A stretch of 64,000 bases of DNA from a virus: the IMG/VR virus record IMGVR_UViG_3300008952_002488, positions 1-64,000 of that record; one strand, 5' to 3'. This document shows positions 1 through 64,000 of this stretch, in pieces; the stretch's first letter is position 1, and each line of letters begins with the position of its first letter. The notes below the pieces were generated by a model. It was not told the DNA's origin, did not search any database, and saw only the letters and a list, made by a program, of their open reading frames with translations. Made by a program: the position numbers and the translations under genes.

Positions 1-8
1 TCGCAACT

Positions 9-329
9 GTGGTCTGTACGATTTTCATGGGTCTCCTTTTATATGTTGTAAATGAGAGCCGAATTGAGGAGCGACTCGAAACGGCTGCGAGCCACGCTCT
101 TTACAATTTGGAAAGCGTCATCAAACGGCAGAATATAGAGATACAGCAATTGAAGGCAGAAAATAAAAAGATATACAATCACATAAAATTCTGGGCTCCC
201 ATAGAACACAGGCTACCACCAGGCGTGATAGAAAAATGGGACATCAAAGGATATGGTGTTCCCAAATATGAACTCCACTCCCAGAATGTGTGTGAAGAGG
301 ATATGTTATGCTTACCTTTCTTGGAATAA
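9..329 (+). CDS. hypothetical protein (N-terminal hydrophobic segment and coiled coil; may start before the window)
   Basis: ORF track; hydrophobic N-terminus; overlaps the next gene. Confidence 0.5.
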   Translation: MVCTIFMGLLLYVVNESRIEERLETAASHALYNLESVIKRQNIEIQQLKAENKKIYNHIKFWAPIEHRLPPGVIEKWDIKGYGVPKYELHSQNVCEEDMLCLPFLE

Positions 330-1111
330 TCGTTTTAGTAATTTTTGTCCATGAACTTGGACACTATGTCGCTGCCCGTGCTGTTGGCGTCGCCGTTGAT
401 AGTTTTTCAATAGGCTTCGGCAAAGTCCTCCTCAAGAAGAAAATATGGGGAACTGAATGGCGACTTTCTTTATTACCGCTGGGCGGATATATCAAACCAC
501 GAGGCGAACAAGATTATCATAATGTTGAGAACGACCCCGAGTCCTTTTGGGCGGTGTCGGCATGGAAGCGAGCCTTTATAGCGGTGATGGGTCCGGTATT
601 TAATTTGTTGTTGCCGTGGCCATTATATTTTATGCTGCTTGTTGGGCAGCCATATCCTGATGTTTATATACCAGAAGGGGCGACTCCCCACCGCATAGGT
701 GTGATGGAAGCGGCTGGTTATTCACATCAGGTTTCCCTAAAAATGTATAAGAGTATATGGGAGGCAGTAACGGTGCCTCGACAAGAGCCTATGTCTGTCA
801 AAGAAATTGGTGGACCTGTTGCAGTTTACGAGTTCACAGAGCAAGCCAGAAAGCGGAGCGCAGAAACAGGAGACTGGGGATTTCTAATCGACTGGATAGC
901 CTTTTTCTCCATCAATCTCGGCGTCATTAATCTACTACCAATTCCAGTATTAGATGGTGGACATATCGGTATCTCTGTGGTGGAAGGTATAAGACGTAAA
1001 AAATTGGCAGTAAAGACACGAAACGTACTAAATATTATTGGTGCGGTTCTAGTGCTCGGAATTTTTGTTTTGGCAATAACTTCTGATGTGCTACGACTTA
1101 CTGGAATCTAG
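308..1111 (+). CDS. RseP-like site-2 intramembrane zinc metalloprotease (M50), apparently without a PDZ domain
   Basis: HELGH zinc motif, FSIGFG, LPLGGYI, GPVFN and NLLPIPVLDGG motifs; several TM segments. Confidence 0.9.
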   Translation: MLTFLGIIVLVIFVHELGHYVAARAVGVAVDSFSIGFGKVLLKKKIWGTEWRLSLLPLGGYIKPRGEQDYHNVENDPESFWAVSAWKRAFIAVMGPVFNLLLPWPLYFMLLVGQPYPDVYIPEGATPHRIGVMEAAGYSHQVSLKMYKSIWEAVTVPRQEPMSVKEIGGPVAVYEFTEQARKRSAETGDWGFLIDWIAFFSINLGVINLLPIPVLDGGHIGISVVEGIRRKKLAVKTRNVLNIIGAVLVLGIFVLAITSDVLRLTGI

Positions 1112-1113
1112 GA

Positions 1114-1122
1114 ACTATTTAT
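1114..1122 (+). promoter_or_regulatory. putative phage late promoter motif ACTATTTAT
   Basis: Same motif at 7870, 8606, 9432, 23580, 26307; variants at 17484, 19435, 20115, 20647, 29473, 31241, each upstream of a gene start. Confidence 0.65.
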
Positions 1123-1144
1123 AACAACCCTCGGGGGGAACAAA

Positions 1145-1249
1145 ATGAAACTCGTACTTCACAAGTTGGTTAATCTTTTTAATGATAAGCACTGTTGCTG
1201 TTGCTGCGGATGCTGCTCCTGCTCGGGGTGCAAAGGAGAATGCAAGTGA
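1145..1249 (+). CDS. 34-aa cysteine-rich, metallothionein-like peptide (MKLVLHKLVNLFNDKHCCCCCGCCSCSGCKGECK)
   Basis: Manual translation; G-rich SD upstream; its TGA overlaps the next gene's GTG; 10 Cys in the last 18 residues. Confidence 0.65.
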   Translation: MKLVLHKLVNLFNDKHCCCCCGCCSCSGCKGECK

Positions 1250-1710
1250 AAATTAAAGAATCTAAGCTAAGAGAAATTATAAAACAAACGATCTATACAG
1301 AGGTTGGTAGGCGGGCTATTAACGAAGGCCGCATTGATGAACTTTTTGGTTTATTTGGTGGCGGCAAGAAAGGGAAGAAGGGTAATGTTGTTACTTTAGA
1401 TAATCCCGATAAACACACCGGACAGCTTCAGAAAGCTTTTAATGAAATTGGTGGAGCAATGTCAGGCATGGGTGCAAAAGCTATTCCACAATTATTTTCA
1501 AATTTGGCAAAGGCTTTTGCTAAAGGTGGGACAGCCCCTCACGACGAAAACCTTCTTGCTAAAGCTATGATTGAATTTAAAGACCTGAAAGCAAAAGGTT
1601 CGATGCGTGGCTTTGATGGCGTTGAAGAGATGTTGCTTAGTCTAAAGAACAAGCAAATAGGTGACCAGTCCGTTGATAAATTTATGAATGCAATGCTGAA
1701 GCTAACCTAA
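1246..1710 (+). CDS. leader-bearing putative internal virion protein (MKIKESKLREIIKQ...)
   Basis: GTG start with AGGAG SD; N-terminal ~40 aa paralogous to 8644..9096. Confidence 0.65.
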   Translation: MKIKESKLREIIKQTIYTEVGRRAINEGRIDELFGLFGGGKKGKKGNVVTLDNPDKHTGQLQKAFNEIGGAMSGMGAKAIPQLFSNLAKAFAKGGTAPHDENLLAKAMIEFKDLKAKGSMRGFDGVEEMLLSLKNKQIGDQSVDKFMNAMLKLT

Positions 1711-1722
1711 TTGGGATAAAAA

Positions 1723-2910
1723 ATGAATCTCAAAGATCACTTAATAGAACTTATTAACGAAGTCACTCAAGGTGAGATGGAGTTTGCTGAATTAGAAGCA
1801 GCCCGTCAAAACTACAAAGAAAATTTTAGAGACGACGAGGCACGCCACCAGTTTGGAATGATGGTAGAAAAACTCGTAGAACCTATTATGAGTGAGATGG
1901 GACTTTTTTTGGAGGCTGAAGCATTTTATAATCGTGGCGAGATTGTGTTTACCAACTATAAGAACATAGATGTAACGATTGACCCGCTTGGGATGATGGG
2001 AAGATATGATGTTCAGGTGACACCACTCGCTGGCTCGGAAGGCGAAATCAACCCAATGGAGATAAGCCTTGATAGCATGAAAGGCGTCGCCCAATTTATC
2101 AAAGATGAATACCGGGATCAACTATCCCGAGGCGGAACATATGAACAACCACCAAGAGGAATGGTCGGCGAACCAGAAGGACAAATGGAATTGCCCTTAC
2201 CCAGGGAGAGTAAAATGAGAATTACAAAATCACAACTACAACAAATTATTCGGGAAGAAACCAAAAACCTCAAAGAAGCCGCTTCTCGGGAACAGATTGA
2301 AAACTATCTCAGAGACATAGCCGACGGCATGGCTGCCGACGGGCTGAACCCCATGGCAATCAAAATGGGTCTCAACGATGAGTTCATGGATAACTTTGCC
2401 GGAATGGGCGTTCCCTATGGTGCGTTTGAGGAATTTATAGAAGAACTAGCAATGGACGCCGGAGGTGGCATTCGTGTGGAGAACAAAACGAAAATCACGA
2501 AGACTCAACTACAGCAAATCATCAAAGAAGAGATGGAAGCTGAACTTAGCGAAGATAAGTACGCCACCGAGGATGACCGCCCTCTGGGAACAGGTCGCTC
2601 TTTGATGAGTGCCGAAGACGCAAAAAAAGCATCCAGAATGGCTGACAGGTTATATAGCATTCTCGGACCAGACAGTAGCGTTGACTCAGCAGCCAGAATT
2701 TTGGTTCGGCGACTCTCTTACCTCCTGAAGAGGGGTATCGCTGGTGGGCGTCCCGAACCCGAAGGACTGGGAGGACCCTCTTCTGCGGCAGAAATGGAAG
2801 ATTACGAAAGCGATTATCGTGACCCGCCAAGCAAGCCACTCAAAACGGGCAAAGGTCGCCGAGGACCAAGCAAGGCTCAACTTGATATGATGAAGGACTA
2901 CGACATATGA
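1723..2910 (+). CDS. putative internal virion polyprotein with two internal ITKxQLQQIIxEE leader copies
   Basis: MRITKSQLQQIIREE at 2215 and KITKTQLQQIIKEE at about 2491. Confidence 0.7.
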   Translation: MNLKDHLIELINEVTQGEMEFAELEAARQNYKENFRDDEARHQFGMMVEKLVEPIMSEMGLFLEAEAFYNRGEIVFTNYKNIDVTIDPLGMMGRYDVQVTPLAGSEGEINPMEISLDSMKGVAQFIKDEYRDQLSRGGTYEQPPRGMVGEPEGQMELPLPRESKMRITKSQLQQIIREETKNLKEAASREQIENYLRDIADGMAADGLNPMAIKMGLNDEFMDNFAGMGVPYGAFEEFIEELAMDAGGGIRVENKTKITKTQLQQIIKEEMEAELSEDKYATEDDRPLGTGRSLMSAEDAKKASRMADRLYSILGPDSSVDSAARILVRRLSYLLKRGIAGGRPEPEGLGGPSSAAEMEDYESDYRDPPSKPLKTGKGRRGPSKAQLDMMKDYDI

Positions 2911-3236
2911 AAATCACAAAATCACAACTACGAAAGATTATCAAAGAGGAACTCAAAGAAGCCGGACTCCCACACAGTATGCGGTCAGGAAGATCTATGG
3001 GCGACTTAGACAGGGAAGCAAAAATGAGAGAAACAGATTTCCTCGCTAAGAAGTCAACAGAACTTGACCTCGCCAGAGACGCCGCCCGACCTGCTGACCC
3101 GATTGGACCAGATGATGCCTATGCAATTGCCGAGGTACTTACGGACTTGGGCTTTACTCTTACACGAGGCGGAATGAACAAGTTTGCTGATTTCCTTATT
3201 GACCTAGAAGCCTCCGAAGATTTACGGAGAACATAA
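2907..3236 (+). CDS. MKITKSQLRKIIKEE-leader protein
   Basis: Shared leader; ATGA overlap with the upstream gene. Confidence 0.8.
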   Translation: MKITKSQLRKIIKEELKEAGLPHSMRSGRSMGDLDREAKMRETDFLAKKSTELDLARDAARPADPIGPDDAYAIAEVLTDLGFTLTRGGMNKFADFLIDLEASEDLRRT

Positions 3237-3499
3237 TGAAAATCACCAAGTCTCAACTACGAAAGATCATTAAAGAAGAACTCCAAGCGGAAGCAGCCGA
3301 AGACCCTCGTGCCCCATCGCCCAAGTCTTATGAATATCCCGATGCTGGCAGCAGCTTCCGAAGAGCGGTAATGAACATGGTCCTTCAAAATGTTGACCTA
3401 TCGGTGCCCCCCGGAAAAAGAGAACAACTCATCAACGACATTCAGTTGGCGTTTGATGCCGCCGGCATCGGCGGACCTATTAGCAGGATGGAACAATAA
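3236..3499 (+). CDS. MKITKSQLRKIIKEE-leader protein
   Basis: Shared leader; TAATG overlap. Confidence 0.8.
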   Translation: MKITKSQLRKIIKEELQAEAAEDPRAPSPKSYEYPDAGSSFRRAVMNMVLQNVDLSVPPGKREQLINDIQLAFDAAGIGGPISRMEQ

Positions 3500-3789
3500 T
3501 GAAAATCACAAAGACCCAACTACGAAAGATTATCAAAGAAGCCATCGGCGAAGAGAACGCTTTGATGAAGACTATTAATCGCTGGTCCGAAGAAGGAAAA
3601 GATGTTCCTGTCGGAAAAACGGTAGGAAGAGCAGAGCGCAGCGACCAACTAGACGCAATTCTACAACACATGAGCACGGACCTCGGAAAAGCCATGGATG
3701 TTGTTTCTTACTTGGTAATGAACACTGACCAAGCCGTCCTTGATAAGTGGTTTGAAGGACGAGGCTTGCTCGGAGACCCAGGAGCATAA
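3499..3789 (+). CDS. MKITKTQLRKIIKEA-leader protein
   Basis: Shared leader; TAATG overlap. Confidence 0.8.
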   Translation: MKITKTQLRKIIKEAIGEENALMKTINRWSEEGKDVPVGKTVGRAERSDQLDAILQHMSTDLGKAMDVVSYLVMNTDQAVLDKWFEGRGLLGDPGA

Positions 3790-3790
3790 A

Positions 3791-4048
3791 ATGAAAATAA
3801 CAAAACAACAACTACAAAAAGTTATTAGAGAAGAAGTCACAAAGGCTCTGCGTGAAGACGCCAGCGACGACACCTTTGAAATGGTGGATGTAATCGTCCA
3901 GGCACTAGGACCACAACAAGCCCTTGAAGAACTAGTCCAAGCTATGGAACGCTCCAACGCCCAAGACCTTCTTGGTTATGTTATGCAAATGCACGACATG
4001 CGTATGCCGGGCGACGAAGTTGAAGACTACAAGCCCAGCGATTTTTAG
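3791..4048 (+). CDS. MKITKQQLQKVIREE-leader protein
   Basis: Shared leader; start reassigned to ATG 3791. Confidence 0.8.
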   Translation: MKITKQQLQKVIREEVTKALREDASDDTFEMVDVIVQALGPQQALEELVQAMERSNAQDLLGYVMQMHDMRMPGDEVEDYKPSDF

Positions 4049-4057
4049 GCAAACAAA

Positions 4058-4267
4058 ATGAAAATCACAAAATCTTTACTTCAACAGATTATCAAAGAAG
4101 AACTCCTCAAAGAGCGAGTTTCTTCTGGGGTTGAAGAGATTGACGAGAAGATACAAGAAGTAGAGGATTTCATCAGAGAAAGAATAGATTCTCTAGACAT
4201 GATTGATTTTGCCGCACTACTTGGCGCTTTGAAGGTAAGAATAAAAAATAAGCTCGGACAAGAATAG
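4058..4267 (+). CDS. MKITKSLLQQIIKEE-leader protein
   Basis: Shared leader. Confidence 0.8.
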   Translation: MKITKSLLQQIIKEELLKERVSSGVEEIDEKIQEVEDFIRERIDSLDMIDFAALLGALKVRIKNKLGQE

Positions 4268-4331
4268 CCCAGCCTAAACACCCCAAACATCATCTGATAC
4301 AATAAGACACACTGACAGAAGGAGTGCGCCT

Positions 4332-7300
4332 ATGGTGCGGATAGCACATTTTGGGGATACCCATATCAAAAACCTGAAATATCATTATGAATATCGTAAG
4401 GCATTTGAGCATATCTACGAGACCCTGCGGAGGGAGAACGTAGATTACATTGTTCATTGTGGCGACTTGGCTCACACAAAAACACAACTCTCACCAGAGT
4501 ATTTTGAGCTAGCCACAGATTTCCTAAAGAACTTGGCTGACATCGCCGAGACCCATATCATCCTCGGCAATCACGACGGCAACCTACGGAACAGCAGCCG
4601 CCAAGATGCTATCACTCCAATTGTGGAAGCACTTAACCACCCAAGTCTAATTCTACACAAGTATTCCGGGGAAATGTTTCTGGAGGATAATCTCTCCTTA
4701 AATATAATGTCCATTTTTGACGAAACCAATTGGCTCGACCCCGCCGACCCAGACGCAATCAACATCGCTCTTTATCACGGAGCAATTAATAATAGCCAAA
4801 CAGACCTCGGCTGGGTGATGGACCACGGCGACCACGACATTTCGGTGTTTGACAAGTTTGACTATGCCATGTTGGGCGACATCCACAAGACCAATCAGGT
4901 TCTCAACGAGAGCGGGACTATCCGCTATTGTGGCTCTACTATCCAGCAAAATCACGGCGAGACAAACGACAAGGGCTTTTTGATTTGGGACATCAAAAGC
5001 AAAACCCACTATGATGTGAAGCATCACCTCGTCAAAAATGTCAAACCCTTTATGACGATTGAACTCACAGAGAAGGGCAACATCCCACGCAAGTTGGATA
5101 TCCCAGAAGGTGCCCGACTGCGTGTGGTGACGCACCACAAAGTCTCACTAGACAAAATCCGCCGTGTGATGGATATTGTCAAAACCCGTTTCAAGCCTGA
5201 GAGCCTCTCTTTTGTAAATAAAGCGGGACTAAAACGAGACAGCGTAAATGTTGACGACCTTGGCAATACGGAGAACCTACGAGACCCCGCAGTCCAAGAG
5301 CGATTAATTCGGGAATACCTAAAAGAATATGAACCCGATACCAAGACATTAGAAAAGGTTTTCCAACTAAATTCCAAGTACGACAGCTATGTCAACGGCG
5401 ATGAGGCTGGGCTACGAAATGTAGAGTGGTCGCTGAAAAAGATGGAGTGGGACAACCTATTCAATTACGGAGAAGGCAACACCGTCAATTTTGAGAAACT
5501 CAACGGCGTTGTCGGCATCTTCGGTAAAAACTATTCAGGCAAGAGTTCTGTTGTTGACAGTATGCTTTACACGGTGTATAATTCAATTAGCAAGAACAAC
5601 CGCAAGAACCTAAACATCATTAACCAGAATAAGCCCTCTGGCTGCGGACGAGTCGAGATTGATGTATCAGGCAAGACCTACATCATTGAGCGGAAGTCCG
5701 AGAAGTACACTCGCAAACTTCACGGAGAAGAAACCGAAGAAGCCAAGACCGATGTAGAGTTCACGGTGATTGACCCAGCCACCAACGAGGAAACTAGCCT
5801 CAACTCGCTGGATCGCAACGGCACAGACAAAGCAATTCGGCGAATCTTTGGAACAATTGACGACTTTTTGCTAACAAGTATGTCCAGCCAGATGGGTGCG
5901 ATGACCTTCATCAACGAGGGTTCAACCAAGCGCAAGGAAATCCTCGCCAAATTTTTAGACCTTGACCAGTTTGAGAAGAAGTTTAGGCGCTCTAAGGAGG
6001 ACAGCATAGAAACCCGAGCCCTGCTCAGAAAATTGGAAGATAATACTTTTGATGAAGATATTACGCAACTCCTCGGAGAACTGACCGATAATGAAAAAGC
6101 AAGGGAAAAGCAGGAAAGGAAATGCGAGAAACTAACCACCGAGTTAGAGACCATTTCCGAGCGAGTCAAAGAGATTGATGGACTTTTCGCATCTGCCCCT
6201 GTTGAACTTATCAACATCGGAAAAGAGACAGCAAGACTTGCGACAGCAGGACAAGAGCGGTCTGATTACAATCTCAAAATTGCCCAGACTAAAAACCAAA
6301 AGAAAGATGTTTTGGAACAAGCGAAAGTCCTCAAAGGACTGCTAGACAAAACAGATGTGTCAGCACTCAAAGAAAAGATTACAGAGTGCGAAGGCATCCA
6401 AAAAGAACTCACCAGCTTAGAAGCAGAGATAAATCTGCGGGAAACCCAAAAAGAAAACTACGAGAAGAAGGTTAGTATTCTCGGCGAAGTGCCCTGCGGA
6501 CCCGAGTTCTCCCATTGTAAATTTATCAAGGACGCCTATGAGTCCAAGTCTCTGCTGGGTGACTGCCGCAAAAGTCTGATGGCTCTCCGCCGCCGCCACA
6601 ACCAGTTGACAACCAAACTGGAAGGTATGGATGTAGAGACACTAGAATCAGAGCGGAACCTCTACAACGACAGGGACAAGGAATATGCTGACCTCTGCAC
6701 CGAGGCAACCAACCTTGACCTATCTTTGGCGCAGATAAAAAATAAACTCCACCTCCTCACCAACGAGATGGCAAGCATCAAAACAAAAATTGAGGTTTAT
6801 GAATTAAACAAGGAAGCAATTGAGAACCGAGAGGAACTCATCAAAGAGCAAGATGACCTCAAAGAAAAGTCCATCAAAATGGAAAGCGACATTGTTATCT
6901 GCGAAACCAAGGTGCTTGACCTTGTAAAACAGCACGGCGGCATTGAAACCCAGATTGAAAACATCAAAGACAAACAACAAGAACTGGAAGACCTGCGGAC
7001 TGACTACGCTGCCTACGATTTGTTCATGCGCTGCACTCATCCTAATGGCATCAGTTATGATGTGGTGAAGCGGATGCTACCTCTTATCAACGAGGAGATC
7101 AGCACGGTGCTTGCCAACGTCACCGACTTCGACATCTTTTTCGAGGCAGAAAAGAATAAATTAGACATCTTCATCAAACATCCAAAGTACGAAGCACGAC
7201 CTTTAGAGATGGCTTCTGGAGCAGAAAAAACGCTCGCAGCCATCGCCATCCGCATCGCCCTAACCAATGTGTCAACCCTACCAAAATCTGACATTATGAT

Positions 7301-7484
7301 TATGGATGAACCGGGCACAGCCTTGGACGCCGAAAACCTTGAAGGCTTTATGCGAGTGATGGAAATGATCAAGGGCTACTACAAAACTGTGCTTTTGATT
7401 ACTCACTTGGATAGTCTCAAAGATATTGCGGATATGACTATTGACATTGAACGTCAAGATGGGTATGCTTTCGTATCTCAATAA
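4332..7484 (+). CDS. Mre11/SbcD nuclease fused to Rad50/SbcC ATPase (T4 gp47-gp46 equivalent)
   Basis: Phosphoesterase motifs GDTH, GDLAH, GNHD, GDIH; Walker A GKNYSGKSS; long coiled coil with a Cys pair; ASGAEK signature; IMDEP Walker B; ITH H-loop. Confidence 0.92.
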   Translation: MVRIAHFGDTHIKNLKYHYEYRKAFEHIYETLRRENVDYIVHCGDLAHTKTQLSPEYFELATDFLKNLADIAETHIILGNHDGNLRNSSRQDAITPIVEALNHPSLILHKYSGEMFLEDNLSLNIMSIFDETNWLDPADPDAINIALYHGAINNSQTDLGWVMDHGDHDISVFDKFDYAMLGDIHKTNQVLNESGTIRYCGSTIQQNHGETNDKGFLIWDIKSKTHYDVKHHLVKNVKPFMTIELTEKGNIPRKLDIPEGARLRVVTHHKVSLDKIRRVMDIVKTRFKPESLSFVNKAGLKRDSVNVDDLGNTENLRDPAVQERLIREYLKEYEPDTKTLEKVFQLNSKYDSYVNGDEAGLRNVEWSLKKMEWDNLFNYGEGNTVNFEKLNGVVGIFGKNYSGKSSVVDSMLYTVYNSISKNNRKNLNIINQNKPSGCGRVEIDVSGKTYIIERKSEKYTRKLHGEETEEAKTDVEFTVIDPATNEETSLNSLDRNGTDKAIRRIFGTIDDFLLTSMSSQMGAMTFINEGSTKRKEILAKFLDLDQFEKKFRRSKEDSIETRALLRKLEDNTFDEDITQLLGELTDNEKAREKQERKCEKLTTELETISERVKEIDGLFASAPVELINIGKETARLATAGQERSDYNLKIAQTKNQKKDVLEQAKVLKGLLDKTDVSALKEKITECEGIQKELTSLEAEINLRETQKENYEKKVSILGEVPCGPEFSHCKFIKDAYESKSLLGDCRKSLMALRRRHNQLTTKLEGMDVETLESERNLYNDRDKEYADLCTEATNLDLSLAQIKNKLHLLTNEMASIKTKIEVYELNKEAIENREELIKEQDDLKEKSIKMESDIVICETKVLDLVKQHGGIETQIENIKDKQQELEDLRTDYAAYDLFMRCTHPNGISYDVVKRMLPLINEEISTVLANVTDFDIFFEAEKNKLDIFIKHPKYEARPLEMASGAEKTLAAIAIRIALTNVSTLPKSDIMIMDEPGTALDAENLEGFMRVMEMIKGYYKTVLLITHLDSLKDIADMTIDIERQDGYAFVSQ

Positions 7485-7689
7485 AATAAAATACCACTGG
7501 GAGTGTGGACGACATTCCAATATACCTCGGTGTTGTATCCTGTGGTTTATTGGTCCGTGGAGAATAGCATTGAGAGTTCCCAGACTTTGGGCTATGTTTT
7601 ATGAAAATGATTCACACTATATTCGGTGCCCCTTGTGCAGGGTTAGAAATCGCCGGAACAAAATAAAAGAGTGCGACTGTGAGATATGA
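7465..7689 (+). CDS. small Cys-rich hypothetical protein
   Basis: ORF with CC and CPLC motifs; ATGA overlap with the next gene. Confidence 0.55.
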   Translation: MLSYLNKIKYHWECGRHSNIPRCCILWFIGPWRIALRVPRLWAMFYENDSHYIRCPLCRVRNRRNKIKECDCEI

Positions 7690-7865
7690 GAGCAGGTGAT
7701 CTTGTTAGATTTAAATACTCGGGTGGAGATGCCGAGGGGTGGAAAGTTGGGCTACTCAAAGAATACCACACTTGGGAGAAAGTAGCAACCATTATTTATG
7801 AGGGAAAAGACATCCGAGTAATGGCGGGTCTTGTTCAAATACATAAAAGAGCAAAACGTCTATAG
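7686..7865 (+). CDS. small GDLV-type SH3/KOW-like protein (MRAGDLVRFK...)
   Basis: Manual translation, 59 aa; same N-terminal pattern as the 57-60 kb array. Confidence 0.65.
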   Translation: MRAGDLVRFKYSGGDAEGWKVGLLKEYHTWEKVATIIYEGKDIRVMAGLVQIHKRAKRL

Positions 7866-7869
7866 AGAG

Positions 7870-7878
7870 ACTATTTAT
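7870..7878 (+). promoter_or_regulatory. putative late promoter ACTATTTAT
   Basis: Recurrent motif upstream of 7907. Confidence 0.6.
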
Positions 7879-7906
7879 TTTATATTATATCAGAGGAGCG
7901 GCTCAA

Positions 7907-8572
7907 ATGAAAAACATGAAGCTTATTATGGAGTCATGGAGAACCTATGTTACAGAACAAGGTATGCTCGACGACCCAGGTTTAGCACCTTCCGGTGGAA
8001 AAGTCACAGGAAATCCCCAAATAGACCAAAAAATGTTTGATTATTTTAAGGAGTTTTTGCCTGGTGGTTCTCGCCACGGAGAAGATCCTGAACTTTGCGA
8101 ACTGGATATTGAGGGCACGAAACTTATGTGTCAAGATAACAAGGGTCTTGCAAGAAGCGTAATGCCTCAACTTAAAACAGCAGACGATCAAGATTTGGCA
8201 GAAGCGTTTGCCGACTATCTTGAGAGCCAAGGACACTCAGTATCAGAGACAACAGAACTTGCTTCGAACCTGAAAGCCACACAAAACCAATTAAAAGGAG
8301 CAAAGGTCAACGGCATGAACTCAGCCCTTGTGTCCACCGATGGAAAACATGATAAAATTCGAGCCCCAATTATTGTTAGCAGTGATAACTATGTTCTCGA
8401 CGGACACCACCGTTGGGCGTCTCAGGTAGTTTACGACTTTATGAATGGCACGCCAGGCGTTGAAGTTGCCGTCAGAAAGGTAAGTCTTCCCATCGATGAA
8501 CTGCTGGAGCTATCTAAGTATGATGGAGAGTTTTGCCAGACTAATGGGTGTGTTCCCCCCCAAGGGAGATAA
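7907..8572 (+). CDS. ParB/Srx-like domain protein with leader MKNMKLIMESWRTYVTE
   Basis: LKATQ...PIIVSSDNYVLDGHHRWA ParB-N motif; AGGAG SD. Confidence 0.75.
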   Translation: MKNMKLIMESWRTYVTEQGMLDDPGLAPSGGKVTGNPQIDQKMFDYFKEFLPGGSRHGEDPELCELDIEGTKLMCQDNKGLARSVMPQLKTADDQDLAEAFADYLESQGHSVSETTELASNLKATQNQLKGAKVNGMNSALVSTDGKHDKIRAPIIVSSDNYVLDGHHRWASQVVYDFMNGTPGVEVAVRKVSLPIDELLELSKYDGEFCQTNGCVPPQGR

Positions 8573-8605
8573 ATGTAACAAACGGGGGAGAAAGCAAGAA
8601 AGTAA

Positions 8606-8614
8606 ACTATTTAT
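8606..8614 (+). promoter_or_regulatory. putative late promoter ACTATTTAT
   Basis: Recurrent motif upstream of 8644. Confidence 0.6.
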
Positions 8615-8643
8615 TATTAGTTCTCCTAGGAGGGGCTCACAAA

Positions 8644-9096
8644 ATGAAAATTAAAAAGTCTAATTTAGAAAAACTAGTTCGAGAAGCCATTTACGCAGAG
8701 GTGGGTCGAAAGGTCCTCGCTGAAGGTCGTGTTGATGAATTTCTTGGCGGACTTTTCGGCGGCGGCGACATCGACCTTGGAGAAAAGAGTGCCGCAGCGC
8801 AGGAGCTAATGTATTACAAACCAGAAAGCGGCGGCGTTGGAAAAAAGATCCAAGATGCGATTGATGCGGGGTTGGATGATTACGTGACAATTCAACAAGT
8901 TTGGAACAAATTGGGCGAAGCCGTAGTCAATGGTCATTTTTTGGACGGCAAGGACCCAATGGTCAAAAAGATTAAGAAAAGCTGGGCTAATAAACAAGAG
9001 GAGCCCCGCCGATCCATGTATGAGATGATCTTCGAAAAAGGCTCGTCACTCGACGTACAGAAAGCCATTGAAGCGCAAATTGGAAGGGCAAAATAA
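8644..9096 (+). CDS. leader-bearing protein, N-terminal paralog of 1246..1710
   Basis: MKIKKSNLEKLVREAIYAEVGRKVLAEGRVDEFLGGLFGG vs MKIKESKLREIIKQTIYTEVGRRAINEGRIDELFGLFGG. Confidence 0.75.
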   Translation: MKIKKSNLEKLVREAIYAEVGRKVLAEGRVDEFLGGLFGGGDIDLGEKSAAAQELMYYKPESGGVGKKIQDAIDAGLDDYVTIQQVWNKLGEAVVNGHFLDGKDPMVKKIKKSWANKQEEPRRSMYEMIFEKGSSLDVQKAIEAQIGRAK

Positions 9097-9097
9097 A

Positions 9098-9421
9098 ATG
9101 AAAATAACAAAAACATACCTGAGAAAAGTTATTAAAGAAGAACTAAGCAATCTTAAAGAAGCGGAAGACCCTAAAGAATTGGTGGGACTTATGGTGAGTA
9201 AGTTGGCCCCTCTAAAGGGAAAAATTGAAGCTGCCTCAAAAACAGTAGACCTCAAACTAGCCCTCGTAAAGGCTTTGTTATCTCACCCAGAAACATTTGC
9301 AATGGACGAAGGCGAACTAGACAAAGCATTTGCAATGCTCAAGAGATCTGTCCAAAAAGGACAAGAAACTGCCAAACAGCAAGCAAAAGCCCCCGCCCCC
9401 GCAACAGGCCGGCCTGAATAA
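9098..9421 (+). CDS. MKITKTYLRKVIKEE-leader protein
   Basis: Shared leader. Confidence 0.8.
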   Translation: MKITKTYLRKVIKEELSNLKEAEDPKELVGLMVSKLAPLKGKIEAASKTVDLKLALVKALLSHPETFAMDEGELDKAFAMLKRSVQKGQETAKQQAKAPAPATGRPE

Positions 9422-9431
9422 TCATTAACTG

Positions 9432-9440
9432 ACTATTTAT
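9432..9440 (+). promoter_or_regulatory. putative late promoter ACTATTTAT
   Basis: Upstream of the holin-like/tubulin/terminase gene run. Confidence 0.6.
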
Positions 9441-9464
9441 ATCTACAGAGGAGGTGCTGTAGAT

Positions 9465-9647
9465 ATGCACGAAAAACTAGACAAATGGCTCGGTAAGTGG
9501 GCTTCACGAAAATTAATAGTATGGGGAACTTCCACCGCTTTCTTGGCGGCTGGTCATCTTACGAGCAGCGACTGGGTTGCTGTATCTCTCGCATACATTG
9601 GACTACAAGGAGCAGCCGACATTGCTGCTAAGTGGAAGCACGGCTGA
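9465..9647 (+). CDS. small two-TM holin-like protein
   Basis: 60 aa; SRKL...W...YIGxQG..D pattern typical of small phage holins; GGAGG SD. Confidence 0.55.
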   Translation: MHEKLDKWLGKWASRKLIVWGTSTAFLAAGHLTSSDWVAVSLAYIGLQGAADIAAKWKHG

Positions 9648-9961
9648 TGAAATGGTTATGGTACAAACTGAAGTCAGGCTGGTGGAAGCTTGTACTGGGG
9701 ATCGTCGTCTTGGCGAGCCTGCTCATTTACTTTTATCGTCTGTTAAAACCCACAGACGACAAGATAGAGTATTTAGAAGCAATAAAAACAGAAGCAACAT
9801 TCGCCTTAAAGGAATCAGAGTTGCGTGGTAGACTGGAAAAAGATAAGATTGGAGCAGTCAAGAGCGTCTTTGAAAATCGTCTGCGGGACACCGAAAAAAT
9901 AGACGACAGAGAAGAGCGATTGAAGGCTTTGATCAGATTACATAAAGAACTAGATATCTAA
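9647..9961 (+). CDS. N-terminally anchored coiled-coil membrane protein (possibly spanin-like)
   Basis: Single N-terminal TM followed by a charged helical region. Confidence 0.45.
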   Translation: MKWLWYKLKSGWWKLVLGIVVLASLLIYFYRLLKPTDDKIEYLEAIKTEATFALKESELRGRLEKDKIGAVKSVFENRLRDTEKIDDREERLKALIRLHKELDI

Positions 9962-9973
9962 GGAGATAAAAAA

Positions 9974-11110
9974 ATGGTAGATATTCCTACACTTGACATC
10001 GAGGATTACGATCCCGACCTAAACGAAGAAGAGGAGGCTGTTGAGGACAAGGCCGGCGGCGCTCTTACTTATGCTATTGTAGGCGCTGGCCAAGGCGGCG
10101 GACGTATGGCTAAAGCGTTTTATGATATGGGTTATACCAAGACGGTTGCTGTAAATACAGCCCGTTCTGATTTAAATGGGCTTGATATACCTGACAATCA
10201 AAAATTCCTTGTTGACGAACACGGCGAGCAAGGTGCCGGCAAAGACCAAAAAAAGGCTCAAGCCGCAATCGAACGAAAGGAGCAAGAAGTATTCAATTTG
10301 TTCCGTGAAGTTTTCGGTAGCAACGTTGACCGTATCTTGATTTGCTTAGGTGTCTCCGGCGGCTCTGGCGGTGGAACAGTTAACACTCTTATTAAGGTTG
10401 CCAAGAAGTATTTCACTTATATTGGCGTAGAGGATGTTGATAAGCGTGTTGGTGTTGTGGCATCTCTGCCCACAGCAGGTGAGTCCGCATCCCCCACCGT
10501 TGCCAAGAATGCTCATGCTCGGATCACTGATCTTTGCGTGCAAGCAGAAAAAGGAAAGATTGCCCCTCTTATTATGGTGGATAACGAAAAGATTAAAAAG
10601 CTTTACCCCAAACTTACAGTGAAGAAGTTTTGGAAGACCATCAACAACACAGTTGCAGGTTTGTTCCATGTATTTAACGTCCTTGCCAATAAGGATTCAG
10701 AGTACACCACGTTTGATGCCACGGATTATGATAGCGTTATGCGCCAGTCTGGGTGTATGATTATGGGCGTGACAACTGTTAAAGATGTTGAGAATGAAAC
10801 CGCTGTCTCAACTGCGCTTAAAAAGAATCTTGAGAAAACACTTCTCGCCGAAGGTTTTGACCTGACTACGGCAACGGGCGCTGCTTGTATTGTGGTGGGT
10901 GGAGAAGTCATTTTTGAGGAGACTGCTGGACTGATGGACAACATTGAGTTCGGGTTTGACACTTTGGCTGCTCTAACAGGTGGAGCCATTATTCATCGTG
11001 GCATCTATGAAGATGATAAGCGTGATAAGCTGGTTGCCTATACTTTGGTTAGCGGTCTCCTGCGTCCTGCCAAACGTATCGAGGGGCTCAAAAAGTTCCT
11101 GAAGAAATAA
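9974..11110 (+). CDS. tubulin/FtsZ-family GTPase (PhuZ/TubZ-like)
   Basis: GAGQGGGRMA T1 loop, AVNTA, GAGKD, GVSGGSGGGT signature, DNEK, FDATD T7-like. Confidence 0.88.
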   Translation: MVDIPTLDIEDYDPDLNEEEEAVEDKAGGALTYAIVGAGQGGGRMAKAFYDMGYTKTVAVNTARSDLNGLDIPDNQKFLVDEHGEQGAGKDQKKAQAAIERKEQEVFNLFREVFGSNVDRILICLGVSGGSGGGTVNTLIKVAKKYFTYIGVEDVDKRVGVVASLPTAGESASPTVAKNAHARITDLCVQAEKGKIAPLIMVDNEKIKKLYPKLTVKKFWKTINNTVAGLFHVFNVLANKDSEYTTFDATDYDSVMRQSGCMIMGVTTVKDVENETAVSTALKKNLEKTLLAEGFDLTTATGAACIVVGGEVIFEETAGLMDNIEFGFDTLAALTGGAIIHRGIYEDDKRDKLVAYTLVSGLLRPAKRIEGLKKFLKK

Positions 11111-11111
11111 A

Positions 11112-11492
11112 ATGAAAAAAGTAGTTGCACTCATACTGCTCTTTTCGCTTAACGCCGCTGCGGCAGAGGTTACGAAGTTCGAGCCTCGCCCAGCGGCTGT
11201 TGAGCAAGAGGGCAACACCTATGTTGGAATTCTGTTGAGCGAAGAAGACTTTCGCAAAATACTGGAAAAGAAAATTGACACCAACGCCAAACTGGCAGAC
11301 TGCTCTGTGGATAAAAAGGTATGCACCCAAATGCAAGAGACGTACAAATTATCCATCACAAAACTAGAAGACCAACTCAAGAAAAACAACTCATGGTTTG
11401 ACAGAAATCGGGGAACCCTCGGTCTTCTCACGGGTTTGGTGATAGGAACTGGCGTTTCTATCGGCATTGTTCATGCTGTATATCAAAAGTGA
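11112..11492 (+). CDS. exported protein with signal peptide, coiled coil and C-terminal TM (possible lysis accessory)
   Basis: MKKVVALILLFSLNAAA signal peptide; C-terminal hydrophobic helix. Confidence 0.5.
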   Translation: MKKVVALILLFSLNAAAAEVTKFEPRPAAVEQEGNTYVGILLSEEDFRKILEKKIDTNAKLADCSVDKKVCTQMQETYKLSITKLEDQLKKNNSWFDRNRGTLGLLTGLVIGTGVSIGIVHAVYQK

Positions 11493-11968
11493 AGAACGTG
11501 GATTACGACTATATTGCAGCGGTCGAGAAAGCCGTCGCAGAAAAATACGGAAAAGAGACAGTACAAGACTTCAGGTCTCTGTGGCAGGTAGAAAAAGAAA
11601 AAGACTACCTCCAGCAGTTAAAAAAGAGAAGAGTTCGCAACAGAAACAAAAGAAACTTAAAACAAAATTTAGAGATCGGTGACATTGTTATCAGAAAAAG
11701 CCGGACCAATAAAGAAAAGTGCCGATCCTGCCCGGTATGCAAAACATATTCATTTTCAGCGGGTGACGACCTATATATGAATAGGTTTGACTGTTGTCAA
11801 CAATGTTATATTGAGTATGTGGAGTTTCGTGAAGAAAGGTGGGTTGTCGATGGCTGGAGACCTTCTCACGGAGAATACAAACCACCCAGACTCAGAAGTT
11901 TCATTCGGGCAGTTAAACAATACGTTGGTAAATTTTTAAGGAGAATAAAAAAATGGCTACCATTCTAG
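11489..11968 (+). CDS. hypothetical zinc-finger protein
   Basis: CPVC...CCQQC motifs. Confidence 0.6.
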   Translation: MKNVDYDYIAAVEKAVAEKYGKETVQDFRSLWQVEKEKDYLQQLKKRRVRNRNKRNLKQNLEIGDIVIRKSRTNKEKCRSCPVCKTYSFSAGDDLYMNRFDCCQQCYIEYVEFREERWVVDGWRPSHGEYKPPRLRSFIRAVKQYVGKFLRRIKKWLPF

Positions 11969-12492
11969 ATGTAATTAAAGGGTTGAATCAGGCGGCAGCA
12001 AATGCTTACGACGGATACCAGATGGACGAAACAGTCGGTCTTCGGCGTGAAGAGGGTCATCCTATTGTTGACAGCAGGGTGATGGACGGTTTTTCTGTGA
12101 AGTTTGCCGCAGATAAATTAATCATCGGATACCAGAGTGAAGTGCTTATGAAAGAGGTTCACCCCCGAAATCAATTTGAAAACGAAATTGAGCGCCGCTT
12201 TAAGGATATTGTTAAATACCTCAAGAAAGAATACAAAAATATAACAAACTCCAGCGTTAATCTCACAGAGGTTGACGCTGCTGATATTTTGGTCCAAAGC
12301 ACTTCTAGGGTTAGAAATTGGGTGCAAGCAACCAAGCAATATAAGATTGGCGGCGCTGGGGAAACAGAATCTCTCAAGCAACCATCCAGCGACAAGATGG
12401 AAGACGGTATTAAAAAGTTCATGGAACTTTCGACCACCAAGCGCCCCAAGAATGATAAGGCTCCGAAGAACCCAGATACACCGAAGGCATAA
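11953..12492 (+). CDS. hypothetical protein upstream of terminase
   Basis: ORF with GGAG SD. Confidence 0.65.
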   Translation: MATILDVIKGLNQAAANAYDGYQMDETVGLRREEGHPIVDSRVMDGFSVKFAADKLIIGYQSEVLMKEVHPRNQFENEIERRFKDIVKYLKKEYKNITNSSVNLTEVDAADILVQSTSRVRNWVQATKQYKIGGAGETESLKQPSSDKMEDGIKKFMELSTTKRPKNDKAPKNPDTPKA

Positions 12493-14073
12493 ATGAGCCT
12501 CAACAAAAAGGAAATGATGACAGAGATCGTGCGCTCCGGCAAGGATCCTGTCTATTTCTCTAATAAGTACGCAAAAATATCTCACCCGATGCATGGGCTT
12601 ATTCCCTTTGATATGTACAGGTTCCAAGAGGACGCCCTGAGAGATTTCAAGAAGCATCGGTTTAATATAATCCTAAAAGCAAGACAGTTGGGTATTTCTA
12701 CCACTGTTGCTGCTTATGTTTGTTGGCTTATGCTTTTCCACCGTGACAAAAATATATTGGTTGTTGCGACAAAATTAGGAACCGCAGCCAATTTGGTTAA
12801 AAAGGCAAAGGCGATATATAAAAATCTTCCTGCTTGGCTAAGAATTGCAACAATTGAAATTGATAATAGAAACTCTTTTGAGTTGTCTAATGGCTCTCAA
12901 GTAAAAGCCTCCTCTACCTCGGGCGATGCAGGTCGCTCGGAAGCTTTATCCCTTCTTGTCGTCGATGAGGCTGCGATTGTGGAAGGTCTTGATGAAATGT
13001 GGGCAGGGCTTTACCCCACTCTGTCAACGGGTGGGACCTGCATTGCTCTGAGTACGCCCTATGGCGTTGGCAACTGGTTTCACAAAAACTACATTGAGGC
13101 AGAAGAGGGTAAAAACGACTTTAATCCAATTAAGCTACCGTGGAACGTACATCCAGAACGAGACCAAACTTGGTTCGCTAAAGAAACCCGCAACATGTCG
13201 AAGAGAGAAATTGCCCAAGAGCTTGAGTGTAACTTTAACGCTTCAGGGGAGACAGTTGTTCATGGTGACGATCTGAGGAGAATATTAGACAGCGTATCTG
13301 AGCCAAAATATAAAACAGGGTTTGACAGAAATTATTGGATTTGGGAACCCCCAGAGCCAGGAAGAGAGTATCTGGCTATTGCCGATGTGGCTCGTGGCGA
13401 CGGGTCAGACTATAGCGTTTGTCAGGTTATTGATTTGCAGACGATGAACCAAGTTGCAGAATATCAAGGAAAAATAACTCCTGATATGTTTGCTCCTCTT
13501 TTGTCAAGTATGGCTACTGAATACAACGGTGCGTTATTGGTTATCGAAAACAACTCTTTGGGGATAGGCGTCCTCAGTCGCTTAGAAGAAATTGGTTATG
13601 AAAACCTTTATTACAGTATCCGATCAACGCACGAATATGTGGATCAAGCTACCGCTGAAGCAATTGGTGGTGTTGCGGGCTTTACCATGTCTATGAAGAC
13701 CCGCCCCTTGGTTATCTCTAAGTTTGAGGAATTCGTAAGAAACAAACTAATTACTATTAACTCAATGCGGTTAGCCAATGAGATAAAAACATTTATCTGG
13801 CACAATGGACGACCACAGGCAATGAGGGGTTATAATGATGATCTTGTTATAGCGACATGTATTGGGTGCTGGGTAAGAGATACGGCTTTAACAGTGAACA
13901 AAAGGGAAATAGAGTACAAAAAGGCAATGATCGGCGGAATATCAGTGAGCAGTAAGACTTTTAACACTAAAATAGAAGGAATGCAGGGGTATAAAAAACC
14001 TGTAAAATCAAAAAATACATTTCAAGGCAACGATGGCAAAAATTATGATTTGTCTTGGATAATTAAGGGATAA
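12493..14073 (+). CDS. terL: terminase large subunit (T4 gp17-like)
   Basis: KARQLGIST Walker A, LLVVDEAA Walker B, STPYG, ADVARG and NDDLV nuclease motifs. Confidence 0.95.
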   Translation: MSLNKKEMMTEIVRSGKDPVYFSNKYAKISHPMHGLIPFDMYRFQEDALRDFKKHRFNIILKARQLGISTTVAAYVCWLMLFHRDKNILVVATKLGTAANLVKKAKAIYKNLPAWLRIATIEIDNRNSFELSNGSQVKASSTSGDAGRSEALSLLVVDEAAIVEGLDEMWAGLYPTLSTGGTCIALSTPYGVGNWFHKNYIEAEEGKNDFNPIKLPWNVHPERDQTWFAKETRNMSKREIAQELECNFNASGETVVHGDDLRRILDSVSEPKYKTGFDRNYWIWEPPEPGREYLAIADVARGDGSDYSVCQVIDLQTMNQVAEYQGKITPDMFAPLLSSMATEYNGALLVIENNSLGIGVLSRLEEIGYENLYYSIRSTHEYVDQATAEAIGGVAGFTMSMKTRPLVISKFEEFVRNKLITINSMRLANEIKTFIWHNGRPQAMRGYNDDLVIATCIGCWVRDTALTVNKREIEYKKAMIGGISVSSKTFNTKIEGMQGYKKPVKSKNTFQGNDGKNYDLSWIIKG

Positions 14074-14075
14074 AA

Positions 14076-15977
14076 ATGGCTGACCAAAGCAATCAACAAA
14101 ACGAAAACAACCCACGCAACCAAGAATCTTCTTTGTTTAAGAGGCTGACACGGCTGTTTAGTGGTCCCATCGTAAATTACAATCAACCGTCTGTAACTCG
14201 GACTACTGCTCGAACAGCAAAAAAATATACTTTTAAAACAAGTACGGGCAAAGAGTTCAAAAAGAAAGAATATTACAACCCCTTCTCCGGACTCCAAAGT
14301 AAAGTATTGTTGAATCGTGATAAACAGATGCGATACACTGATTTTGATCAGATGGAATATACTCCGGAAATCGCCTCAGCTATGGACGTATATGCTGATG
14401 AAATTACCACGTCTTCTGAGCTAACTAATTTGGTTCATATTGATTGCCATAACCGAGAAATAAAAGACATTGTTCATACCTTGTTATATACTGTTTTGAA
14501 TGTGGAGTCAAATCTTTTTGGCTGGGCACGAAGTATGTGCAAATATGGTGACTATTATCTCTATCTGGATATCGACGATGAACTCGGGGTTACCAACGTT
14601 GTTCCTCTTCCCGTTAGAGAAGTTGAGAGAATAGAGGGCAAAGATCCAACAAATCCAAACTATATTCAATATTACTGGTCTGGCGATTCGCAGCCTGGAG
14701 TTACTTTTGAAAATTGGCAATTAGCCCACTTCCGTGTTCTGGGAGACGACAAGTATGTTCCATATGGTACGTCTGTTCTTGAGTCTGCTCGTCGTATATG
14801 GAGACAACTAACTCTCCTAGAAGATGCCATGATGGCTTATCGTATTGTCCGCTCCCCTGAACGACGGGTATTTTACATTGACGTTGGGAATATCGCCGTA
14901 GAAGATGTGGAACAATATATCGAACAAGTAAAAACTCAGATGAAGCGCAACCAAGTGGTGGATGCAGACACTGGACGGGTAGACCTTCGTTACAATCCCA
15001 TGAGTATTGACGAAGATTATTATATTCCTGTCCGTGCGGGGCAATCGTCGAGAATAGAGACCCTAGCCGGCGGAGCATTCACAGGAGATATTGACGATGT
15101 TAACTATCTGAGGGACAAACTCTTTTCAGCACTGAAGATTCCGAAGGCTTATTTGGCGCAAGCGGATACAGTGGAGGACAAGACGACTCTAGCCCAAAAG
15201 GATATCCGCTTTGCTAGAACCATTCAAAGACTCCAAAGGGTTGTCCTTGCGGAGTTGGAGAAAATATGCATTATCCACTTATTCACCCTGGGGTATCGTG
15301 ATAATGATTTGACCAATTTTAGATTGAGCCTAAACAACCCGTCTAAGATTGCAGAACTACAAGAATTAGAGCACTTGAGAACCAAATTTGATATTGCGGG
15401 CACTGCTACGGAAGGTTACTTCTCTAGGCGCTGGGTCTATAAGAACATCTTTAAGCTTGACGATGATGAAATTGAGCGCATGATGTTCGAGCAATATACC
15501 GACTCCAAACATGCAGCAATGGTTGAGTCTGCTGGCGGCGCAGTTGGCGAGGCAGCAGGTGCAGCTATGACCGCTGGTCTCGGCGGAGGCGAAGAAGACC
15601 TAGGAGGCGAAGAAGACCTAGGAGGGGAAGACCTAGGAGGAGAGGACCTAGAAGGAGAAGGTGGCGATGAGGCCGGAGAAGAGGGACCACTCTTAGCAGA
15701 GCCAGGGCAAAGAGATGATTGGTATGTTCCAGTGGCTTCGGACCAGCGCCGCTCAGGAGCTAGAAAAAGAAGCTATCTGGCTAGTGCGGGAGAAAAGGCT
15801 GCCTATCCCGGTCGTGAGAGACTATTTAAGGGTGTAGCCGATGGTTTGGGTCCATTGTCTCGGGGCATAACTGGCGAATCGATGGAAAGAGAAGAGAATC
15901 TAATTACAGAAACTAATTTTGAGATTAAAAAACTAATATCAGATCTGGAAAAGAAATATGAAGGCGAAACACAATAA
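14076..15977 (+). CDS. portal protein (T4 gp20-like) with acidic C-terminal extension
   Basis: LEDAMMAYRIVRSPERRVFYIDVG, EDYYIPVR, DIDDVNY, ALKIPKAYL motifs. Confidence 0.95.
   Translation: MADQSNQQNENNPRNQESSLFKRLTRLFSGPIVNYNQPSVTRTTARTAKKYTFKTSTGKEFKKKEYYNPFSGLQSKVLLNRDKQMRYTDFDQMEYTPEIASAMDVYADEITTSSELTNLVHIDCHNREIKDIVHTLLYTVLNVESNLFGWARSMCKYGDYYLYLDIDDELGVTNVVPLPVREVERIEGKDPTNPNYIQYYWSGDSQPGVTFENWQLAHFRVLGDDKYVPYGTSVLESARRIWRQLTLLEDAMMAYRIVRSPERRVFYIDVGNIAVEDVEQYIEQVKTQMKRNQVVDADTGRVDLRYNPMSIDEDYYIPVRAGQSSRIETLAGGAFTGDIDDVNYLRDKLFSALKIPKAYLAQADTVEDKTTLAQKDIRFARTIQRLQRVVLAELEKICIIHLFTLGYRDNDLTNFRLSLNNPSKIAELQELEHLRTKFDIAGTATEGYFSRRWVYKNIFKLDDDEIERMMFEQYTDSKHAAMVESAGGAVGEAAGAAMTAGLGGGEEDLGGEEDLGGEDLGGEDLEGEGGDEAGEEGPLLAEPGQRDDWYVPVASDQRRSGARKRSYLASAGEKAAYPGRERLFKGVADGLGPLSRGITGESMEREENLITETNFEIKKLISDLEKKYEGETQ
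15585..15650 (+). repeat. in-frame tandem repeat encoding GG(E)EDL x4
   Basis: GGAGGCGAAGAAGACCTA x2 followed by two 15-bp variants. Confidence 0.85.
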
Positions 15978-16791
15978 AAAAAGAAACACAGCTTTTGTCT
16001 ACGAAGCTCTCATAAGGGAGATGTCAAAAGCGGTTTTAGTGGGAGATAGATCTCGCCAAAATAAAGTGCTAGAAATCTTAAAAAAGCATTTTAACGAAAC
16101 GAGCCTGCTAGGAAAAGAACTGAGTTGTTATAAAGCCTTGACAGAATCAAAAGATCTTGATAAGTACACTGCTGAAAAAATGGTATATCGTGCCCGGCGT
16201 GAATATGAAGACTTAGACAGCGTACAAATTTTTAAAGAACAGTCTCAAGTAATTAAAGCAATCAACAAAGAGGTTTCTTCTGAGGTATTTTCCAACTTTG
16301 TTCCGAACTATAGATCTTATGCAACGATAGCTCAAATATTTAACAACAAAACGCCTGTTAAGAAAAAAGTTATTTTAGAACAAGAAGTAATAAAAAACAT
16401 TACATCCAAAAAAGGAACCGAGGATCACACCCTAAAGCCCATTGATTCTCTGGTAGTGAAAACTTTCACCAAAAATTTCAATGATAAATATAAAGAACTT
16501 CTACCTGAGCAGAAAAAGCTTTTAGGAAAGTATATTTTCTCTTTTGGGCAGAACGAGGCAGACTTCAGGTTATTTATGGCTGAAGAATTGACCAGAATAA
16601 AAGAAGAGATACAGAATTCTCTAACTCTAGAAGAAGTTAGGTCTGATGACGAAATGGTGAAAAATACCAACCGAGTTCTTAAAGATATAGAACAATATAA
16701 TGTTTCTATGATTAGAGAAGCGGATATTAAAAAAGTCCTTAAACTACAAAAACTTGTAAGCGAGTATTCGTCCGATGCCCCTGAAGATTAA
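15958..16791 (+). CDS. hypothetical head-module protein
   Basis: Long ORF (KHNKKRNTAFVYEAL) immediately after portal. Confidence 0.7.
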   Translation: MKAKHNKKRNTAFVYEALIREMSKAVLVGDRSRQNKVLEILKKHFNETSLLGKELSCYKALTESKDLDKYTAEKMVYRARREYEDLDSVQIFKEQSQVIKAINKEVSSEVFSNFVPNYRSYATIAQIFNNKTPVKKKVILEQEVIKNITSKKGTEDHTLKPIDSLVVKTFTKNFNDKYKELLPEQKKLLGKYIFSFGQNEADFRLFMAEELTRIKEEIQNSLTLEEVRSDDEMVKNTNRVLKDIEQYNVSMIREADIKKVLKLQKLVSEYSSDAPED

Positions 16792-17314
16792 ACTCGGACA
16801 AGCTGCCATACCACCCCAGGCAACAGTAGAGCTTCAGGTCAGTAAAACCATGGGGGGGAATTTATTGATTAGTGACCACGAAAAGATGGATATAATCATC
16901 GTCCCTGCTCAGAATAAAATATCGACCTTACCAAAACTTTATGCTGGCGATAATATTTATGAGTACCAAAGGGATTTAATTGATTCTTTATATCGTGGAG
17001 GGGTAATTGACCCAGAAGGTATCCAAGGGGGCGTAAGGTTTGGAGTTTTGGAGGCGTTTATGGCTGCGCCGGTTGATGATATCGATCCTGTCCAAGTCGC
17101 CCTTCTTGAAATTGAAAAATATATTAAGAAAACTATGGGCGAAGAAGTTAAAGCCCGAGAATACGATAAAAACATTGAGGACCGATTCACTGATCCTAAC
17201 GCAGAAGAAAGCACAGAATACGGTGAAATAAAACCAGAAGAAGAAGAGGCTTATCGCCAATCGCAAGTCCAAGATCCAGCCTACACCTTTGTGGGGCAAG
17301 GTTATCTTTACTAG
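16775..17314 (+). CDS. hypothetical protein
   Basis: ORF track; operon context. Confidence 0.65.
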   Translation: MPLKIKLGQAAIPPQATVELQVSKTMGGNLLISDHEKMDIIIVPAQNKISTLPKLYAGDNIYEYQRDLIDSLYRGGVIDPEGIQGGVRFGVLEAFMAAPVDDIDPVQVALLEIEKYIKKTMGEEVKAREYDKNIEDRFTDPNAEESTEYGEIKPEEEEAYRQSQVQDPAYTFVGQGYLY

Positions 17315-17322
17315 GAAAAGCA

Positions 17323-17664
17323 GTGCTGGTCTATTTTATACTTTGTACCTATGGTTTAACTCAAATTTTAGTTTTTTCAACTCTGTTTGACAAAATCCGC
17401 CCAAGTCATCATTTTTTTCATTGCCCCATGTGCGTCGGCTTCTGGTCAGGTGTATTTCTTCTGCTCCTAAACCCGTTTACAGAACTATTTACATTTGATG
17501 TTTCGTTGATAAATGCTTTTTTGCTAGGGTGCTTGTCTTCTGGAACATCGTATGCGTTATGTATGCTCATATCGGACGGAGGATTTCAACATGAATACCG
17601 AACTAAAGGGAATGTGGACGCAAAAGTGGAGACTAAGACCAGTCGCCAGGTGTTGCAGGGGTAG
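17323..17664 (+). CDS. small membrane protein with CPMCVGFW motif (DUF1360-like)
   Basis: Several TM segments and a CxxCxxxW motif. Confidence 0.6.
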   Translation: MLVYFILCTYGLTQILVFSTLFDKIRPSHHFFHCPMCVGFWSGVFLLLLNPFTELFTFDVSLINAFLLGCLSSGTSYALCMLISDGGFQHEYRTKGNVDAKVETKTSRQVLQG

Positions 17665-17695
17665 TAGTATCGTGCGGGTAGCGCCCGCACTCTAA
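17591..17695 (+). CDS. 34-aa basic overlapping peptide (MNTELKGMWTQKWRLRPVARCCRGSSIVRVAPAL)
   Basis: GGAGGA SD 7 nt upstream; promoter-like motif at 17484; stop abuts the protease SD. Confidence 0.5.
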   Translation: MNTELKGMWTQKWRLRPVARCCRGSSIVRVAPAL

Positions 17696-17705
17696 GGAGA
17701 AAACA

Positions 17706-18299
17706 ATGACTAAGAAATATGTCTTACAAGAGTTTATGAATCTGGATTATAGCGATGAACTTCTTACGGAAGAAGAGCGTGAAGGCAACAAGAGTGGTAT
17801 CCACCTCGTTTTGGCAGGCAAAATTCAAGCCGCTGGTAAAAAGAACGGAAATGGACGTATTTACCCCCGACCCATTTTGGAACGGGAAATGAAAAACTAT
17901 GAAAAGCTTGTCAAAGAAGGTCGAGCCATCGGCGAACTCGACCACCCTGACAGTTCCGTAGTAGAATTAAAAAATGCTAGCCACCTTGTCACAGAAGTGT
18001 GGTGGAAGGGCGACGATGTGATGGGAAAAATGAAAATTCTTAACACGCCCGCCGGTAAAATAGCCAAAGATCTCGTAAAGGGCGGCGTCCAGCTTGGTAT
18101 TTCCAGTCGTGGACTGGGGTCTACCCGCCAAGAGGGCAGCACCACTATGGTTGAGGACGATTTTCAGCTTCTTTGCTTTGACTTGGTTTCGGAACCAAGC
18201 ACTAGCGGGGCTTATTTGGTTGCCGAAGGCAAAGTGAACACCCACCTCACCAAGGCAGACCGTATCAACCGTGCCCTGAACGACGTTTTAGGGGATTAA
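17706..18299 (+). CDS. prohead protease (T4 gp21-like)
   Basis: NGNGRIYP, GELDHP (His), GISSRG (Ser), FDLVSEPS (Asp). Confidence 0.95.
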   Translation: MTKKYVLQEFMNLDYSDELLTEEEREGNKSGIHLVLAGKIQAAGKKNGNGRIYPRPILEREMKNYEKLVKEGRAIGELDHPDSSVVELKNASHLVTEVWWKGDDVMGKMKILNTPAGKIAKDLVKGGVQLGISSRGLGSTRQEGSTTMVEDDFQLLCFDLVSEPSTSGAYLVAEGKVNTHLTKADRINRALNDVLGD

Positions 18300-18301
18300 T
18301 A

Positions 18302-19423
18302 ATGTCAGCCGGTTTTGGTGCCAGTGGTAGTGGCGGGCAAGGATTTGCCATTAAACTTGAGGCTGACGGTGATACAAAGCTAGGAAATAGCGATGGTGAC
18401 TTGCATCAAGTTACGGGCACCCTCCACTTAAACGACAATGTATTTTTCTTGGCGAACGGAAGGCTCGGCATCGGCACTGACTCCCCCGACTATACTTTGG
18501 ATGTAGCTGGAAATATAGGGGTTGACGAAAGGATTTACCACAACGGAGATGCCGACACCTACATGATATTCACTGATAACAGGGTTCAATTTGAAGTAGG
18601 CAATCTCAAGATGCTTGGGATGCATAAGAAAGCGTCGGCCCCTCATCAAGTAACTGTCAATAGTAATAACAACAACGTTGACTTTGTTGTTAACAGCAAC
18701 AATAGTAGTACATCTCCAATACTGAGGGCTGACGCATCTACCGCCAGAGTGGGAATCGGAACATCTTCCCCAGACGGACTCCTGCATCTCGACAACGGAA
18801 CTTCCAACACAGAGTTGATTATTGAAAAAGATGCTGGAACATCTGGGAGTATTGTGTTTCATAATGCGGGCACCCGAGAAGCAGAAATAGCTTATTCTAC
18901 TGGCGAGGAAATTGAGGTACGCCATCATGTTGCGGATAAAGACATTACACTTAATGTTGTTTCCGGAAGTTCAGGTATGACGCTAGCCACAGCAGATGCG
19001 AGCACTAACGCATTTGTGGTAAATGGACAATTTGCACGAGGCACAGCAACAGCCAACCTTGGGTCAGGGACAACCTCTACGCTTGAGCCATTTGATGCCG
19101 AGGCTGGGGTCATTCTTTTAACGGTGTCCAGTGTCACGGTAAATCCAGCCGTAGGAGGGCATGTTTGTACCATCGCCGACGGCAAGGTCGCAGGACAGAT
19201 ATTAACAGTTGTTTTGGTCACAACTGCTCTTGATGGGTCTGGGGGAGAGACTGATATGGGAGTAATTATCTTTCAGCCCGCCAACCAGTTAAACTCATCG
19301 GAAACATCCACAGTCATGGGTGCGGCCCTCGGAGGGGAACCGCTGGGGGCTTCTTTTCAGTATATTTGGACAGGCAGCGCCTGGTGCCGTCTATCCACCA
19401 ACCGAGCCGGCGGGAACGTATAA
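18302..19423 (+). CDS. virion fiber/decoration-like beta-rich protein
   Basis: Two GIGTxSP repeats typical of phage fiber proteins; located in the head module. Confidence 0.6.
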   Translation: MSAGFGASGSGGQGFAIKLEADGDTKLGNSDGDLHQVTGTLHLNDNVFFLANGRLGIGTDSPDYTLDVAGNIGVDERIYHNGDADTYMIFTDNRVQFEVGNLKMLGMHKKASAPHQVTVNSNNNNVDFVVNSNNSSTSPILRADASTARVGIGTSSPDGLLHLDNGTSNTELIIEKDAGTSGSIVFHNAGTREAEIAYSTGEEIEVRHHVADKDITLNVVSGSSGMTLATADASTNAFVVNGQFARGTATANLGSGTTSTLEPFDAEAGVILLTVSSVTVNPAVGGHVCTIADGKVAGQILTVVLVTTALDGSGGETDMGVIIFQPANQLNSSETSTVMGAALGGEPLGASFQYIWTGSAWCRLSTNRAGGNV

Positions 19424-19474
19424 CACGGGAGTGTACTATATACTAAGTGCGTGGAAAACGCAAGAAAGAAATCT

Positions 19475-19861
19475 ATGAAAAAATCGGAACTTAAAAATAT
19501 TATTAAAGAATGCGTCAAAGAAGTGATCTTTGAGGAAGGCGTCCTCTCGGGCATCATCTCGGAAGTAGCCCAGGGATTACAGGGTGCATCCTTGGTCCAA
19601 GAATCCACACCACCGCCCAAGCCACAACGGCAAAATGTGTCGGAAGCCAAAAAGCAAGTTTTGTCAGCCATTGGGAACAATGGATATGACCATGTAAAAC
19701 AGAAGTTTTCTAACCCTGAGCTTTTTGAAGGAACGACCCCGATACCTGGCGATAGCAAGGGTCCTTTAGCGGGAGTTGCCGGAGGTGACCCTGGAGTAGA
19801 TATTAGTAACCTGCCTGGAATGGGCAAATGGGGAGCAGTTGCTTCCGGAATAAGAAAGTGA
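19475..19861 (+). CDS. head-module protein with MKKSELKNIIKECVKE leader-like N-terminus
   Basis: N-terminus resembles the KITKSQLRKIIKEE family. Confidence 0.65.
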   Translation: MKKSELKNIIKECVKEVIFEEGVLSGIISEVAQGLQGASLVQESTPPPKPQRQNVSEAKKQVLSAIGNNGYDHVKQKFSNPELFEGTTPIPGDSKGPLAGVAGGDPGVDISNLPGMGKWGAVASGIRK

Positions 19862-19866
19862 AAGAA

Positions 19867-20172
19867 ATGAAAAGAAACAAATCATTCAAACGTAGTAGAA
19901 AACCACGCATTAGAGGCTGTATTGTAGTTGAGGCTGATGAGTGCCGAGGTGACGCAGAAAAGATGGTGAGGAAATTTATAAAGAAGGTAAAGAGAGATGG
20001 AATTATTGATGAGTTCAAAGACAGAACATATTATAAGAAGCCTTCTGTGCTTAAAGGAATCAGAAAAGCCACCAGACAAAGATTGATTGATAAGGTAAAT
20101 AAGAAAAGACTAGAACTATTTACTCCGACTAATAAAAAAAGGTCGAACCCTAAAAGTGGGAGAAGAAAATAA
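19867..20172 (+). CDS. rpsU: phage ribosomal protein bS21 homolog
   Basis: AEKMVRKFIKKVKRDGIIDEFKDRTYYKKPS matches the bS21 pattern (E.ALRRFKR....GI..E...R.YEKPS); start may be GTG 19858. Confidence 0.8.
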   Translation: MKRNKSFKRSRKPRIRGCIVVEADECRGDAEKMVRKFIKKVKRDGIIDEFKDRTYYKKPSVLKGIRKATRQRLIDKVNKKRLELFTPTNKKRSNPKSGRRK

Positions 20173-20606
20173 TGGGAAGAAACTATTCATATGGCACTCC
20201 GGGTGTTTTAAATGTGGGTTCATATCAGGTGGCGGGACTACCCTACCTTTCTGGGTCAGAGGCGCTAGCGGCAAGTAACGAAGATAGACACACTTTTGAC
20301 CCTCTTGCTAAGTCCGTTACAGTTGTTAATCATGGAGCGCACGCACTGAGAGTTCACTTTGTGCCAACTGGTGCAATGAACACTCCTGCAACAACTCATC
20401 ACTATATAACCGTATCAGGTGCAGCAGGGTTAGCCGCAGGTCATGCCTCCTCTGGAAGCAACTCAATTGTCCTAAATGGCAGAATGAAAGATTTATATAT
20501 TTCACAACCAGGCGGCGGGACAACTCAATACGACATTTATGCTGAGTTGACAAATATTTCATCGGGTGAAATGACAACCGTTACTGGCTCAGGAATATCT
20601 GATTAA
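20172..20606 (+). CDS. hypothetical virion-module protein
   Basis: ORF; promoter-like motif at 20115. Confidence 0.65.
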   Translation: MGRNYSYGTPGVLNVGSYQVAGLPYLSGSEALAASNEDRHTFDPLAKSVTVVNHGAHALRVHFVPTGAMNTPATTHHYITVSGAAGLAAGHASSGSNSIVLNGRMKDLYISQPGGGTTQYDIYAELTNISSGEMTTVTGSGISD

Positions 20607-20690
20607 CTTTACTTGAGAAACACTTGGTCGATTGAACACACAAATAACTATATATTTTGATGTATTTTCATTTTTAAAGGGGGAACTTTA

Positions 20691-21695
20691 ATGTCAAATA
20701 TGCTGGATCAGGCAATCGTTGACGCCCAAGCACTTCGAGAAGCAGCTATCAAGAGTGCTGAAAAAGCGGTGGTTGAAAAATATGCCCCCGAAGTAAAACA
20801 AGCGATTCAGCAGCTTTTGGAACAGGATCCAGGCGAAGAGGAAATGGGTCTAGACCCCCTGGCAGGAGAAGAGGAAGAGGAAAGTCCGATCATGGCTGAC
20901 GTCCCTATGTCCCACGACCCTGACCAAGCAGAAGAAGAAATAGTCGTTGTGGATCTTGATCAGATTATTGCTGCTGCCGAAGACGACGCTGACGCAGGCG
21001 AAGAAGAATTTGAGCTTGGGCGGGATGATCTAGCTGCCGAGGTGGGTATTGACTTAGAAGAGCCCATCGCCGCAGCAAATAGAGATGATGAAATCGAAAT
21101 CAACGAAAATGAGTTGATGGATATGTTTAAAGAAATGCTTGTTGTTGACGTAGACGAGCAAGATATAAAAGTTGCCGAAGAGGCTGTTGAGGCTGAAAAG
21201 GAAGAAGAGGCTGAAGAAGAAGTTTTTGTAGCATCTGTCGCCGATGACGGAATGGATAAAAAAGACATAGAAGATGCAAGCAGAGAAACAGCCCGCCTTC
21301 AGATGAAGAATGAGCAACTGACGAAACAAAACAAAGAATTAAAGAGCCTTATCATTAAGGTTAAAGATAGATTAGAAGAAGTTAACCTATCAAATGCTAG
21401 GTTACTATATGCGAATCGTGTTCTACAAGACACCTCCTTGAATGAGCAGCAAAAAACTAAAATTGCTGAGTTGGTCGGTGGCGCACGGTCGGTGGAAGAA
21501 GCGAAGATGGTCTTTGAGACCCTTCAAAAGACAATGGCGGGTAATTCTGGAAAGAAATCCACACAATCGTTGTCTGAAGCAGTATCAAGAAGATCTTCAG
21601 TTATTCTTAGTGGACGCCGCACGGAAGAAAACACCGACGGTAATCCGGTAGTAAATCGCTGGGCTACGCTCGCAGGTATAAACAATAAAAAATAA
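20691..21695 (+). CDS. prohead scaffolding/core protein (gp22-like)
   Basis: Very acidic, coiled coil, many LxE sites; directly upstream of the major capsid gene. Confidence 0.8.
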   Translation: MSNMLDQAIVDAQALREAAIKSAEKAVVEKYAPEVKQAIQQLLEQDPGEEEMGLDPLAGEEEEESPIMADVPMSHDPDQAEEEIVVVDLDQIIAAAEDDADAGEEEFELGRDDLAAEVGIDLEEPIAAANRDDEIEINENELMDMFKEMLVVDVDEQDIKVAEEAVEAEKEEEAEEEVFVASVADDGMDKKDIEDASRETARLQMKNEQLTKQNKELKSLIIKVKDRLEEVNLSNARLLYANRVLQDTSLNEQQKTKIAELVGGARSVEEAKMVFETLQKTMAGNSGKKSTQSLSEAVSRRSSVILSGRRTEENTDGNPVVNRWATLAGINNKK

Positions 21696-21712
21696 AAGGA
21701 GATTTTTTTATT

Positions 21713-23488
21713 ATGTCTATGATTGACACACTAACAGAAGGCATCAGACAACGCTCTCTTGCCAATGAAGGTGAAGCTCTACTCTCCAAGTGGGAGAAGA
21801 CTGGTCTTCTTGAGGGACTTAGTGACCACAGCCGTGGTTACATGGCTCGCCTCTTGGAAAACCAGGCTGCTCAATTGCTCAAGGAGCAAACCACGATGCA
21901 AGCAGGAGATGTTGAAGGCTTTGCCTCAGTTGCTTTCCCAATCGTTCGCCGTGTTTTCGGTGGATTGTTGGCTCAGGACCTTGTTTCGGTCCAACCCATG
22001 AGTCTACCCAGTGGACTCATTTTCTTTATGGACTTCGTGTACAGTCCCGATAGCGCCACAGGCGACGCTGACCAAAGTGGTAGTGTCCACCGCCTCGGTG
22101 CTACTGGCGACGAATCCATTTACGGTCAAGGACGAGTCGGTCGTCAGATCATGAGCGGTGCCAATTTGGCTGACGCTGCTGGTCAGAAGAGCTTCTACGA
22201 CCTTGGTAACGGATTTTCGAGCCCCACAGGTTCGATCACGGGTATTACCATCATTGCTTCGGGTACGTTCGGTGCGAACGAATCTTCGGCTGATGTTAAG
22301 ACCCTTCGTCGTGACCCAGATCTGATCTCGGGTACTTCGACGTTCGTTATTGGTGAGTTCGACATTGCTAACAGCGATGGTGTGAACACTGACAACCTTG
22401 CTGCTCTCGTGGTTTCGGGTACCAATGGTGCTGGTAACCTTGGTGTCAAGGCTGTTGCAGATACTAACGGTGGCGGATACCACGCCCGCCGCTTGACCCA
22501 ATTCTCGGGAACAAGAACCGACAGAATTCTTGTTGTGGGCGTTAGCCGCAACGCTTCGCTTTCATCGGTTCAGCTTTCTGAGTCCATGGGTGGATTTACT
22601 GCTGGCGGTGCCTCCGTCGGTGGTATTGTGTACTTCCCGAAGACTGACGAATTTGTCGCCGCAGGCGATCCTTTCGGCGCTCTTGCAGGTAGTAACAGCA
22701 ACCAAAGCTGGGGACTTGAAGCTAATCAGCAGATCCCAGAGATCGACATCAAGGTGGACAGCACCGCTGTCACAGCGGTCACCAAGAAGCTCAAGGCTAA
22801 ATGGAGCCCCGAGCTTGCTCAGGACTTGAACGCTTATCACAACCTCGACGCTGAAGTTGAGTTGACAAGCATTCTTTCCGAGCAGATCGCTCTTGAAATC
22901 GATCAAGAGATCCTTTCGGATCTGGTCGCTGGTGCATCCGCTGACACGCTTTACTGGAGCCGTCGCCCTGGTAAGTTCCTTAGCCGCAATGACGGTAGCG
23001 ACCTTACCAACAGCTTGGCTCCGACCTTCACAGGTACGGTGAGCGAGTGGTACGAGACTCTTCTTGAGACCATTAATGATCTCAGTGCTCGTATGCACCG
23101 CAAGACGCTTCGTGGCGGCGCAAACTTCTTGGTTTGCTCTCCTGAAGTGGCTTCCCTCCTTGAGTTCACCAGTGGATTCAAGGCGAGCGTCAAGGCTGAC
23201 GAAGACAAGGGCTCTTGGGGCGCTGTCAACGTTGGTAGCTTGAGTCGCAAGATGGATATCTATGTTGATCCTTACTTCATCCGGAACGTGGTTCTGGTCG
23301 GACGTAAGGGAAGTAGCTTCCTTGAAAGCGGCTATGTGTACGCTCCGTATGTTCCGCTGCAAGTCACGCCGACCATTTTTGGTACAGAAGATTTCGTGCC
23401 CCGCAAGGGTGTCATGACTCGCTATGCCAAGAAGATGGTGCGTCCTGATATGTACGGGCTTGTTGTTGTCTATGATCTTAACGGTTAA
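21713..23488 (+). CDS. major capsid protein (T4 gp23-like)
   Basis: KWEKTGLLEGL, VQPMSLPSGLIF, KLKAKWSPELAQDLNAYH, YAPYVPL, GVMTRY. Confidence 0.97.
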   Translation: MSMIDTLTEGIRQRSLANEGEALLSKWEKTGLLEGLSDHSRGYMARLLENQAAQLLKEQTTMQAGDVEGFASVAFPIVRRVFGGLLAQDLVSVQPMSLPSGLIFFMDFVYSPDSATGDADQSGSVHRLGATGDESIYGQGRVGRQIMSGANLADAAGQKSFYDLGNGFSSPTGSITGITIIASGTFGANESSADVKTLRRDPDLISGTSTFVIGEFDIANSDGVNTDNLAALVVSGTNGAGNLGVKAVADTNGGGYHARRLTQFSGTRTDRILVVGVSRNASLSSVQLSESMGGFTAGGASVGGIVYFPKTDEFVAAGDPFGALAGSNSNQSWGLEANQQIPEIDIKVDSTAVTAVTKKLKAKWSPELAQDLNAYHNLDAEVELTSILSEQIALEIDQEILSDLVAGASADTLYWSRRPGKFLSRNDGSDLTNSLAPTFTGTVSEWYETLLETINDLSARMHRKTLRGGANFLVCSPEVASLLEFTSGFKASVKADEDKGSWGAVNVGSLSRKMDIYVDPYFIRNVVLVGRKGSSFLESGYVYAPYVPLQVTPTIFGTEDFVPRKGVMTRYAKKMVRPDMYGLVVVYDLNG

Positions 23489-23523
23489 TGTAAATTAACT
23501 AAAGACTGAATAACAGCGCAGTT

Positions 23524-23556
23524 AACCTCGTCCTTGTGGCGGGGTTTTCTGTTTTT
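23524..23556 (+). terminator. intrinsic terminator after the major capsid gene
   Basis: AACCTCGTC/GGCGGGGTT stem followed by a T-rich tract. Confidence 0.7.
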
Positions 23557-23579
23557 ATATGCTAACTACATTGGACAAA

Positions 23580-23588
23580 ACTATTTAT
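23580..23588 (+). promoter_or_regulatory. putative late promoter ACTATTTAT
   Basis: Recurrent motif just after the terminator. Confidence 0.65.
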
Positions 23589-23628
23589 TAAGACCAAGTG
23601 TCTTCATTTAAATTAAGAGGATTTTTTA

Positions 23629-24873
23629 ATGCCCGTTAATTTGTCGCCTAAGAGCCAAACGAGTGCCCTAATATTGACTTCGACAGGGAGTGCTACGCAG
23701 GTCGCAAGTGCTTTAGCTTACGGTATTTATAGTGGCAGCGCACACTTTGTTAGTGGTGCTGTAGATCAAGTTGCATATGTTTATAATAAACTAGGCGGTA
23801 ACATCCTTGACTTAGAAATTACAACAGACAATGTTTACAACGCTTACGAAGAAGCCTGCCTAGAATATTCGTATCTTATAAACACACATCAGGCAAAAAA
23901 TGTATTATCAGACTTGATGGGTAACACCACAGGAACTTTCGACCAAGATGGTGAATTCACAGGGTCGTTTAGTACAAACGCCAACCTAAAATTCCCCAGG
24001 TTCCAGTTGGGGTATGCTACTCACATTGGCAGAGGGGCAAGTCTGCACGCAGGCGTGGGAGCAAGTCAAGCATTGTATTCAGCTTCCTTTTCTGCCTCAA
24101 GAGATGTTCAGGATTATGATTTGCAGGCTATTATTTATAGCGCATCTCTCACCTCAAGTCAACCCTTTTATAACAAAGTTGGTTCTGGGTCAGTAACGAT
24201 TCACGAAGTTTATTATAAAACCCCGAGGGCAGCCTGGAGGTTTTTTGGTGGAACATCTGTTGGTACTGTCGGAAACCTGTCAACATATGGAATGTATGCT
24301 GATGATGCAAACTTCCAAGTTGTCCCAGCATGGCAAAATGTTCTTCAAGCATATGCATATGAACAAGATATGAAAGTGAGAGCCTCTCATTATTCATTTG
24401 AGATTAACAATAATAGGCTTAGGATATTCCCAACGCCTGACGGCTTAAATCCGAGCAGTTTTTGGGTTAAGTTTAGGGTTGCCGAGGACGCTTATGAAGA
24501 AGAGGCTGACAGGACTTATGGTGCCGATGGTGTGAATAATATGAACGCCTTGCCGTTTCCGAATATTCCTTATGAAAATATTAATAGCATTGGGAAACAG
24601 TGGATTAGAAGGTTTGCACTATCCCTATGTAAAGAAACTTTAGGACAAGTAAGGTCAAAACTTGCATCAATCCCCATACCGGGCAATGACATAACCTTGA
24701 ACGGAGCAGCCCTTATTTCGGAGGCAAAAGAAGAACAAAACGCATTGCGTGATGAGCTTAAAACTGTATTAGATGAATTGGTGTATGGTAAGTTAGCCGA
24801 GGGAGATGCGGCAATGCAAGATAGTATTAACAATGTATTTAAGAATATTCCTCACGGCATTTATGTGGGCTAG
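23629..24873 (+). CDS. neck/head-tail adaptor protein (gp13-like)
   Basis: WIRRFALSLCKETLGQVRSK...IPGNDITLNG motif; position after the capsid gene. Confidence 0.7.
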   Translation: MPVNLSPKSQTSALILTSTGSATQVASALAYGIYSGSAHFVSGAVDQVAYVYNKLGGNILDLEITTDNVYNAYEEACLEYSYLINTHQAKNVLSDLMGNTTGTFDQDGEFTGSFSTNANLKFPRFQLGYATHIGRGASLHAGVGASQALYSASFSASRDVQDYDLQAIIYSASLTSSQPFYNKVGSGSVTIHEVYYKTPRAAWRFFGGTSVGTVGNLSTYGMYADDANFQVVPAWQNVLQAYAYEQDMKVRASHYSFEINNNRLRIFPTPDGLNPSSFWVKFRVAEDAYEEEADRTYGADGVNNMNALPFPNIPYENINSIGKQWIRRFALSLCKETLGQVRSKLASIPIPGNDITLNGAALISEAKEEQNALRDELKTVLDELVYGKLAEGDAAMQDSINNVFKNIPHGIYVG

Positions 24874-24877
24874 TTAG

Positions 24878-25390
24878 ATGTCTGATCGATCAAACAGGTG
24901 GACACAGCCAAGCACCCCACCACCGCCGCTTTTTGTTGGGCAGGCGGAAAGAAACTTTGTCAAACAAATCAGTGATGAGGTCATTGAAAAGATTGTTGGA
25001 CAACAGGTTTTGTACTATCCAATTGATATGGAAAGAACAAACTACCACCCCCTTTATGGAGAGGCAATTAATAAAACTTTCTTGCCCCCGGTTAGGGTAT
25101 ATGCATTGGTAGAGTATGTGGGCTCAGAAAGAGTCCAGCAAAAGTTTGGGTTCGACAATTTGTATAATATAAATGTTCACATGCACAAGCGCCGATTAGC
25201 AGAAGATCAAGATTTGTTTGTGCGCCTTGGGGATTTTATGCAGTACGATGAGATGTATTTTGAAATTGTTGACGTATTTGAGCCTCGTTATATATTTGGT
25301 CAAGATAGTGCGTTTACTTCCACAGAGACTTCTGTTGAGGTAACTGCGGTTGGAAAGCAAGCAAGAAGGGGACTGTTTAATGCCAGTTAG
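24878..25390 (+). CDS. head closure/neck protein (gp14-like)
   Basis: GQQVLYY...LYGEA motif; synteny. Confidence 0.6.
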   Translation: MSDRSNRWTQPSTPPPPLFVGQAERNFVKQISDEVIEKIVGQQVLYYPIDMERTNYHPLYGEAINKTFLPPVRVYALVEYVGSERVQQKFGFDNLYNINVHMHKRRLAEDQDLFVRLGDFMQYDEMYFEIVDVFEPRYIFGQDSAFTSTETSVEVTAVGKQARRGLFNAS

Positions 25391-26279
25391 AACTCAGCCA
25401 CAGCAGGCGCAACTGTCTGCTTCGTACACCATAAAGTCTTCTACGATTGAGACAATTGATTATGCTTTGTATAATTTCATAAATGATGAATTGAATATTT
25501 ACGTCACAAGCAATAAAGGTTTCGAGAAGGTTCCGATTATATTTTCTATCCCCGAAAGAGCCCATCAAGTGAAAAACCTTAGAACAACAAACGACCAAGA
25601 ATTGCGACCAAACGGCAGAACATTAAACTACCCTATAATTTCAATTGCAAAGACCTCTGTGATGCAAAACCCAGCAAACAAGGCAAAATACGGAGTTCAT
25701 ATACCCCCTTATTTTGATTATTATAAGCGCAAAGCATCGATCCCGATTGCCAGACGCATAAAGCAGGATAAAACTGCAAATTTTGCTAATGCGAATGCTA
25801 TCAGGAAGTCAGACGGAGGCATGAATGCAAACAGGCAGACTTTTCCTGGGGAAAATAAGAACATTGTTTACGAAACACTGATGATCCCGATGCCGACTTT
25901 CATAGAATGCACCTACACTGTGAGTGTTATAACAGAATACCAGCAACAGATGAATGAAGTGCTTTCCACTTTTCATACTTTGACTGGGGATCCATCTGTT
26001 TTTAAAATAAGCCACGAAAGAAATTCTTACGAAGCGTTTGTGGACCCCACCTACAATATAGATTTTAAGCCGGACGGAATTGACGTCAATGAAAGGACTT
26101 TTACCGCAGGAATTACGATTAAGGTATTGGGATACCTCATTGGTGCCCAAGACAACCAAGATACGCCTGTTATTGTCAAGCGTCAAAGTGCTGCAAAGAT
26201 AAGGTTTTCGAGAGAAAGAACAATGCTCGGCGAGGAGCCAGACTTCCACGCCGACAGAAAAGATAAATTCAGGTCATAA
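25380..26279 (+). CDS. tail terminator/sheath stabiliser (gp15-like)
   Basis: KVPIIFSIPER, YPIISI, EYQQQMNE; synteny. Confidence 0.55.
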   Translation: MPVRTQPQQAQLSASYTIKSSTIETIDYALYNFINDELNIYVTSNKGFEKVPIIFSIPERAHQVKNLRTTNDQELRPNGRTLNYPIISIAKTSVMQNPANKAKYGVHIPPYFDYYKRKASIPIARRIKQDKTANFANANAIRKSDGGMNANRQTFPGENKNIVYETLMIPMPTFIECTYTVSVITEYQQQMNEVLSTFHTLTGDPSVFKISHERNSYEAFVDPTYNIDFKPDGIDVNERTFTAGITIKVLGYLIGAQDNQDTPVIVKRQSAAKIRFSRERTMLGEEPDFHADRKDKFRS

Positions 26280-26306
26280 ACTCAAAGGAGTTTGGCAGAT
26301 TATCTT

Positions 26307-26315
26307 ACTATTTAT
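26307..26315 (+). promoter_or_regulatory. putative late promoter ACTATTTAT
   Basis: Upstream of the tail sheath gene. Confidence 0.65.
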
Positions 26316-26379
26316 TATTAGCAATCGCTCACGCACATTGCTTTAACCACGAGTTAATAACGAGGAGAACAAAGTTAAA

Positions 26380-29300
26380 ATGGCGGATAATCCCACAAGT
26401 AAGTTTAAGTTTATTTCCCCAGGCGTCTTTGTTGACGAAATAGACAATAGCCAACTTCCTGCCGAGCCAGGACAAGTTGGACCAATGGTTATAGGTAGAG
26501 CACGGAAGGGACCTGCAATGCAGCCCGTGACAGTTAGTTCCTTTTCTGAGTTCATTGACACTTTTGGCGAGCCTATTCCTGGCAACGACGGTGAAGATGT
26601 TTGGCGCTACGGCAATACACTTGGACCAACCTATGCCGCCTATGCCGCTCAGGCTTGGCTAAAGAGCGCAACGTCTTTGACCTATATGCGTACTGTCGGT
26701 GTGCAAGATCCTGACGCATCTTCCGCCGGCTATGCTGGATGGAAAGCAGGAACAATTAGCAGCACTCCTTCTGCCGGTGGTGCATGGGGACTTTTCCTCT
26801 GGCCCTCGGGAACCCTTCACACGGGTGCAGGGCAAGGTGCCGCCGTAACTGGTGCGTTGGCTGCAACGTTCTACTGCGAAGCAGGGCGAGTTCTTCTTTC
26901 GGGAACAAGAGCCGATGCTCAACTTACCGCATCTGCTTGCGAATTGTATAAGACAAACACCGATGGTGATGTTGATCTTATGATTTCGAAAGACGGAACA
27001 TTTGCAAACCTCCAAAAAGTAACAATTAGCTTGAACCCAGCTAAGAACAACTTCGTTAGAAACGTTCTCAACACCAACCCGACCCTTACGAACGAAAATA
27101 TCACACGTCGAAGCACAGCTTCTTCAAGTCAAGGTGGTAGATTCTGGCTTGGTGAAACCTATGAAAGAAGTTTGGTAGCAAAAAGCGCAACTTCCATCGG
27201 AGAGATGGTTGGCTCTGGCTCGTCGGGTGAAAATGTCACAACGACAACCGCTTGGGCTGCGATTTTGCCGCTCAGAAACCAAGAGACCATTACAGAAGTA
27301 GGAAATGACTTCCAGTTTGAGGCTCAGAAATCAACAACAGGTTGGTACTTCTGCCAAGATACGAATCAGGGAATCGCCTCAGCATCTTACGACGCCACCT
27401 TACAACAAAAGTTGTTTAGGTTTGAGGCTTTGACTCCTGGCGACTGGGCACAGAGAGAAATAAAGATTTCAATTCAAGATATAAAGGCACCGCAAGGTAA
27501 CTTTGAAAAGTATGGAACCTTTAGTGTTATTGTTCGCAAGTTGTCCGATAACGATAACCGCCAGGTCGTTTTGGAAAGATACGACCAACTCAATCTTAAT
27601 CCCGCTTCTCCAAACTATATCGCCGCACAGATTGGTGATAGGTTTAAAGAATATGATTCGACAGAGAAGCGTAATAGAGAGTACGGACAATACGCCAACC
27701 GCTCGAAATACATTCGTGTCGTCATGGACGACGATGTTGAGGCCGGCGTTACAGATCCGCAGCTTCTGCCCTTCGGTGTTTTGGGTCCCTTGACCTACCG
27801 CTCCGTTTCGATCTTGAGTGCATCAAGCGGTCTTGTTAGCGTCTCAGGTACAGGTAACGGTGTTATTGGTACCGCCGCCCTCAGTGCCTCTCGTGGCGCA
27901 GTAGCCAGCCTGATCGATGGCGGTGACACAGACCGTTTCGGAGTCCAGGGGGGCTACCAGAAAGAATCCGGTGCCGATAGCGCAACTGCTGGACCCGGAC
28001 TTCTTGCCGGTCTCGGCGGACAGGGCGGATTAACCGCTTCGGTCGTATTCCCCACTGTCCCTCTTCGTAAGAAAGACGACTGGGGATCTCCCAAGAACCT
28101 CAAGAAGACTTACTGGGGTGCTTGGACCGGGCGAACCAACTCGGACACTCAGTTTAATGATCAGCTTCATGACTGCTTGAGACCCCGCCTGAAAGGACTT
28201 CAGTCTTCTCCGGCCGGAACGTCTCATGATCTCAAGGATAGTCCAACTCAAAGCAGGGCATCGCAAGATCCGCTTGTGATTGCATGGCACTTTACTATTG
28301 ACGATATTTCTGGCTCGGTAGCAGAAGGATATCAGTTTGTTTCGGGATCACGCCAAGCTGCACCAGGCTCTTCCAACGGGCAGAGTGTTTCGGCGGCAAG
28401 CTCTTCTTTTTCGGGCGCTTTGGACGCAGGTTTGGATAGGTTCACTACACTGCTTCATGGCGGCTTTGAAGGGTTTGACGTCACAGAAAAAGACCCCTTC
28501 CGTCAGAGTAACTTCAGTACGGCAACAAACGAAAAGACCTCTTATCCGTTGCACACGCTCAAGAGAGCGATCAACATTGTTTCCGATTCGGAAGACTCTC
28601 AGTACAACCTTATCACGCTGCCAGGGATTGTGCAAACAAATGTGACTGACCATCTTTTGGATGTTGCTGAAGAGCGTGGTGATGCACTTGCCATCATAGA
28701 TATTGATAAGATTTATGACGCAGAAACAGAAAACACCAAGAGCGTCTCTGGTAGAAACGCTTACACGATTAAGCAAGCAACTGACGCTCTAAGTGATAGA
28801 GAGATCAACAACAGCTACGGTGCAACGTATGCTCCGTGGGTACTGGTGAGGGATACGGTCAACAATAGAAGAATCTGGATGCCGCCTTCGGTTGCAGCCC
28901 TTGGGGTTCTTGCTAATACTGATAAAACTTCTTACCCCTGGTTTGCTCCAGCAGGATTCACTCGTGGTGGATTGAGCGAGGGTGCCGCCGGCTTGCCGAT
29001 CTTGGATGTGTCCAAGAAGCTGACGCAAGACGACAGAGACAGGTTGTATGAAAACAATATTAACCCAATTGCCAAGTTCCCTGCTGAAGGTATTGTAGTC
29101 TTCGGACAAAAAACACTACAGCAGACCCGCTCGGCACTTGATAGGATTAATGTTCGTCGCTTGATGATCTTCCTCAAGCGTGAAATATCGTTTATCGCCT
29201 CTAGGCTCTTGTTCGATGTTAATGCTCAGGTGACTTGGGATAGGTTCACGTCTCAGGCAAACGTGGTCCTCAACAATGTGAAGTCTGGATTTGGTATTGA

Positions 29301-29457
29301 TGAGTTTAGGCTTGTTTTGGATGAAACCACTACAACTCCCGATCTTATCGATCAGAACATAATCTATGCGAAGCTTCTTGTGAAGCCAACTCGCTCGGTG
29401 GAGTTCTTTGCAATCGACTTCGTGGTCACAAGAAGCGGAGCAAGTTTCGAAGACTAA
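26380..29457 (+). CDS. contractile tail sheath protein (gp18-like) with large insertions
   Basis: SPGVFVDEID, PWFAPAGFTRG, LYENNINPI, GQKTLQ, DRINVRRL. Confidence 0.95.
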   Translation: MADNPTSKFKFISPGVFVDEIDNSQLPAEPGQVGPMVIGRARKGPAMQPVTVSSFSEFIDTFGEPIPGNDGEDVWRYGNTLGPTYAAYAAQAWLKSATSLTYMRTVGVQDPDASSAGYAGWKAGTISSTPSAGGAWGLFLWPSGTLHTGAGQGAAVTGALAATFYCEAGRVLLSGTRADAQLTASACELYKTNTDGDVDLMISKDGTFANLQKVTISLNPAKNNFVRNVLNTNPTLTNENITRRSTASSSQGGRFWLGETYERSLVAKSATSIGEMVGSGSSGENVTTTTAWAAILPLRNQETITEVGNDFQFEAQKSTTGWYFCQDTNQGIASASYDATLQQKLFRFEALTPGDWAQREIKISIQDIKAPQGNFEKYGTFSVIVRKLSDNDNRQVVLERYDQLNLNPASPNYIAAQIGDRFKEYDSTEKRNREYGQYANRSKYIRVVMDDDVEAGVTDPQLLPFGVLGPLTYRSVSILSASSGLVSVSGTGNGVIGTAALSASRGAVASLIDGGDTDRFGVQGGYQKESGADSATAGPGLLAGLGGQGGLTASVVFPTVPLRKKDDWGSPKNLKKTYWGAWTGRTNSDTQFNDQLHDCLRPRLKGLQSSPAGTSHDLKDSPTQSRASQDPLVIAWHFTIDDISGSVAEGYQFVSGSRQAAPGSSNGQSVSAASSSFSGALDAGLDRFTTLLHGGFEGFDVTEKDPFRQSNFSTATNEKTSYPLHTLKRAINIVSDSEDSQYNLITLPGIVQTNVTDHLLDVAEERGDALAIIDIDKIYDAETENTKSVSGRNAYTIKQATDALSDREINNSYGATYAPWVLVRDTVNNRRIWMPPSVAALGVLANTDKTSYPWFAPAGFTRGGLSEGAAGLPILDVSKKLTQDDRDRLYENNINPIAKFPAEGIVVFGQKTLQQTRSALDRINVRRLMIFLKREISFIASRLLFDVNAQVTWDRFTSQANVVLNNVKSGFGIDEFRLVLDETTTTPDLIDQNIIYAKLLVKPTRSVEFFAIDFVVTRSGASFED

Positions 29458-29500
29458 AAAAGTTATGTTCAGACTATTTAAACTTAGGAGATAAATTAGA

Positions 29501-30097
29501 ATGTCAGAATTATTTTGGGATAGCGCAAATGTAGACCCTAAAAGACGATTTCGCTATGAACTGGTTGTCGGCGTTGACAGGGCAGGTGGACCCAAGGGGA
29601 TAAAATCTTATTACATTAAGACTGCTAATATGCCCAAGGCTAATGTTAGCACAATAGAGCACAGTTATCTGGATTATAATTTGAAGTTTCCTGGGCGTGT
29701 TACTTGGGACCCGATTAGTGTAACTTTGGTTGCTCCTGCTAGTGGTGATGACGACCCTACTGATATTCTGATGCAGATGCTGAAGGAAGCGGGGTACATT
29801 GAATTAAATGAGAACAATTCTACCGGACCTCGCAGAAGGCAAAGATCTATGAGCAAAGCCTCTTTTGCAAAATTCTTTGGAGCCGGTCCTAAAATACGCC
29901 TCCTTGACCACATGGGAAATTCAATAGAAGAGTGGACCCTTCACAACGCTTTTGTGACCTCGGCCGACTTTGGTGGTTCTTTGGATTACACATCTGACGA
30001 AATGTTGGAACTCACCATTGAGCTTACTTTTGACTTCGCCACGCTTGCAAATATAGCCTCTCCCGCCGGACAGGCTTTGGGTGCCTTAACATCCTAA
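29501..30097 (+). CDS. tail tube protein (gp19-like)
   Basis: DPKRRFRY, FPGRVTWDPISVT, EEWTLHNAF, LDYTSDE. Confidence 0.85.
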   Translation: MSELFWDSANVDPKRRFRYELVVGVDRAGGPKGIKSYYIKTANMPKANVSTIEHSYLDYNLKFPGRVTWDPISVTLVAPASGDDDPTDILMQMLKEAGYIELNENNSTGPRRRQRSMSKASFAKFFGAGPKIRLLDHMGNSIEEWTLHNAFVTSADFGGSLDYTSDEMLELTIELTFDFATLANIASPAGQALGALTS

Positions 30098-30153
30098 AAC
30101 AATCGCAAAAAGTGTGATATAGTTTTATATCGTTCTAAAGAAAGGTTTTTACA

Positions 30154-31026
30154 ATGAGCAGAAATGAAGGACGCTTCCAGGCAGCCGAGGGTACCCCAAC
30201 TCCAGAAGACGAGGGGACTTCGGCTGTTCCTGTATCTGAAGCGGTAACTAATACGCCATTTAGTTGGACAGTACCGACCGAGTTTGTTGAGCTTCCAAGT
30301 CAAGGTAGGTTCTATCCTCCCGGTCATCCCCTGCAAGGGCAAGAAACAATTGAAGTTAAATATATGACAGCCAAAGAAGAGGATATTCTTACTGACCGCT
30401 CTCTGTTGAAGAAAGGTGTGGCGATAGATAGGGCTCTCCAGAATTTGATTGTCAATAGTCGTGTAAAAGTCAACGATCTTTTGATGGGTGACAAGAATGC
30501 TCTTCTTGTTGCTGCAAGGGTCACCGGATATGGAGCAGAGTACGTTACAAACGTGACCTGTCCGAGTTGTCAGAATGTTGACGAGCATGAATTTGACTTA
30601 CAGGATTTGAGAACCGTAGACACTGAAGCAGCCATGGCTGAACATGATGTTCACTTAACAGAGCGTAACACGTTTGTGCTGACACTTCCCGTCTCTAAAG
30701 CGCAGATTGAATGTAGGATGCTTACAGGTGAAGACGAGGCGGCTATTACGAAAATTGCAACCAGAAACTCCAAGGCAAGCAAAGGTTCTGGCTTGTTGAC
30801 AACACAACTTGCAAAAACAATTGTTGCGATCAACGGCAACCCTAGTCCTACCCAAATTGGAGTACTGGCAACTACGATGCCAGCCAAAGATTCAAGATAT
30901 ATAAGAAAGGTTCTTGCCGAGGTGGTGCCTAATATTGACATGAGTCAGGAGTTTAATTGCACCAACTGTGATTATTCAGCGGACATGGAGGTTCCGCTTA
31001 CTGCTGACTTTTTTTGGCCTAAGTGA
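30154..31026 (+). CDS. baseplate hub assembly / tail assembly chaperone (T4 gp26-like)
   Basis: VELPSQG, MTAKEEDIL, two CxxC motifs, ends DFFWP. Confidence 0.75.
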   Translation: MSRNEGRFQAAEGTPTPEDEGTSAVPVSEAVTNTPFSWTVPTEFVELPSQGRFYPPGHPLQGQETIEVKYMTAKEEDILTDRSLLKKGVAIDRALQNLIVNSRVKVNDLLMGDKNALLVAARVTGYGAEYVTNVTCPSCQNVDEHEFDLQDLRTVDTEAAMAEHDVHLTERNTFVLTLPVSKAQIECRMLTGEDEAAITKIATRNSKASKGSGLLTTQLAKTIVAINGNPSPTQIGVLATTMPAKDSRYIRKVLAEVVPNIDMSQEFNCTNCDYSADMEVPLTADFFWPK

Positions 31027-31216
31027 AGAATATAAACTTAGTATCTACGAAGAATTCTTTAATCTAAAATATTACGGCGGCTGGAGTTTTTTCGAGGCGT
31101 ATAATCTCCCTGTAACCATTAGGAAGTGGTTCTTGAGGAGACTCATTAAGCAAAAAGAGGGCGAACAAAAAGCTCAAGAAGATGCTATGAGAAAAGCAAA
31201 GCGTGGAAAACGCTAA
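31009..31216 (+). CDS. gp51-like chaperone extension, probably reached by a frameshift at the T7 run
   Basis: +1-frame ORF FFGLSEEYKLSIYEEFF...NLPVTIRKWF with no convincing start; T7 at 31009-31015. Confidence 0.6.
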
Positions 31217-31282
31217 ATACACTCAAAATGTCAACAACTAACTACTTATTAAGCAACCATGTATCGTTGTTGAGGATTTGAT

Positions 31283-31621
31283 ATGCTTACTGAGGACCAA
31301 CTAGAAGAGATGGTATTTGATCTGGGTGTTGCTCGCAAGGGGCAACTGAATGAAAACATCCTCCATGTTTTTGCAGCATGGATTGAGTACCTGTTGGCTA
31401 AAATGTACAAAGGACGCCGCATTCCCGTTAAGGTTAGGGGGAATCGAATAGAGGTTCAGCGGTTTACGGATGCTCTCGTGAACGAGAAAAGGTATATGGA
31501 CTATATTAAGAAATATGGGCTCGACGATCCAATGACATACAAGCAAAAAACAAAACTCAATATTGCAATTAGAAGATTTGAGAAAGAAGCGAAGATTAAT
31601 TGGCCCATTAAGAACCCATAA
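31283..31621 (+). CDS. hypothetical tail-module protein
   Basis: GAGG SD; promoter-like ACTACTTAT at 31241. Confidence 0.7.
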   Translation: MLTEDQLEEMVFDLGVARKGQLNENILHVFAAWIEYLLAKMYKGRRIPVKVRGNRIEVQRFTDALVNEKRYMDYIKKYGLDDPMTYKQKTKLNIAIRRFEKEAKINWPIKNP

Positions 31622-31631
31622 GGTGAAATGA

Positions 31632-34600
31632 ATGGCTGATCCGAACTCAAAGAAATTCATAATCATTCCAGAGGGAACCACTCTCTTTCCAGAAACAGGA
31701 AAGAAGCGGGTTCGTGTATTTGAGGATAAAAAATTATCAGACGAAGAACTCCGCCTCGAAGCGCAGGTGAAAATTCAGAAAGAAGCCGCCAGAGAAGCGG
31801 AGCGTCAGAAAAAGAGCATTGAGGCTATTGCGGAGGCAACTGGACAAGAGGTAGAGGCTTTAAATGCCCTGGTTGGTAAAATAGAAGAAGCCAATGTACT
31901 TCGGGAAAAACAGAATAAACTTATAGCACTTGGCAAAGACCTCACCGCCGAAGACGCTGAGAAGTTAAAGAATTTAACTGAGAAAACTAAAGAATTTGAG
32001 GAGCAACTCAAGAAGGCTAACAACGCCCTTGATGAAAACGCTCGTAAGCAAGAAAAAGTCAAAGCCGCAAGCGAGGGGACGACGCTCATCATCCAAGGCA
32101 TGTCTAGTGCTTTAGCTGCTGCCAACATGAGTGCTGCTGACTTTAGCGGTGGCATCGGCAGCATGACCTCCAAGATTGCCGAGATGGGTAAGAAGTTTAA
32201 TGAGTCCAGCATAGCTATCCAGAAAAATACTGGTCTAGGAGAGCAAGCAAAAGAGCAGATGAAAGAACAAGTCGCCGCCGGTCGTGATTTGGGCATCACC
32301 AACGAGATGATGGGCAGCACCATGGTTGGTCTAAACACTCAGATGAGCAACTTTCATCGCCTGACAAAAGAGCAACAGGATGCCACCATTGGACTAACCA
32401 ATACGATGAGCCAGCTTGGTGTTGACGCTGCCACTACAGGGCGTAACATGGACATCCTTCAACAAGGCATGGGTTTAAGCCGAGACGAAGCGCAAGCCGC
32501 CGTTGAAGATTTTGCACAACTTGCAGAAGGGATGGGATTGCCAACAGCAACCTTAATGGAAGGCTTCAAGGAGCTAGGCCCCGAGTTGTCAAGGTTCGGA
32601 AAAGATGGCAAAAAAGAATTTGAGAAATTAGCAAAACAATCCAGGGCTCTTGGTATCTCCACTAAGGCTGCTTTTGACATTGGAGAAGCTTTTGACACGT
32701 TCGAGGGTGCGGCAGACATGGCTGGAAAGCTTAATGCTCAGTTGGGACTCCAGATCAATTCTGTTGAGATGTTAAAGGGCACGCACAGCGAGCGAATCCA
32801 ATTGCTCCAACAGGAATTCCGTAGCAGCGGTACGAGTTTTGACAAGATGCATCGCCGCCAACAACAGGCTGTTGCTGAGATGATGGGTGTTGACGTAGAT
32901 GTGGCTAGAAAGATGTTCGGTGATCCGGCAGCCTATAAGCAATATCAAAAAGACCAAGAAGAGGCGAAAGCTCGTGCCGAAAGATTAACAACCATAAACG
33001 AAAAGTTAGCCTCAGTGGCAGATCGCCTATTAAATGCCTTCGGTCCTCTTGGCGAAATCTTGATGGGCTTTGTTTTGATCTTGTCCAACCCCATTATTGC
33101 TACTGCCATAATAACATTCACGACCTTGGCTGGAGTTTGGAAAACACTAAAGTTTGCAATGATCGCCGCCGCCGCTGCTAAAAACTTGTGGATAGTAGCA
33201 ACGACCAGTGGTAATATCATCACCGCCATGGCCACTAAATTGAGAATACTATACACCGACGCATTAATAAAAGAAACTGTTGCTGAAGAGATGTCAGAGA
33301 CACAAAAGAAGAAGGGCATTGTCACCGATAACGTTGCAAGAAAAGGTATCTTTGCTTCGACTGCGGCGACCTTGAAGAATACTGGCGCTAAGATTGCGAA
33401 CACTGTGAAAGGAATCATACCTGGCACAATCGCTTTAGGCAAAAACACTGCTGCCAGGGTAGTCAACGCCACAAAAGGAATTGTGGTTGGCACCGGAGCG
33501 TTGGTCGCAAACTCAGCAGCATGGCTTTTTAATAAAGCTCAGGTTGTTGCCGGCACTGCTGCTGAATGGACAGCACTTATAGCCAAAAAGGCATTGGCAG
33601 CAGCTACTTGGTTTTTGACTGGAGCCTTCTGGGGTCAGTCTACTTCGCAAGGTGCCGTCGCAACAACATCACTACCTGCCGCTACTGGAACAGGTATGAT
33701 GGGCATTGCCTCCGCCGCCGCAGTAGTACCTGTTGGGGCGCTTGCTATAGCACTTGGGCTATTGGCTATTGGACTTGGTTTGGTGGTAGTCGGCATAGGG
33801 ATAATCGTAATTGGGTTTGCCATGTTGGTCCAAGCAGCGGTTGACTTTGCGGTAGCGATGGACCCAGAAAAGCTTTTCTTGATGACGGCGGGATTAGTCA
33901 TGATGGCAACAGCCCTGTCACTTATGGCGATAGGTTTTGCAGCCGTGATGGTGACCGCCGCCCCCGCAGCCGTTTCTCTCGGAGCGTTTGCCTTCGCCGC
34001 ATTCCTTGCTGCCGGAACGCTCGCCGGACTTGGGGCGTCTATGATGCTGGCTGGATTAGGCACACAGATGGCGGCAAAAGGCTTCGTCTTGATGAAGGTG
34101 GGACTAGAGGCTATAGACAGGACATTAATACAGGGAATTGCGGAAGATATTGGGCTAATGGCGAAGAATTCTATCATGGCTGCAATGGCTTTCCCGCTCA
34201 TGACAGTTGGGCTTATGGCTCTAGGCGGAGTTGCCGTCTTGGCAACCCTTCCGATAAAGGCTCTTGGGATGGCTTTGATGTTAGTCGGCATAGCAATCTT
34301 GATGGCTACGGCTGGACTATCAAATCTCGTACAGAGTTTTGCTGATCTTGGCGATGCCCAAGAAGGCTTGGAGGCAATGTCCAAGGTTATTGAGGTTAGT
34401 ACGAAGATGGACTCTGGCGCTCTGAAAAACCTAGATGCGGTTTCGAAAAAAATAATAGAGGTTTCTACACAGATATCGGCAGGCAGTTCGGAAAACCTAG
34501 ATTCTATGGCCAAGATACTTAGTGGACAGGCAGGCGGCGACGGTGCAGCCGCAAGTCCGCAAAAAATAATATTAGAAATAGACAAAGAGAAGATCGCAGA

Positions 34601-34664
34601 AATCCTTACTGGTGATATATCAAAGTTACAGAATGAAAGAAATCCTGTGGTAGGATATAGATAA
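31632..34664 (+). CDS. tape measure protein
   Basis: 1010 aa; helical N-half and Ala/Gly-rich hydrophobic C-half; position after the tube and chaperone genes. Confidence 0.85.
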   Translation: MADPNSKKFIIIPEGTTLFPETGKKRVRVFEDKKLSDEELRLEAQVKIQKEAAREAERQKKSIEAIAEATGQEVEALNALVGKIEEANVLREKQNKLIALGKDLTAEDAEKLKNLTEKTKEFEEQLKKANNALDENARKQEKVKAASEGTTLIIQGMSSALAAANMSAADFSGGIGSMTSKIAEMGKKFNESSIAIQKNTGLGEQAKEQMKEQVAAGRDLGITNEMMGSTMVGLNTQMSNFHRLTKEQQDATIGLTNTMSQLGVDAATTGRNMDILQQGMGLSRDEAQAAVEDFAQLAEGMGLPTATLMEGFKELGPELSRFGKDGKKEFEKLAKQSRALGISTKAAFDIGEAFDTFEGAADMAGKLNAQLGLQINSVEMLKGTHSERIQLLQQEFRSSGTSFDKMHRRQQQAVAEMMGVDVDVARKMFGDPAAYKQYQKDQEEAKARAERLTTINEKLASVADRLLNAFGPLGEILMGFVLILSNPIIATAIITFTTLAGVWKTLKFAMIAAAAAKNLWIVATTSGNIITAMATKLRILYTDALIKETVAEEMSETQKKKGIVTDNVARKGIFASTAATLKNTGAKIANTVKGIIPGTIALGKNTAARVVNATKGIVVGTGALVANSAAWLFNKAQVVAGTAAEWTALIAKKALAAATWFLTGAFWGQSTSQGAVATTSLPAATGTGMMGIASAAAVVPVGALAIALGLLAIGLGLVVVGIGIIVIGFAMLVQAAVDFAVAMDPEKLFLMTAGLVMMATALSLMAIGFAAVMVTAAPAAVSLGAFAFAAFLAAGTLAGLGASMMLAGLGTQMAAKGFVLMKVGLEAIDRTLIQGIAEDIGLMAKNSIMAAMAFPLMTVGLMALGGVAVLATLPIKALGMALMLVGIAILMATAGLSNLVQSFADLGDAQEGLEAMSKVIEVSTKMDSGALKNLDAVSKKIIEVSTQISAGSSENLDSMAKILSGQAGGDGAAASPQKIILEIDKEKIAEILTGDISKLQNERNPVVGYR

Positions 34665-34679
34665 TCTAGGAGATAGAAA

Positions 34680-35552
34680 ATGGCTGGACCGTTTAATAAA
34701 GACAGGTTAAAAAAAGGAAGAACAAAATCAACTTCCGCAACTGAAATAGAAGCGCATCTTTGGAGCGAGGGGCATATTCTGGAAATCGAGCATGTACCGA
34801 CAACGTACAAAGTAAAGTTTCCAGCCTACCTACAAAACTTTAGCGATGCTTATACCCAATCTTGGAATGCTGAAGATGCTTACGGACGCATGGACCCAAT
34901 CGCCGTGTTTCAAAATACTCGCAGGGCGATAGCTATGTCTTGGCATGTGCCAGCGTCTGACTTCGACCAGGCAAAGGAAAACCTAGATGTGATCAATCTC
35001 TTGATGAGCTTTATGTACCCTGTTTATAGCGCAGGAAAGCAAGGAGGAGACAAACCTGAAAATTGTATTAACCAGGGCGCTGTCCTTAATATGGGTCCGC
35101 TAGTGAGGGTCAAGTTTGGAAACCTAATATCAAACGCACAAGACCCAACCAAGGGATTGATGGGGTACGTTAACGGTTTCACAGTGGATATCAATACTGA
35201 TGAGGGAATTTTTCACGACTATCCCGATAATCACTTTAAAGATGAAAAGACGGGAGCGCAGTTAGAGAGGGGTGGTGGCGGAGATAGCAGGTCGTATTAT
35301 CCAAAGTCTATCACTCTTAATTTTGAATTGAATGTTTTGCACGAACATCCCATGGGGTGGGTAAAGAAAGACAATGATTATGTCTGGAGAGGGGGCATCA
35401 AAGGCTTCCCCTACAGAACAGATAATCCAGTTCCATCCTTTAGTAATCCAAGCGCCTTGGCAGCGGAGAATCCTGCGCCGAGAACAGAGACAAACCAAAA
35501 GAAAAAACCACAAGAGCGAGCAAAAAGTAAACGAGCTTTATCTAAGTCGTAA
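34680..35552 (+). CDS. baseplate/tube initiator protein
   Basis: FSDAYTQSWNAEDAYGRMDPI...TRR motif; follows tape measure. Confidence 0.6.
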   Translation: MAGPFNKDRLKKGRTKSTSATEIEAHLWSEGHILEIEHVPTTYKVKFPAYLQNFSDAYTQSWNAEDAYGRMDPIAVFQNTRRAIAMSWHVPASDFDQAKENLDVINLLMSFMYPVYSAGKQGGDKPENCINQGAVLNMGPLVRVKFGNLISNAQDPTKGLMGYVNGFTVDINTDEGIFHDYPDNHFKDEKTGAQLERGGGGDSRSYYPKSITLNFELNVLHEHPMGWVKKDNDYVWRGGIKGFPYRTDNPVPSFSNPSALAAENPAPRTETNQKKKPQERAKSKRALSKS

Positions 35553-35572
35553 AGCACGGAGAATAGACAACG

Positions 35573-35932
35573 ATGGCAATATCTAGATATGATGGAAGAG
35601 GGTTGATGACCAATGATGACCTTGGGTATCGAAAGGTATTTTTTGACGACAGGGATATTCAACAGATAATACAATACAAAACAGCTAGATTTTATTTTCC
35701 CACAGACGAGGAAATGTCCGGAATATCTTTCTATACAACAACTTGGGGTGTCACAGACAAACTTTACAATATAGCCGCCAACGTTTACGGCGCACCAGAA
35801 TTATGGTGGCTTATAGCGTGGTTCAATCAGAAACCAACAGAGGCGCACTTTAGGACAGGAGATGTTGTTTATATCCCCCAGGACGCCGTACAAATTTTAA
35901 TGTTTTTTAGACGAGCTTCCGGATTGGATTAG
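35573..35932 (+). CDS. LysM-like baseplate wedge protein (gp53-like)
   Basis: DKLYNIAANVYGAPELWWLIAWFN. Confidence 0.75.
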   Translation: MAISRYDGRGLMTNDDLGYRKVFFDDRDIQQIIQYKTARFYFPTDEEMSGISFYTTTWGVTDKLYNIAANVYGAPELWWLIAWFNQKPTEAHFRTGDVVYIPQDAVQILMFFRRASGLD

Positions 35933-35936
35933 CCCA

Positions 35937-38453
35937 ATGTCAGAAAAGAAAGAGGCTACACCAGAAGAGAAGGTTGCGCTAAGGCAGGCAAACGTCCAAA
36001 CTATTCTGCTTAAAGAGATACTCAAGGTCCACGAAAAATATAAAGATAAATCATATCAAGAAATTATATCGTACAAAGATGCGCCCAGTGCGCTCGTGTC
36101 GAGCATTAGTAACCCTGAAGATGCCAGTTGTTTTTTGGCAGGAACCAGCGCACAACTCAGTGTTTTGACTCCAACAATAAGTTTTTGGTGGGTAAAGGGA
36201 ACGGAAAAACACGAGTTCATGTTCAGCGACCATGTATCGGGCAAGAAGATGCTCGACCTGGCCAAGTCCCGTGTTGCCGGGGAATCCATTACTATAAAAG
36301 GTAGAGACACTATCGGCACGGATGTTGGCATACAGGAGTTTACTTGGATGTTTGACAACAAACACAGCGGCGACAAGACGCTGAAAGCGAGTGTCTCCAT
36401 ATACTTTGGATCCGTCAGGGAGTTGTTGAATGAAAAATTCTTACGTTTTATTTTTACGCAAAACACTATCGAAGAAAATTTAAAACAGATAAGGGATAAA
36501 GATAAGGACGAGCCGGCAGGAGCCAAAGTGAAAGCCCATAAAGAGTTGGATCTTCGCATAAGAAAAATGAAGGGTATGAGAGCCCCTGGAGATGCGTTGC
36601 ACGGAACAACCCAAGATGAACAAGCAAACTATACCCAGATAAAAGCTGTAGTTGGGTGGTCCATTCCCGATACTATGGTAGATAATTCTCTTATATCTGA
36701 AGAATTTAAGAAATCCATTGCATCAACACAGAAAACTATCATGCTTAATTTTACGAAGTACAATTTGACTTTTGGAGAACAGGGGCAGGTTAATTTAAAG
36801 ATAGAATACGTTGGCTCCCTTGATGCGGTTATGGTTGACGATGAAAAATCAGATATTTTTGCAGGAATTTTAAAAGGGGGTGCCAAAACCTCTAAAAATG
36901 GCATGACAGCAATACCCCTCGCAATTAGCTACAAATCAGACTGGTTCTTCGGTTCCCAACCAGAAAACAAGCTTATTGACGACGCCCATCCAGAGGGATT
37001 GCTGGCTAAACTCATCAAAAGAGGCGGAGCGACAGATGAGTATACGGGCGCTGATGGCTTTAGGTATTGTATACCGATGGCAAGATATGAAAGAGAAACT
37101 TGGAGGATGGCAAAAGAATATATCCGAACATATGAGGATCCGAAATCACCCGATAACAAGAAAAAAATAGAAGAGTATGATACCGGCATCAAAGCAGTTG
37201 ACATTGCTGAGTCAATGGTTATGGCAAGGGTAGCAAGGCAAAAACACGAGGCATTTTTAAATGCCATTTACGACTCTGGCGAGTTGAAGGTTGCCCAGGT
37301 GTCAAACAACGTCTTCGACAAAGAAGAAAAAAAAGGTGGGAAAAAGAGCGCATTTAAGTTCAAAATTCTCGGAAAGGATAAGGGGGCATCCAAAGGCGTG
37401 AGAGGAATTTGGAAAGATAGCGCCAGACAAAATGCTATACACGCAGCCAAGGAGAAAAGCGGGCATAACAAAGCAACGGGAACGCTCGGCATGGGCAGTG
37501 ACGCCACCGACCCAGCAGCCATAGATCCCGAGTCCACCGGCACCGAGGACAGCGACTCAGGAAAGATTAATATTTATTACTTTTCGGTGGGGGACCTTAT
37601 AGACATCGCATTAAAGACTAATACATTTATAAAGAGTCCAACACTGGACGCAAGAATTATGTTAGGTAGCTTTAATGCAGGGGAGGCTGGCATTGTGGGG
37701 GGTGAAAACATAGATATCCCGATAGCCCAGGTTCCTTTAAATGTGGAATGGTTCTCTCAATGGTTTACAGATAATTTTATAAATGCCGATCCTCCCAGAT
37801 TCCAAATGAGCCTAAGAGAATTTATAAACAAAGTTTTAGAACAACTTGTAGCTCCCGTGATGAACGACGCTTATAGTACTCCACAAACTACAGCCAGAAT
37901 AAACTTCTCGATGACTACAGCGTCTTTCCCCAAAGCCGGCGGCACGATTGCTCGGGGTTCGACTATCGGCGAAAGTAAAATAAAACAGGTGGCAAAGTCA
38001 ACAAAGACGTCACTGGTAGATGCATTGCTGCCCGAAGTACATTATTTTATCGCTTTCGCAACAATAAGAGACAGAAAGACCTTGAGGGGAGACTACAAGG
38101 TTGATGTAAAAAAGGGGATCTATCATTTGTTCCTTGGTGTCGAAAGGGGTCTTGTAAAGAAATTTAGCTTTACAGAAAAAAAGATGCCCCATATCCGGGC
38201 AATGCACATTGAAAACAACTCTCCCGGTTCAGCACTCATACTTCCGCAAGATGTTGAGTTGACCATGGTGGGAAATACTTTTTTCAGGAACGGTAATTTA
38301 GTGTACATTGATGCTGATTTTGCACTGGGACAAAGTGTCGCCAGCAAGCTTGGCATAGGTGGTTATTATTTGGTAGTTAAATCGGAGAATGTAATAAACC
38401 CGTCAAAGTTTGAAACAAAATTAACTTGCATGTTCCAACAAGGTCCGTCGTAA
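35937..38453 (+). CDS. baseplate hub-like protein
   Basis: C-terminal LTMVGNTFF..G...GYYLVVK pattern; synteny. Confidence 0.55.
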   Translation: MSEKKEATPEEKVALRQANVQTILLKEILKVHEKYKDKSYQEIISYKDAPSALVSSISNPEDASCFLAGTSAQLSVLTPTISFWWVKGTEKHEFMFSDHVSGKKMLDLAKSRVAGESITIKGRDTIGTDVGIQEFTWMFDNKHSGDKTLKASVSIYFGSVRELLNEKFLRFIFTQNTIEENLKQIRDKDKDEPAGAKVKAHKELDLRIRKMKGMRAPGDALHGTTQDEQANYTQIKAVVGWSIPDTMVDNSLISEEFKKSIASTQKTIMLNFTKYNLTFGEQGQVNLKIEYVGSLDAVMVDDEKSDIFAGILKGGAKTSKNGMTAIPLAISYKSDWFFGSQPENKLIDDAHPEGLLAKLIKRGGATDEYTGADGFRYCIPMARYERETWRMAKEYIRTYEDPKSPDNKKKIEEYDTGIKAVDIAESMVMARVARQKHEAFLNAIYDSGELKVAQVSNNVFDKEEKKGGKKSAFKFKILGKDKGASKGVRGIWKDSARQNAIHAAKEKSGHNKATGTLGMGSDATDPAAIDPESTGTEDSDSGKINIYYFSVGDLIDIALKTNTFIKSPTLDARIMLGSFNAGEAGIVGGENIDIPIAQVPLNVEWFSQWFTDNFINADPPRFQMSLREFINKVLEQLVAPVMNDAYSTPQTTARINFSMTTASFPKAGGTIARGSTIGESKIKQVAKSTKTSLVDALLPEVHYFIAFATIRDRKTLRGDYKVDVKKGIYHLFLGVERGLVKKFSFTEKKMPHIRAMHIENNSPGSALILPQDVELTMVGNTFFRNGNLVYIDADFALGQSVASKLGIGGYYLVVKSENVINPSKFETKLTCMFQQGPS

Positions 38454-38484
38454 GCCTAGATAATTATTATAGGAGTCTTTACTT

Positions 38485-39927
38485 ATGTCACAATCAAGAA
38501 GGCCAGATCCTGACTTTTTTCCTGAGCTTTACAGTTATGCCGATAACGGTACTCCAAGTGCGTGGACCCACACAGAAAGAAAAACATACAGAGACTCAAT
38601 AGTACCAACTATTGGACCAAAGCTGCGATACAATTTTTGGGGTGAAGACAGGTACCTCGGAAGAGTAAACAACAAAGGATATGCAATCAGGGTAAACGAA
38701 CAATCTCTTAAACCTCTCAGATATACAGCGGAGGGAAAAACTTTGTTCGCTTTAAATTTTGTGGCTGATGCATGGCGAGATTTTATGGACAGGGTTACTG
38801 ATCTTGCAGACAGAGGGATTTTAAATCCGTCTGGTCCATATATGGCACCCAAAGCAACTAAGGCATTTACAAGTATTACTTCTGAATATCACAATTACAT
38901 GGTGGACATGGTTTATCAATTTTTTGCGACAGAATATTTAAGTATATTTCCGTCGGAGGAAAGAGAAATTGTAGATTTGGACTCCTTCTTGGCTGTGTTT
39001 ACTGCTTATGCTGAAATGATAACTACAAAGACAGGCCCGATGAGTGTTGCTGGGTTTGTGGAGAGTAATCTTTGCTCACCTCTCAATAGCGGACTTGTTA
39101 TCGAAATAGCAGATGAGCGTCACGATGAGGATTTCACCAAATCGGCTCGTTATTTTATGGATGATAATTTTTCTGTGATAACAGCAATAGCTTCACAGTA
39201 CGGATTTGCAATTGATCAAAATGCTCCATGGAGATTTGTAGCGGACGTGCGGTCACCAGCCATGAGAGAATATATGTCAGGAGTCGAGCTTACCGTTTTC
39301 CCAGGTGACCCCAGAAACACAGAGGATGACTGTGGCAATCCAATAATCAGAACGGACTTTGCCTTTGACGATCCATATGGCTACTCACAGATACCAGGCT
39401 ATGCAAACCTTATCAGACATGCTCCAGGGTATTCAGAATTTTCTGGTGCTTTTGAGGCTAGGTCGATAGAAGACGTACACGATATCCTTTATAGTGGTGG
39501 CTTTATCGAATGTTGGCGAACAGACATGGACATTTTAAAAATATATTTGCTTGATTTTTACAACGCCATCGTTGTCAAGCACCCTTCGGTGGCGGTCCTC
39601 GCTGACAACGGCGAGTTGTGCCCTGTCTCCAAGATAGAGGTGATAAAAAGACTTCCCGCAAAAAATGAGGATTTTACAGATGACGGAAAATATGGTAATA
39701 GGTGGAATCTGAAATCTTATTATTTGCTCAGAAGGCTAGAGAGAAGACAAAAAGAAGAGACAAGAACAATCAGAGAAAATCTCAGAGAAGTCATGAATGT
39801 CTACAACTTTACCACCGGAGACTCCGATCTTAAATACATCTTTGCCATGGGACACCTCCAGGCTCAAATGATAGCACCCGTAATCAGAGGGAATTTTAAG
39901 ATGGGCGTTTTAGGTGATATAATATAA
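38485..39927 (+). CDS. hypothetical protein (likely baseplate-associated)
   Basis: 480-aa ORF with AGGAG SD. Confidence 0.6.
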   Translation: MSQSRRPDPDFFPELYSYADNGTPSAWTHTERKTYRDSIVPTIGPKLRYNFWGEDRYLGRVNNKGYAIRVNEQSLKPLRYTAEGKTLFALNFVADAWRDFMDRVTDLADRGILNPSGPYMAPKATKAFTSITSEYHNYMVDMVYQFFATEYLSIFPSEEREIVDLDSFLAVFTAYAEMITTKTGPMSVAGFVESNLCSPLNSGLVIEIADERHDEDFTKSARYFMDDNFSVITAIASQYGFAIDQNAPWRFVADVRSPAMREYMSGVELTVFPGDPRNTEDDCGNPIIRTDFAFDDPYGYSQIPGYANLIRHAPGYSEFSGAFEARSIEDVHDILYSGGFIECWRTDMDILKIYLLDFYNAIVVKHPSVAVLADNGELCPVSKIEVIKRLPAKNEDFTDDGKYGNRWNLKSYYLLRRLERRQKEETRTIRENLREVMNVYNFTTGDSDLKYIFAMGHLQAQMIAPVIRGNFKMGVLGDII

Positions 39928-39951
39928 TAACCCTACCAGAAAGAGAAAGCT

Positions 39952-41172
39952 TTGCTATTTCAGACTCTAGACGATAAAGCCGAGTGTGTCGGAATTTATT
40001 GCGATGGCAACCTTATTTTCGAAAGAGAAGAATTCCCAGACAACATTTCCCAAACATGGAGGTATTCGTCGTACCTTCGTGGTATTGATAATATAGAATA
40101 TGCAAATCTGTATACACAAGGAAAAAAGATACACGAGGTAATACCAGAATATTTAAGAGAAGACTGGGAGGATGTTGCAGGTCGGCTCTTGTCTTTCGAG
40201 AGATCTCTAAGGATAGCCAAAGTTGATCGATCCGATAATTGTATCTACGACCTTACTCCGAGTCGATTTTTGATTGAGTTTTGCGAAGTTAAAAATGAGA
40301 TCACAAAGTACGTTCTAAAGAATCATAAACGCCCGAAAAGGTATGATTACCTACTGAGGGTGTGTCAGATGTTAGAAGATATATCTAACCGCCGATTAAA
40401 TATCAATAGAAAGCATTTACAGGCACACTTACGCTCCAAAAAAACTAAATCCATTGTTAAGCGACTGTTGGATACTGCCCCCTATATAAAATACAATCAA
40501 TTTGGCACGAAAACGGGCAGGCTAACAACAAGGACAGACTCTTTCCCGATTCTTACCCTGAAGAAAAGTTTGAGGACAGCCATCGAGCCCACAAATGATT
40601 ATTTTGTGGAGCTAGATTTTAATGGCGCAGAGGTTCGTGTACTCATGGGCATCTTGGGCATGGAGCAGCCCCCAGAAGATGTACACCAATTTCATAAAGA
40701 TGCTGTTTTTAAGGGATCGACAACCCGTGAGGCAGTTAAGACCGCTTTCTTCGCTTGGCTGTATGGATCTAAGTCTGCTGCGTCTAGCTCTGAAGGGGAA
40801 GCTCTTAGAAAGTTCTATGATAAAGAAAAGATATTAAGACAGTGCTGGGATGGAAAGAACGTCCGCACCCCCTTTGGAAAAGAGATTGGTGATGTAGATG
40901 AACATCATGCCCTGAATTATATCGTACAATCAGCAGCGGCTGACCTAACTCTTCTACAAGCTATGAAGATAGACTACCTTCTTCGAACCCAGGCAAGTAA
41001 GTCAACGTTGTCTTGCATTATTCATGATGCTATAGTTTTAGATTTTGCTAAAGAAGACGAACATTTGTTGCCAAAGATAAAAAGTCTAATGAGTTCTACC
41101 AAATTTGGCGAGTTCGGGATAAATATAAGTAGTGGAAATAATTTAGGAAATCTTAGGGAGTTTTCGGTTTAA
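39952..41172 (+). CDS. compact family A DNA polymerase-like protein (polymerase domain only)
   Basis: TKTGRLT; motif A ELDFNGAEVR; motif B REAVKTAFFAWLYG; NYIVQSAAAD; motif C IIHDA. Confidence 0.8.
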   Translation: MLFQTLDDKAECVGIYCDGNLIFEREEFPDNISQTWRYSSYLRGIDNIEYANLYTQGKKIHEVIPEYLREDWEDVAGRLLSFERSLRIAKVDRSDNCIYDLTPSRFLIEFCEVKNEITKYVLKNHKRPKRYDYLLRVCQMLEDISNRRLNINRKHLQAHLRSKKTKSIVKRLLDTAPYIKYNQFGTKTGRLTTRTDSFPILTLKKSLRTAIEPTNDYFVELDFNGAEVRVLMGILGMEQPPEDVHQFHKDAVFKGSTTREAVKTAFFAWLYGSKSAASSSEGEALRKFYDKEKILRQCWDGKNVRTPFGKEIGDVDEHHALNYIVQSAAADLTLLQAMKIDYLLRTQASKSTLSCIIHDAIVLDFAKEDEHLLPKIKSLMSSTKFGEFGINISSGNNLGNLREFSV

Positions 41173-41173
41173 G

Positions 41174-42028
41174 ATGGAAAAGGTAATAGGGCTTGGAAGA
41201 GTCGGGTGCGGTATCGCAGAGGAATTCACACAGTATCCGGAATACAAAATCTATAAGATAGGTGCAAACTTAGACCGACGGGGCAATCTTGTCCTTGACG
41301 AACAGCCCGACATCCAGGCTTATGAGAATAATTTTGACCTACTTGATGCTGAGGCATACCTAACGAATATTAAACCAGATGATGAGGTTCTTTTTGTTGT
41401 CGGCGGAGGCGAGCCCGTTTCTGGTATCAGTTTATCTCTTTTGGAAATAATAAAAGACGCAAAGATAACAATTTTGTACGTTTGTCCTGATCGGTCAGTT
41501 AGCTCGTTGATACAGAAAAGAGATGATAAGATTGTTTTTAACATCTTGCAAGAGTACAGCCGGAGCGGACTCTTTGAGAAGATGCTTCTTATAGACAGGT
41601 CTAGAGTTGAGGAGCTAGTTGGCGATGTGGCTGTTAGTGAGTATGAAAAAAGCGTATATCATTTCATAGCTTATCTGGTGGCAATGACAAATTACTTTGA
41701 TCACATCGACGCTGTTTTAACGAATAGGTTAGAGCCAAACAAGATCTCAAGAATTGGGACTTTTGGAGTCGCTTCGCTAGACAAGGAGGAAATCAAATAT
41801 ATATTTCCAGTCGAAGAAGAAGAGTATGCTCATTATTATTACGGCATACCGGAAAAAGATCTACAACAAGATAGCGAACTCATGCGGAAAATAAAAAGAC
41901 AAAACAAAGCGTTTACAAAAGAAAATGTCGATGGATATTTTTCAGTTTTCCCGACAACCTTAGATGCCGCCATAGTCCTCTGCATTTTCTATTCAAAAAG
42001 AATACAGTCGTTACCTCTGGAAGGGTGA
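41174..42028 (+). CDS. divergent tubulin/FtsZ-like protein with degenerate GTPase signature
   Basis: N-terminal VIGLGRVGCGIAE; VVGGGEPVSG where the GGGTGSG loop would be. Confidence 0.55.
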   Translation: MEKVIGLGRVGCGIAEEFTQYPEYKIYKIGANLDRRGNLVLDEQPDIQAYENNFDLLDAEAYLTNIKPDDEVLFVVGGGEPVSGISLSLLEIIKDAKITILYVCPDRSVSSLIQKRDDKIVFNILQEYSRSGLFEKMLLIDRSRVEELVGDVAVSEYEKSVYHFIAYLVAMTNYFDHIDAVLTNRLEPNKISRIGTFGVASLDKEEIKYIFPVEEEEYAHYYYGIPEKDLQQDSELMRKIKRQNKAFTKENVDGYFSVFPTTLDAAIVLCIFYSKRIQSLPLEG

Positions 42029-42082
42029 TATTTATATTAAGCTCCGTGTGTTTAACAACCGTGGGCTGCGGAGACCAAATAT

Positions 42083-42520
42083 ATGACTAAGGCCCAACCT
42101 AGGGGCATCTTGTTAGCTTCTTTTTTAACAACTGACTCCGAGGAACAAATACTAGAAGAAGTTCAGTACATTGCTGATAATTTTCAGCTTACCAACAAGT
42201 ATATATTCCTGCTTAGAAACACGGAAGATCCTAATAAAAAGGTGTTGACATATAACGCTGTTATGCAGAAGGGTAAATTTTTAAACCAGCGTTTGTTTAC
42301 TATGAGGATTCACAGAAAGAAGTCCACGAACACGCTTTACACAATAAATGCTTTAAACCTAGCAGTTGCCAAGGATCACGACGGACAGACGGGTAAGCAT
42401 CTAAAGCTTGATTGGGAAAAATATTCCAACAGCATTCTTTTGGTGGTAGCAAAGGAACTGAATGTGCATCCGGTCGAAGTGTTGAAAATATTTAAAATAG
42501 AAGAACCCCCCCAAGAATAA
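42083..42520 (+). CDS. hypothetical protein
   Basis: ORF containing IHRKKSTNTLYTINALN; GGAG SD. Confidence 0.7.
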   Translation: MTKAQPRGILLASFLTTDSEEQILEEVQYIADNFQLTNKYIFLLRNTEDPNKKVLTYNAVMQKGKFLNQRLFTMRIHRKKSTNTLYTINALNLAVAKDHDGQTGKHLKLDWEKYSNSILLVVAKELNVHPVEVLKIFKIEEPPQE

Positions 42521-42525
42521 AAAAC

Positions 42526-42553
42526 TTTACACAATCTAGAAGTGTGGTATATT
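42526..42553 (+). promoter_or_regulatory. sigma70-like promoter TTTACA-N16-TATATT with extended TG
   Basis: Direct read; same N16 architecture at 46108, 51993, 56631, 58265, 60055. Confidence 0.6.
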
Positions 42554-42592
42554 TATTTTAGAAAGCAAGTGGCTGTGCGGTGCTTGCGATCT

Positions 42593-42646
42593 TGACTGCC
42601 TTCGGGAGTCACAAACAACCTTGCTTATAAAGGAGGAAACAACATG
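42593..42646 (+). promoter_or_regulatory. ROSE-like RNA thermometer in the hsp20 5' UTR
   Basis: UUCG hairpin followed by CCUUGCUU pairing with the SD AAGGAGG, with a bulged G. Confidence 0.6.
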
Positions 42647-43060
42647 AGCAATTTAGTACGATACAACACACCTAGTCTTCTTGGACGCAGCATCTTTGAT
42701 GAACTGTTCGGAGACTTCCAATCACTAGCGAGAAAATCAACCTCGGGTTATCCCGTAGCTGACATCTTCTCCAACGAAGACGGGAGCACAACTCTTGAGT
42801 TCGCTCTCGCAGGTTTCAGCAGAGAGGATCTTAGCATTGAGATCCAACCAGAAAAGAGCAGTCTCACTGTGCGTGCGGAAGCCAACACGGAAGGCGACAG
42901 CAATCGACGCATCGCCCGCCGAAGTTTTCAGAAGACCTTTGTGAACTATGACAGCAACCTTGACCTGACGGCAAGCACTGCTGACTTTCACAACGGACTT
43001 CTGTCAGTTACTATCCCACGGAAAGCGGAGACGCAACCCGTGATTATTGATATCAACTAA
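42644..43060 (+). CDS. small heat shock protein (Hsp20/IbpA family)
   Basis: YPVADI, EFALAGFSREDL, RRIARRSF, FHNGLLSVTIP alpha-crystallin motifs. Confidence 0.93.
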   Translation: MSNLVRYNTPSLLGRSIFDELFGDFQSLARKSTSGYPVADIFSNEDGSTTLEFALAGFSREDLSIEIQPEKSSLTVRAEANTEGDSNRRIARRSFQKTFVNYDSNLDLTASTADFHNGLLSVTIPRKAETQPVIIDIN

Positions 43061-43083
43061 GGTATCAAAATACGCACAGCCAG

Positions 43084-43110
43084 AAGGAGGGGTCTAAGCC
43101 CCTCCTTTTT
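43084..43110 (+). terminator. intrinsic terminator
   Basis: AAGGAGGGG-tctaag-CCCCTCCTT followed by a T tract. Confidence 0.85.
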
Positions 43111-43204
43111 CTTAGGAAACAAAAAAAGATTTAGAATTACTATAAACCCTGTGAGGGTGTGTTATAGTAGATGCACGGTCAACTAACCAGTAAAGGAGAA
43201 AATC

Positions 43205-43993
43205 ATGGGTATTGATCTTGATAAAATGCGGCAAAAGCACGCCGCTCTAACGAAGTCTGGCGACGGTCAGGGTGACATGTTCTGGAAGCCAGAAGACGGC
43301 TCGCAGGTTATCCGCCTTGTTTGTCCAACAGACGGCGATCCCTTCAGGGAGTTTTACTTCCATTACGGATTGGGTGCTGAGGGTAAAGCCAGCGTTCTTA
43401 GTCCTCGCACATTTGGCGAGACCGACCCAATCTCGGAGTTTGGTACGAGGCTCTGGAAGAATGGCACGGACGAAGACAAGCAAGCAGCCAAACGCTTTTG
43501 GCCCAAGATGCGAGTCTTTGCTCCCGTCGTCGTTCGTGGGGAAGAGGATAAGGGCGTTCGCTGGTGGGGCTTTTCTAAGACCACTTATGAGAACTTGTTG
43601 AATGTCGTTCTTGATCCTGAGTACGGTGATATCACCGACACCGAAAAGGGAACGGACCTGCGTATTGACTACGGCAAGAAGTCTGGTCAAGCCTTCCCGA
43701 CGACGGACGTGCGCCCAATGCGTAAGAGTTCGCCTCTTGCCAAGACGGATGAGGAGATTGAAAAACTCCTTGGCTCAGTGCCTGATACCACTACTGCCTT
43801 TGAGCGTGTGTCTTATGATGAGTGTGAGCGGATTCTGCACGAAACCCTAGGGGCAGATGCAGCCTCAACTACCGCTGATTCGGAGACAACTCGTTATTCC
43901 GAAAAGACTACTGCCAAGGCTACCACCAAGACGGATAGTAACCTTGAGGGTGTCAGCGATATTGAGTCAGCGTTCGACGATCTATTGGCGTAG
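43205..43993 (+). CDS. single-stranded DNA-binding protein (gp32-like)
   Basis: FWKP..G...IRL, YGDITD..KG.D, acidic C-terminus ending DDLLA. Confidence 0.8.
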   Translation: MGIDLDKMRQKHAALTKSGDGQGDMFWKPEDGSQVIRLVCPTDGDPFREFYFHYGLGAEGKASVLSPRTFGETDPISEFGTRLWKNGTDEDKQAAKRFWPKMRVFAPVVVRGEEDKGVRWWGFSKTTYENLLNVVLDPEYGDITDTEKGTDLRIDYGKKSGQAFPTTDVRPMRKSSPLAKTDEEIEKLLGSVPDTTTAFERVSYDECERILHETLGADAASTTADSETTRYSEKTTAKATTKTDSNLEGVSDIESAFDDLLA

Positions 43994-44053
43994 TTGGCCG
44001 CCAACCCGCAGGGAGGCACGGGGTACAGGTGTCTCTCCATTTATGGAGATAAA

Positions 44054-45124
44054 ATGGCAAACAAAGCTGGAAACAGCCTTGTAAATGATTTGCGAAGCGA
44101 ATTAAACAAGGCTGCCAAAGAGAATATTGCATACGATTTGCACGGGGACAACCCGACAGACGTGAAGACTTGGATCCCAACGGGTTCGACTCTTCTTGAT
44201 TATATTATTTCTAACCGCCGAGATGGCGGCATTCCTGTCGGCAAACTCACCACGATTGCCGGCGAGTCTGCCAGCGGTAAGAGCCTTGTTGTCACGCAGA
44301 TTTTGGCGAACACACAAAAGATGGGAGGGCTCGCTGTTTACATCGACACAGAGAACGCAGCCTCCCCGGACTTCATGGAACAGTTGGGGCTTGACACCAA
44401 GAACAATTTCTTGTATGTGCAGCCCGGCACGGTCGAGGAAGTGTTTGAGAACATTGAGCGATTGATTGGGCGCATCCGTGAGAAAGCCCCAGACAAACTT
44501 GTTTGTATTGTTTGGGACAGCGTTGCGGGAACACCAGTCAAGGCAGAGGTTGAGGGTGACTATGATCCCAACAGTCGCATTGGTCTGACAGCCAAAGCAC
44601 TAGCCAAGGGTATGCGGAAAGTAACCGAAACGCTCGGCAAGGAGCAGATTGCTCTGGTTTTTACCAACCAGTTAAAGACCAACATCGGCGTGATGTTCGG
44701 AGACAACCGAGTGGAGCCCGGCGGAAAGGCTCTGCCCTATCACGCTTCTGCTCGCATCTGGTTGACCCAACACAAAGGCAAAGCCAATGGACAGATACTA
44801 AACGACAAGAAACAGGTCATCGGCTTCCATACGAGTGCCAAGACCATGAAGTCTCGCTTCGGTCCATCACCAAGGAGTTGTGAGTTTGATGTATTGTTTG
44901 ACCTTGCTAATGACCGAGTTGGAGTTAATGATGAGGGCTCCTGGCTTTCTGCCATCGCTGGTACGCCTGGTTGTGTTCGCAGCGGTGCTTGGTATACAAT
45001 CAACGTTGACGGGGAAGATAAAAAGTTCCAAAGTAAGGACTTTCTAAAACTTCTGGAAGACAAGAAATTCAAAGAAAGAGTTCTTGACATTTTAGAAGAC
45101 GAATGTAGAATAGGTAAGAAGTAA
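44054..45124 (+). CDS. recA: RecA/UvsX recombinase
   Basis: GESASGKS, YIDTENA, WDSVAG, FTNQL, PGGKAL; start reassigned to ATG 44054. Confidence 0.93.
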   Translation: MANKAGNSLVNDLRSELNKAAKENIAYDLHGDNPTDVKTWIPTGSTLLDYIISNRRDGGIPVGKLTTIAGESASGKSLVVTQILANTQKMGGLAVYIDTENAASPDFMEQLGLDTKNNFLYVQPGTVEEVFENIERLIGRIREKAPDKLVCIVWDSVAGTPVKAEVEGDYDPNSRIGLTAKALAKGMRKVTETLGKEQIALVFTNQLKTNIGVMFGDNRVEPGGKALPYHASARIWLTQHKGKANGQILNDKKQVIGFHTSAKTMKSRFGPSPRSCEFDVLFDLANDRVGVNDEGSWLSAIAGTPGCVRSGAWYTINVDGEDKKFQSKDFLKLLEDKKFKERVLDILEDECRIGKK

Positions 45125-45142
45125 ACTCTTACCGGAGACCCC

Positions 45143-46099
45143 ATGAAAAGATTGCTTATTATCGATGGACAAAACATGTTCATCCGTAACTATGTTATGT
45201 CTCCCCAACTGGATATCAACGGACATCCTATTGGGGGACTGACTGGTTTTATGCGCTCCCTTCAGAAAGAAGTGCGACGTGCCAAACCCGACCGAGTTGT
45301 AGTTTGTTGGGAAGGCCCAGGCGGCTCACAGAAACGCCGGGAGAAAAACAAGAACTATAAACTTGGACGGAAAGCTCCCAGGCTCAATCGTGAGTACGAG
45401 TTCGCTACACCCGAAGAGGAGCGAGAGAACAAGTACGAGCAACTTCTGCGCCTGACAGAGTACCTAGAGAACCTGCCAATCCTCCAGATGTCCCTTGAGA
45501 ATGTAGAGGCTGACGACATCATCGCCTGGCTGTGTCACTGTAATGAGTATGCCGAGTGGCAGAAGGTTATTGTATCCAACGATCAAGATTTTCTACAGTT
45601 ATGTGATGACAAGACCATTCTGCTACGCCCAGGCAAAAACGAACAAGTTCTCAATAAGAACAAAGTCTTAGAAGAATATGGCATCCATCCTCGCAACTTT
45701 GCGTGGGCTCGTGCCATCGTCGGTGATAAGTCTGACAACCTTGACGGCGTGAAGGGTCTCGGACTGAAGACAGTTTCTAAAAGATTTCCCTTCCTTTCGG
45801 AAAATAAAGACTATGGTCTCGATGACATTATGTCGCACGCAAAAAATAATAAAAATAAAGTAAAGGCATATCAAAATGTTGCCGAAAATGAAGAAATTAT
45901 TGCCTTAAATTATGAAATCATGCAGCTATATACAAGCACCATATCACCACAAGGAGTCAACAAGCTCAAGTATGCGATTCAGAATGACGGGGTTAATCTT
46001 AATCGCTCAGAAATTAGGAAAATGCTCCTCAAGGATGGTATCGGTACTCTTAATATTGACGAATTGATGCTGATGCTTCGCTCTCATAAAAAAGTTTGA
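45143..46099 (+). CDS. 5'-3' exonuclease / RNase H (FEN-like)
   Basis: LIIDGQN, EADDII, SNDQDFLQL, GDKSDNLDGV. Confidence 0.9.
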   Translation: MKRLLIIDGQNMFIRNYVMSPQLDINGHPIGGLTGFMRSLQKEVRRAKPDRVVVCWEGPGGSQKRREKNKNYKLGRKAPRLNREYEFATPEEERENKYEQLLRLTEYLENLPILQMSLENVEADDIIAWLCHCNEYAEWQKVIVSNDQDFLQLCDDKTILLRPGKNEQVLNKNKVLEEYGIHPRNFAWARAIVGDKSDNLDGVKGLGLKTVSKRFPFLSENKDYGLDDIMSHAKNNKNKVKAYQNVAENEEIIALNYEIMQLYTSTISPQGVNKLKYAIQNDGVNLNRSEIRKMLLKDGIGTLNIDELMLMLRSHKKV

Positions 46100-46152
46100 G
46101 AGTGCCCTTTATATTTTCGTCACATGAGTTATAGTGGGGATAAGGAAATCTA

Positions 46153-47649
46153 ATGACCGAACAACAGCACGACACATTTAGTAAGTTCGGAAAGTCCTTC
46201 CAAGAAAAACTAGTAAAGACCATCCTGTTTGACCGCAACTTTGCGAACCAAATGGAAGAGGTCCTTGATACAAACTATCTGGAACTAAAGTACCTACAGG
46301 TTTTTGTAGACCTTTTGATTCAGCATAAACAATCCTACCCGCACCCAACCTACGAAGCAATGGTCTCAGTGGTGCGGACACAGACAGAGGACTACTCTGG
46401 CAGCATTATCAAGCAAGTCATCGAGTTTATGGCTCGCATCAAAAGCAATGCCATCGGGGACGATGATGAAGAATATGTCAAGGAGAAGTCGCTAGACTTC
46501 TGCAAGAAGCAGAAATTAAAAGAAGCCATCCTCAAGTCCGTGGATCTTCTTCAGTCCCAGAGTTTTGACCAGATTCAAAAGGTCATCAACGAGGCGATGA
46601 ACCTGGGTGCCGACAACGACCATGGGCACGACTGGCACCAAGATGTTCTTGACCGTTTTGAGATGAAGATGCGTAACCCCATCTCTACACACTGGGATGA
46701 GATTGATGATATTACCAAGGGCGGCTTAGGCAAGCGAGAGTTGGGCGTCGTCGTTGCCCCGACTGGTGCGGGCAAGAGTATGGCGCTTGCTCATCTTGGT
46801 GCGATGGCTGTGGTCAAAGGCAAGACCGTAGTTCACTACACATTAGAACTTGCGGACACCGTAGTTGGTCAACGCTACCACTCCTGCATCACGGGCATCG
46901 ACATAAAGAATCTAATGTCGATGAAGGATGCCATTGTGATGGCAGTTGAGCACATCCCAGGCAAACTGATCATCAAAGAGTATCCAACCAAGTCAGCCTC
47001 CACCCGCACTATTATCGGGCATCTCGAAAAACTAAAGCAAAAGGGCATCACTCCCGATATGATTATCGTGGACTATGCCGACCTTTTGAAACCAACAGCA
47101 TCTGGGTTCAAGACTCAGGAACTACGCCACAGTCTCGGCAACATCTATGAAGAACTGCGAGCCATCGGGCAAGTTTGGGACATTCCAGTATGGACAGCAT
47201 CCCAAACAAACCGCAGCGGATTGAACGCCGAGGTCATTACGATGGAAGCCATCAGCGAAGCATTTAGCAAGTGCTTTGTGGCTGACTTTATCTGTTCTAT
47301 CTCCCGCACGATTGAGGACAAGACCGAGAACAAAGGTCGTATGTTTGTTGCCAAAAACCGCAACGGCATTGACGGCATTGTCTACCCCATGGAGATTGAC
47401 ACAGCCAAGGTCCATATGAAAGTCTTGCCACCTGACGAGCACTCAACGATTGATGCCGTTGTGATGAAGACTAAACAAGAGCAAGACGAACACCTACGCA
47501 AGAAGTACCAGAAGTTTAAACAAGAACGCCGCAAGACACAACAAGCGGAAGATAATAAAAAAAAAGAAGTGAATGAAAAGAAAAGTCTTAAAGATGAGTT
47601 ACGAGATTTAGCACAAAAACTTAAAGCCGAGGAGCAACAAACAGCATGA
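46153..47649 (+). CDS. replicative DnaB-like helicase (gp41-like)
   Basis: APTGAGKS, IKEYPT, IIVDYAD, TASQTNR, KNRNG. Confidence 0.9.
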   Translation: MTEQQHDTFSKFGKSFQEKLVKTILFDRNFANQMEEVLDTNYLELKYLQVFVDLLIQHKQSYPHPTYEAMVSVVRTQTEDYSGSIIKQVIEFMARIKSNAIGDDDEEYVKEKSLDFCKKQKLKEAILKSVDLLQSQSFDQIQKVINEAMNLGADNDHGHDWHQDVLDRFEMKMRNPISTHWDEIDDITKGGLGKRELGVVVAPTGAGKSMALAHLGAMAVVKGKTVVHYTLELADTVVGQRYHSCITGIDIKNLMSMKDAIVMAVEHIPGKLIIKEYPTKSASTRTIIGHLEKLKQKGITPDMIIVDYADLLKPTASGFKTQELRHSLGNIYEELRAIGQVWDIPVWTASQTNRSGLNAEVITMEAISEAFSKCFVADFICSISRTIEDKTENKGRMFVAKNRNGIDGIVYPMEIDTAKVHMKVLPPDEHSTIDAVVMKTKQEQDEHLRKKYQKFKQERRKTQQAEDNKKKEVNEKKSLKDELRDLAQKLKAEEQQTA

Positions 47650-49517
47650 ACGAGCAAGACATCTCAACCCAAATCCTCTCGGATATTACAGTGTACATGA
47701 AGTACGCCCGTTATTTACCTAAACAAAAACGCCGTGAAACCTGGGATGAGTTAGTTACTCGGAACATGAAGATGCACCTCAAAAAATACCCGGAACTCAA
47801 AAAAGAAATCAAAGAGAATTATAAATTTGTATTTGACAAAAAGGTTTTGCCTTCCATGCGCTCCATGCAGTTTGCAGGCAAGCCCATTGAAATCTCTCCT
47901 AACCGCATCTTCAACTGCGCTTATGCCCCAGTAGATGACTGGCGTGTATTCGGCGAAATTATGTTTTTGTTGCTCGGTGGAACTGGTGTTGGATACTCGG
48001 TCCAGAAACACCATGTGGATGAACTGCCGGAAATTAGAAAACCAAATGCTAATCGCACTCGGAGGTATTTAATAAATGATAGTATTGAAGGATGGGCTGA
48101 TGCCGTCAAATATCTTATTCGCAGTTACTTCTTCGGTGGCTCACGGCTACGATTTGATTATAGCGATATTCGCCCTAAAGGCGCTCGCCTTGTAACCTCT
48201 GGCGGCAAAGCCCCAGGACCACAACCTCTCAAGGAATGCCTGGTTAAGGTCGAGGGTGTGCTCTCTGAAAAGGAAGATGGCAGCCGTCTGTCTGCTATTG
48301 AGGTCCACGACATCGTTTGCCATATTGCCGACGCTGTGTTGGCGGGTGGCATCCGTCGTGCTGCTCTCATTTCTTTGTTCTCCGCAGATGACAAGGAGAT
48401 GATTGCCTGTAAGGCTGGCAACTGGTGGGAACAAAACCCCCAGCGAGGACGAGCCAACAACTCCGCTGTACTTTTGCGGCACAGAATCACAAAAGAATTC
48501 TTCCTAGACTTGTGGAAGCGAGTGGAAGCATCCAACGCTGGCGAGCCTGGCATCTACCTGTCCAACGACAAGGACTGGGGAACCAACCCGTGCTGTGAGA
48601 TTGGACTACGACCCTTCCAGTTCTGTAACCTGACCGAAGTAAATGTCAGCAACATCACAGGACAGAACGACTTGGAAGAGCGGGTGAGGGCTGCCACCTT
48701 CATCGGCACACTCCAAGCAGGTTATACAGATTTTCATTATCTTCGCCCAGTCTGGCAGCGAACCACAGAGAAGGATGCCCTGATAGGGGTGTCTATGACT
48801 GGCATCGCTTCTGGTCGTGTGCTCCAAGATGACATTAGTTTGACGAACGCTGCCAACGTTGTGAAAGAAGAAAATGCCCGTGTTGCCCATGCGATTGGCA
48901 TCAACCCGGCAGCCCGCACAACCTGCGTTAAGCCTGCGGGAACCACGAGTTTGACTCTCGGAACATCCAGCGGCATCCACGCCTGGCACAACGACTATTA
49001 CGTCCGCCGAATCAGAGTTGGCAAAAATGAGCCAATTTATTGGCACCTTTCAATTCACCACCCTGAACTGGTGGAGGATGAGTACTTCCGCCCACACGAT
49101 ACAGCAGTCATCTCGGTGCCCCAACGAGCACCAGAAGGCTCTATCCTCCGTGACGAAAGTGCCTTCCAGCTTTTGCGGCGGGTAAAGAAAATTACAAGAG
49201 AATGGGTCAACCCTGGTAAACGCTCCGGACAGAACGGACACAACGTTTCAGCCACTATCTCCCTCCACGAAAACGAATGGACGGATGCTGGCGAGTGGAT
49301 GTGGAACAATCGCCACCACTACAACGGACTGTCAGTCTTGCCCCACAACGGCGGCACCTACCAGCAAGCACCCTTTGAGGACTGCTCTAAGGAGAAGTTT
49401 GAAGCGATGCTGGCTACGCTAGAAAACGTTGACCTCACCAAGATTGTTGAAGAGGATGACAACACCGACCTCAAAGGTGAGGCAGCCTGTGCTGGCGGTG
49501 CGTGCGAAATCACTTAA
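47646..49517 (+). CDS. nrdJ: class II (B12-dependent) ribonucleotide reductase
   Basis: PSMR, GTGVG, TNPCCEI, CNLTE, KPAGT, C-terminal CAGGAC; no nrdB nearby. Confidence 0.88.
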   Translation: MNEQDISTQILSDITVYMKYARYLPKQKRRETWDELVTRNMKMHLKKYPELKKEIKENYKFVFDKKVLPSMRSMQFAGKPIEISPNRIFNCAYAPVDDWRVFGEIMFLLLGGTGVGYSVQKHHVDELPEIRKPNANRTRRYLINDSIEGWADAVKYLIRSYFFGGSRLRFDYSDIRPKGARLVTSGGKAPGPQPLKECLVKVEGVLSEKEDGSRLSAIEVHDIVCHIADAVLAGGIRRAALISLFSADDKEMIACKAGNWWEQNPQRGRANNSAVLLRHRITKEFFLDLWKRVEASNAGEPGIYLSNDKDWGTNPCCEIGLRPFQFCNLTEVNVSNITGQNDLEERVRAATFIGTLQAGYTDFHYLRPVWQRTTEKDALIGVSMTGIASGRVLQDDISLTNAANVVKEENARVAHAIGINPAARTTCVKPAGTTSLTLGTSSGIHAWHNDYYVRRIRVGKNEPIYWHLSIHHPELVEDEYFRPHDTAVISVPQRAPEGSILRDESAFQLLRRVKKITREWVNPGKRSGQNGHNVSATISLHENEWTDAGEWMWNNRHHYNGLSVLPHNGGTYQQAPFEDCSKEKFEAMLATLENVDLTKIVEEDDNTDLKGEAACAGGACEIT

Positions 49518-49565
49518 AGGGAAGCAAAAAATATAATATAATGTAAGGGCAGAAAGGAGCCCATC

Positions 49566-49799
49566 ATGGCTACGCTAAACTTTATCATGCCCCGTGATTT
49601 GAAAGACGGCTTTTGTGAGCGAGAAGAAAAACAACACAAGGTCAAACATTCTTGGTTGCCATCTGGCCAAACCCGTGCTATCTTTGGAGACGAGATAGCG
49701 ATTGAGTGCTATTGTAAGCACTGCAACTTGCGAGAGTGGACCCAAACTTCTCGCTTGGAATTTGAAATGTTACAAGATATATGGAAGGAATTACAATGA
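49566..49799 (+). CDS. small hypothetical protein with CxxC
   Basis: AGGAG SD; CKHC. Confidence 0.6.
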   Translation: MATLNFIMPRDLKDGFCEREEKQHKVKHSWLPSGQTRAIFGDEIAIECYCKHCNLREWTQTSRLEFEMLQDIWKELQ

Positions 49800-50047
49800 A
49801 ACCATTGAATCGCAGACTACTTATTGAAGTCGTCGAGGAGGAGCCACAGCAGGGAACTTTCTTTGTTCCAGTAGAGGAAAAGATTGAAGAGTTTTTGACG
49901 GCTAAGGTTATTTCGTGTGCTGAAGATTGTACCAATGACCTGACTGGAAAGACTGTTGTCGTTCACTCTTATGGTACAGAAGAGGTTACAGTCAAGGGAA
50001 AGAAATATACTTTTATTGGAGAGAACAACCTGATTTGTGTAGAATGA
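49796..50047 (+). CDS. groES: GroES-like co-chaperonin
   Basis: MKPLNRRLLIE...YGTEEVTVKGKKYTFIGENNL; short mobile loop. Confidence 0.75.
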   Translation: MKPLNRRLLIEVVEEEPQQGTFFVPVEEKIEEFLTAKVISCAEDCTNDLTGKTVVVHSYGTEEVTVKGKKYTFIGENNLICVE

Positions 50048-50048
50048 T

Positions 50049-50747
50049 ATGAAAAAGATTTTGAGCGAATGGAAAAAGTTTTTAAATGAATCCGGGTTTA
50101 ACCGAATCAAGAATATCCTTCAGGGCAACGTAGCCTCTGTGGGTACAGTTGGTTTTATGACAGGTGAAAACCCTATGGCGCAAAAGATGTCATCCAAAGA
50201 AAACCGGATGCTCAACAAAGAGTTGATGGCTTGGATGCGTGAGCGTGGCTACGGACCCATTCGCATTAGAGGTCGCTTTGGAAACATGGAGAGATCTATG
50301 ATGATTCCCAACATCACCCGAGAAGATATGGTGGAGGCTGGCAAATACTTCAACCAAGAATCGGTTATTTGGGGAGAGAAGACCGACGAGAATGCATTTT
50401 TATTTGAGTACATCGAAGGCGATGTCACCGTCCAGCGCCGTGATGTTGTCTTGTTTGATGATGAAGTCCAGGCCCGTGAGGATTTTTATTCCCAAGAAAG
50501 ACAGTCAGCCGGACGCAAATTTTATATCCCCTTCTTTGACGATCAGTATGAGATGGAAGAAGGACATGAATATGATTACGACTTGCCAAGTCTAAGCGAA
50601 ACCCAACGAGAACAGAACAAAGAACTTATTAAAGAAATCAACGATAGGATTAGTTACACTTTGGACGCTAGTCGAGCCCCTAAATCTCGCTGGCATCATC
50701 GCCAAGTCCTTCGGCTTAAACTTCAGGAACTAAAAAATAAGTTATGA
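50049..50747 (+). CDS. leader-bearing protein (MKKILSEWKKFLNE), DUF3293-like domain
   Basis: T4 CTS-like leader; TGENP...N..L....G.F...E.S...FNQESVIW pattern. Confidence 0.6.
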   Translation: MKKILSEWKKFLNESGFNRIKNILQGNVASVGTVGFMTGENPMAQKMSSKENRMLNKELMAWMRERGYGPIRIRGRFGNMERSMMIPNITREDMVEAGKYFNQESVIWGEKTDENAFLFEYIEGDVTVQRRDVVLFDDEVQAREDFYSQERQSAGRKFYIPFFDDQYEMEEGHEYDYDLPSLSETQREQNKELIKEINDRISYTLDASRAPKSRWHHRQVLRLKLQELKNKL

Positions 50748-51256
50748 AAAAGATAATGGAAAACTTTAAAAAGTTTCTCGCCGAAGCGCAAAAGGGTGAC
50801 TATGAGGTTGGTGGCGAGTTGGTGCTATTCCACTACGCCCCAGTAGATGCGGAAGCAATTCTTGTAGACCCTAAGTACTTTGCGGACAGAGCCAAGAGAA
50901 GTTCCTTCACTAGAAATGAGTACGAAACAAGCACGGTCCCCAGAACTTTTTGGTATGTGGACCCGCAACAAAGAGAAAGACAAGTGGCTTCAGGACGCCA
51001 CTTGTATCAAGCCACAATCCCAGCGGGAGAAATCTATGACTTCAGAAACGACCCCGAAGGATACAAGAAAAAACATAGTCATCCAATTTATAAATTAAGA
51101 AAAGGCGAAGAGTGGAATACGATGCTAGAGGATATACGAGACAGCTATGCTGGTGTATACTATTCCCTGAGAGCTTTTGATGTAGTGTCGCTATTCGTAC
51201 CCTACGAGGCGACCCGAGTCCCACCCGAAGAACAAGCCCGATTAGAGGGCGAATAA
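50744..51256 (+). CDS. leader-bearing protein (MKKIMENFKKFLAE), possible ART-like fold
   Basis: CTS-like leader; LFHY...RTFWY...IYD pattern. Confidence 0.5.
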   Translation: MKKIMENFKKFLAEAQKGDYEVGGELVLFHYAPVDAEAILVDPKYFADRAKRSSFTRNEYETSTVPRTFWYVDPQQRERQVASGRHLYQATIPAGEIYDFRNDPEGYKKKHSHPIYKLRKGEEWNTMLEDIRDSYAGVYYSLRAFDVVSLFVPYEATRVPPEEQARLEGE

Positions 51257-51269
51257 GAAAGGCAACAAT

Positions 51270-51581
51270 ATGAGACTTAAAGGAGAATCCTACGGCATCC
51301 ATGTGGGAACATTTGTAATGAACTTCCATCATAAACTCTTACGGCTCGGCGTCGTGCGAGAGAAGCGGATCGGCGATCACGGCTGGGCCTATTGTAAGAT
51401 TGATTGGCTGGAGGATGATATTCATATCGCAAAAGTTGCATGGGACAAAAAAATGAGATCTTCCTATCGGGATCCTGAAGAAATCCGAGTAGACTGGCTC
51501 ACGCCAGTAAGCCCAAAGTGGTTGCAAAATGTTATGACTGCTTACGGAGAATATCAAAATGAGCGAAGAACAGAAATCTGA
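51270..51581 (+). CDS. hypothetical SH3-like protein
   Basis: VGTFV...LGVV...CKIDW pattern. Confidence 0.5.
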   Translation: MRLKGESYGIHVGTFVMNFHHKLLRLGVVREKRIGDHGWAYCKIDWLEDDIHIAKVAWDKKMRSSYRDPEEIRVDWLTPVSPKWLQNVMTAYGEYQNERRTEI

Positions 51582-51915
51582 AGAGGTTGCTGATGATCTA
51601 ATCCCGAAGCCACCACCTAAGTTGGCTCCGAGAGGGATTACCAGTTTCACAGTTTACCGCCAGCATGATGAGACAGGTGTCTCTGGTGATGGTGTTGTTA
51701 TTGAGGGCGTCGTTATGGCGACAGGTCAATGCGTTGTTCACTGGCTCTACCCACCGCCTCGTGGAGGTATTGCCATCTTTGATAGTATGAGTGATTTTGT
51801 GAAGGTTCACATCGAACCACACCCAGGTAACCAAACTATCATCACATATCAGGACGGACACAAAGATGTGTACGGACACAAAACCGAGGAAGATAAAGCG
51901 GATGAAAAGAAATAA
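51559..51915 (+). CDS. conserved-type phage hypothetical protein
   Basis: R..DETGVSGDGVVIEGV...G...W motif. Confidence 0.65.
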   Translation: MSEEQKSEEVADDLIPKPPPKLAPRGITSFTVYRQHDETGVSGDGVVIEGVVMATGQCVVHWLYPPPRGGIAIFDSMSDFVKVHIEPHPGNQTIITYQDGHKDVYGHKTEEDKADEKK

Positions 51916-51959
51916 TAATCCTACTTAAAACAATCGGAGTTCCCCATACGATGGGTGGA

Positions 51960-51991
51960 GAGCAGGGTTCGGGCTACCCTGCTCATTTTTT
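51960..51991 (+). terminator. intrinsic terminator
   Basis: GAGCAGGGT/ACCCTGCTC 9-bp stem followed by ATTTTTT. Confidence 0.8.
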
Positions 51992-51992
51992 C

Positions 51993-52020
51993 TTGAACTA
52001 TTCTAAAAGTAAGCTATACT
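51993..52020 (+). promoter_or_regulatory. sigma70-like promoter TTGAAC-N16-TATACT
   Basis: Direct read upstream of dnaE. Confidence 0.6.
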
Positions 52021-52050
52021 ATTATCACACCAAAATTAGAAAGGTAGTCA

Positions 52051-55000
52051 ATGACTAACCGAATTGAAAGTAAGATCCCCTTTGTGGGGTTACATGCTCA
52101 CTCAGGCTTATCTCCTTTCGATGGGCTAGGTATGCCCGGCGAGCACATGGACTTCGCCTACGAGAACGGGATGAACGCTCATGCTCTAACAGACCATGGG
52201 CACATGAATGGCTTGTCGTTTCAGGTAGAGCATCTCAAAAAGATGCGAGCCGACGGCAAAGATTTTAAAGCTTTGTACGGGTGTGAGTCTTATTTTATTA
52301 AGTCACACAAGAAGTGGCGTAAAATGTATGAGGAGCACCGCTCCAAAGTTAAGCGCCAAAAGAAGGAAGAGTACGGGCTTGTTATCGAAGATGAGGACCG
52401 GCAAAAGAAATTCAACCCTTTGAATATTCGCCGCCATCTCGTAATGATTGCCCAGAACCAGACAGGGCTAAACAACTTATTCAAGCTAGTGTCGGATAGT
52501 TATCAGCCTGAAAACTTCTATCGGTATCCCCGTATGGACTTTGAGATGCTGGACAAATACAATGAGGGTCTGATTATCAGCAGCGCCTGCATGTCGGGTC
52601 CTCTGTTTGGAGACTTCTGGAAGCATCGAGACCCTGACACGGGGGCCTACGACGCCGATGTAGTCTTGGCATCAATGAGAGACACTATTGCCCGCTTTAA
52701 GGAGATCTTCGGGGATAGATTTTACGGAGAAGTCCAGTGGAATGATATCATTGAGCAACATCAAGGTAACGCCCTCATTATTCAAGCCTGCGTGGAAATG
52801 GGCGTAGAGGTTATCAGCACAGCCGACAGCCACTACCCCCGACCAGAACTTTGGAAAGACCGAGAGATGTACCGCCGCATCGGCGGACAGTGGTGGGGTG
52901 ATGATGATGGGCTTCCCGAATCAGTAGAGGAAGTTGGCTACGAACTCTACCCAAAGAACGGTGACCAGATGATGGAAGCCTATAAAAAATATTCAGCTAA
53001 ATATAATATTGAATACGATGATGCCTTCATCCGTGATACAATTGAGCGGACACACCACATCGCCTTTGGCCGATGTGAGGACTTTGTTCCCAACAGCGAG
53101 GTTCGCCTCCCAGAGTTTGTTGTACCCGAAGGCAAGACAGCCATTCAGGCTCTGACCTCCGACGCTCTTGCGGGAATGAAGAAAAAGAATATCACAGACC
53201 CCGAGTATGTGGACCGTCTGAAGTACGAACTAAACATCATCAAGGAGCGAGGCTTCGCCCAATACTTCCTGACGATGAAAGCCATCTCGGATAAAGCCCA
53301 GGAGGAAATGCTGGTCGGACTCGGACGAGGTTCAGCCGCTGGCTCACTCCTGTCTTATGTCCTAGACATTACCCAGGTGGACCCAATCAAATATCAATTA
53401 CAGTTTGAGAGGTTCCTGACCAAGGGCGGCACGGGCTACCCCGACATTGACTTTGATGTTGAGGAGCCAATGGTTCTCAAGGAACAACTAGCAGAGGAGT
53501 GGGGCAAGACAACAGTGGTTCCCATCAGCAACTTCAACACGCTCCAACTCCGCTCACTCATCAAAGACATCGGCAAGTTTTATAATATCCCGTTCACCGA
53601 AGTGAACAAGGTGACTGGCGTAATGATGAGCGAAGCCACACCCCTAGCCAAGAAAGCGCACGGCCAAATCGCTGGCGTCTACACACCAACATTTGACGAG
53701 GTAAAAGAATACAGTGAAACCTTACAAGAGTTTTTTAGAAAGTACCCGGAGGTGGCTACTCATGTCGATAACCTCTTTGGCAATATGCGGAGTATTTCTC
53801 GGCACGCTGGTGGGGTGGTTGTTGCTGAAGACCTAGATAAACACATGCCGCTCATCAACTCCGGCGGTGTCATCCAAACACCGTGGAGCGAAGGTCAGAA
53901 CGTTAGACACCTTGAGCCCCTCGGCTTTATTAAGTTTGACCTGCTCGGCTTGTCAACTCTCCGTATGATTTCGGGAGCAATCCGCCACATCCTCAAACGC
54001 CATCAAGGTATCGAGGAGCCAACCTTCGAGCAGGTGAGAGATTATTATAATACTAATCTCCACCCAGACACGATTGACTTTGATAATCAGGAAGTCTGGC
54101 GTGAGGTATTCCACAAAGGCAAGTGGGCTGGCATCTTCCAGATGACTAACGGTGGAGCACAGCGGTTCTGCCAAGAAGCACAACCAGAATCCCTTTTGGA
54201 TTTTGCTGCGGTCACGGCTATTTTCCGCCCCGGTCCACTTAGCGCCAAGGCTCACAGCCTGTATGTTGCGAACAAGTCTAACCCTAGCCAAGTACACTAC
54301 GAGCACCCAATCATCAAAGAAGTTCTCGGAGATACATACGGGCTTCTGGTCTTCCAAGAGCAGTTGGCTATGCTCGCTCACAAGTTGGGTGATGACCTAT
54401 CGCTGGACGAGGGCAACCTGCTCCGCAAAGTCCTGACGAAAAAGGGAACAGGAAAAGATAATATCAAGACCAAACTTTATAATAAGTTTGTGAAGGGCTG
54501 CGGCAAACACGGACTCACCGAAGATGTAGCCAAGAACTTGTGGTCTAAGATGGAATACTTTTCAGGCTACGGCTTCAACTTATCACACGCTGTATCCTAC
54601 GGAGCCGTATCCTTTCAGTGTGCTTGGCTCAGTTATTATTATCCGGTTGAGTGGATGGCTGCGTTCCTAGACAAGGAACCAGAAGACAAGAAGGCAGGAG
54701 CAATCAACACAGCCAAGTCCTTTGGGTTTGAGATTGTCCCGCCAAGCGTCAACAAGTCAGGGCGAGTCTGGGAGATTGCCGAGGACGGCAAGACTTTGAT
54801 TCAGCCGCTCGCAGGCATCAAGGGTCTGGGCGACGCAGCGATTGACCAGATTGTAGCCAACCGACCCTTCAATAGTATTGAGGAGTTTATCTTCAACGAG
54901 AACATCACATACTCCAAACTCAACAAGAAGGCTTTGGATGTGCTGGTCAGGAGCAAAGCCCTTGACGAGTTGATGGACGACAGGTTTACAGGTCTTCGCC

Positions 55001-55461
55001 ACTTCTGGTCTGCCGTCGCTGTGGACAGGCCACGCAAGGAAAAGAACCTGCTGGAAAATATTGATGTCTACGCACCCGAGGGAGACTTCTCCGAAGAAGA
55101 GAAGTTGGAGCACTTCGCATCGCTCACAGGCATCTTCCCTATCCACGAGATCATGCCACAGGAAATCCAAGACAACCTGATGACCCGTGGCTGTCCGCCC
55201 ATCAGCGAGTACGACCCCGACCTCCAACTGGTCTGGTTCATTCCGAGGGAAGTGAAAATAAAGAAGACAAAGAACGGTAAGGAATACTGGGTCATCCACA
55301 CCACCGACAGCAACGCCTTTGATGCTCGCATCCGCTGCTGGGGGGTGAGAGATGACGACAAGATTTCCCTTAACAAAGTATACGTTGCTAACTTAGAATA
55401 TAACGAGAAGTGGGGTTTCAGCACCCGCTCGCTTAGAAGGACATTTAGGAGGCTCACTTGA
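52051..55461 (+). CDS. dnaE: DNA polymerase III alpha subunit (family C)
   Basis: PHP motifs HAHS and TDHG; GRGSAAGS; PDIDFD; RHAGGVV; KFDLLGL; GFNLSHA. Confidence 0.96.
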   Translation: MTNRIESKIPFVGLHAHSGLSPFDGLGMPGEHMDFAYENGMNAHALTDHGHMNGLSFQVEHLKKMRADGKDFKALYGCESYFIKSHKKWRKMYEEHRSKVKRQKKEEYGLVIEDEDRQKKFNPLNIRRHLVMIAQNQTGLNNLFKLVSDSYQPENFYRYPRMDFEMLDKYNEGLIISSACMSGPLFGDFWKHRDPDTGAYDADVVLASMRDTIARFKEIFGDRFYGEVQWNDIIEQHQGNALIIQACVEMGVEVISTADSHYPRPELWKDREMYRRIGGQWWGDDDGLPESVEEVGYELYPKNGDQMMEAYKKYSAKYNIEYDDAFIRDTIERTHHIAFGRCEDFVPNSEVRLPEFVVPEGKTAIQALTSDALAGMKKKNITDPEYVDRLKYELNIIKERGFAQYFLTMKAISDKAQEEMLVGLGRGSAAGSLLSYVLDITQVDPIKYQLQFERFLTKGGTGYPDIDFDVEEPMVLKEQLAEEWGKTTVVPISNFNTLQLRSLIKDIGKFYNIPFTEVNKVTGVMMSEATPLAKKAHGQIAGVYTPTFDEVKEYSETLQEFFRKYPEVATHVDNLFGNMRSISRHAGGVVVAEDLDKHMPLINSGGVIQTPWSEGQNVRHLEPLGFIKFDLLGLSTLRMISGAIRHILKRHQGIEEPTFEQVRDYYNTNLHPDTIDFDNQEVWREVFHKGKWAGIFQMTNGGAQRFCQEAQPESLLDFAAVTAIFRPGPLSAKAHSLYVANKSNPSQVHYEHPIIKEVLGDTYGLLVFQEQLAMLAHKLGDDLSLDEGNLLRKVLTKKGTGKDNIKTKLYNKFVKGCGKHGLTEDVAKNLWSKMEYFSGYGFNLSHAVSYGAVSFQCAWLSYYYPVEWMAAFLDKEPEDKKAGAINTAKSFGFEIVPPSVNKSGRVWEIAEDGKTLIQPLAGIKGLGDAAIDQIVANRPFNSIEEFIFNENITYSKLNKKALDVLVRSKALDELMDDRFTGLRHFWSAVAVDRPRKEKNLLENIDVYAPEGDFSEEEKLEHFASLTGIFPIHEIMPQEIQDNLMTRGCPPISEYDPDLQLVWFIPREVKIKKTKNGKEYWVIHTTDSNAFDARIRCWGVRDDDKISLNKVYVANLEYNEKWGFSTRSLRRTFRRLT

Positions 55462-56009
55462 AGAAGTATCAAATCATTTATGCTGACCCACCCTGGGATT
55501 ACAAAGGACAACTTCAGCACACCGGCAAAGGTGGTCCTGATAGTGGAGGAGCAACCCGCCACTACGGCTGTATGAAGTTGCCTGAACTCAAGAAGCTTGA
55601 TGTTCCAAGTTTGTGCGACGATGACTGTTTGCTTTTCCTGTGGGCAACAAGCCCACACCTTGATCAAGCTATCGAACTTATGAAGGCGTGGGGATTCTCC
55701 TGGGCAACCGTAGGGTTTGTGTGGGACAAACAAAAAGTAAACCCCGGCTTCTATACGATGAGTCAAGTAGAACTATGCTTGATTGGCAAGCGTGGAAAGA
55801 TCCCCAAGCCAAGAGGAGCCCGCAACATCCGCCAACTGGTTTCAGAGATGCGAGGGAAGCACAGCGCCAAACCGGCGGAAGTAAGAAAAAGAATTGAGGA
55901 AATGTTCCCAGAGCAGAGCAAGATTGAATTGTTTGCTCGCCACGAAGTTGATGGCTGGGACTGTCACGGCGATGAAGTCGAAGCAGATATTATCTTGGCG
56001 GCGAGCTAA
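55458..56009 (+). CDS. MT-A70-family adenine methyltransferase
   Basis: IYADPPW, LFLWAT, WGF, HSAKP, ELFAR. Confidence 0.9.
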   Translation: MKKYQIIYADPPWDYKGQLQHTGKGGPDSGGATRHYGCMKLPELKKLDVPSLCDDDCLLFLWATSPHLDQAIELMKAWGFSWATVGFVWDKQKVNPGFYTMSQVELCLIGKRGKIPKPRGARNIRQLVSEMRGKHSAKPAEVRKRIEEMFPEQSKIELFARHEVDGWDCHGDEVEADIILAAS

Positions 56010-56566
56010 TGAAAGACCAAACAAATTTATTTAATGTTGCTGATGAATGTTATGACTGCGGGTGTGATCTGAAACCAGCCTGCGCTGACCGAGAAGGAAA
56101 CAAAATGAAAGTAAGAGTCCAACGACTTCACAAGAACGCCAAGCTCCCTGTACGAGCACACCCAGCAGATGCCGGCATGGATTTGTTTTTTTGCCCAGCG
56201 CCACGGGACGACATCCCAAAGCAGATTGAGAGCGTCTTGCCTCATGGATCATCGCTCTTCCCGACTGGACTAAAGATTGAGGTACCAGAGGGATACATGC
56301 TGGAAATCAAGAACAAGTCTGGCATCGCTTCCAAGCGTGGTTTGGTCGTTGGAGCCTGTGTCGTGGACCGAGGATACACAGGAGAGATCTTCGTGAACCT
56401 TCACAACCCGAGTGACCGAACACAGACCCTCCACGCTGGTGACAAGATTGCCCAAGCCGTCTTCGTAAAGATTACCACGGATGTTCAGTTGGTGGAGTCT
56501 GACAGCATCTACGACGACGAAACCAGCAGGGGCGAAGGAGCCCTCGGTTCCACGGGAGACAGATAA
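56009..56566 (+). CDS. dut: dUTPase (start may be ATG 56105)
   Basis: AGMDL, KSG, VDRGYTGE, GDKIAQ, RGEGALGSTG. Confidence 0.93.
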   Translation: MKDQTNLFNVADECYDCGCDLKPACADREGNKMKVRVQRLHKNAKLPVRAHPADAGMDLFFCPAPRDDIPKQIESVLPHGSSLFPTGLKIEVPEGYMLEIKNKSGIASKRGLVVGACVVDRGYTGEIFVNLHNPSDRTQTLHAGDKIAQAVFVKITTDVQLVESDSIYDDETSRGEGALGSTGDR

Positions 56567-56630
56567 AATACGTCACATGACCGATGCTCTATCATAGTTA
56601 CTATAGAAAGGAGCAGTGCCGATTATTTAA

Positions 56631-56658
56631 TTGACCTCTGCCCAGGGAATGGTATACT
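56631..56658 (+). promoter_or_regulatory. sigma70-like promoter TTGACC-N16-TATACT with TG
   Basis: Direct read. Confidence 0.6.
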
Positions 56659-56676
56659 ATGGGTGAGGAGAGGTCT

Positions 56677-56913
56677 GTGGCTACTGCATTATATCGTCTG
56701 GCGATTTTAGAATCTCAACCGATTCGAAACCCGAATGAACTACTAGAGTGGGACCGCCTACGCAAGTGGGTTCTAAGCGATGACCGACTGCTCCAGCAGT
56801 ACCGAGAGCAACGCTACTTTACCTGTGCGGATGAAATTACTAAAAACGAGATGGCTCCGAAAAATAATCGCTCCATAATTTCCAGATTTTTGAACTTTAT
56901 TTTCCGACGATAA
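56677..56913 (+). CDS. hypothetical protein
   Basis: GTG start with GAGGAG SD. Confidence 0.55.
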   Translation: MATALYRLAILESQPIRNPNELLEWDRLRKWVLSDDRLLQQYREQRYFTCADEITKNEMAPKNNRSIISRFLNFIFRR

Positions 56914-56916
56914 AAC

Positions 56917-56947
56917 TTGACAGACTGTCTTTCCATGATAATATAAT
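56917..56947 (+). promoter_or_regulatory. sigma70-like promoter heading the mini-gene array
   Basis: TTGACA followed by TGATAATATAAT. Confidence 0.6.
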
Positions 56948-56962
56948 CATGAGGAGAGAGCC

Positions 56963-57124
56963 ATGAAACCGAAGTTCAAGGAACTCATTAAAATTATCGT
57001 TGAGAACACTGACCCGTCTATGTCTCGCATGGAGGCATGGGAAGCGGTTGCTGTTGTCGTCCCAGAACTGACTTGGGAAAGTTTCAAACGCATTCAGCCC
57101 TTGGCGGAACGGAAGCGCAAGTGA
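56963..57124 (+). CDS. 53-aa hypothetical protein (MKPKFKELIKII...)
   Basis: Manual translation; GAGGAG SD; GTGA overlap. Confidence 0.6.
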   Translation: MKPKFKELIKIIVENTDPSMSRMEAWEAVAVVVPELTWESFKRIQPLAERKRK

Positions 57125-57321
57125 GCAACGAGTGGCGTAAAAACCTGAAGGTCGGCGACCTCGTTATGATGAGGTCAGACCATATGGCTATTCTTACAGA
57201 TGTCAACTGGCGCTCGGAAGATTCAGAGTATCCCCATGTTAAGTTGCGGTACACTGATGACGACAGCAACGGTAGCTGTAGTGCTTGGCGAGTCAAGGAG
57301 GTGTTGAGTGAGAGTCGGTGA
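57121..57321 (+). CDS. GDLV SH3/KOW-like mini-protein 1
   Basis: LKVGDLVMM; ends EVLSESR. Confidence 0.7.
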   Translation: MSNEWRKNLKVGDLVMMRSDHMAILTDVNWRSEDSEYPHVKLRYTDDDSNGSCSAWRVKEVLSESR

Positions 57322-57502
57322 TTTGGTAACGTTCCAGCACGAAATGGACAACTCAGTTTCTGGTGTTATTGTAAAAGTTTATGCCCCACCCAAAAGCCCA
57401 GCGGGCTATATGTGGTGCGACGTTCTCTGGAGCTTTATGCCCGGCAACTCCCCGTGTAAGCAACGCTGGTGTGAATTGGAGATTTTAAATGAAGCCGGGT
57501 GA
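57308..57502 (+). CDS. GDLV SH3/KOW-like mini-protein 2
   Basis: MRVGDLVTF...GVIV...DVLW. Confidence 0.75.
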   Translation: MRVGDLVTFQHEMDNSVSGVIVKVYAPPKSPAGYMWCDVLWSFMPGNSPCKQRWCELEILNEAG

Positions 57503-57659
57503 TTTAGTAAAAGTAACATGGCGTTTTGACACCCCCCGGCTGGGGCTCGTTCTAACAGATCCCGCTGCTGACTTCCCTCAAGTATTGGTTCGGTTGGGAT
57601 GTGGTCGTCGGGTATCTTTTGATTGCGATAGTGTGGAGGTGGTCCGTGAAGCCCGGTGA
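57489..57659 (+). CDS. GDLV SH3/KOW-like mini-protein 3
   Basis: Manual translation MKPGDLVKV...GLVL, 56 aa. Confidence 0.7.
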   Translation: MKPGDLVKVTWRFDTPRLGLVLTDPAADFPQVLVRLGCGRRVSFDCDSVEVVREAR

Positions 57660-57849
57660 TTTGGTAGACGTTTCCCACCGCCGCCGTGAGCGGCACGGGT
57701 ATGGTATTATTACCGAGGTGAGGTCTCGCCATCCCTATGATGACCGCAGCGAGGAACTTCTTGTTACGGTACATCACCCCAAGACAGGGAAGACAACAAA
57801 GTGGAGTTCGCATTGGGTGGAGGTGCTTAGTGAATCTAAAGCCAGGTGA
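57646..57849 (+). CDS. GDLV SH3/KOW-like mini-protein 4
   Basis: MKPGDLVDV...GIIT. Confidence 0.75.
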   Translation: MKPGDLVDVSHRRRERHGYGIITEVRSRHPYDDRSEELLVTVHHPKTGKTTKWSSHWVEVLSESKAR

Positions 57850-58042
57850 CTTAGTAGAGCCCAACTGGAGTGCTAGCGAAGTCCCCCACATCAAAGAGAG
57901 GCACGGTCGGCAACTGGGTCTTGTTCTTTCATATCCCGAAGTCAAAAACCACGGCACAACCTGTGTAAAAGTTAATTGGCTTGGCTACGAACTGGAAGAA
58001 TATTATTCTGTCCATCATTTGAGGTTGGTAGAAAATGAATAG
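57830..58042 (+). CDS. GDLV SH3/KOW-like mini-protein 5
   Basis: MNLKPGDLVE...GLVL...VKVNW. Confidence 0.75.
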   Translation: MNLKPGDLVEPNWSASEVPHIKERHGRQLGLVLSYPEVKNHGTTCVKVNWLGYELEEYYSVHHLRLVENE

Positions 58043-58268
58043 ATATAACGGGGCAGAGTTCACATATAATATTGGCGACCTCGTGTCCTTTATGCAGCGT
58101 CGTGTGACCGAGGATTATGTTGATGACTTTTTGCTGACTGGCATTATAATCAGGGAGCGTTTTGTTTTTACTGCCGACAATAAGTTCTTGGTCAAGACTC
58201 CAGAAAAAGATTATTGGGTTTCAAGACCAGCCCTAACTTTACTTTCAAAGGCAGAAAATAAAACTTGA
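58035..58268 (+). CDS. GDLV SH3/KOW-like mini-protein 6
   Basis: YNIGDLVSF...GIII. Confidence 0.7.
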   Translation: MNRYNGAEFTYNIGDLVSFMQRRVTEDYVDDFLLTGIIIRERFVFTADNKFLVKTPEKDYWVSRPALTLLSKAENKT

Positions 58269-58309
58269 CAAGAGCCATAGTCATGTTAAGATACTATTGG
58301 AGAGAGCCT

Positions 58310-58543
58310 ATGAGCCTGGTAAAAGAAATCCAGAAACGCTGCCACATCCAGCCTGGTATGTTGGTCAGGAGCAGCGGAGGCAGCGAAATCAATAAACTTG
58401 CTTTGGTTGTCGGACTATCTCCCTCGTGTAAGTTTGACCGAGACTACGAAGGAGCAGAGGACCACATCTTCTACAAGTGCGAGCCTTTTGACGGCACGCC
58501 AGCCTTTGTAGACTACGCTTGTAACATGGAGCAGGTATCATGA
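58310..58543 (+). CDS. SH3/KOW-like mini-protein 7
   Basis: IQPGMLVRS...ALVV; own promoter at 58265. Confidence 0.65.
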   Translation: MSLVKEIQKRCHIQPGMLVRSSGGSEINKLALVVGLSPSCKFDRDYEGAEDHIFYKCEPFDGTPAFVDYACNMEQVS

Positions 58544-58782
58544 AAGTCGGACAGATTATTAAAGTAAATAAGTCTGGTCTGGCTCATTTTGCTCCCGGCA
58601 TCCGCCGCAGGCTTGAAGGAGAGATTGGACTAGTTGTCCAGCAAAAGTACGAACTGGCTCACAAGCTCTTGAAGAATACCAAGGTCTATCCATCCATTGT
58701 CCGTTTTGAGGCTCTCAAAGGACTTGACATGTACGCAGACGGCGTTATGATATTTGATGACCAAGCGGAGATTTTATCATGA
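58540..58782 (+). CDS. SH3/KOW-like mini-protein 8
   Basis: MKVGQIIKV...GLVV. Confidence 0.7.
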   Translation: MKVGQIIKVNKSGLAHFAPGIRRRLEGEIGLVVQQKYELAHKLLKNTKVYPSIVRFEALKGLDMYADGVMIFDDQAEILS

Positions 58783-58952
58783 AACTTGGAACACTAGTCC
58801 AGTTCGCAGCCTACGGGGCGGTCATGGATACTGGCTATGTTTCAAAGTATGATGAGGACCCAGGGTTCATGTGGGTAGAGTGCGTGAAGATGGGACCTCA
58901 GCGAGTCAGTAAAGACAGTACGATGTTGGAGGTGGTAAGTGAAGCCGGGTGA
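58779..58952 (+). CDS. SH3/KOW-like mini-protein 9
   Basis: Manual translation MKLGTLVQF...EVVSEAG. Confidence 0.65.
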   Translation: MKLGTLVQFAAYGAVMDTGYVSKYDEDPGFMWVECVKMGPQRVSKDSTMLEVVSEAG

Positions 58953-59136
58953 TTTGGTTCGCATTCGCAAAACCTCTATTGACCATCTGTCTGCCAACTG
59001 GTTTATCTGGCACGCAGAGCACAAGACCCCGCTGGTTTTGATTGAAGAGCTAAACAAAAGTTATTGGAATGTGCTGAAGCCTGATGGCAGTACGGTACAC
59101 ATCCACAAAACCCACCTGACGAAGAGGATGTATTGA
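58939..59136 (+). CDS. GDLV SH3/KOW-like mini-protein 10
   Basis: MKPGDLVRI. Confidence 0.75.
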   Translation: MKPGDLVRIRKTSIDHLSANWFIWHAEHKTPLVLIEELNKSYWNVLKPDGSTVHIHKTHLTKRMY

Positions 59137-59333
59137 TGAATCCCGAATGGAAAAGATATAAAGTCGGAGACTTGGTAGCGGTTGCTGCTAATCAAGTGCT
59201 GGGTCTTATCACTCGCTCCAACTACTGGGCTCTTGATGAATATCTCGGCGGTGAGATTGAGTGCGTTGATGTGATGTTCGGAGCACACGAATCCAAGCAA
59301 TACCCAGTTCAATATTTGGTGGACTTGAAGTAA
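59136..59333 (+). CDS. GDLV SH3/KOW-like mini-protein 11
   Basis: YKVGDLVAV...GLIT. Confidence 0.7.
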   Translation: MNPEWKRYKVGDLVAVAANQVLGLITRSNYWALDEYLGGEIECVDVMFGAHESKQYPVQYLVDLK

Positions 59334-59413
59334 TGAGCGAGCTAATCGGCGGCATCTTTTACGGCACTATCATCGGAGGCTACATCCTCTGGTTTTGGGG
59401 GCGCATCCGATGA
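59333..59413 (+). CDS. 26-aa single-TM peptide (MSELIGGIFYGTIIGGYILWFWGRIR)
   Basis: Manual translation; TAATG overlap at the start and ATGA overlap at the end. Confidence 0.5.
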   Translation: MSELIGGIFYGTIIGGYILWFWGRIR

Positions 59414-59652
59414 AGACCTCCCCCCGCCAAGTTGAGTACCTACCTGACCACCACTTCAAGGTCGGCGATATCGTAAGGCGATTTGTAATCGGCGGTAAAG
59501 ACAGGCTCGGCGTTGTGCTGGGAACAGGAAAAAAGACGATGAACTACACGACATTACAAATGAATGAAGACGCCTGCCTAATATCTTTTGATAATGAAGA
59601 GCCAGTGTGGGAAGCGGCATATTTTCTGGAAAAAGTTGATGCCAAGTACTGA
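59410..59652 (+). CDS. GDIV SH3/KOW-like mini-protein 12
   Basis: FKVGDIVRR...GVVL. Confidence 0.7.
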   Translation: MKTSPRQVEYLPDHHFKVGDIVRRFVIGGKDRLGVVLGTGKKTMNYTTLQMNEDACLISFDNEEPVWEAAYFLEKVDAKY

Positions 59653-59845
59653 TTTAAAGATTGGCACCCTGCTCCGAGTGAAGGAGCACTGCCGAAATAA
59701 TATAACCGTCAGGCATAATGGCGAGTATGGTATTCTGGCACGAAACGATAAGGGAAACTATATTACACACGATGTTATATTCCCCACTGGCGAGCGAGTT
59801 ATTTTTATGCCTATCAATTGGGAGGTAGTCAGCCATGCTGGATAG
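59639..59845 (+). CDS. SH3/KOW-like mini-protein 13
   Basis: LKIGTLLRV...GIL...WEVVS. Confidence 0.65.
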   Translation: MPSTDLKIGTLLRVKEHCRNNITVRHNGEYGILARNDKGNYITHDVIFPTGERVIFMPINWEVVSHAG

Positions 59846-60104
59846 CAGCGATAAGATGTGGGCGGTTCAACAGCCTGGAACTATTTTACGAGCCCGTCAT
59901 AGTGCTAAGTACGGACAACTGGCTCTGGTTCTTGCCCGAGCCTATGATGGCCCGAAGCCAAGCAACGGCTATCCCCCCCGCCAGTATGTGAAGATGCAGT
60001 GGCTCTCAACTGGCGAGCGGTTTGAAGAAATGTTAGTAAATGCTCATAATTGTTTTGACATTGTGAGTTCCTGTGATACACTATCCAACAAGGAGGAAGT
60101 ATGA
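59835..60104 (+). CDS. SH3/KOW-like mini-protein 14
   Basis: QPGTILRA...ALVL...VKMQW. Confidence 0.65.
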   Translation: MLDSSDKMWAVQQPGTILRARHSAKYGQLALVLARAYDGPKPSNGYPPRQYVKMQWLSTGERFEEMLVNAHNCFDIVSSCDTLSNKEEV

Positions 60105-60268
60105 AACTATCGCTTAACACTAAAGTCGTAGATGACAAAACTGGGCTGGAGGGTCGGACTATTGGGCCTTTCACTCGCAAGGGAGAGCAGTGGTGGACTG
60201 TCTATTGGCGAAACGGTCAGACAACCTCCCAACGAGAAGAGGATCTCAACCAGTGTCAAACAATTTAA
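60101..60268 (+). CDS. SH3-like mini-protein 15 (MKLSLNTKVVD...WTVYW)
   Basis: Manual translation; AGGAGG SD; promoter at 60055. Confidence 0.6.
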   Translation: MKLSLNTKVVDDKTGLEGRTIGPFTRKGEQWWTVYWRNGQTTSQREEDLNQCQTI

Positions 60269-61446
60269 CGAAAAAAGCTGAACTCGTTGCCGAAATGGAA
60301 GCAGGAATTAAGGTAGCTGAGGAGTTTGAGAAGGCTGGTGCGTTTTACGGAGACTCCAAAGACCTGCGGCAAGAAAAGGACCGAGAAGTCGCAGAGTTCT
60401 CTCAGACGCTAAACGATGGGCAAAGAATCAAGTTCCAGAAGGAACTGGACAGACTAGAGCTTCTATCCCGTTCGAGCGGGGCGAGCATCGCCACGTCTAT
60501 ACTTTCGTTGGACGCCTATATCAAAGGGAAGAGTAAAGTAAAAGTGGAGTTCTGGGGTCGGGAGGGGCTCAAAGAAGGGGTTGGACAAAAGACCGACCTA
60601 AAGACAACTCTCATCAACCCCAATCTCGACGAGATGGTTTATAGCTTTTCCCTGAAACAGTACCGTAGGTCCGGACGCATTCAGGTTGGATCGGGCACCT
60701 ATTTGTCCACCTTTCTGGGGCTAGCGTATGACGTTGCTGGGCGAGGACGTTACCAGTCCCATGATAAAGAGCGGACTTTTGGCTCGAAAGGGAAATGCGA
60801 AGATGCCCGAGCCGAGATCCTCAAAGATTACGGCGTGGAATCTGCCAAGCTTTTGGATGAACTGGTGATTTTAACCGCTGGCGTAGCGGCCCTTCGTGGC
60901 AATAAAGTGTATCCGGGTGATGACTGGTGGAAAAAGAAATGTAAGGGTTTTACAGAATCGGCTGTTCCCATTTTTGAAAAATGGTTTAATTTCTTGCTTG
61001 AGCACGACCAAGATAAATTTATAGAACGTATTTTTCACCGAGCCGGTCTCGGGTGCGAGCATGAAACGGTGGTGACTTTCTGCCAAAACGGCGAGCCCCG
61101 GACCCTGAACACCTTGAGTGATCCGACGTTTGCGAAGACTATGAAAATTGGAAAAATTCCGATCAACCAACTCGAAGTGGAGACTAAGAGGTCCGGACAG
61201 GGTGAGGACGGGTGCAGCATTGATGTGAGGTTGCATCATACAACCTCCGGAAAGAGTTCGCCTTTAATGGAGTTGCAAATTCCCTTCACCCTCAATCGTA
61301 ATGGGGCATGGCAGTTGTGCAATGAAGCAGGGCGTTGGTGTAAAAAGGACAAGCAATTTGTTGAGTTTGGACACTTGCGCCCGGAAAAGTCTAAAGAATT
61401 GGCCACATCCACAAATATGTGGCTGAAAGTGCCTTTGGGCAAATAG
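60253..61446 (+). CDS. putative PD-(D/E)xK restriction endonuclease
   Basis: KTD...YSFSLK motif; adjacent to a methyltransferase. Confidence 0.45.
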   Translation: MSNNLTKKAELVAEMEAGIKVAEEFEKAGAFYGDSKDLRQEKDREVAEFSQTLNDGQRIKFQKELDRLELLSRSSGASIATSILSLDAYIKGKSKVKVEFWGREGLKEGVGQKTDLKTTLINPNLDEMVYSFSLKQYRRSGRIQVGSGTYLSTFLGLAYDVAGRGRYQSHDKERTFGSKGKCEDARAEILKDYGVESAKLLDELVILTAGVAALRGNKVYPGDDWWKKKCKGFTESAVPIFEKWFNFLLEHDQDKFIERIFHRAGLGCEHETVVTFCQNGEPRTLNTLSDPTFAKTMKIGKIPINQLEVETKRSGQGEDGCSIDVRLHHTTSGKSSPLMELQIPFTLNRNGAWQLCNEAGRWCKKDKQFVEFGHLRPEKSKELATSTNMWLKVPLGK

Positions 61447-61467
61447 CGACGTGGAGGGGACAGTAAA

Positions 61468-62904
61468 GTGAGACGTGTAGTTGTGGGTAACCCCCCTTTT
61501 CAAAACCGGGAAAAGCAAGGGAAAACCCAACATAAAGTGTGGATCAAAATGACTCAGACTATCTTTGACCAAATGGACGAAGGAGACATTTTGCTGTGGA
61601 TAAGCCCTCAGAGTTGGTCATCGCCTAGCAATAAAATATTAAAGCTGATGAGGGAAAATCAGGTTAACTATGTGTCTCTCAATACCGACGAATACTTTGA
61701 GGGAATTGGTTCCTCGTTTAGTGACTACTCTATCACAAAAACTTCCGCACCCTCTGCGAACCCTACGCTAGTGTCGGATCGCAACCACACCCCGTGTCAT
61801 ATTGCTTTTAAAGATCTTTTTTATCTTCCTAACGATGTGTGTGCGCTGTCATTATCTATTCACAATAAGGTTATGTTTGGGGGCTGTGATTGTTTGGATG
61901 TTCGGCATGATTATGTAACCAATCATAATATTTTGTTACGGACAGGAACAACGCTTTCCAAGACTCCTACCTCACAACACATTTATCCAGTATTTCACAC
62001 TAATCGTCAAACATGGTATTCATCTCTCGAACAAAAGTGCATGACCGAGAAGAAGGTAGTGTGGACCCGGAGCGGATATCTTAAACCATTTTATGATGAC
62101 GGGACGATTGGAATAACGGACATGGCTTATTATATTCCCGTTAAATCTCGCACCAAGGGGGACCGGCTCGTAGAGAACCTGTCTTCTCCGCTGATGAAAT
62201 ATATCTTCACAACCGCTAAGTGGTCTGGTTTTGGAAACGAGCGAGTGTTTGAGCGGTTGCCTGCGGCGCTAGCCTCTCTCCGGAAAGAGGATTTGGCGGA
62301 TCACTTTAATCTGACATCCGACGAAGTGGCTTACATAGAAGAAGAGAGTTGGCGCAAGAAGCCCACGAAGGAGCTTCTTCTTGGTGGAGATTATACGGTC
62401 AAAACCCAAGGCAGGTCGGATATTTACGGAGAAGTGTTTACTCCGCCGGAGTTAGTAAATAAGATGCTTGATAAACTCCCACCGGAGGTCTGGGATCATT
62501 ATGATGAGCCTTGGACTTTTCTTGATCCGGCATGTGGTAATGGTAATTTTTTAGTAGAAGTTCTTCGGCGTCAGCTTGACGCAGGTGTTTTGCCTGCCAC
62601 CGCCCTTGGTTCTGTTTATGGTATTGATATAATGCCGGACAATGTGCTGGAGTGCAGGCAACGCCTTCTTTCCGTGGCTCTCCAGGCGCACATGGAGAGA
62701 GAAGAGGAGGCGAAGAGAGCGAACCCTGATGCTGTTTCTTGCCCATCTGCCGTGACCAAATTATACCTAATAGTGACTGAGCGCATTGCGGTGGCTAATA
62801 GTTTAGAAGATTCTTTGGAGGATGTCTTCCCCTACAGTCCGGACCCAGGGTTCGACTTCTGCGCCAACCGCCACCGCACCCAAAACGAAGGACCCTCAGA
62901 ATGA
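61468..62904 (+). CDS. N6-adenine DNA methyltransferase with circularly permuted motif order
   Basis: VVVGNPPF (motif IV) at the N-terminus; GEVFTP, FLDPACGNGNFL and YGIDI (X, I, II) near the C-terminus. Confidence 0.8.
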   Translation: MRRVVVGNPPFQNREKQGKTQHKVWIKMTQTIFDQMDEGDILLWISPQSWSSPSNKILKLMRENQVNYVSLNTDEYFEGIGSSFSDYSITKTSAPSANPTLVSDRNHTPCHIAFKDLFYLPNDVCALSLSIHNKVMFGGCDCLDVRHDYVTNHNILLRTGTTLSKTPTSQHIYPVFHTNRQTWYSSLEQKCMTEKKVVWTRSGYLKPFYDDGTIGITDMAYYIPVKSRTKGDRLVENLSSPLMKYIFTTAKWSGFGNERVFERLPAALASLRKEDLADHFNLTSDEVAYIEEESWRKKPTKELLLGGDYTVKTQGRSDIYGEVFTPPELVNKMLDKLPPEVWDHYDEPWTFLDPACGNGNFLVEVLRRQLDAGVLPATALGSVYGIDIMPDNVLECRQRLLSVALQAHMEREEEAKRANPDAVSCPSAVTKLYLIVTERIAVANSLEDSLEDVFPYSPDPGFDFCANRHRTQNEGPSE

Positions 62905-63188
62905 ACAAAAAACACAAAAAGAAATTAAAGCGAGCAGCAAAGAGAAAAAAGGAAAAAGCTTTTGCACAAGAGACCGAACGGGTGCAAAACAAAATGAAGA
63001 AACAGATGGGGGTGTTTGACAGGCTCCCTGAAGATTGTTCTACTTGTGAAAAGGATTTCCCTAAAACTCGTGAGGCACATATGACCTGGCGAGTGGTGGT
63101 GAAAACAGAGAAAGAAAAGGTCTGGCTATTCTGTCCGGACTGCCAAGAGAAAGCCAAGGAATTGGTGGAGAAACAAAATGAAGTTTAA
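62901..63188 (+). CDS. basic zinc-finger hypothetical protein
   Basis: CSTC...CPDC. Confidence 0.65.
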   Translation: MNKKHKKKLKRAAKRKKEKAFAQETERVQNKMKKQMGVFDRLPEDCSTCEKDFPKTREAHMTWRVVVKTEKEKVWLFCPDCQEKAKELVEKQNEV

Positions 63189-64000
63189 AGAAGCAGTCAC
63201 CTACGACGACATGCTCATCGTGCCGCAGTACAGCGACATCACGAGCAGGAGCGAGGTAGACATTAGCAGCAATCTTGGTCACAGGGAGTTCCACCTTCCT
63301 GTGATTGCCTCTCCGATGGACACCGTATCCGAGGTCCAGATGGCTCTGGCTATGAATGAGGCAGGAGGTCTTGCTGTTCTCCATCGGTATAATACAATTA
63401 CCGAACAGCAAAAGATGGCGCACAAAGTTGTTCATCACACAGATTGGTCTGGTCAGGTGGCTGCTGCCATCGGCGTGACCGACGACTACTTAGAGCGAGC
63501 AGAAGCTCTTATCGCCACGGGTGTTGATATCCTTTGTGTAGATGTGGCACATGGCCATCACTCTTTAATGAAAAAAGCCCTCACGACCTTGCGGGAAGAG
63601 TATGGAAATCATATCTATATTATGGCAGGAAATGTCTGCACCCTGGAGGGCATCAATGATCTTGCAGATTGGGGCGCTAATGCTGTACGTTGTAATATTG
63701 GTGGTGGCTCCATTTGCAGCACTCGTCTGGTTACGGGACACGGTTTACCGGGACTACAAACAATCCTTGACTGCGCCAGAACAGACCGAGATGTCGCCAT
63801 CATCGCCGACGGAGGAATTAAGTGCTCGGGAGACATTGTTAAGGCGTTGGCAGCGGGGGCAGACTTTGTAATGTGTGGTTCGCTACTGGCAGGAACAGCC
63901 GAAAGCCCCGGTAAAGTAATTAGTTTACCTAGTAACGTCCGAGTAAAAGAATATCGAGGCATGGCTTCCAAAGATGCTCAACTTGATTGGCGCAACAAGT
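63178..64000 (+). CDS. IMP dehydrogenase/GMP reductase family protein (CBS-less; runs off the window)
   Basis: Manual translation: TYDDMLIVP, SPMDTV, VDVAHGH, AGNV, IGGGSICSTR, IADGGI, YRGMAS. Confidence 0.9.
   Translation, partial: MKFKEAVTYDDMLIVPQYSDITSRSEVDISSNLGHREFHLPVIASPMDTVSEVQMALAMNEAGGLAVLHRYNTITEQQKMAHKVVHHTDWSGQVAAAIGVTDDYLERAEALIATGVDILCVDVAHGHHSLMKKALTTLREEYGNHIYIMAGNVCTLEGINDLADWGANAVRCNIGGGSICSTRLVTGHGLPGLQTILDCARTDRDVAIIADGGIKCSGDIVKALAAGADFVMCGSLLAGTAESPGKVISLPSNVRVKEYRGMASKDAQLDWRNK

Follow-up and report, generated by a model that had tools for sequence, protein, structure and literature searches.

Most of the unknown genes of the virosphere sit in the hyperplastic regions of phages, and the turnover of these regions is known in detail only for the PeSLs of T4-type coliphages. 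The PeSL (promoter-early stem-loop) cassettes lie in the hyperplastic regions of T4-type phages, and recombination between PeSLs has been physically demonstrated to give excised mini-circles (Arbiol et al. 2010, PMC2839356; Comeau et al. 2014, PMC4122927). PeSL-mediated shuffling is the closest published analogue of the gene array described here. In each system, short conserved motifs recur between early genes that are small and mostly ORFan, within a hyperplastic region under sigma-70-like early promoters. In both, whole genes are inserted, deleted, replaced or reordered among close relatives, with the changes ending at copies of the motif. We consider it probable that the repeated element of the present array is the common gene boundary of a tandem family of ~15 SH3/Tudor/KOW-like genes, placed in an early, sigma-70-promoter-driven hyperplastic region, and that it combines dual coding with recombination.

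The array was found in the record of an uncultured marine phage (171,926 bp; CheckV completeness ~60%), of which a 64-kb window was analysed; the window here means that whole stretch of 64,000 nt. The array is made of ~15 paralogous mini-genes in tandem, all on the + strand, that encode one small-barrel protein family of 55–90 aa. A sigma-70-like promoter (TTGACA, 16 nt, TG-n-TAATAT; 56917–56944), recognised by its consensus match, precedes the first sub-operon (b53, g1–g6). The leader b53 (56963–57124, 53 aa) is outside the family and shares a 4-nt GTGA overlap with g1 (57121–57321, 66 aa), the first family member, in which the GDLV motif is internal and its Gly codon is GGC. It is followed by g2 (57308–57502, 64 aa), g3 (57489–57659, 56 aa), g4 (57646–57849, 67 aa), g5 (57830–58042, 70 aa) and g6 (58035–58268, 77 aa), the last overlapping g5 by 8 nt. 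A sigma-70-like extended −10 promoter (58265–58292) stands before the second sub-operon (g7–g16). This comprises g7 (58310–58543, 77 aa), g8 (58540–58782, 80 aa), which has an ATGA overlap on each side, g9 (58779–58952, 57 aa), g10 (58939–59136, 65 aa), g11 (59136–59333, 65 aa; 1-nt overlap with g10), g12, g13 (59410–59652, 80 aa), g14 (59639–59845, 68 aa), g15 (59835–60104, 89 aa) and the final family member g16 (60101–60268, 55 aa). The g14/g15 overlap of 11 nt is a variant of the junction described below. A 26-aa hydrophobic mini-ORF, g12 (59333–59413) does not belong to the family and is inserted at a gene boundary. Among 50,697 GenBank phage records, blastn returned no match to the array, and the DnaE-like polymerase is at most 31% identical to those of cultured phages. 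Our literature search, which was of limited scope, found no published description of such an array.

The family is supported by sequence alignment and by an HMM self-search of the array members, and it accounts for 177 of the 324 small genes in related arrays. A word-index search gave 282 matches, and an exhaustive search gave 170 representatives when clustered at 50% identity, almost all 54–90 aa long. Some long multi-stretch proteins were also returned by the exhaustive search. The AlphaFold2 model of g3 (pLDDT 92.5) is an SH3-like barrel of five strands. Foldseek aligned it to PHF1 Tudor and Spt5 KOW with TM scores of 0.81–0.84 (about 0.8), and VIA-align gave Z scores of 8.7 (Tudor), 8.6 (Spt5 KOW) and 8.1 (NusG KOW), with an rmsd of 1.3–2.3 over 50–55 residues. 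Since Z scores near 8 are borderline by the tool's own note, we make the claim at the level of the fold only. Pfam and PHROG profiles run against ten members gave nothing at E≤0.05, and no family reached E 1. Weak profile matches (E 0.03–0.07) were to uL24, the best PDB profile match (E=0.027), and to Spt5 KOW. The ESM Atlas returned only clusters of hypothetical proteins and a sub-threshold DsrB lead. Based on the model, the mini-gene proteins are predicted to be SH3/Tudor/KOW-like five-strand barrels. Like the known barrels of this type (NusG/Spt5 KOW, PHF1 Tudor, uL24), the modelled fold has five strands in ~55 residues, and the G-D-x-V first strand of the family resembles the KOW motif. 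The array proteins differ from KOW and Tudor proteins in being stand-alone, without flanking domains. The predicted likeness to these folds transfers no function to them; they probably serve as a variable set of small binders early in infection.

Several neighbouring genes of the array are joined by a repeated junction. The pattern GAGRTNNTNNRTGARRNNNGGTGA has exactly four matches in the window, all on the + strand, and none in 100 dinucleotide-preserving shuffles; the rest of the 171,926-bp record holds no additional match. The four copies are J1 (g1/g2, 57298–57321; GTG start at 57308, TGA at 57319–57321), J2 (g2/g3, 57479–57502; ATG start at 57489), J3 (g3/g4, 57636–57659; GTG start at 57646) and J5 (g9/g10, 58929–58952; GTG start at 58939). 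In a further copy, J4 (g4/g5, 57820–57849; GTG start at 57830), an insert of six bases (codons N-L) separates the start from AAG-CCA-GGT-GA. A first-pass annotation had reported a ~24-nt element at these four places and a 6-nt insert in the fifth copy, with a start 10 nt after the GAG and a stop borrowed from the downstream GGT-GAY codons, and the sequence bears it out on each point. In five of five copies, the RTG start is exactly 10 nt downstream from the initial G of GAG, and the upstream-frame TGA is made from the GGT and GA of the downstream Gly-Asp codons. The genes overlap by 14 nt, or by 20 nt at 57820. The last seven codons of the upstream gene (E-V-x-S-E-x-x) overlap the first codons of the downstream gene (M-K-P-G-D-L-V), and the upstream stop falls 11–13 nt beyond the first base of the downstream start. 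The E-V codons provide the ribosome-binding site, GGAGGTG, located 5 nt before the RTG start. These two residues had been described as the terminal ones of the upstream protein; they actually lie 7 and 6 residues before its C-terminus (e.g. ...E-V-L-S-E-S-R). We also added a sixth, diverged copy beyond those listed earlier, J6 (g13/g14, 59629–59652). It has GAA, an ATG at +10 and a TGA derived from ACT-GAT, with an overlap of 14 nt.

Both the SD and the stop signals are kept by selection on synonymous codons. Glu is encoded by GAG at 44 of 48 junction sites, as against 40% genome-wide (p=8e-14), and Val by GTG at 26 of 35, as against 19% (p=2e-12). The Gly codon is GGT in 46/46 cases where Gly-Asp makes the upstream stop and in 9/45 elsewhere (Fisher p=3e-17). 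Because of this bias in GAG, GTG and GGT, we conclude that the junction geometry is selected; the earlier proposal that the SD is embedded in the E-V codons agrees with the same counts and with an exact geometry. The third base of the Pro codon is A, C, G or T in 13, 10, 9 and 1 cases, respectively, and the final residue of the upstream protein drifts freely with it. Synonymous bias is also seen outside the overlap, with Leu as TTR in 47 of 54 cases (38% genome-wide) and Val as GTA in 27 of 49 (22% genome-wide). The mini-genes themselves are under purifying selection (dN/dS ~0.06–0.37).

Overlapping genes with ATGA- or TGATG-type overlaps, such as the gene pairs of the trp operon, are coupled by termination–reinitiation. 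The array resembles them in having a stop a few nucleotides from the downstream start and an SD in the upstream ORF. The overlap in coupled pairs is 1 or 4 nt, whereas it is 14 nt in the array, where one conserved overlap module is repeated along paralogs. Translational coupling, which the first-pass annotation took to be enforced by the borrowed stop, is plausible across the junctions. Ribosomes that finish at the TGA, which lies 11 nt beyond the next start, would re-initiate at that start, and we propose that each sub-operon would in this way be translated as a chain. RNA structure that sequesters the SD was considered as an enforcer of coupling and rejected, as the SD/start regions of the junctions are not more base-paired than other starts of the genome (percentiles 0.29–0.83). 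Nothing therefore forces dependence on upstream translation, and the junction SDs, being strong, could also initiate independently.

The array was compared with those of at least 20 related viral contigs, which are metagenomic; the relationship between them is not established, and pairs of contigs are non-independent. In these relatives, small genes are most often linked by the 14-nt overlap (59 of 221 distinct junctions), nearly always with the consensus. The first-pass annotation had named a fixed gene order as the outcome that would speak against exchange, and the order was found to vary. As read from the assembled contigs, the array has a conserved backbone and variable slots, and the comparison shows that cassettes have been gained, lost and moved among relatives. 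The slot from g1 to g5 holds 0–5 cassettes, depending on the relative. The backbone member g5 has 10 different left neighbours among 12 occurrences and is followed by g6 in 8 of the 12; the link from g14 to g15 is fixed (12/12 occurrences). Two pairs with the 14-nt link, g9 with g10 and g13 with g14, show no variation (4/4 loci each). The n28–n17 cassette block is 93% identical in contigs L016 and L019, yet it sits to one side of g7 (71% identical) in one contig and to the other side in the other, and the position of cassette n29 relative to g5–g6 differs between L013 and L018. The g9 protein is 96% identical to that of L013, with a dS of 0.26 (core-gene dS 1.0–1.9).

The proposal that indel breakpoints map to the junctions held in part. 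At J2, a one-cassette indel (n35) of exactly 178 nt separates the array from L008, with the crossover inside GGTGATTT, the junction core. The g2–g3 block common to the array and L008 has a dS of 0.12–0.14, compared with 1.8–2.2 for the dUTPase and MTase. Starting in the J1 core and running through the end of the J3 core, the array is 93% identical to L008 (g2 has 93% DNA identity), and identity then drops to 22%; the right end of this young block is at J3. Several break ends fall inside the ~30-nt junction core, and blastn HSP ends cluster at −20 to +30 relative to gene starts. Assembled metagenome contigs match just 33–38-nt junctions (57633–57665 and 58923–58960) and are dissimilar on both flanks. 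On the other side, the whole-gene indels of g8 (precisely absent in L003, L013 and L018) and g12 (precisely absent in L001, L003, L008 and L013) lie at 4-nt ATGA overlaps with 4–10 nt of microhomology, and one block boundary is ~50 nt inside a cassette. In L018, three consecutive identical variant junctions, with a K-to-Q start region in common, stand between diverged cassettes. As a general rule for the junctions of a genome, concerted evolution was rejected (permutation p=0.89).

Part of this pattern could arise by compaction and ancestry, whereby the paralogs inherited the overlapping boundary by tandem duplication, dual coding froze it, and other indels were purged, leaving the junction no role in recombination. 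Indels that break either frame would not survive, and so selection alone could concentrate break ends at gene boundaries. The needs of dual coding, SD and stop account for most of the conserved positions, and indels occur at unrelated ATGA boundaries too. The lack of a general junction homogenisation within genomes and the invariance of certain 14-nt-linked pairs point the same way. We nevertheless regard this explanation as unlikely. The synonymous bias extends just outside the overlap to the Leu TTR and Val GTA codons, and the identical variant junctions of L018 flank diverged cassettes. The n35 indel and both ends of the young block fall in the same 12-nt core, which is more precise than a gene boundary, and the most variable slot is the one linked wholly by this junction.

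Two further explanations are much less probable. A dedicated recombinase or homing enzyme might recognise the junction, in a site-specific, integron-like cassette system, given that cassettes change position and that a short conserved site is present at the boundaries of each. Crossover points are, however, spread across the common bases, as in homologous exchange, break ends occur at other boundaries too, and the junction has no attC-like inverted repeat in a region that is not unusually structured. The 172-kb record yielded neither a tyrosine nor a serine recombinase, which is weak evidence from a fragment (~60% complete); we consider such a system very improbable. There is equally little reason to expect a programmed +1 frameshift, in which slippage at NGG-TGA would let the array also be read as a bead-on-string polyprotein of barrels. 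The downstream frame is indeed +1 relative to the upstream one, the A site holds a stop preceded by a G-rich codon, and rare natural in-frame two-domain forms occur in metagenomes (e.g. P0162, 127 aa). We rejected frameshifting because the codon preceding the stop varies: the putative slippery codon changes freely among GGG, CGG, AGG and TGG with the third base of Pro. In the prfB frameshift site the SD is ~3 nt before the stop, while the junction SD is 14 nt before it. Every unit keeps an RTG start at the ideal distance from the SD, and no longer fused forms turned up in a word-index search, which is weak evidence.

We return to the reading of the element as a gene boundary that joins dual coding to recombination. 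Its copies would offer short stretches of homology to ordinary homologous recombination; the phage carries a RecA/UvsX-like (RecA-family) gene at 43994–45124. Each crossover between two junctions would remove, add or swap whole genes and rebuild the stop, the SD and the start. If this is true, the substrate of turnover is the dual-coding overlap of stop, SD and start, and each exchange automatically gives expressible genes. It would also explain how abundant marine phages can maintain one small-barrel scaffold as a large repertoire that changes quickly. As a defined module of ~30 nt, the junction is open to direct tests of coupling and recombination. The family is compact and well-folding (more than 170 clusters at 50% identity), and its targets may reveal new host-takeover or anti-defence interactions. 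More tentatively, and with some doubt, the junction could have evolved into a recombination module that renews itself, with the array as a population-level generator of repertoire, in which SH3-like binder scaffolds are reshuffled among co-infecting phages in frame and with expression kept.

The array can be set against two known cassette systems. Like integron cassettes, it is made of small promoter-less single-gene units with a short conserved boundary site and variable content and order. It differs in that no integrase was found (PF00589 has no match in the record, which is ~60% complete) and in that its junction has no attC-like folded site or inverted repeat, in a region that is not unusually paired. 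The exchange looks homologous, and the boundary is coding and overlapping. Integron cassettes are unrelated genes, while those of the array are paralogs. The comparison with PeSLs is closer. PeSL mini-circles have been seen physically, whereas the shuffling of the array is read from assembled contigs. The PeSL repeat is intergenic and regulatory (promoter and terminator stem-loop), whereas that of the array is intra-coding and read in two frames. The repeated junction contains no promoter hexamers or stem-loop, the promoters at 56917 and 58265 being separate from it; it carries translation signals (SD, start and stop) instead. PeSL cassettes are mostly ORFan, and the array cassettes all belong to one protein family. 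If the repertoire reading is true, the array would stand beside cassette-based variation systems as their counterpart in phages, serving host takeover or counter-defence.

ORF tiling places 16 small genes (g1–g16) on the plus strand from 57121 to 60268, with a 53-aa leader gene ahead of them. The chain is interrupted once, by a gap of 41 nt (58269–58309) in which a promoter-like site (58265–58292) ends. The remaining boundaries are overlaps of 1, 4, 8, 11, 14 or 20 nt. By alignment, 15 of the 16 genes belong to one family, marked by an N-terminal K-x-G-D-L-V strand, a central hydrophobic G-h-V-h strand and a C-terminal E-V-h-S motif, and the family profile recovers every member from a six-frame translation of the record. 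Searches of Pfam and PHROG with ten of the mini-gene proteins gave no family match at E≤0.05. Ortholog pairs have dN/dS values of 0.06–0.37 compared with 0.04–0.09 for the polymerase, methyltransferase and dUTPase; the mini-genes are thus genuine and evolve more rapidly than core genes. The non-family member, g12 (59333–59413), is a 26-aa hydrophobic, single-helix-like mini-ORF that overlaps its neighbors g11 and g13 by 1 nt and 4 nt. It is 100% conserved in one relative (L002) and precisely missing from L001, L003, L008 and L013, and it resembles an independent, moron-like insertion into a gene boundary. A second, looser family cluster of four members lies outside the window (88854–89990, approximately 88.85–89.99 kb), downstream of two strong promoters. 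Its members do not carry the 14-nt junction; they are joined by 4-nt overlaps or gaps and start with, for example, VKAGDLVEV or MKVGDLVEF.

AlphaFold2 gave a confident five-strand model for g3, which lies between the junctions at 57479 and 57636 (pLDDT 92.5, 64-sequence alignment). Structural superposition matches it to Tudor, KOW and other SH3-like barrels with TM scores of approximately 0.8 (Z of 8.7 for the PHF19 Tudor, 8.6 for the Spt5 KOW and 8.1 for the NusG KOW domain). The profile search against PDB sequences returned only weak KOW matches (uL24, E 0.027). We therefore assign the predicted fold as an SH3-like barrel, an assignment that implies no function.

The first-pass annotation described an approximately 24-nt dual-coding element at 57298, 57479, 57636 and 58929. 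Its pattern indeed matches the window exactly four times, on the plus strand only, with no match in 100 dinucleotide-preserving shuffles of the window and no additional match in the whole 171,926-bp record. In both the sequence and the ORF list, all copies have an ATG or GTG exactly 10 nt downstream of the first G of the GAG, as described. The upstream-frame TGA likewise combines the final T of GGT with the GA of GAY. The insert reported at 57820 consists of six added bases (encoding N-L) after the start, making the overlap 20 nt instead of 14. Two further boundaries were absent from that annotation: a diverged sixth copy at 59629–59652, with GAA, ATG at +10, TGA from ACT-GAT and a 14-nt overlap, and an 11-nt overlap variant at the g14/g15 boundary. 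A prfB-like +1 frameshift was rejected: the codon preceding the stop is freely variable, and the distance to the SD is too great.

Codon usage was counted over 63 distinct boundaries with a 14-nt overlap, drawn from the window and its relatives. The Glu site is GAG in 44 cases and GAA in 4, compared with a genome-wide GAG share of 40% (p=8e-14), and GTG accounts for 26 of 35 GTN codons at the Val site, compared with 19% (p=2e-12). Together with the G ahead of them, these codons form GGAGGTG, which lies 5 nt upstream of the start. Wherever Gly is encoded, its codon is GGT. Family genes with the G-D-h-h motif serve as an internal control: GGT is used in 46/46 motifs that supply an upstream stop and in 9/45 that do not (Fisher p=3e-17). 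These biases bear out the proposed dual-coding SD and borrowed stop, both of which are kept by selection. The Pro codon, in contrast, is unconstrained at its third base (A/C/G/T = 13/10/9/1), which sets the end of the upstream protein as R, R, G or W, respectively; the final residues of that protein are thus passengers of the start region downstream.

While terminating at the TGA, a ribosome covers the next start, 11 nt upstream. Back-scanning re-initiation is an established mechanism for such stop-near-start geometry, and for this reason translational coupling across the junctions is plausible from the sequence. The predicted accessibility of the SD and start is ordinary (percentiles of 0.29–0.83 for five junctions relative to all 291 called starts in the record), so coupling is not structurally enforced. 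The strong SDs could also recruit free subunits independently of coupling. Three metagenomic proteins of 109–127 aa (P0162, P0226 and P0229) are two family units fused in frame (e.g. ...L-E-V-V-K-Q-V-K-V-G-D-L-V...), showing that junction mutations can fuse neighbors. P0162 is a natural two-domain fusion, a rare class. Long multi-stretch family matches occur in P0127 (6411 aa) and P0131 (559 aa).

A search that used the neighboring dUTPase as its anchor yielded 80 viral loci; genes were called in 22 of the nearer loci, which were then compared. Small genes are joined most often by the 14-nt overlap, which makes up 59 of 221 distinct boundaries and almost always has the same consensus. Fixed gene order had been set against cassette shuffling in the first-pass annotation; the order varies. 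A backbone is kept (g14 to g15 in 12/12, g10 to g11 in 10/12 and g5 to g6 in 8/12 occurrences), with variable slots between its genes: g5 has 10 kinds of left neighbor in 12 occurrences, and g1 has 6 kinds of right neighbor in 11. The slot from g1 to g5 holds 0 to 5 cassettes, and every link there is a junction. After the dUTPase, some relatives carry wholly different small genes (L004, L005, L010, L012, L015), and others carry none and pass directly to the y1/n8 genes (L007, L011, L017, L021). The L004 contig has a canonical junction elsewhere (L083), so the array is able to occupy other genome positions.

Relative to locus L008, the window differs by a single cassette, n35, located between g2 and g3; the indel is exactly 178 nt, or one unit. 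The single g2/g3 junction of the window (57479) is a chimera of the two in L008, with the switch inside GGTGATTT. Between these loci, dS is 0.14 for g2 and 0.12 for g3, compared with 1.8–2.2 for flanking core genes and 0.7–1.1 for other cassettes. Identity is approximately 59% across the 22 nt before the g1/g2 junction core (57294–57315), 93% across g2 (57316–57497, from that core into the next junction) and 89% in the g3 segment, and it drops to 22% directly past the core of the g3/g4 junction (57636). The recent g2–g3 exchange block therefore ends in a junction core on both sides. Elsewhere, a block (n28–n17) is 93% identical between L016 and L019 and lies after g7 in one of them and before it in the other, g7 itself being 71% identical; cassette n29 precedes g5 in L013 and follows g6 in L018. 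The ends of array-versus-array blastn alignments, from non-independent pairs, cluster at −20 to +30 nt from gene starts. Contigs in four marine metagenomes match just 33–38 nt at 57633–57665 and 58923–58960, with both flanks unlike, so the junction is common to many cassette contexts in nature. In L018 (3880–4343), three junctions in a row are identical copies of one variant, with a common K-to-Q change (start region M-Q-P-G-D); the three cassettes share the tail L-E-L-I-N-A-A-R, and their bodies are approximately 61% identical. This pattern suggests that the junctions were locally converted or that one junction copy was used repeatedly.

The expectation that breakpoints map to the junctions holds for the n35 indel and both ends of the g2–g3 block and fails in other cases. 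Some whole-gene indels instead sit at ATGA overlaps of 4 nt, namely those of g8 (approximately 10 nt of microhomology, TATCRTGAAA) and g12 (4–5 nt), and one end of the L016/L019 block lies approximately 50 nt within a cassette. Junctions show no general excess of within-genome over between-genome likeness (p=0.89), certain 14-nt-linked gene pairs are invariant across relatives, and the purging of frame-breaking indels by selection would alone enrich break ends at boundaries. For these reasons, we regard homologous exchange promoted by the junction as likely and the best-supported reading, short of proof. That compaction and ancestry alone account for the recurring junction seems to us unlikely. 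This account leaves unexplained why the young-block ends and the indel all fall in one 12-nt core, and it does not explain the identical triplet in L018. Nor does it explain the additional bias at synonymous sites immediately beyond the overlap (Leu TTR 47/54, Val GTA 27/49), although selection for an A/U-rich start region could also produce that bias.

A site-specific, integron-like cassette system is highly improbable, as neither an integrase nor a folded site was found. No tyrosine or serine recombinase was found in the record, which is rated approximately 60% complete, and this weakens the integrase test. For junction-promoted homologous exchange, a candidate enzyme is the RecA/UvsX-family recombinase encoded at 43994–45124 (PF00154, E 1e-43).

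Genes on the IMG/VR virus record include those for a T4-like-scoring terminase, portal and major head protein, a DnaB-like helicase, a ribonucleotide reductase and a DnaE-like polymerase without a close cultured relative. Sequencing runs in which this stretch occurs come from marine or seawater metagenomes. The plus strand carries all seven near-identical extended −10 sigma-70-like promoters, which share an A-rich upstream stretch, TTGACA, 16 nt and TG-n-TAnnnT. Three are in the array (56917, 58265 and 60055), and four are elsewhere in the genome (100096, 103984 and, upstream of the second cluster, 86012 and 87174). They are probably the early promoter class of the phage, and they suggest transcription by the host polymerase early in infection. 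The array is followed by a 397-aa ORF with no PHROG match and a 478-aa methyltransferase-like ORF starting V-V-V-G-N-P-P-F (60253–62904).

We found no published description of this mini-gene array in the literature searched. The nearest published system is that of T4-type phages, whose hyperplastic regions undergo modular shuffling mediated by PeSLs (promoter-early stem-loops; PMC2839356, PMC4122927). A short conserved repeat between small early genes is the exchange point there and probably also in the mini-gene array. However, PeSLs are intergenic promoter-terminator cassettes between unrelated ORFans (PMC2839356, PMC4122927), whereas the repeat of the marine phage is a dual-coding translation module between paralogs. 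By analogy, the mini-gene array appears to be a PeSL-like exchange logic on a different, dual-coding and paralogous substrate.
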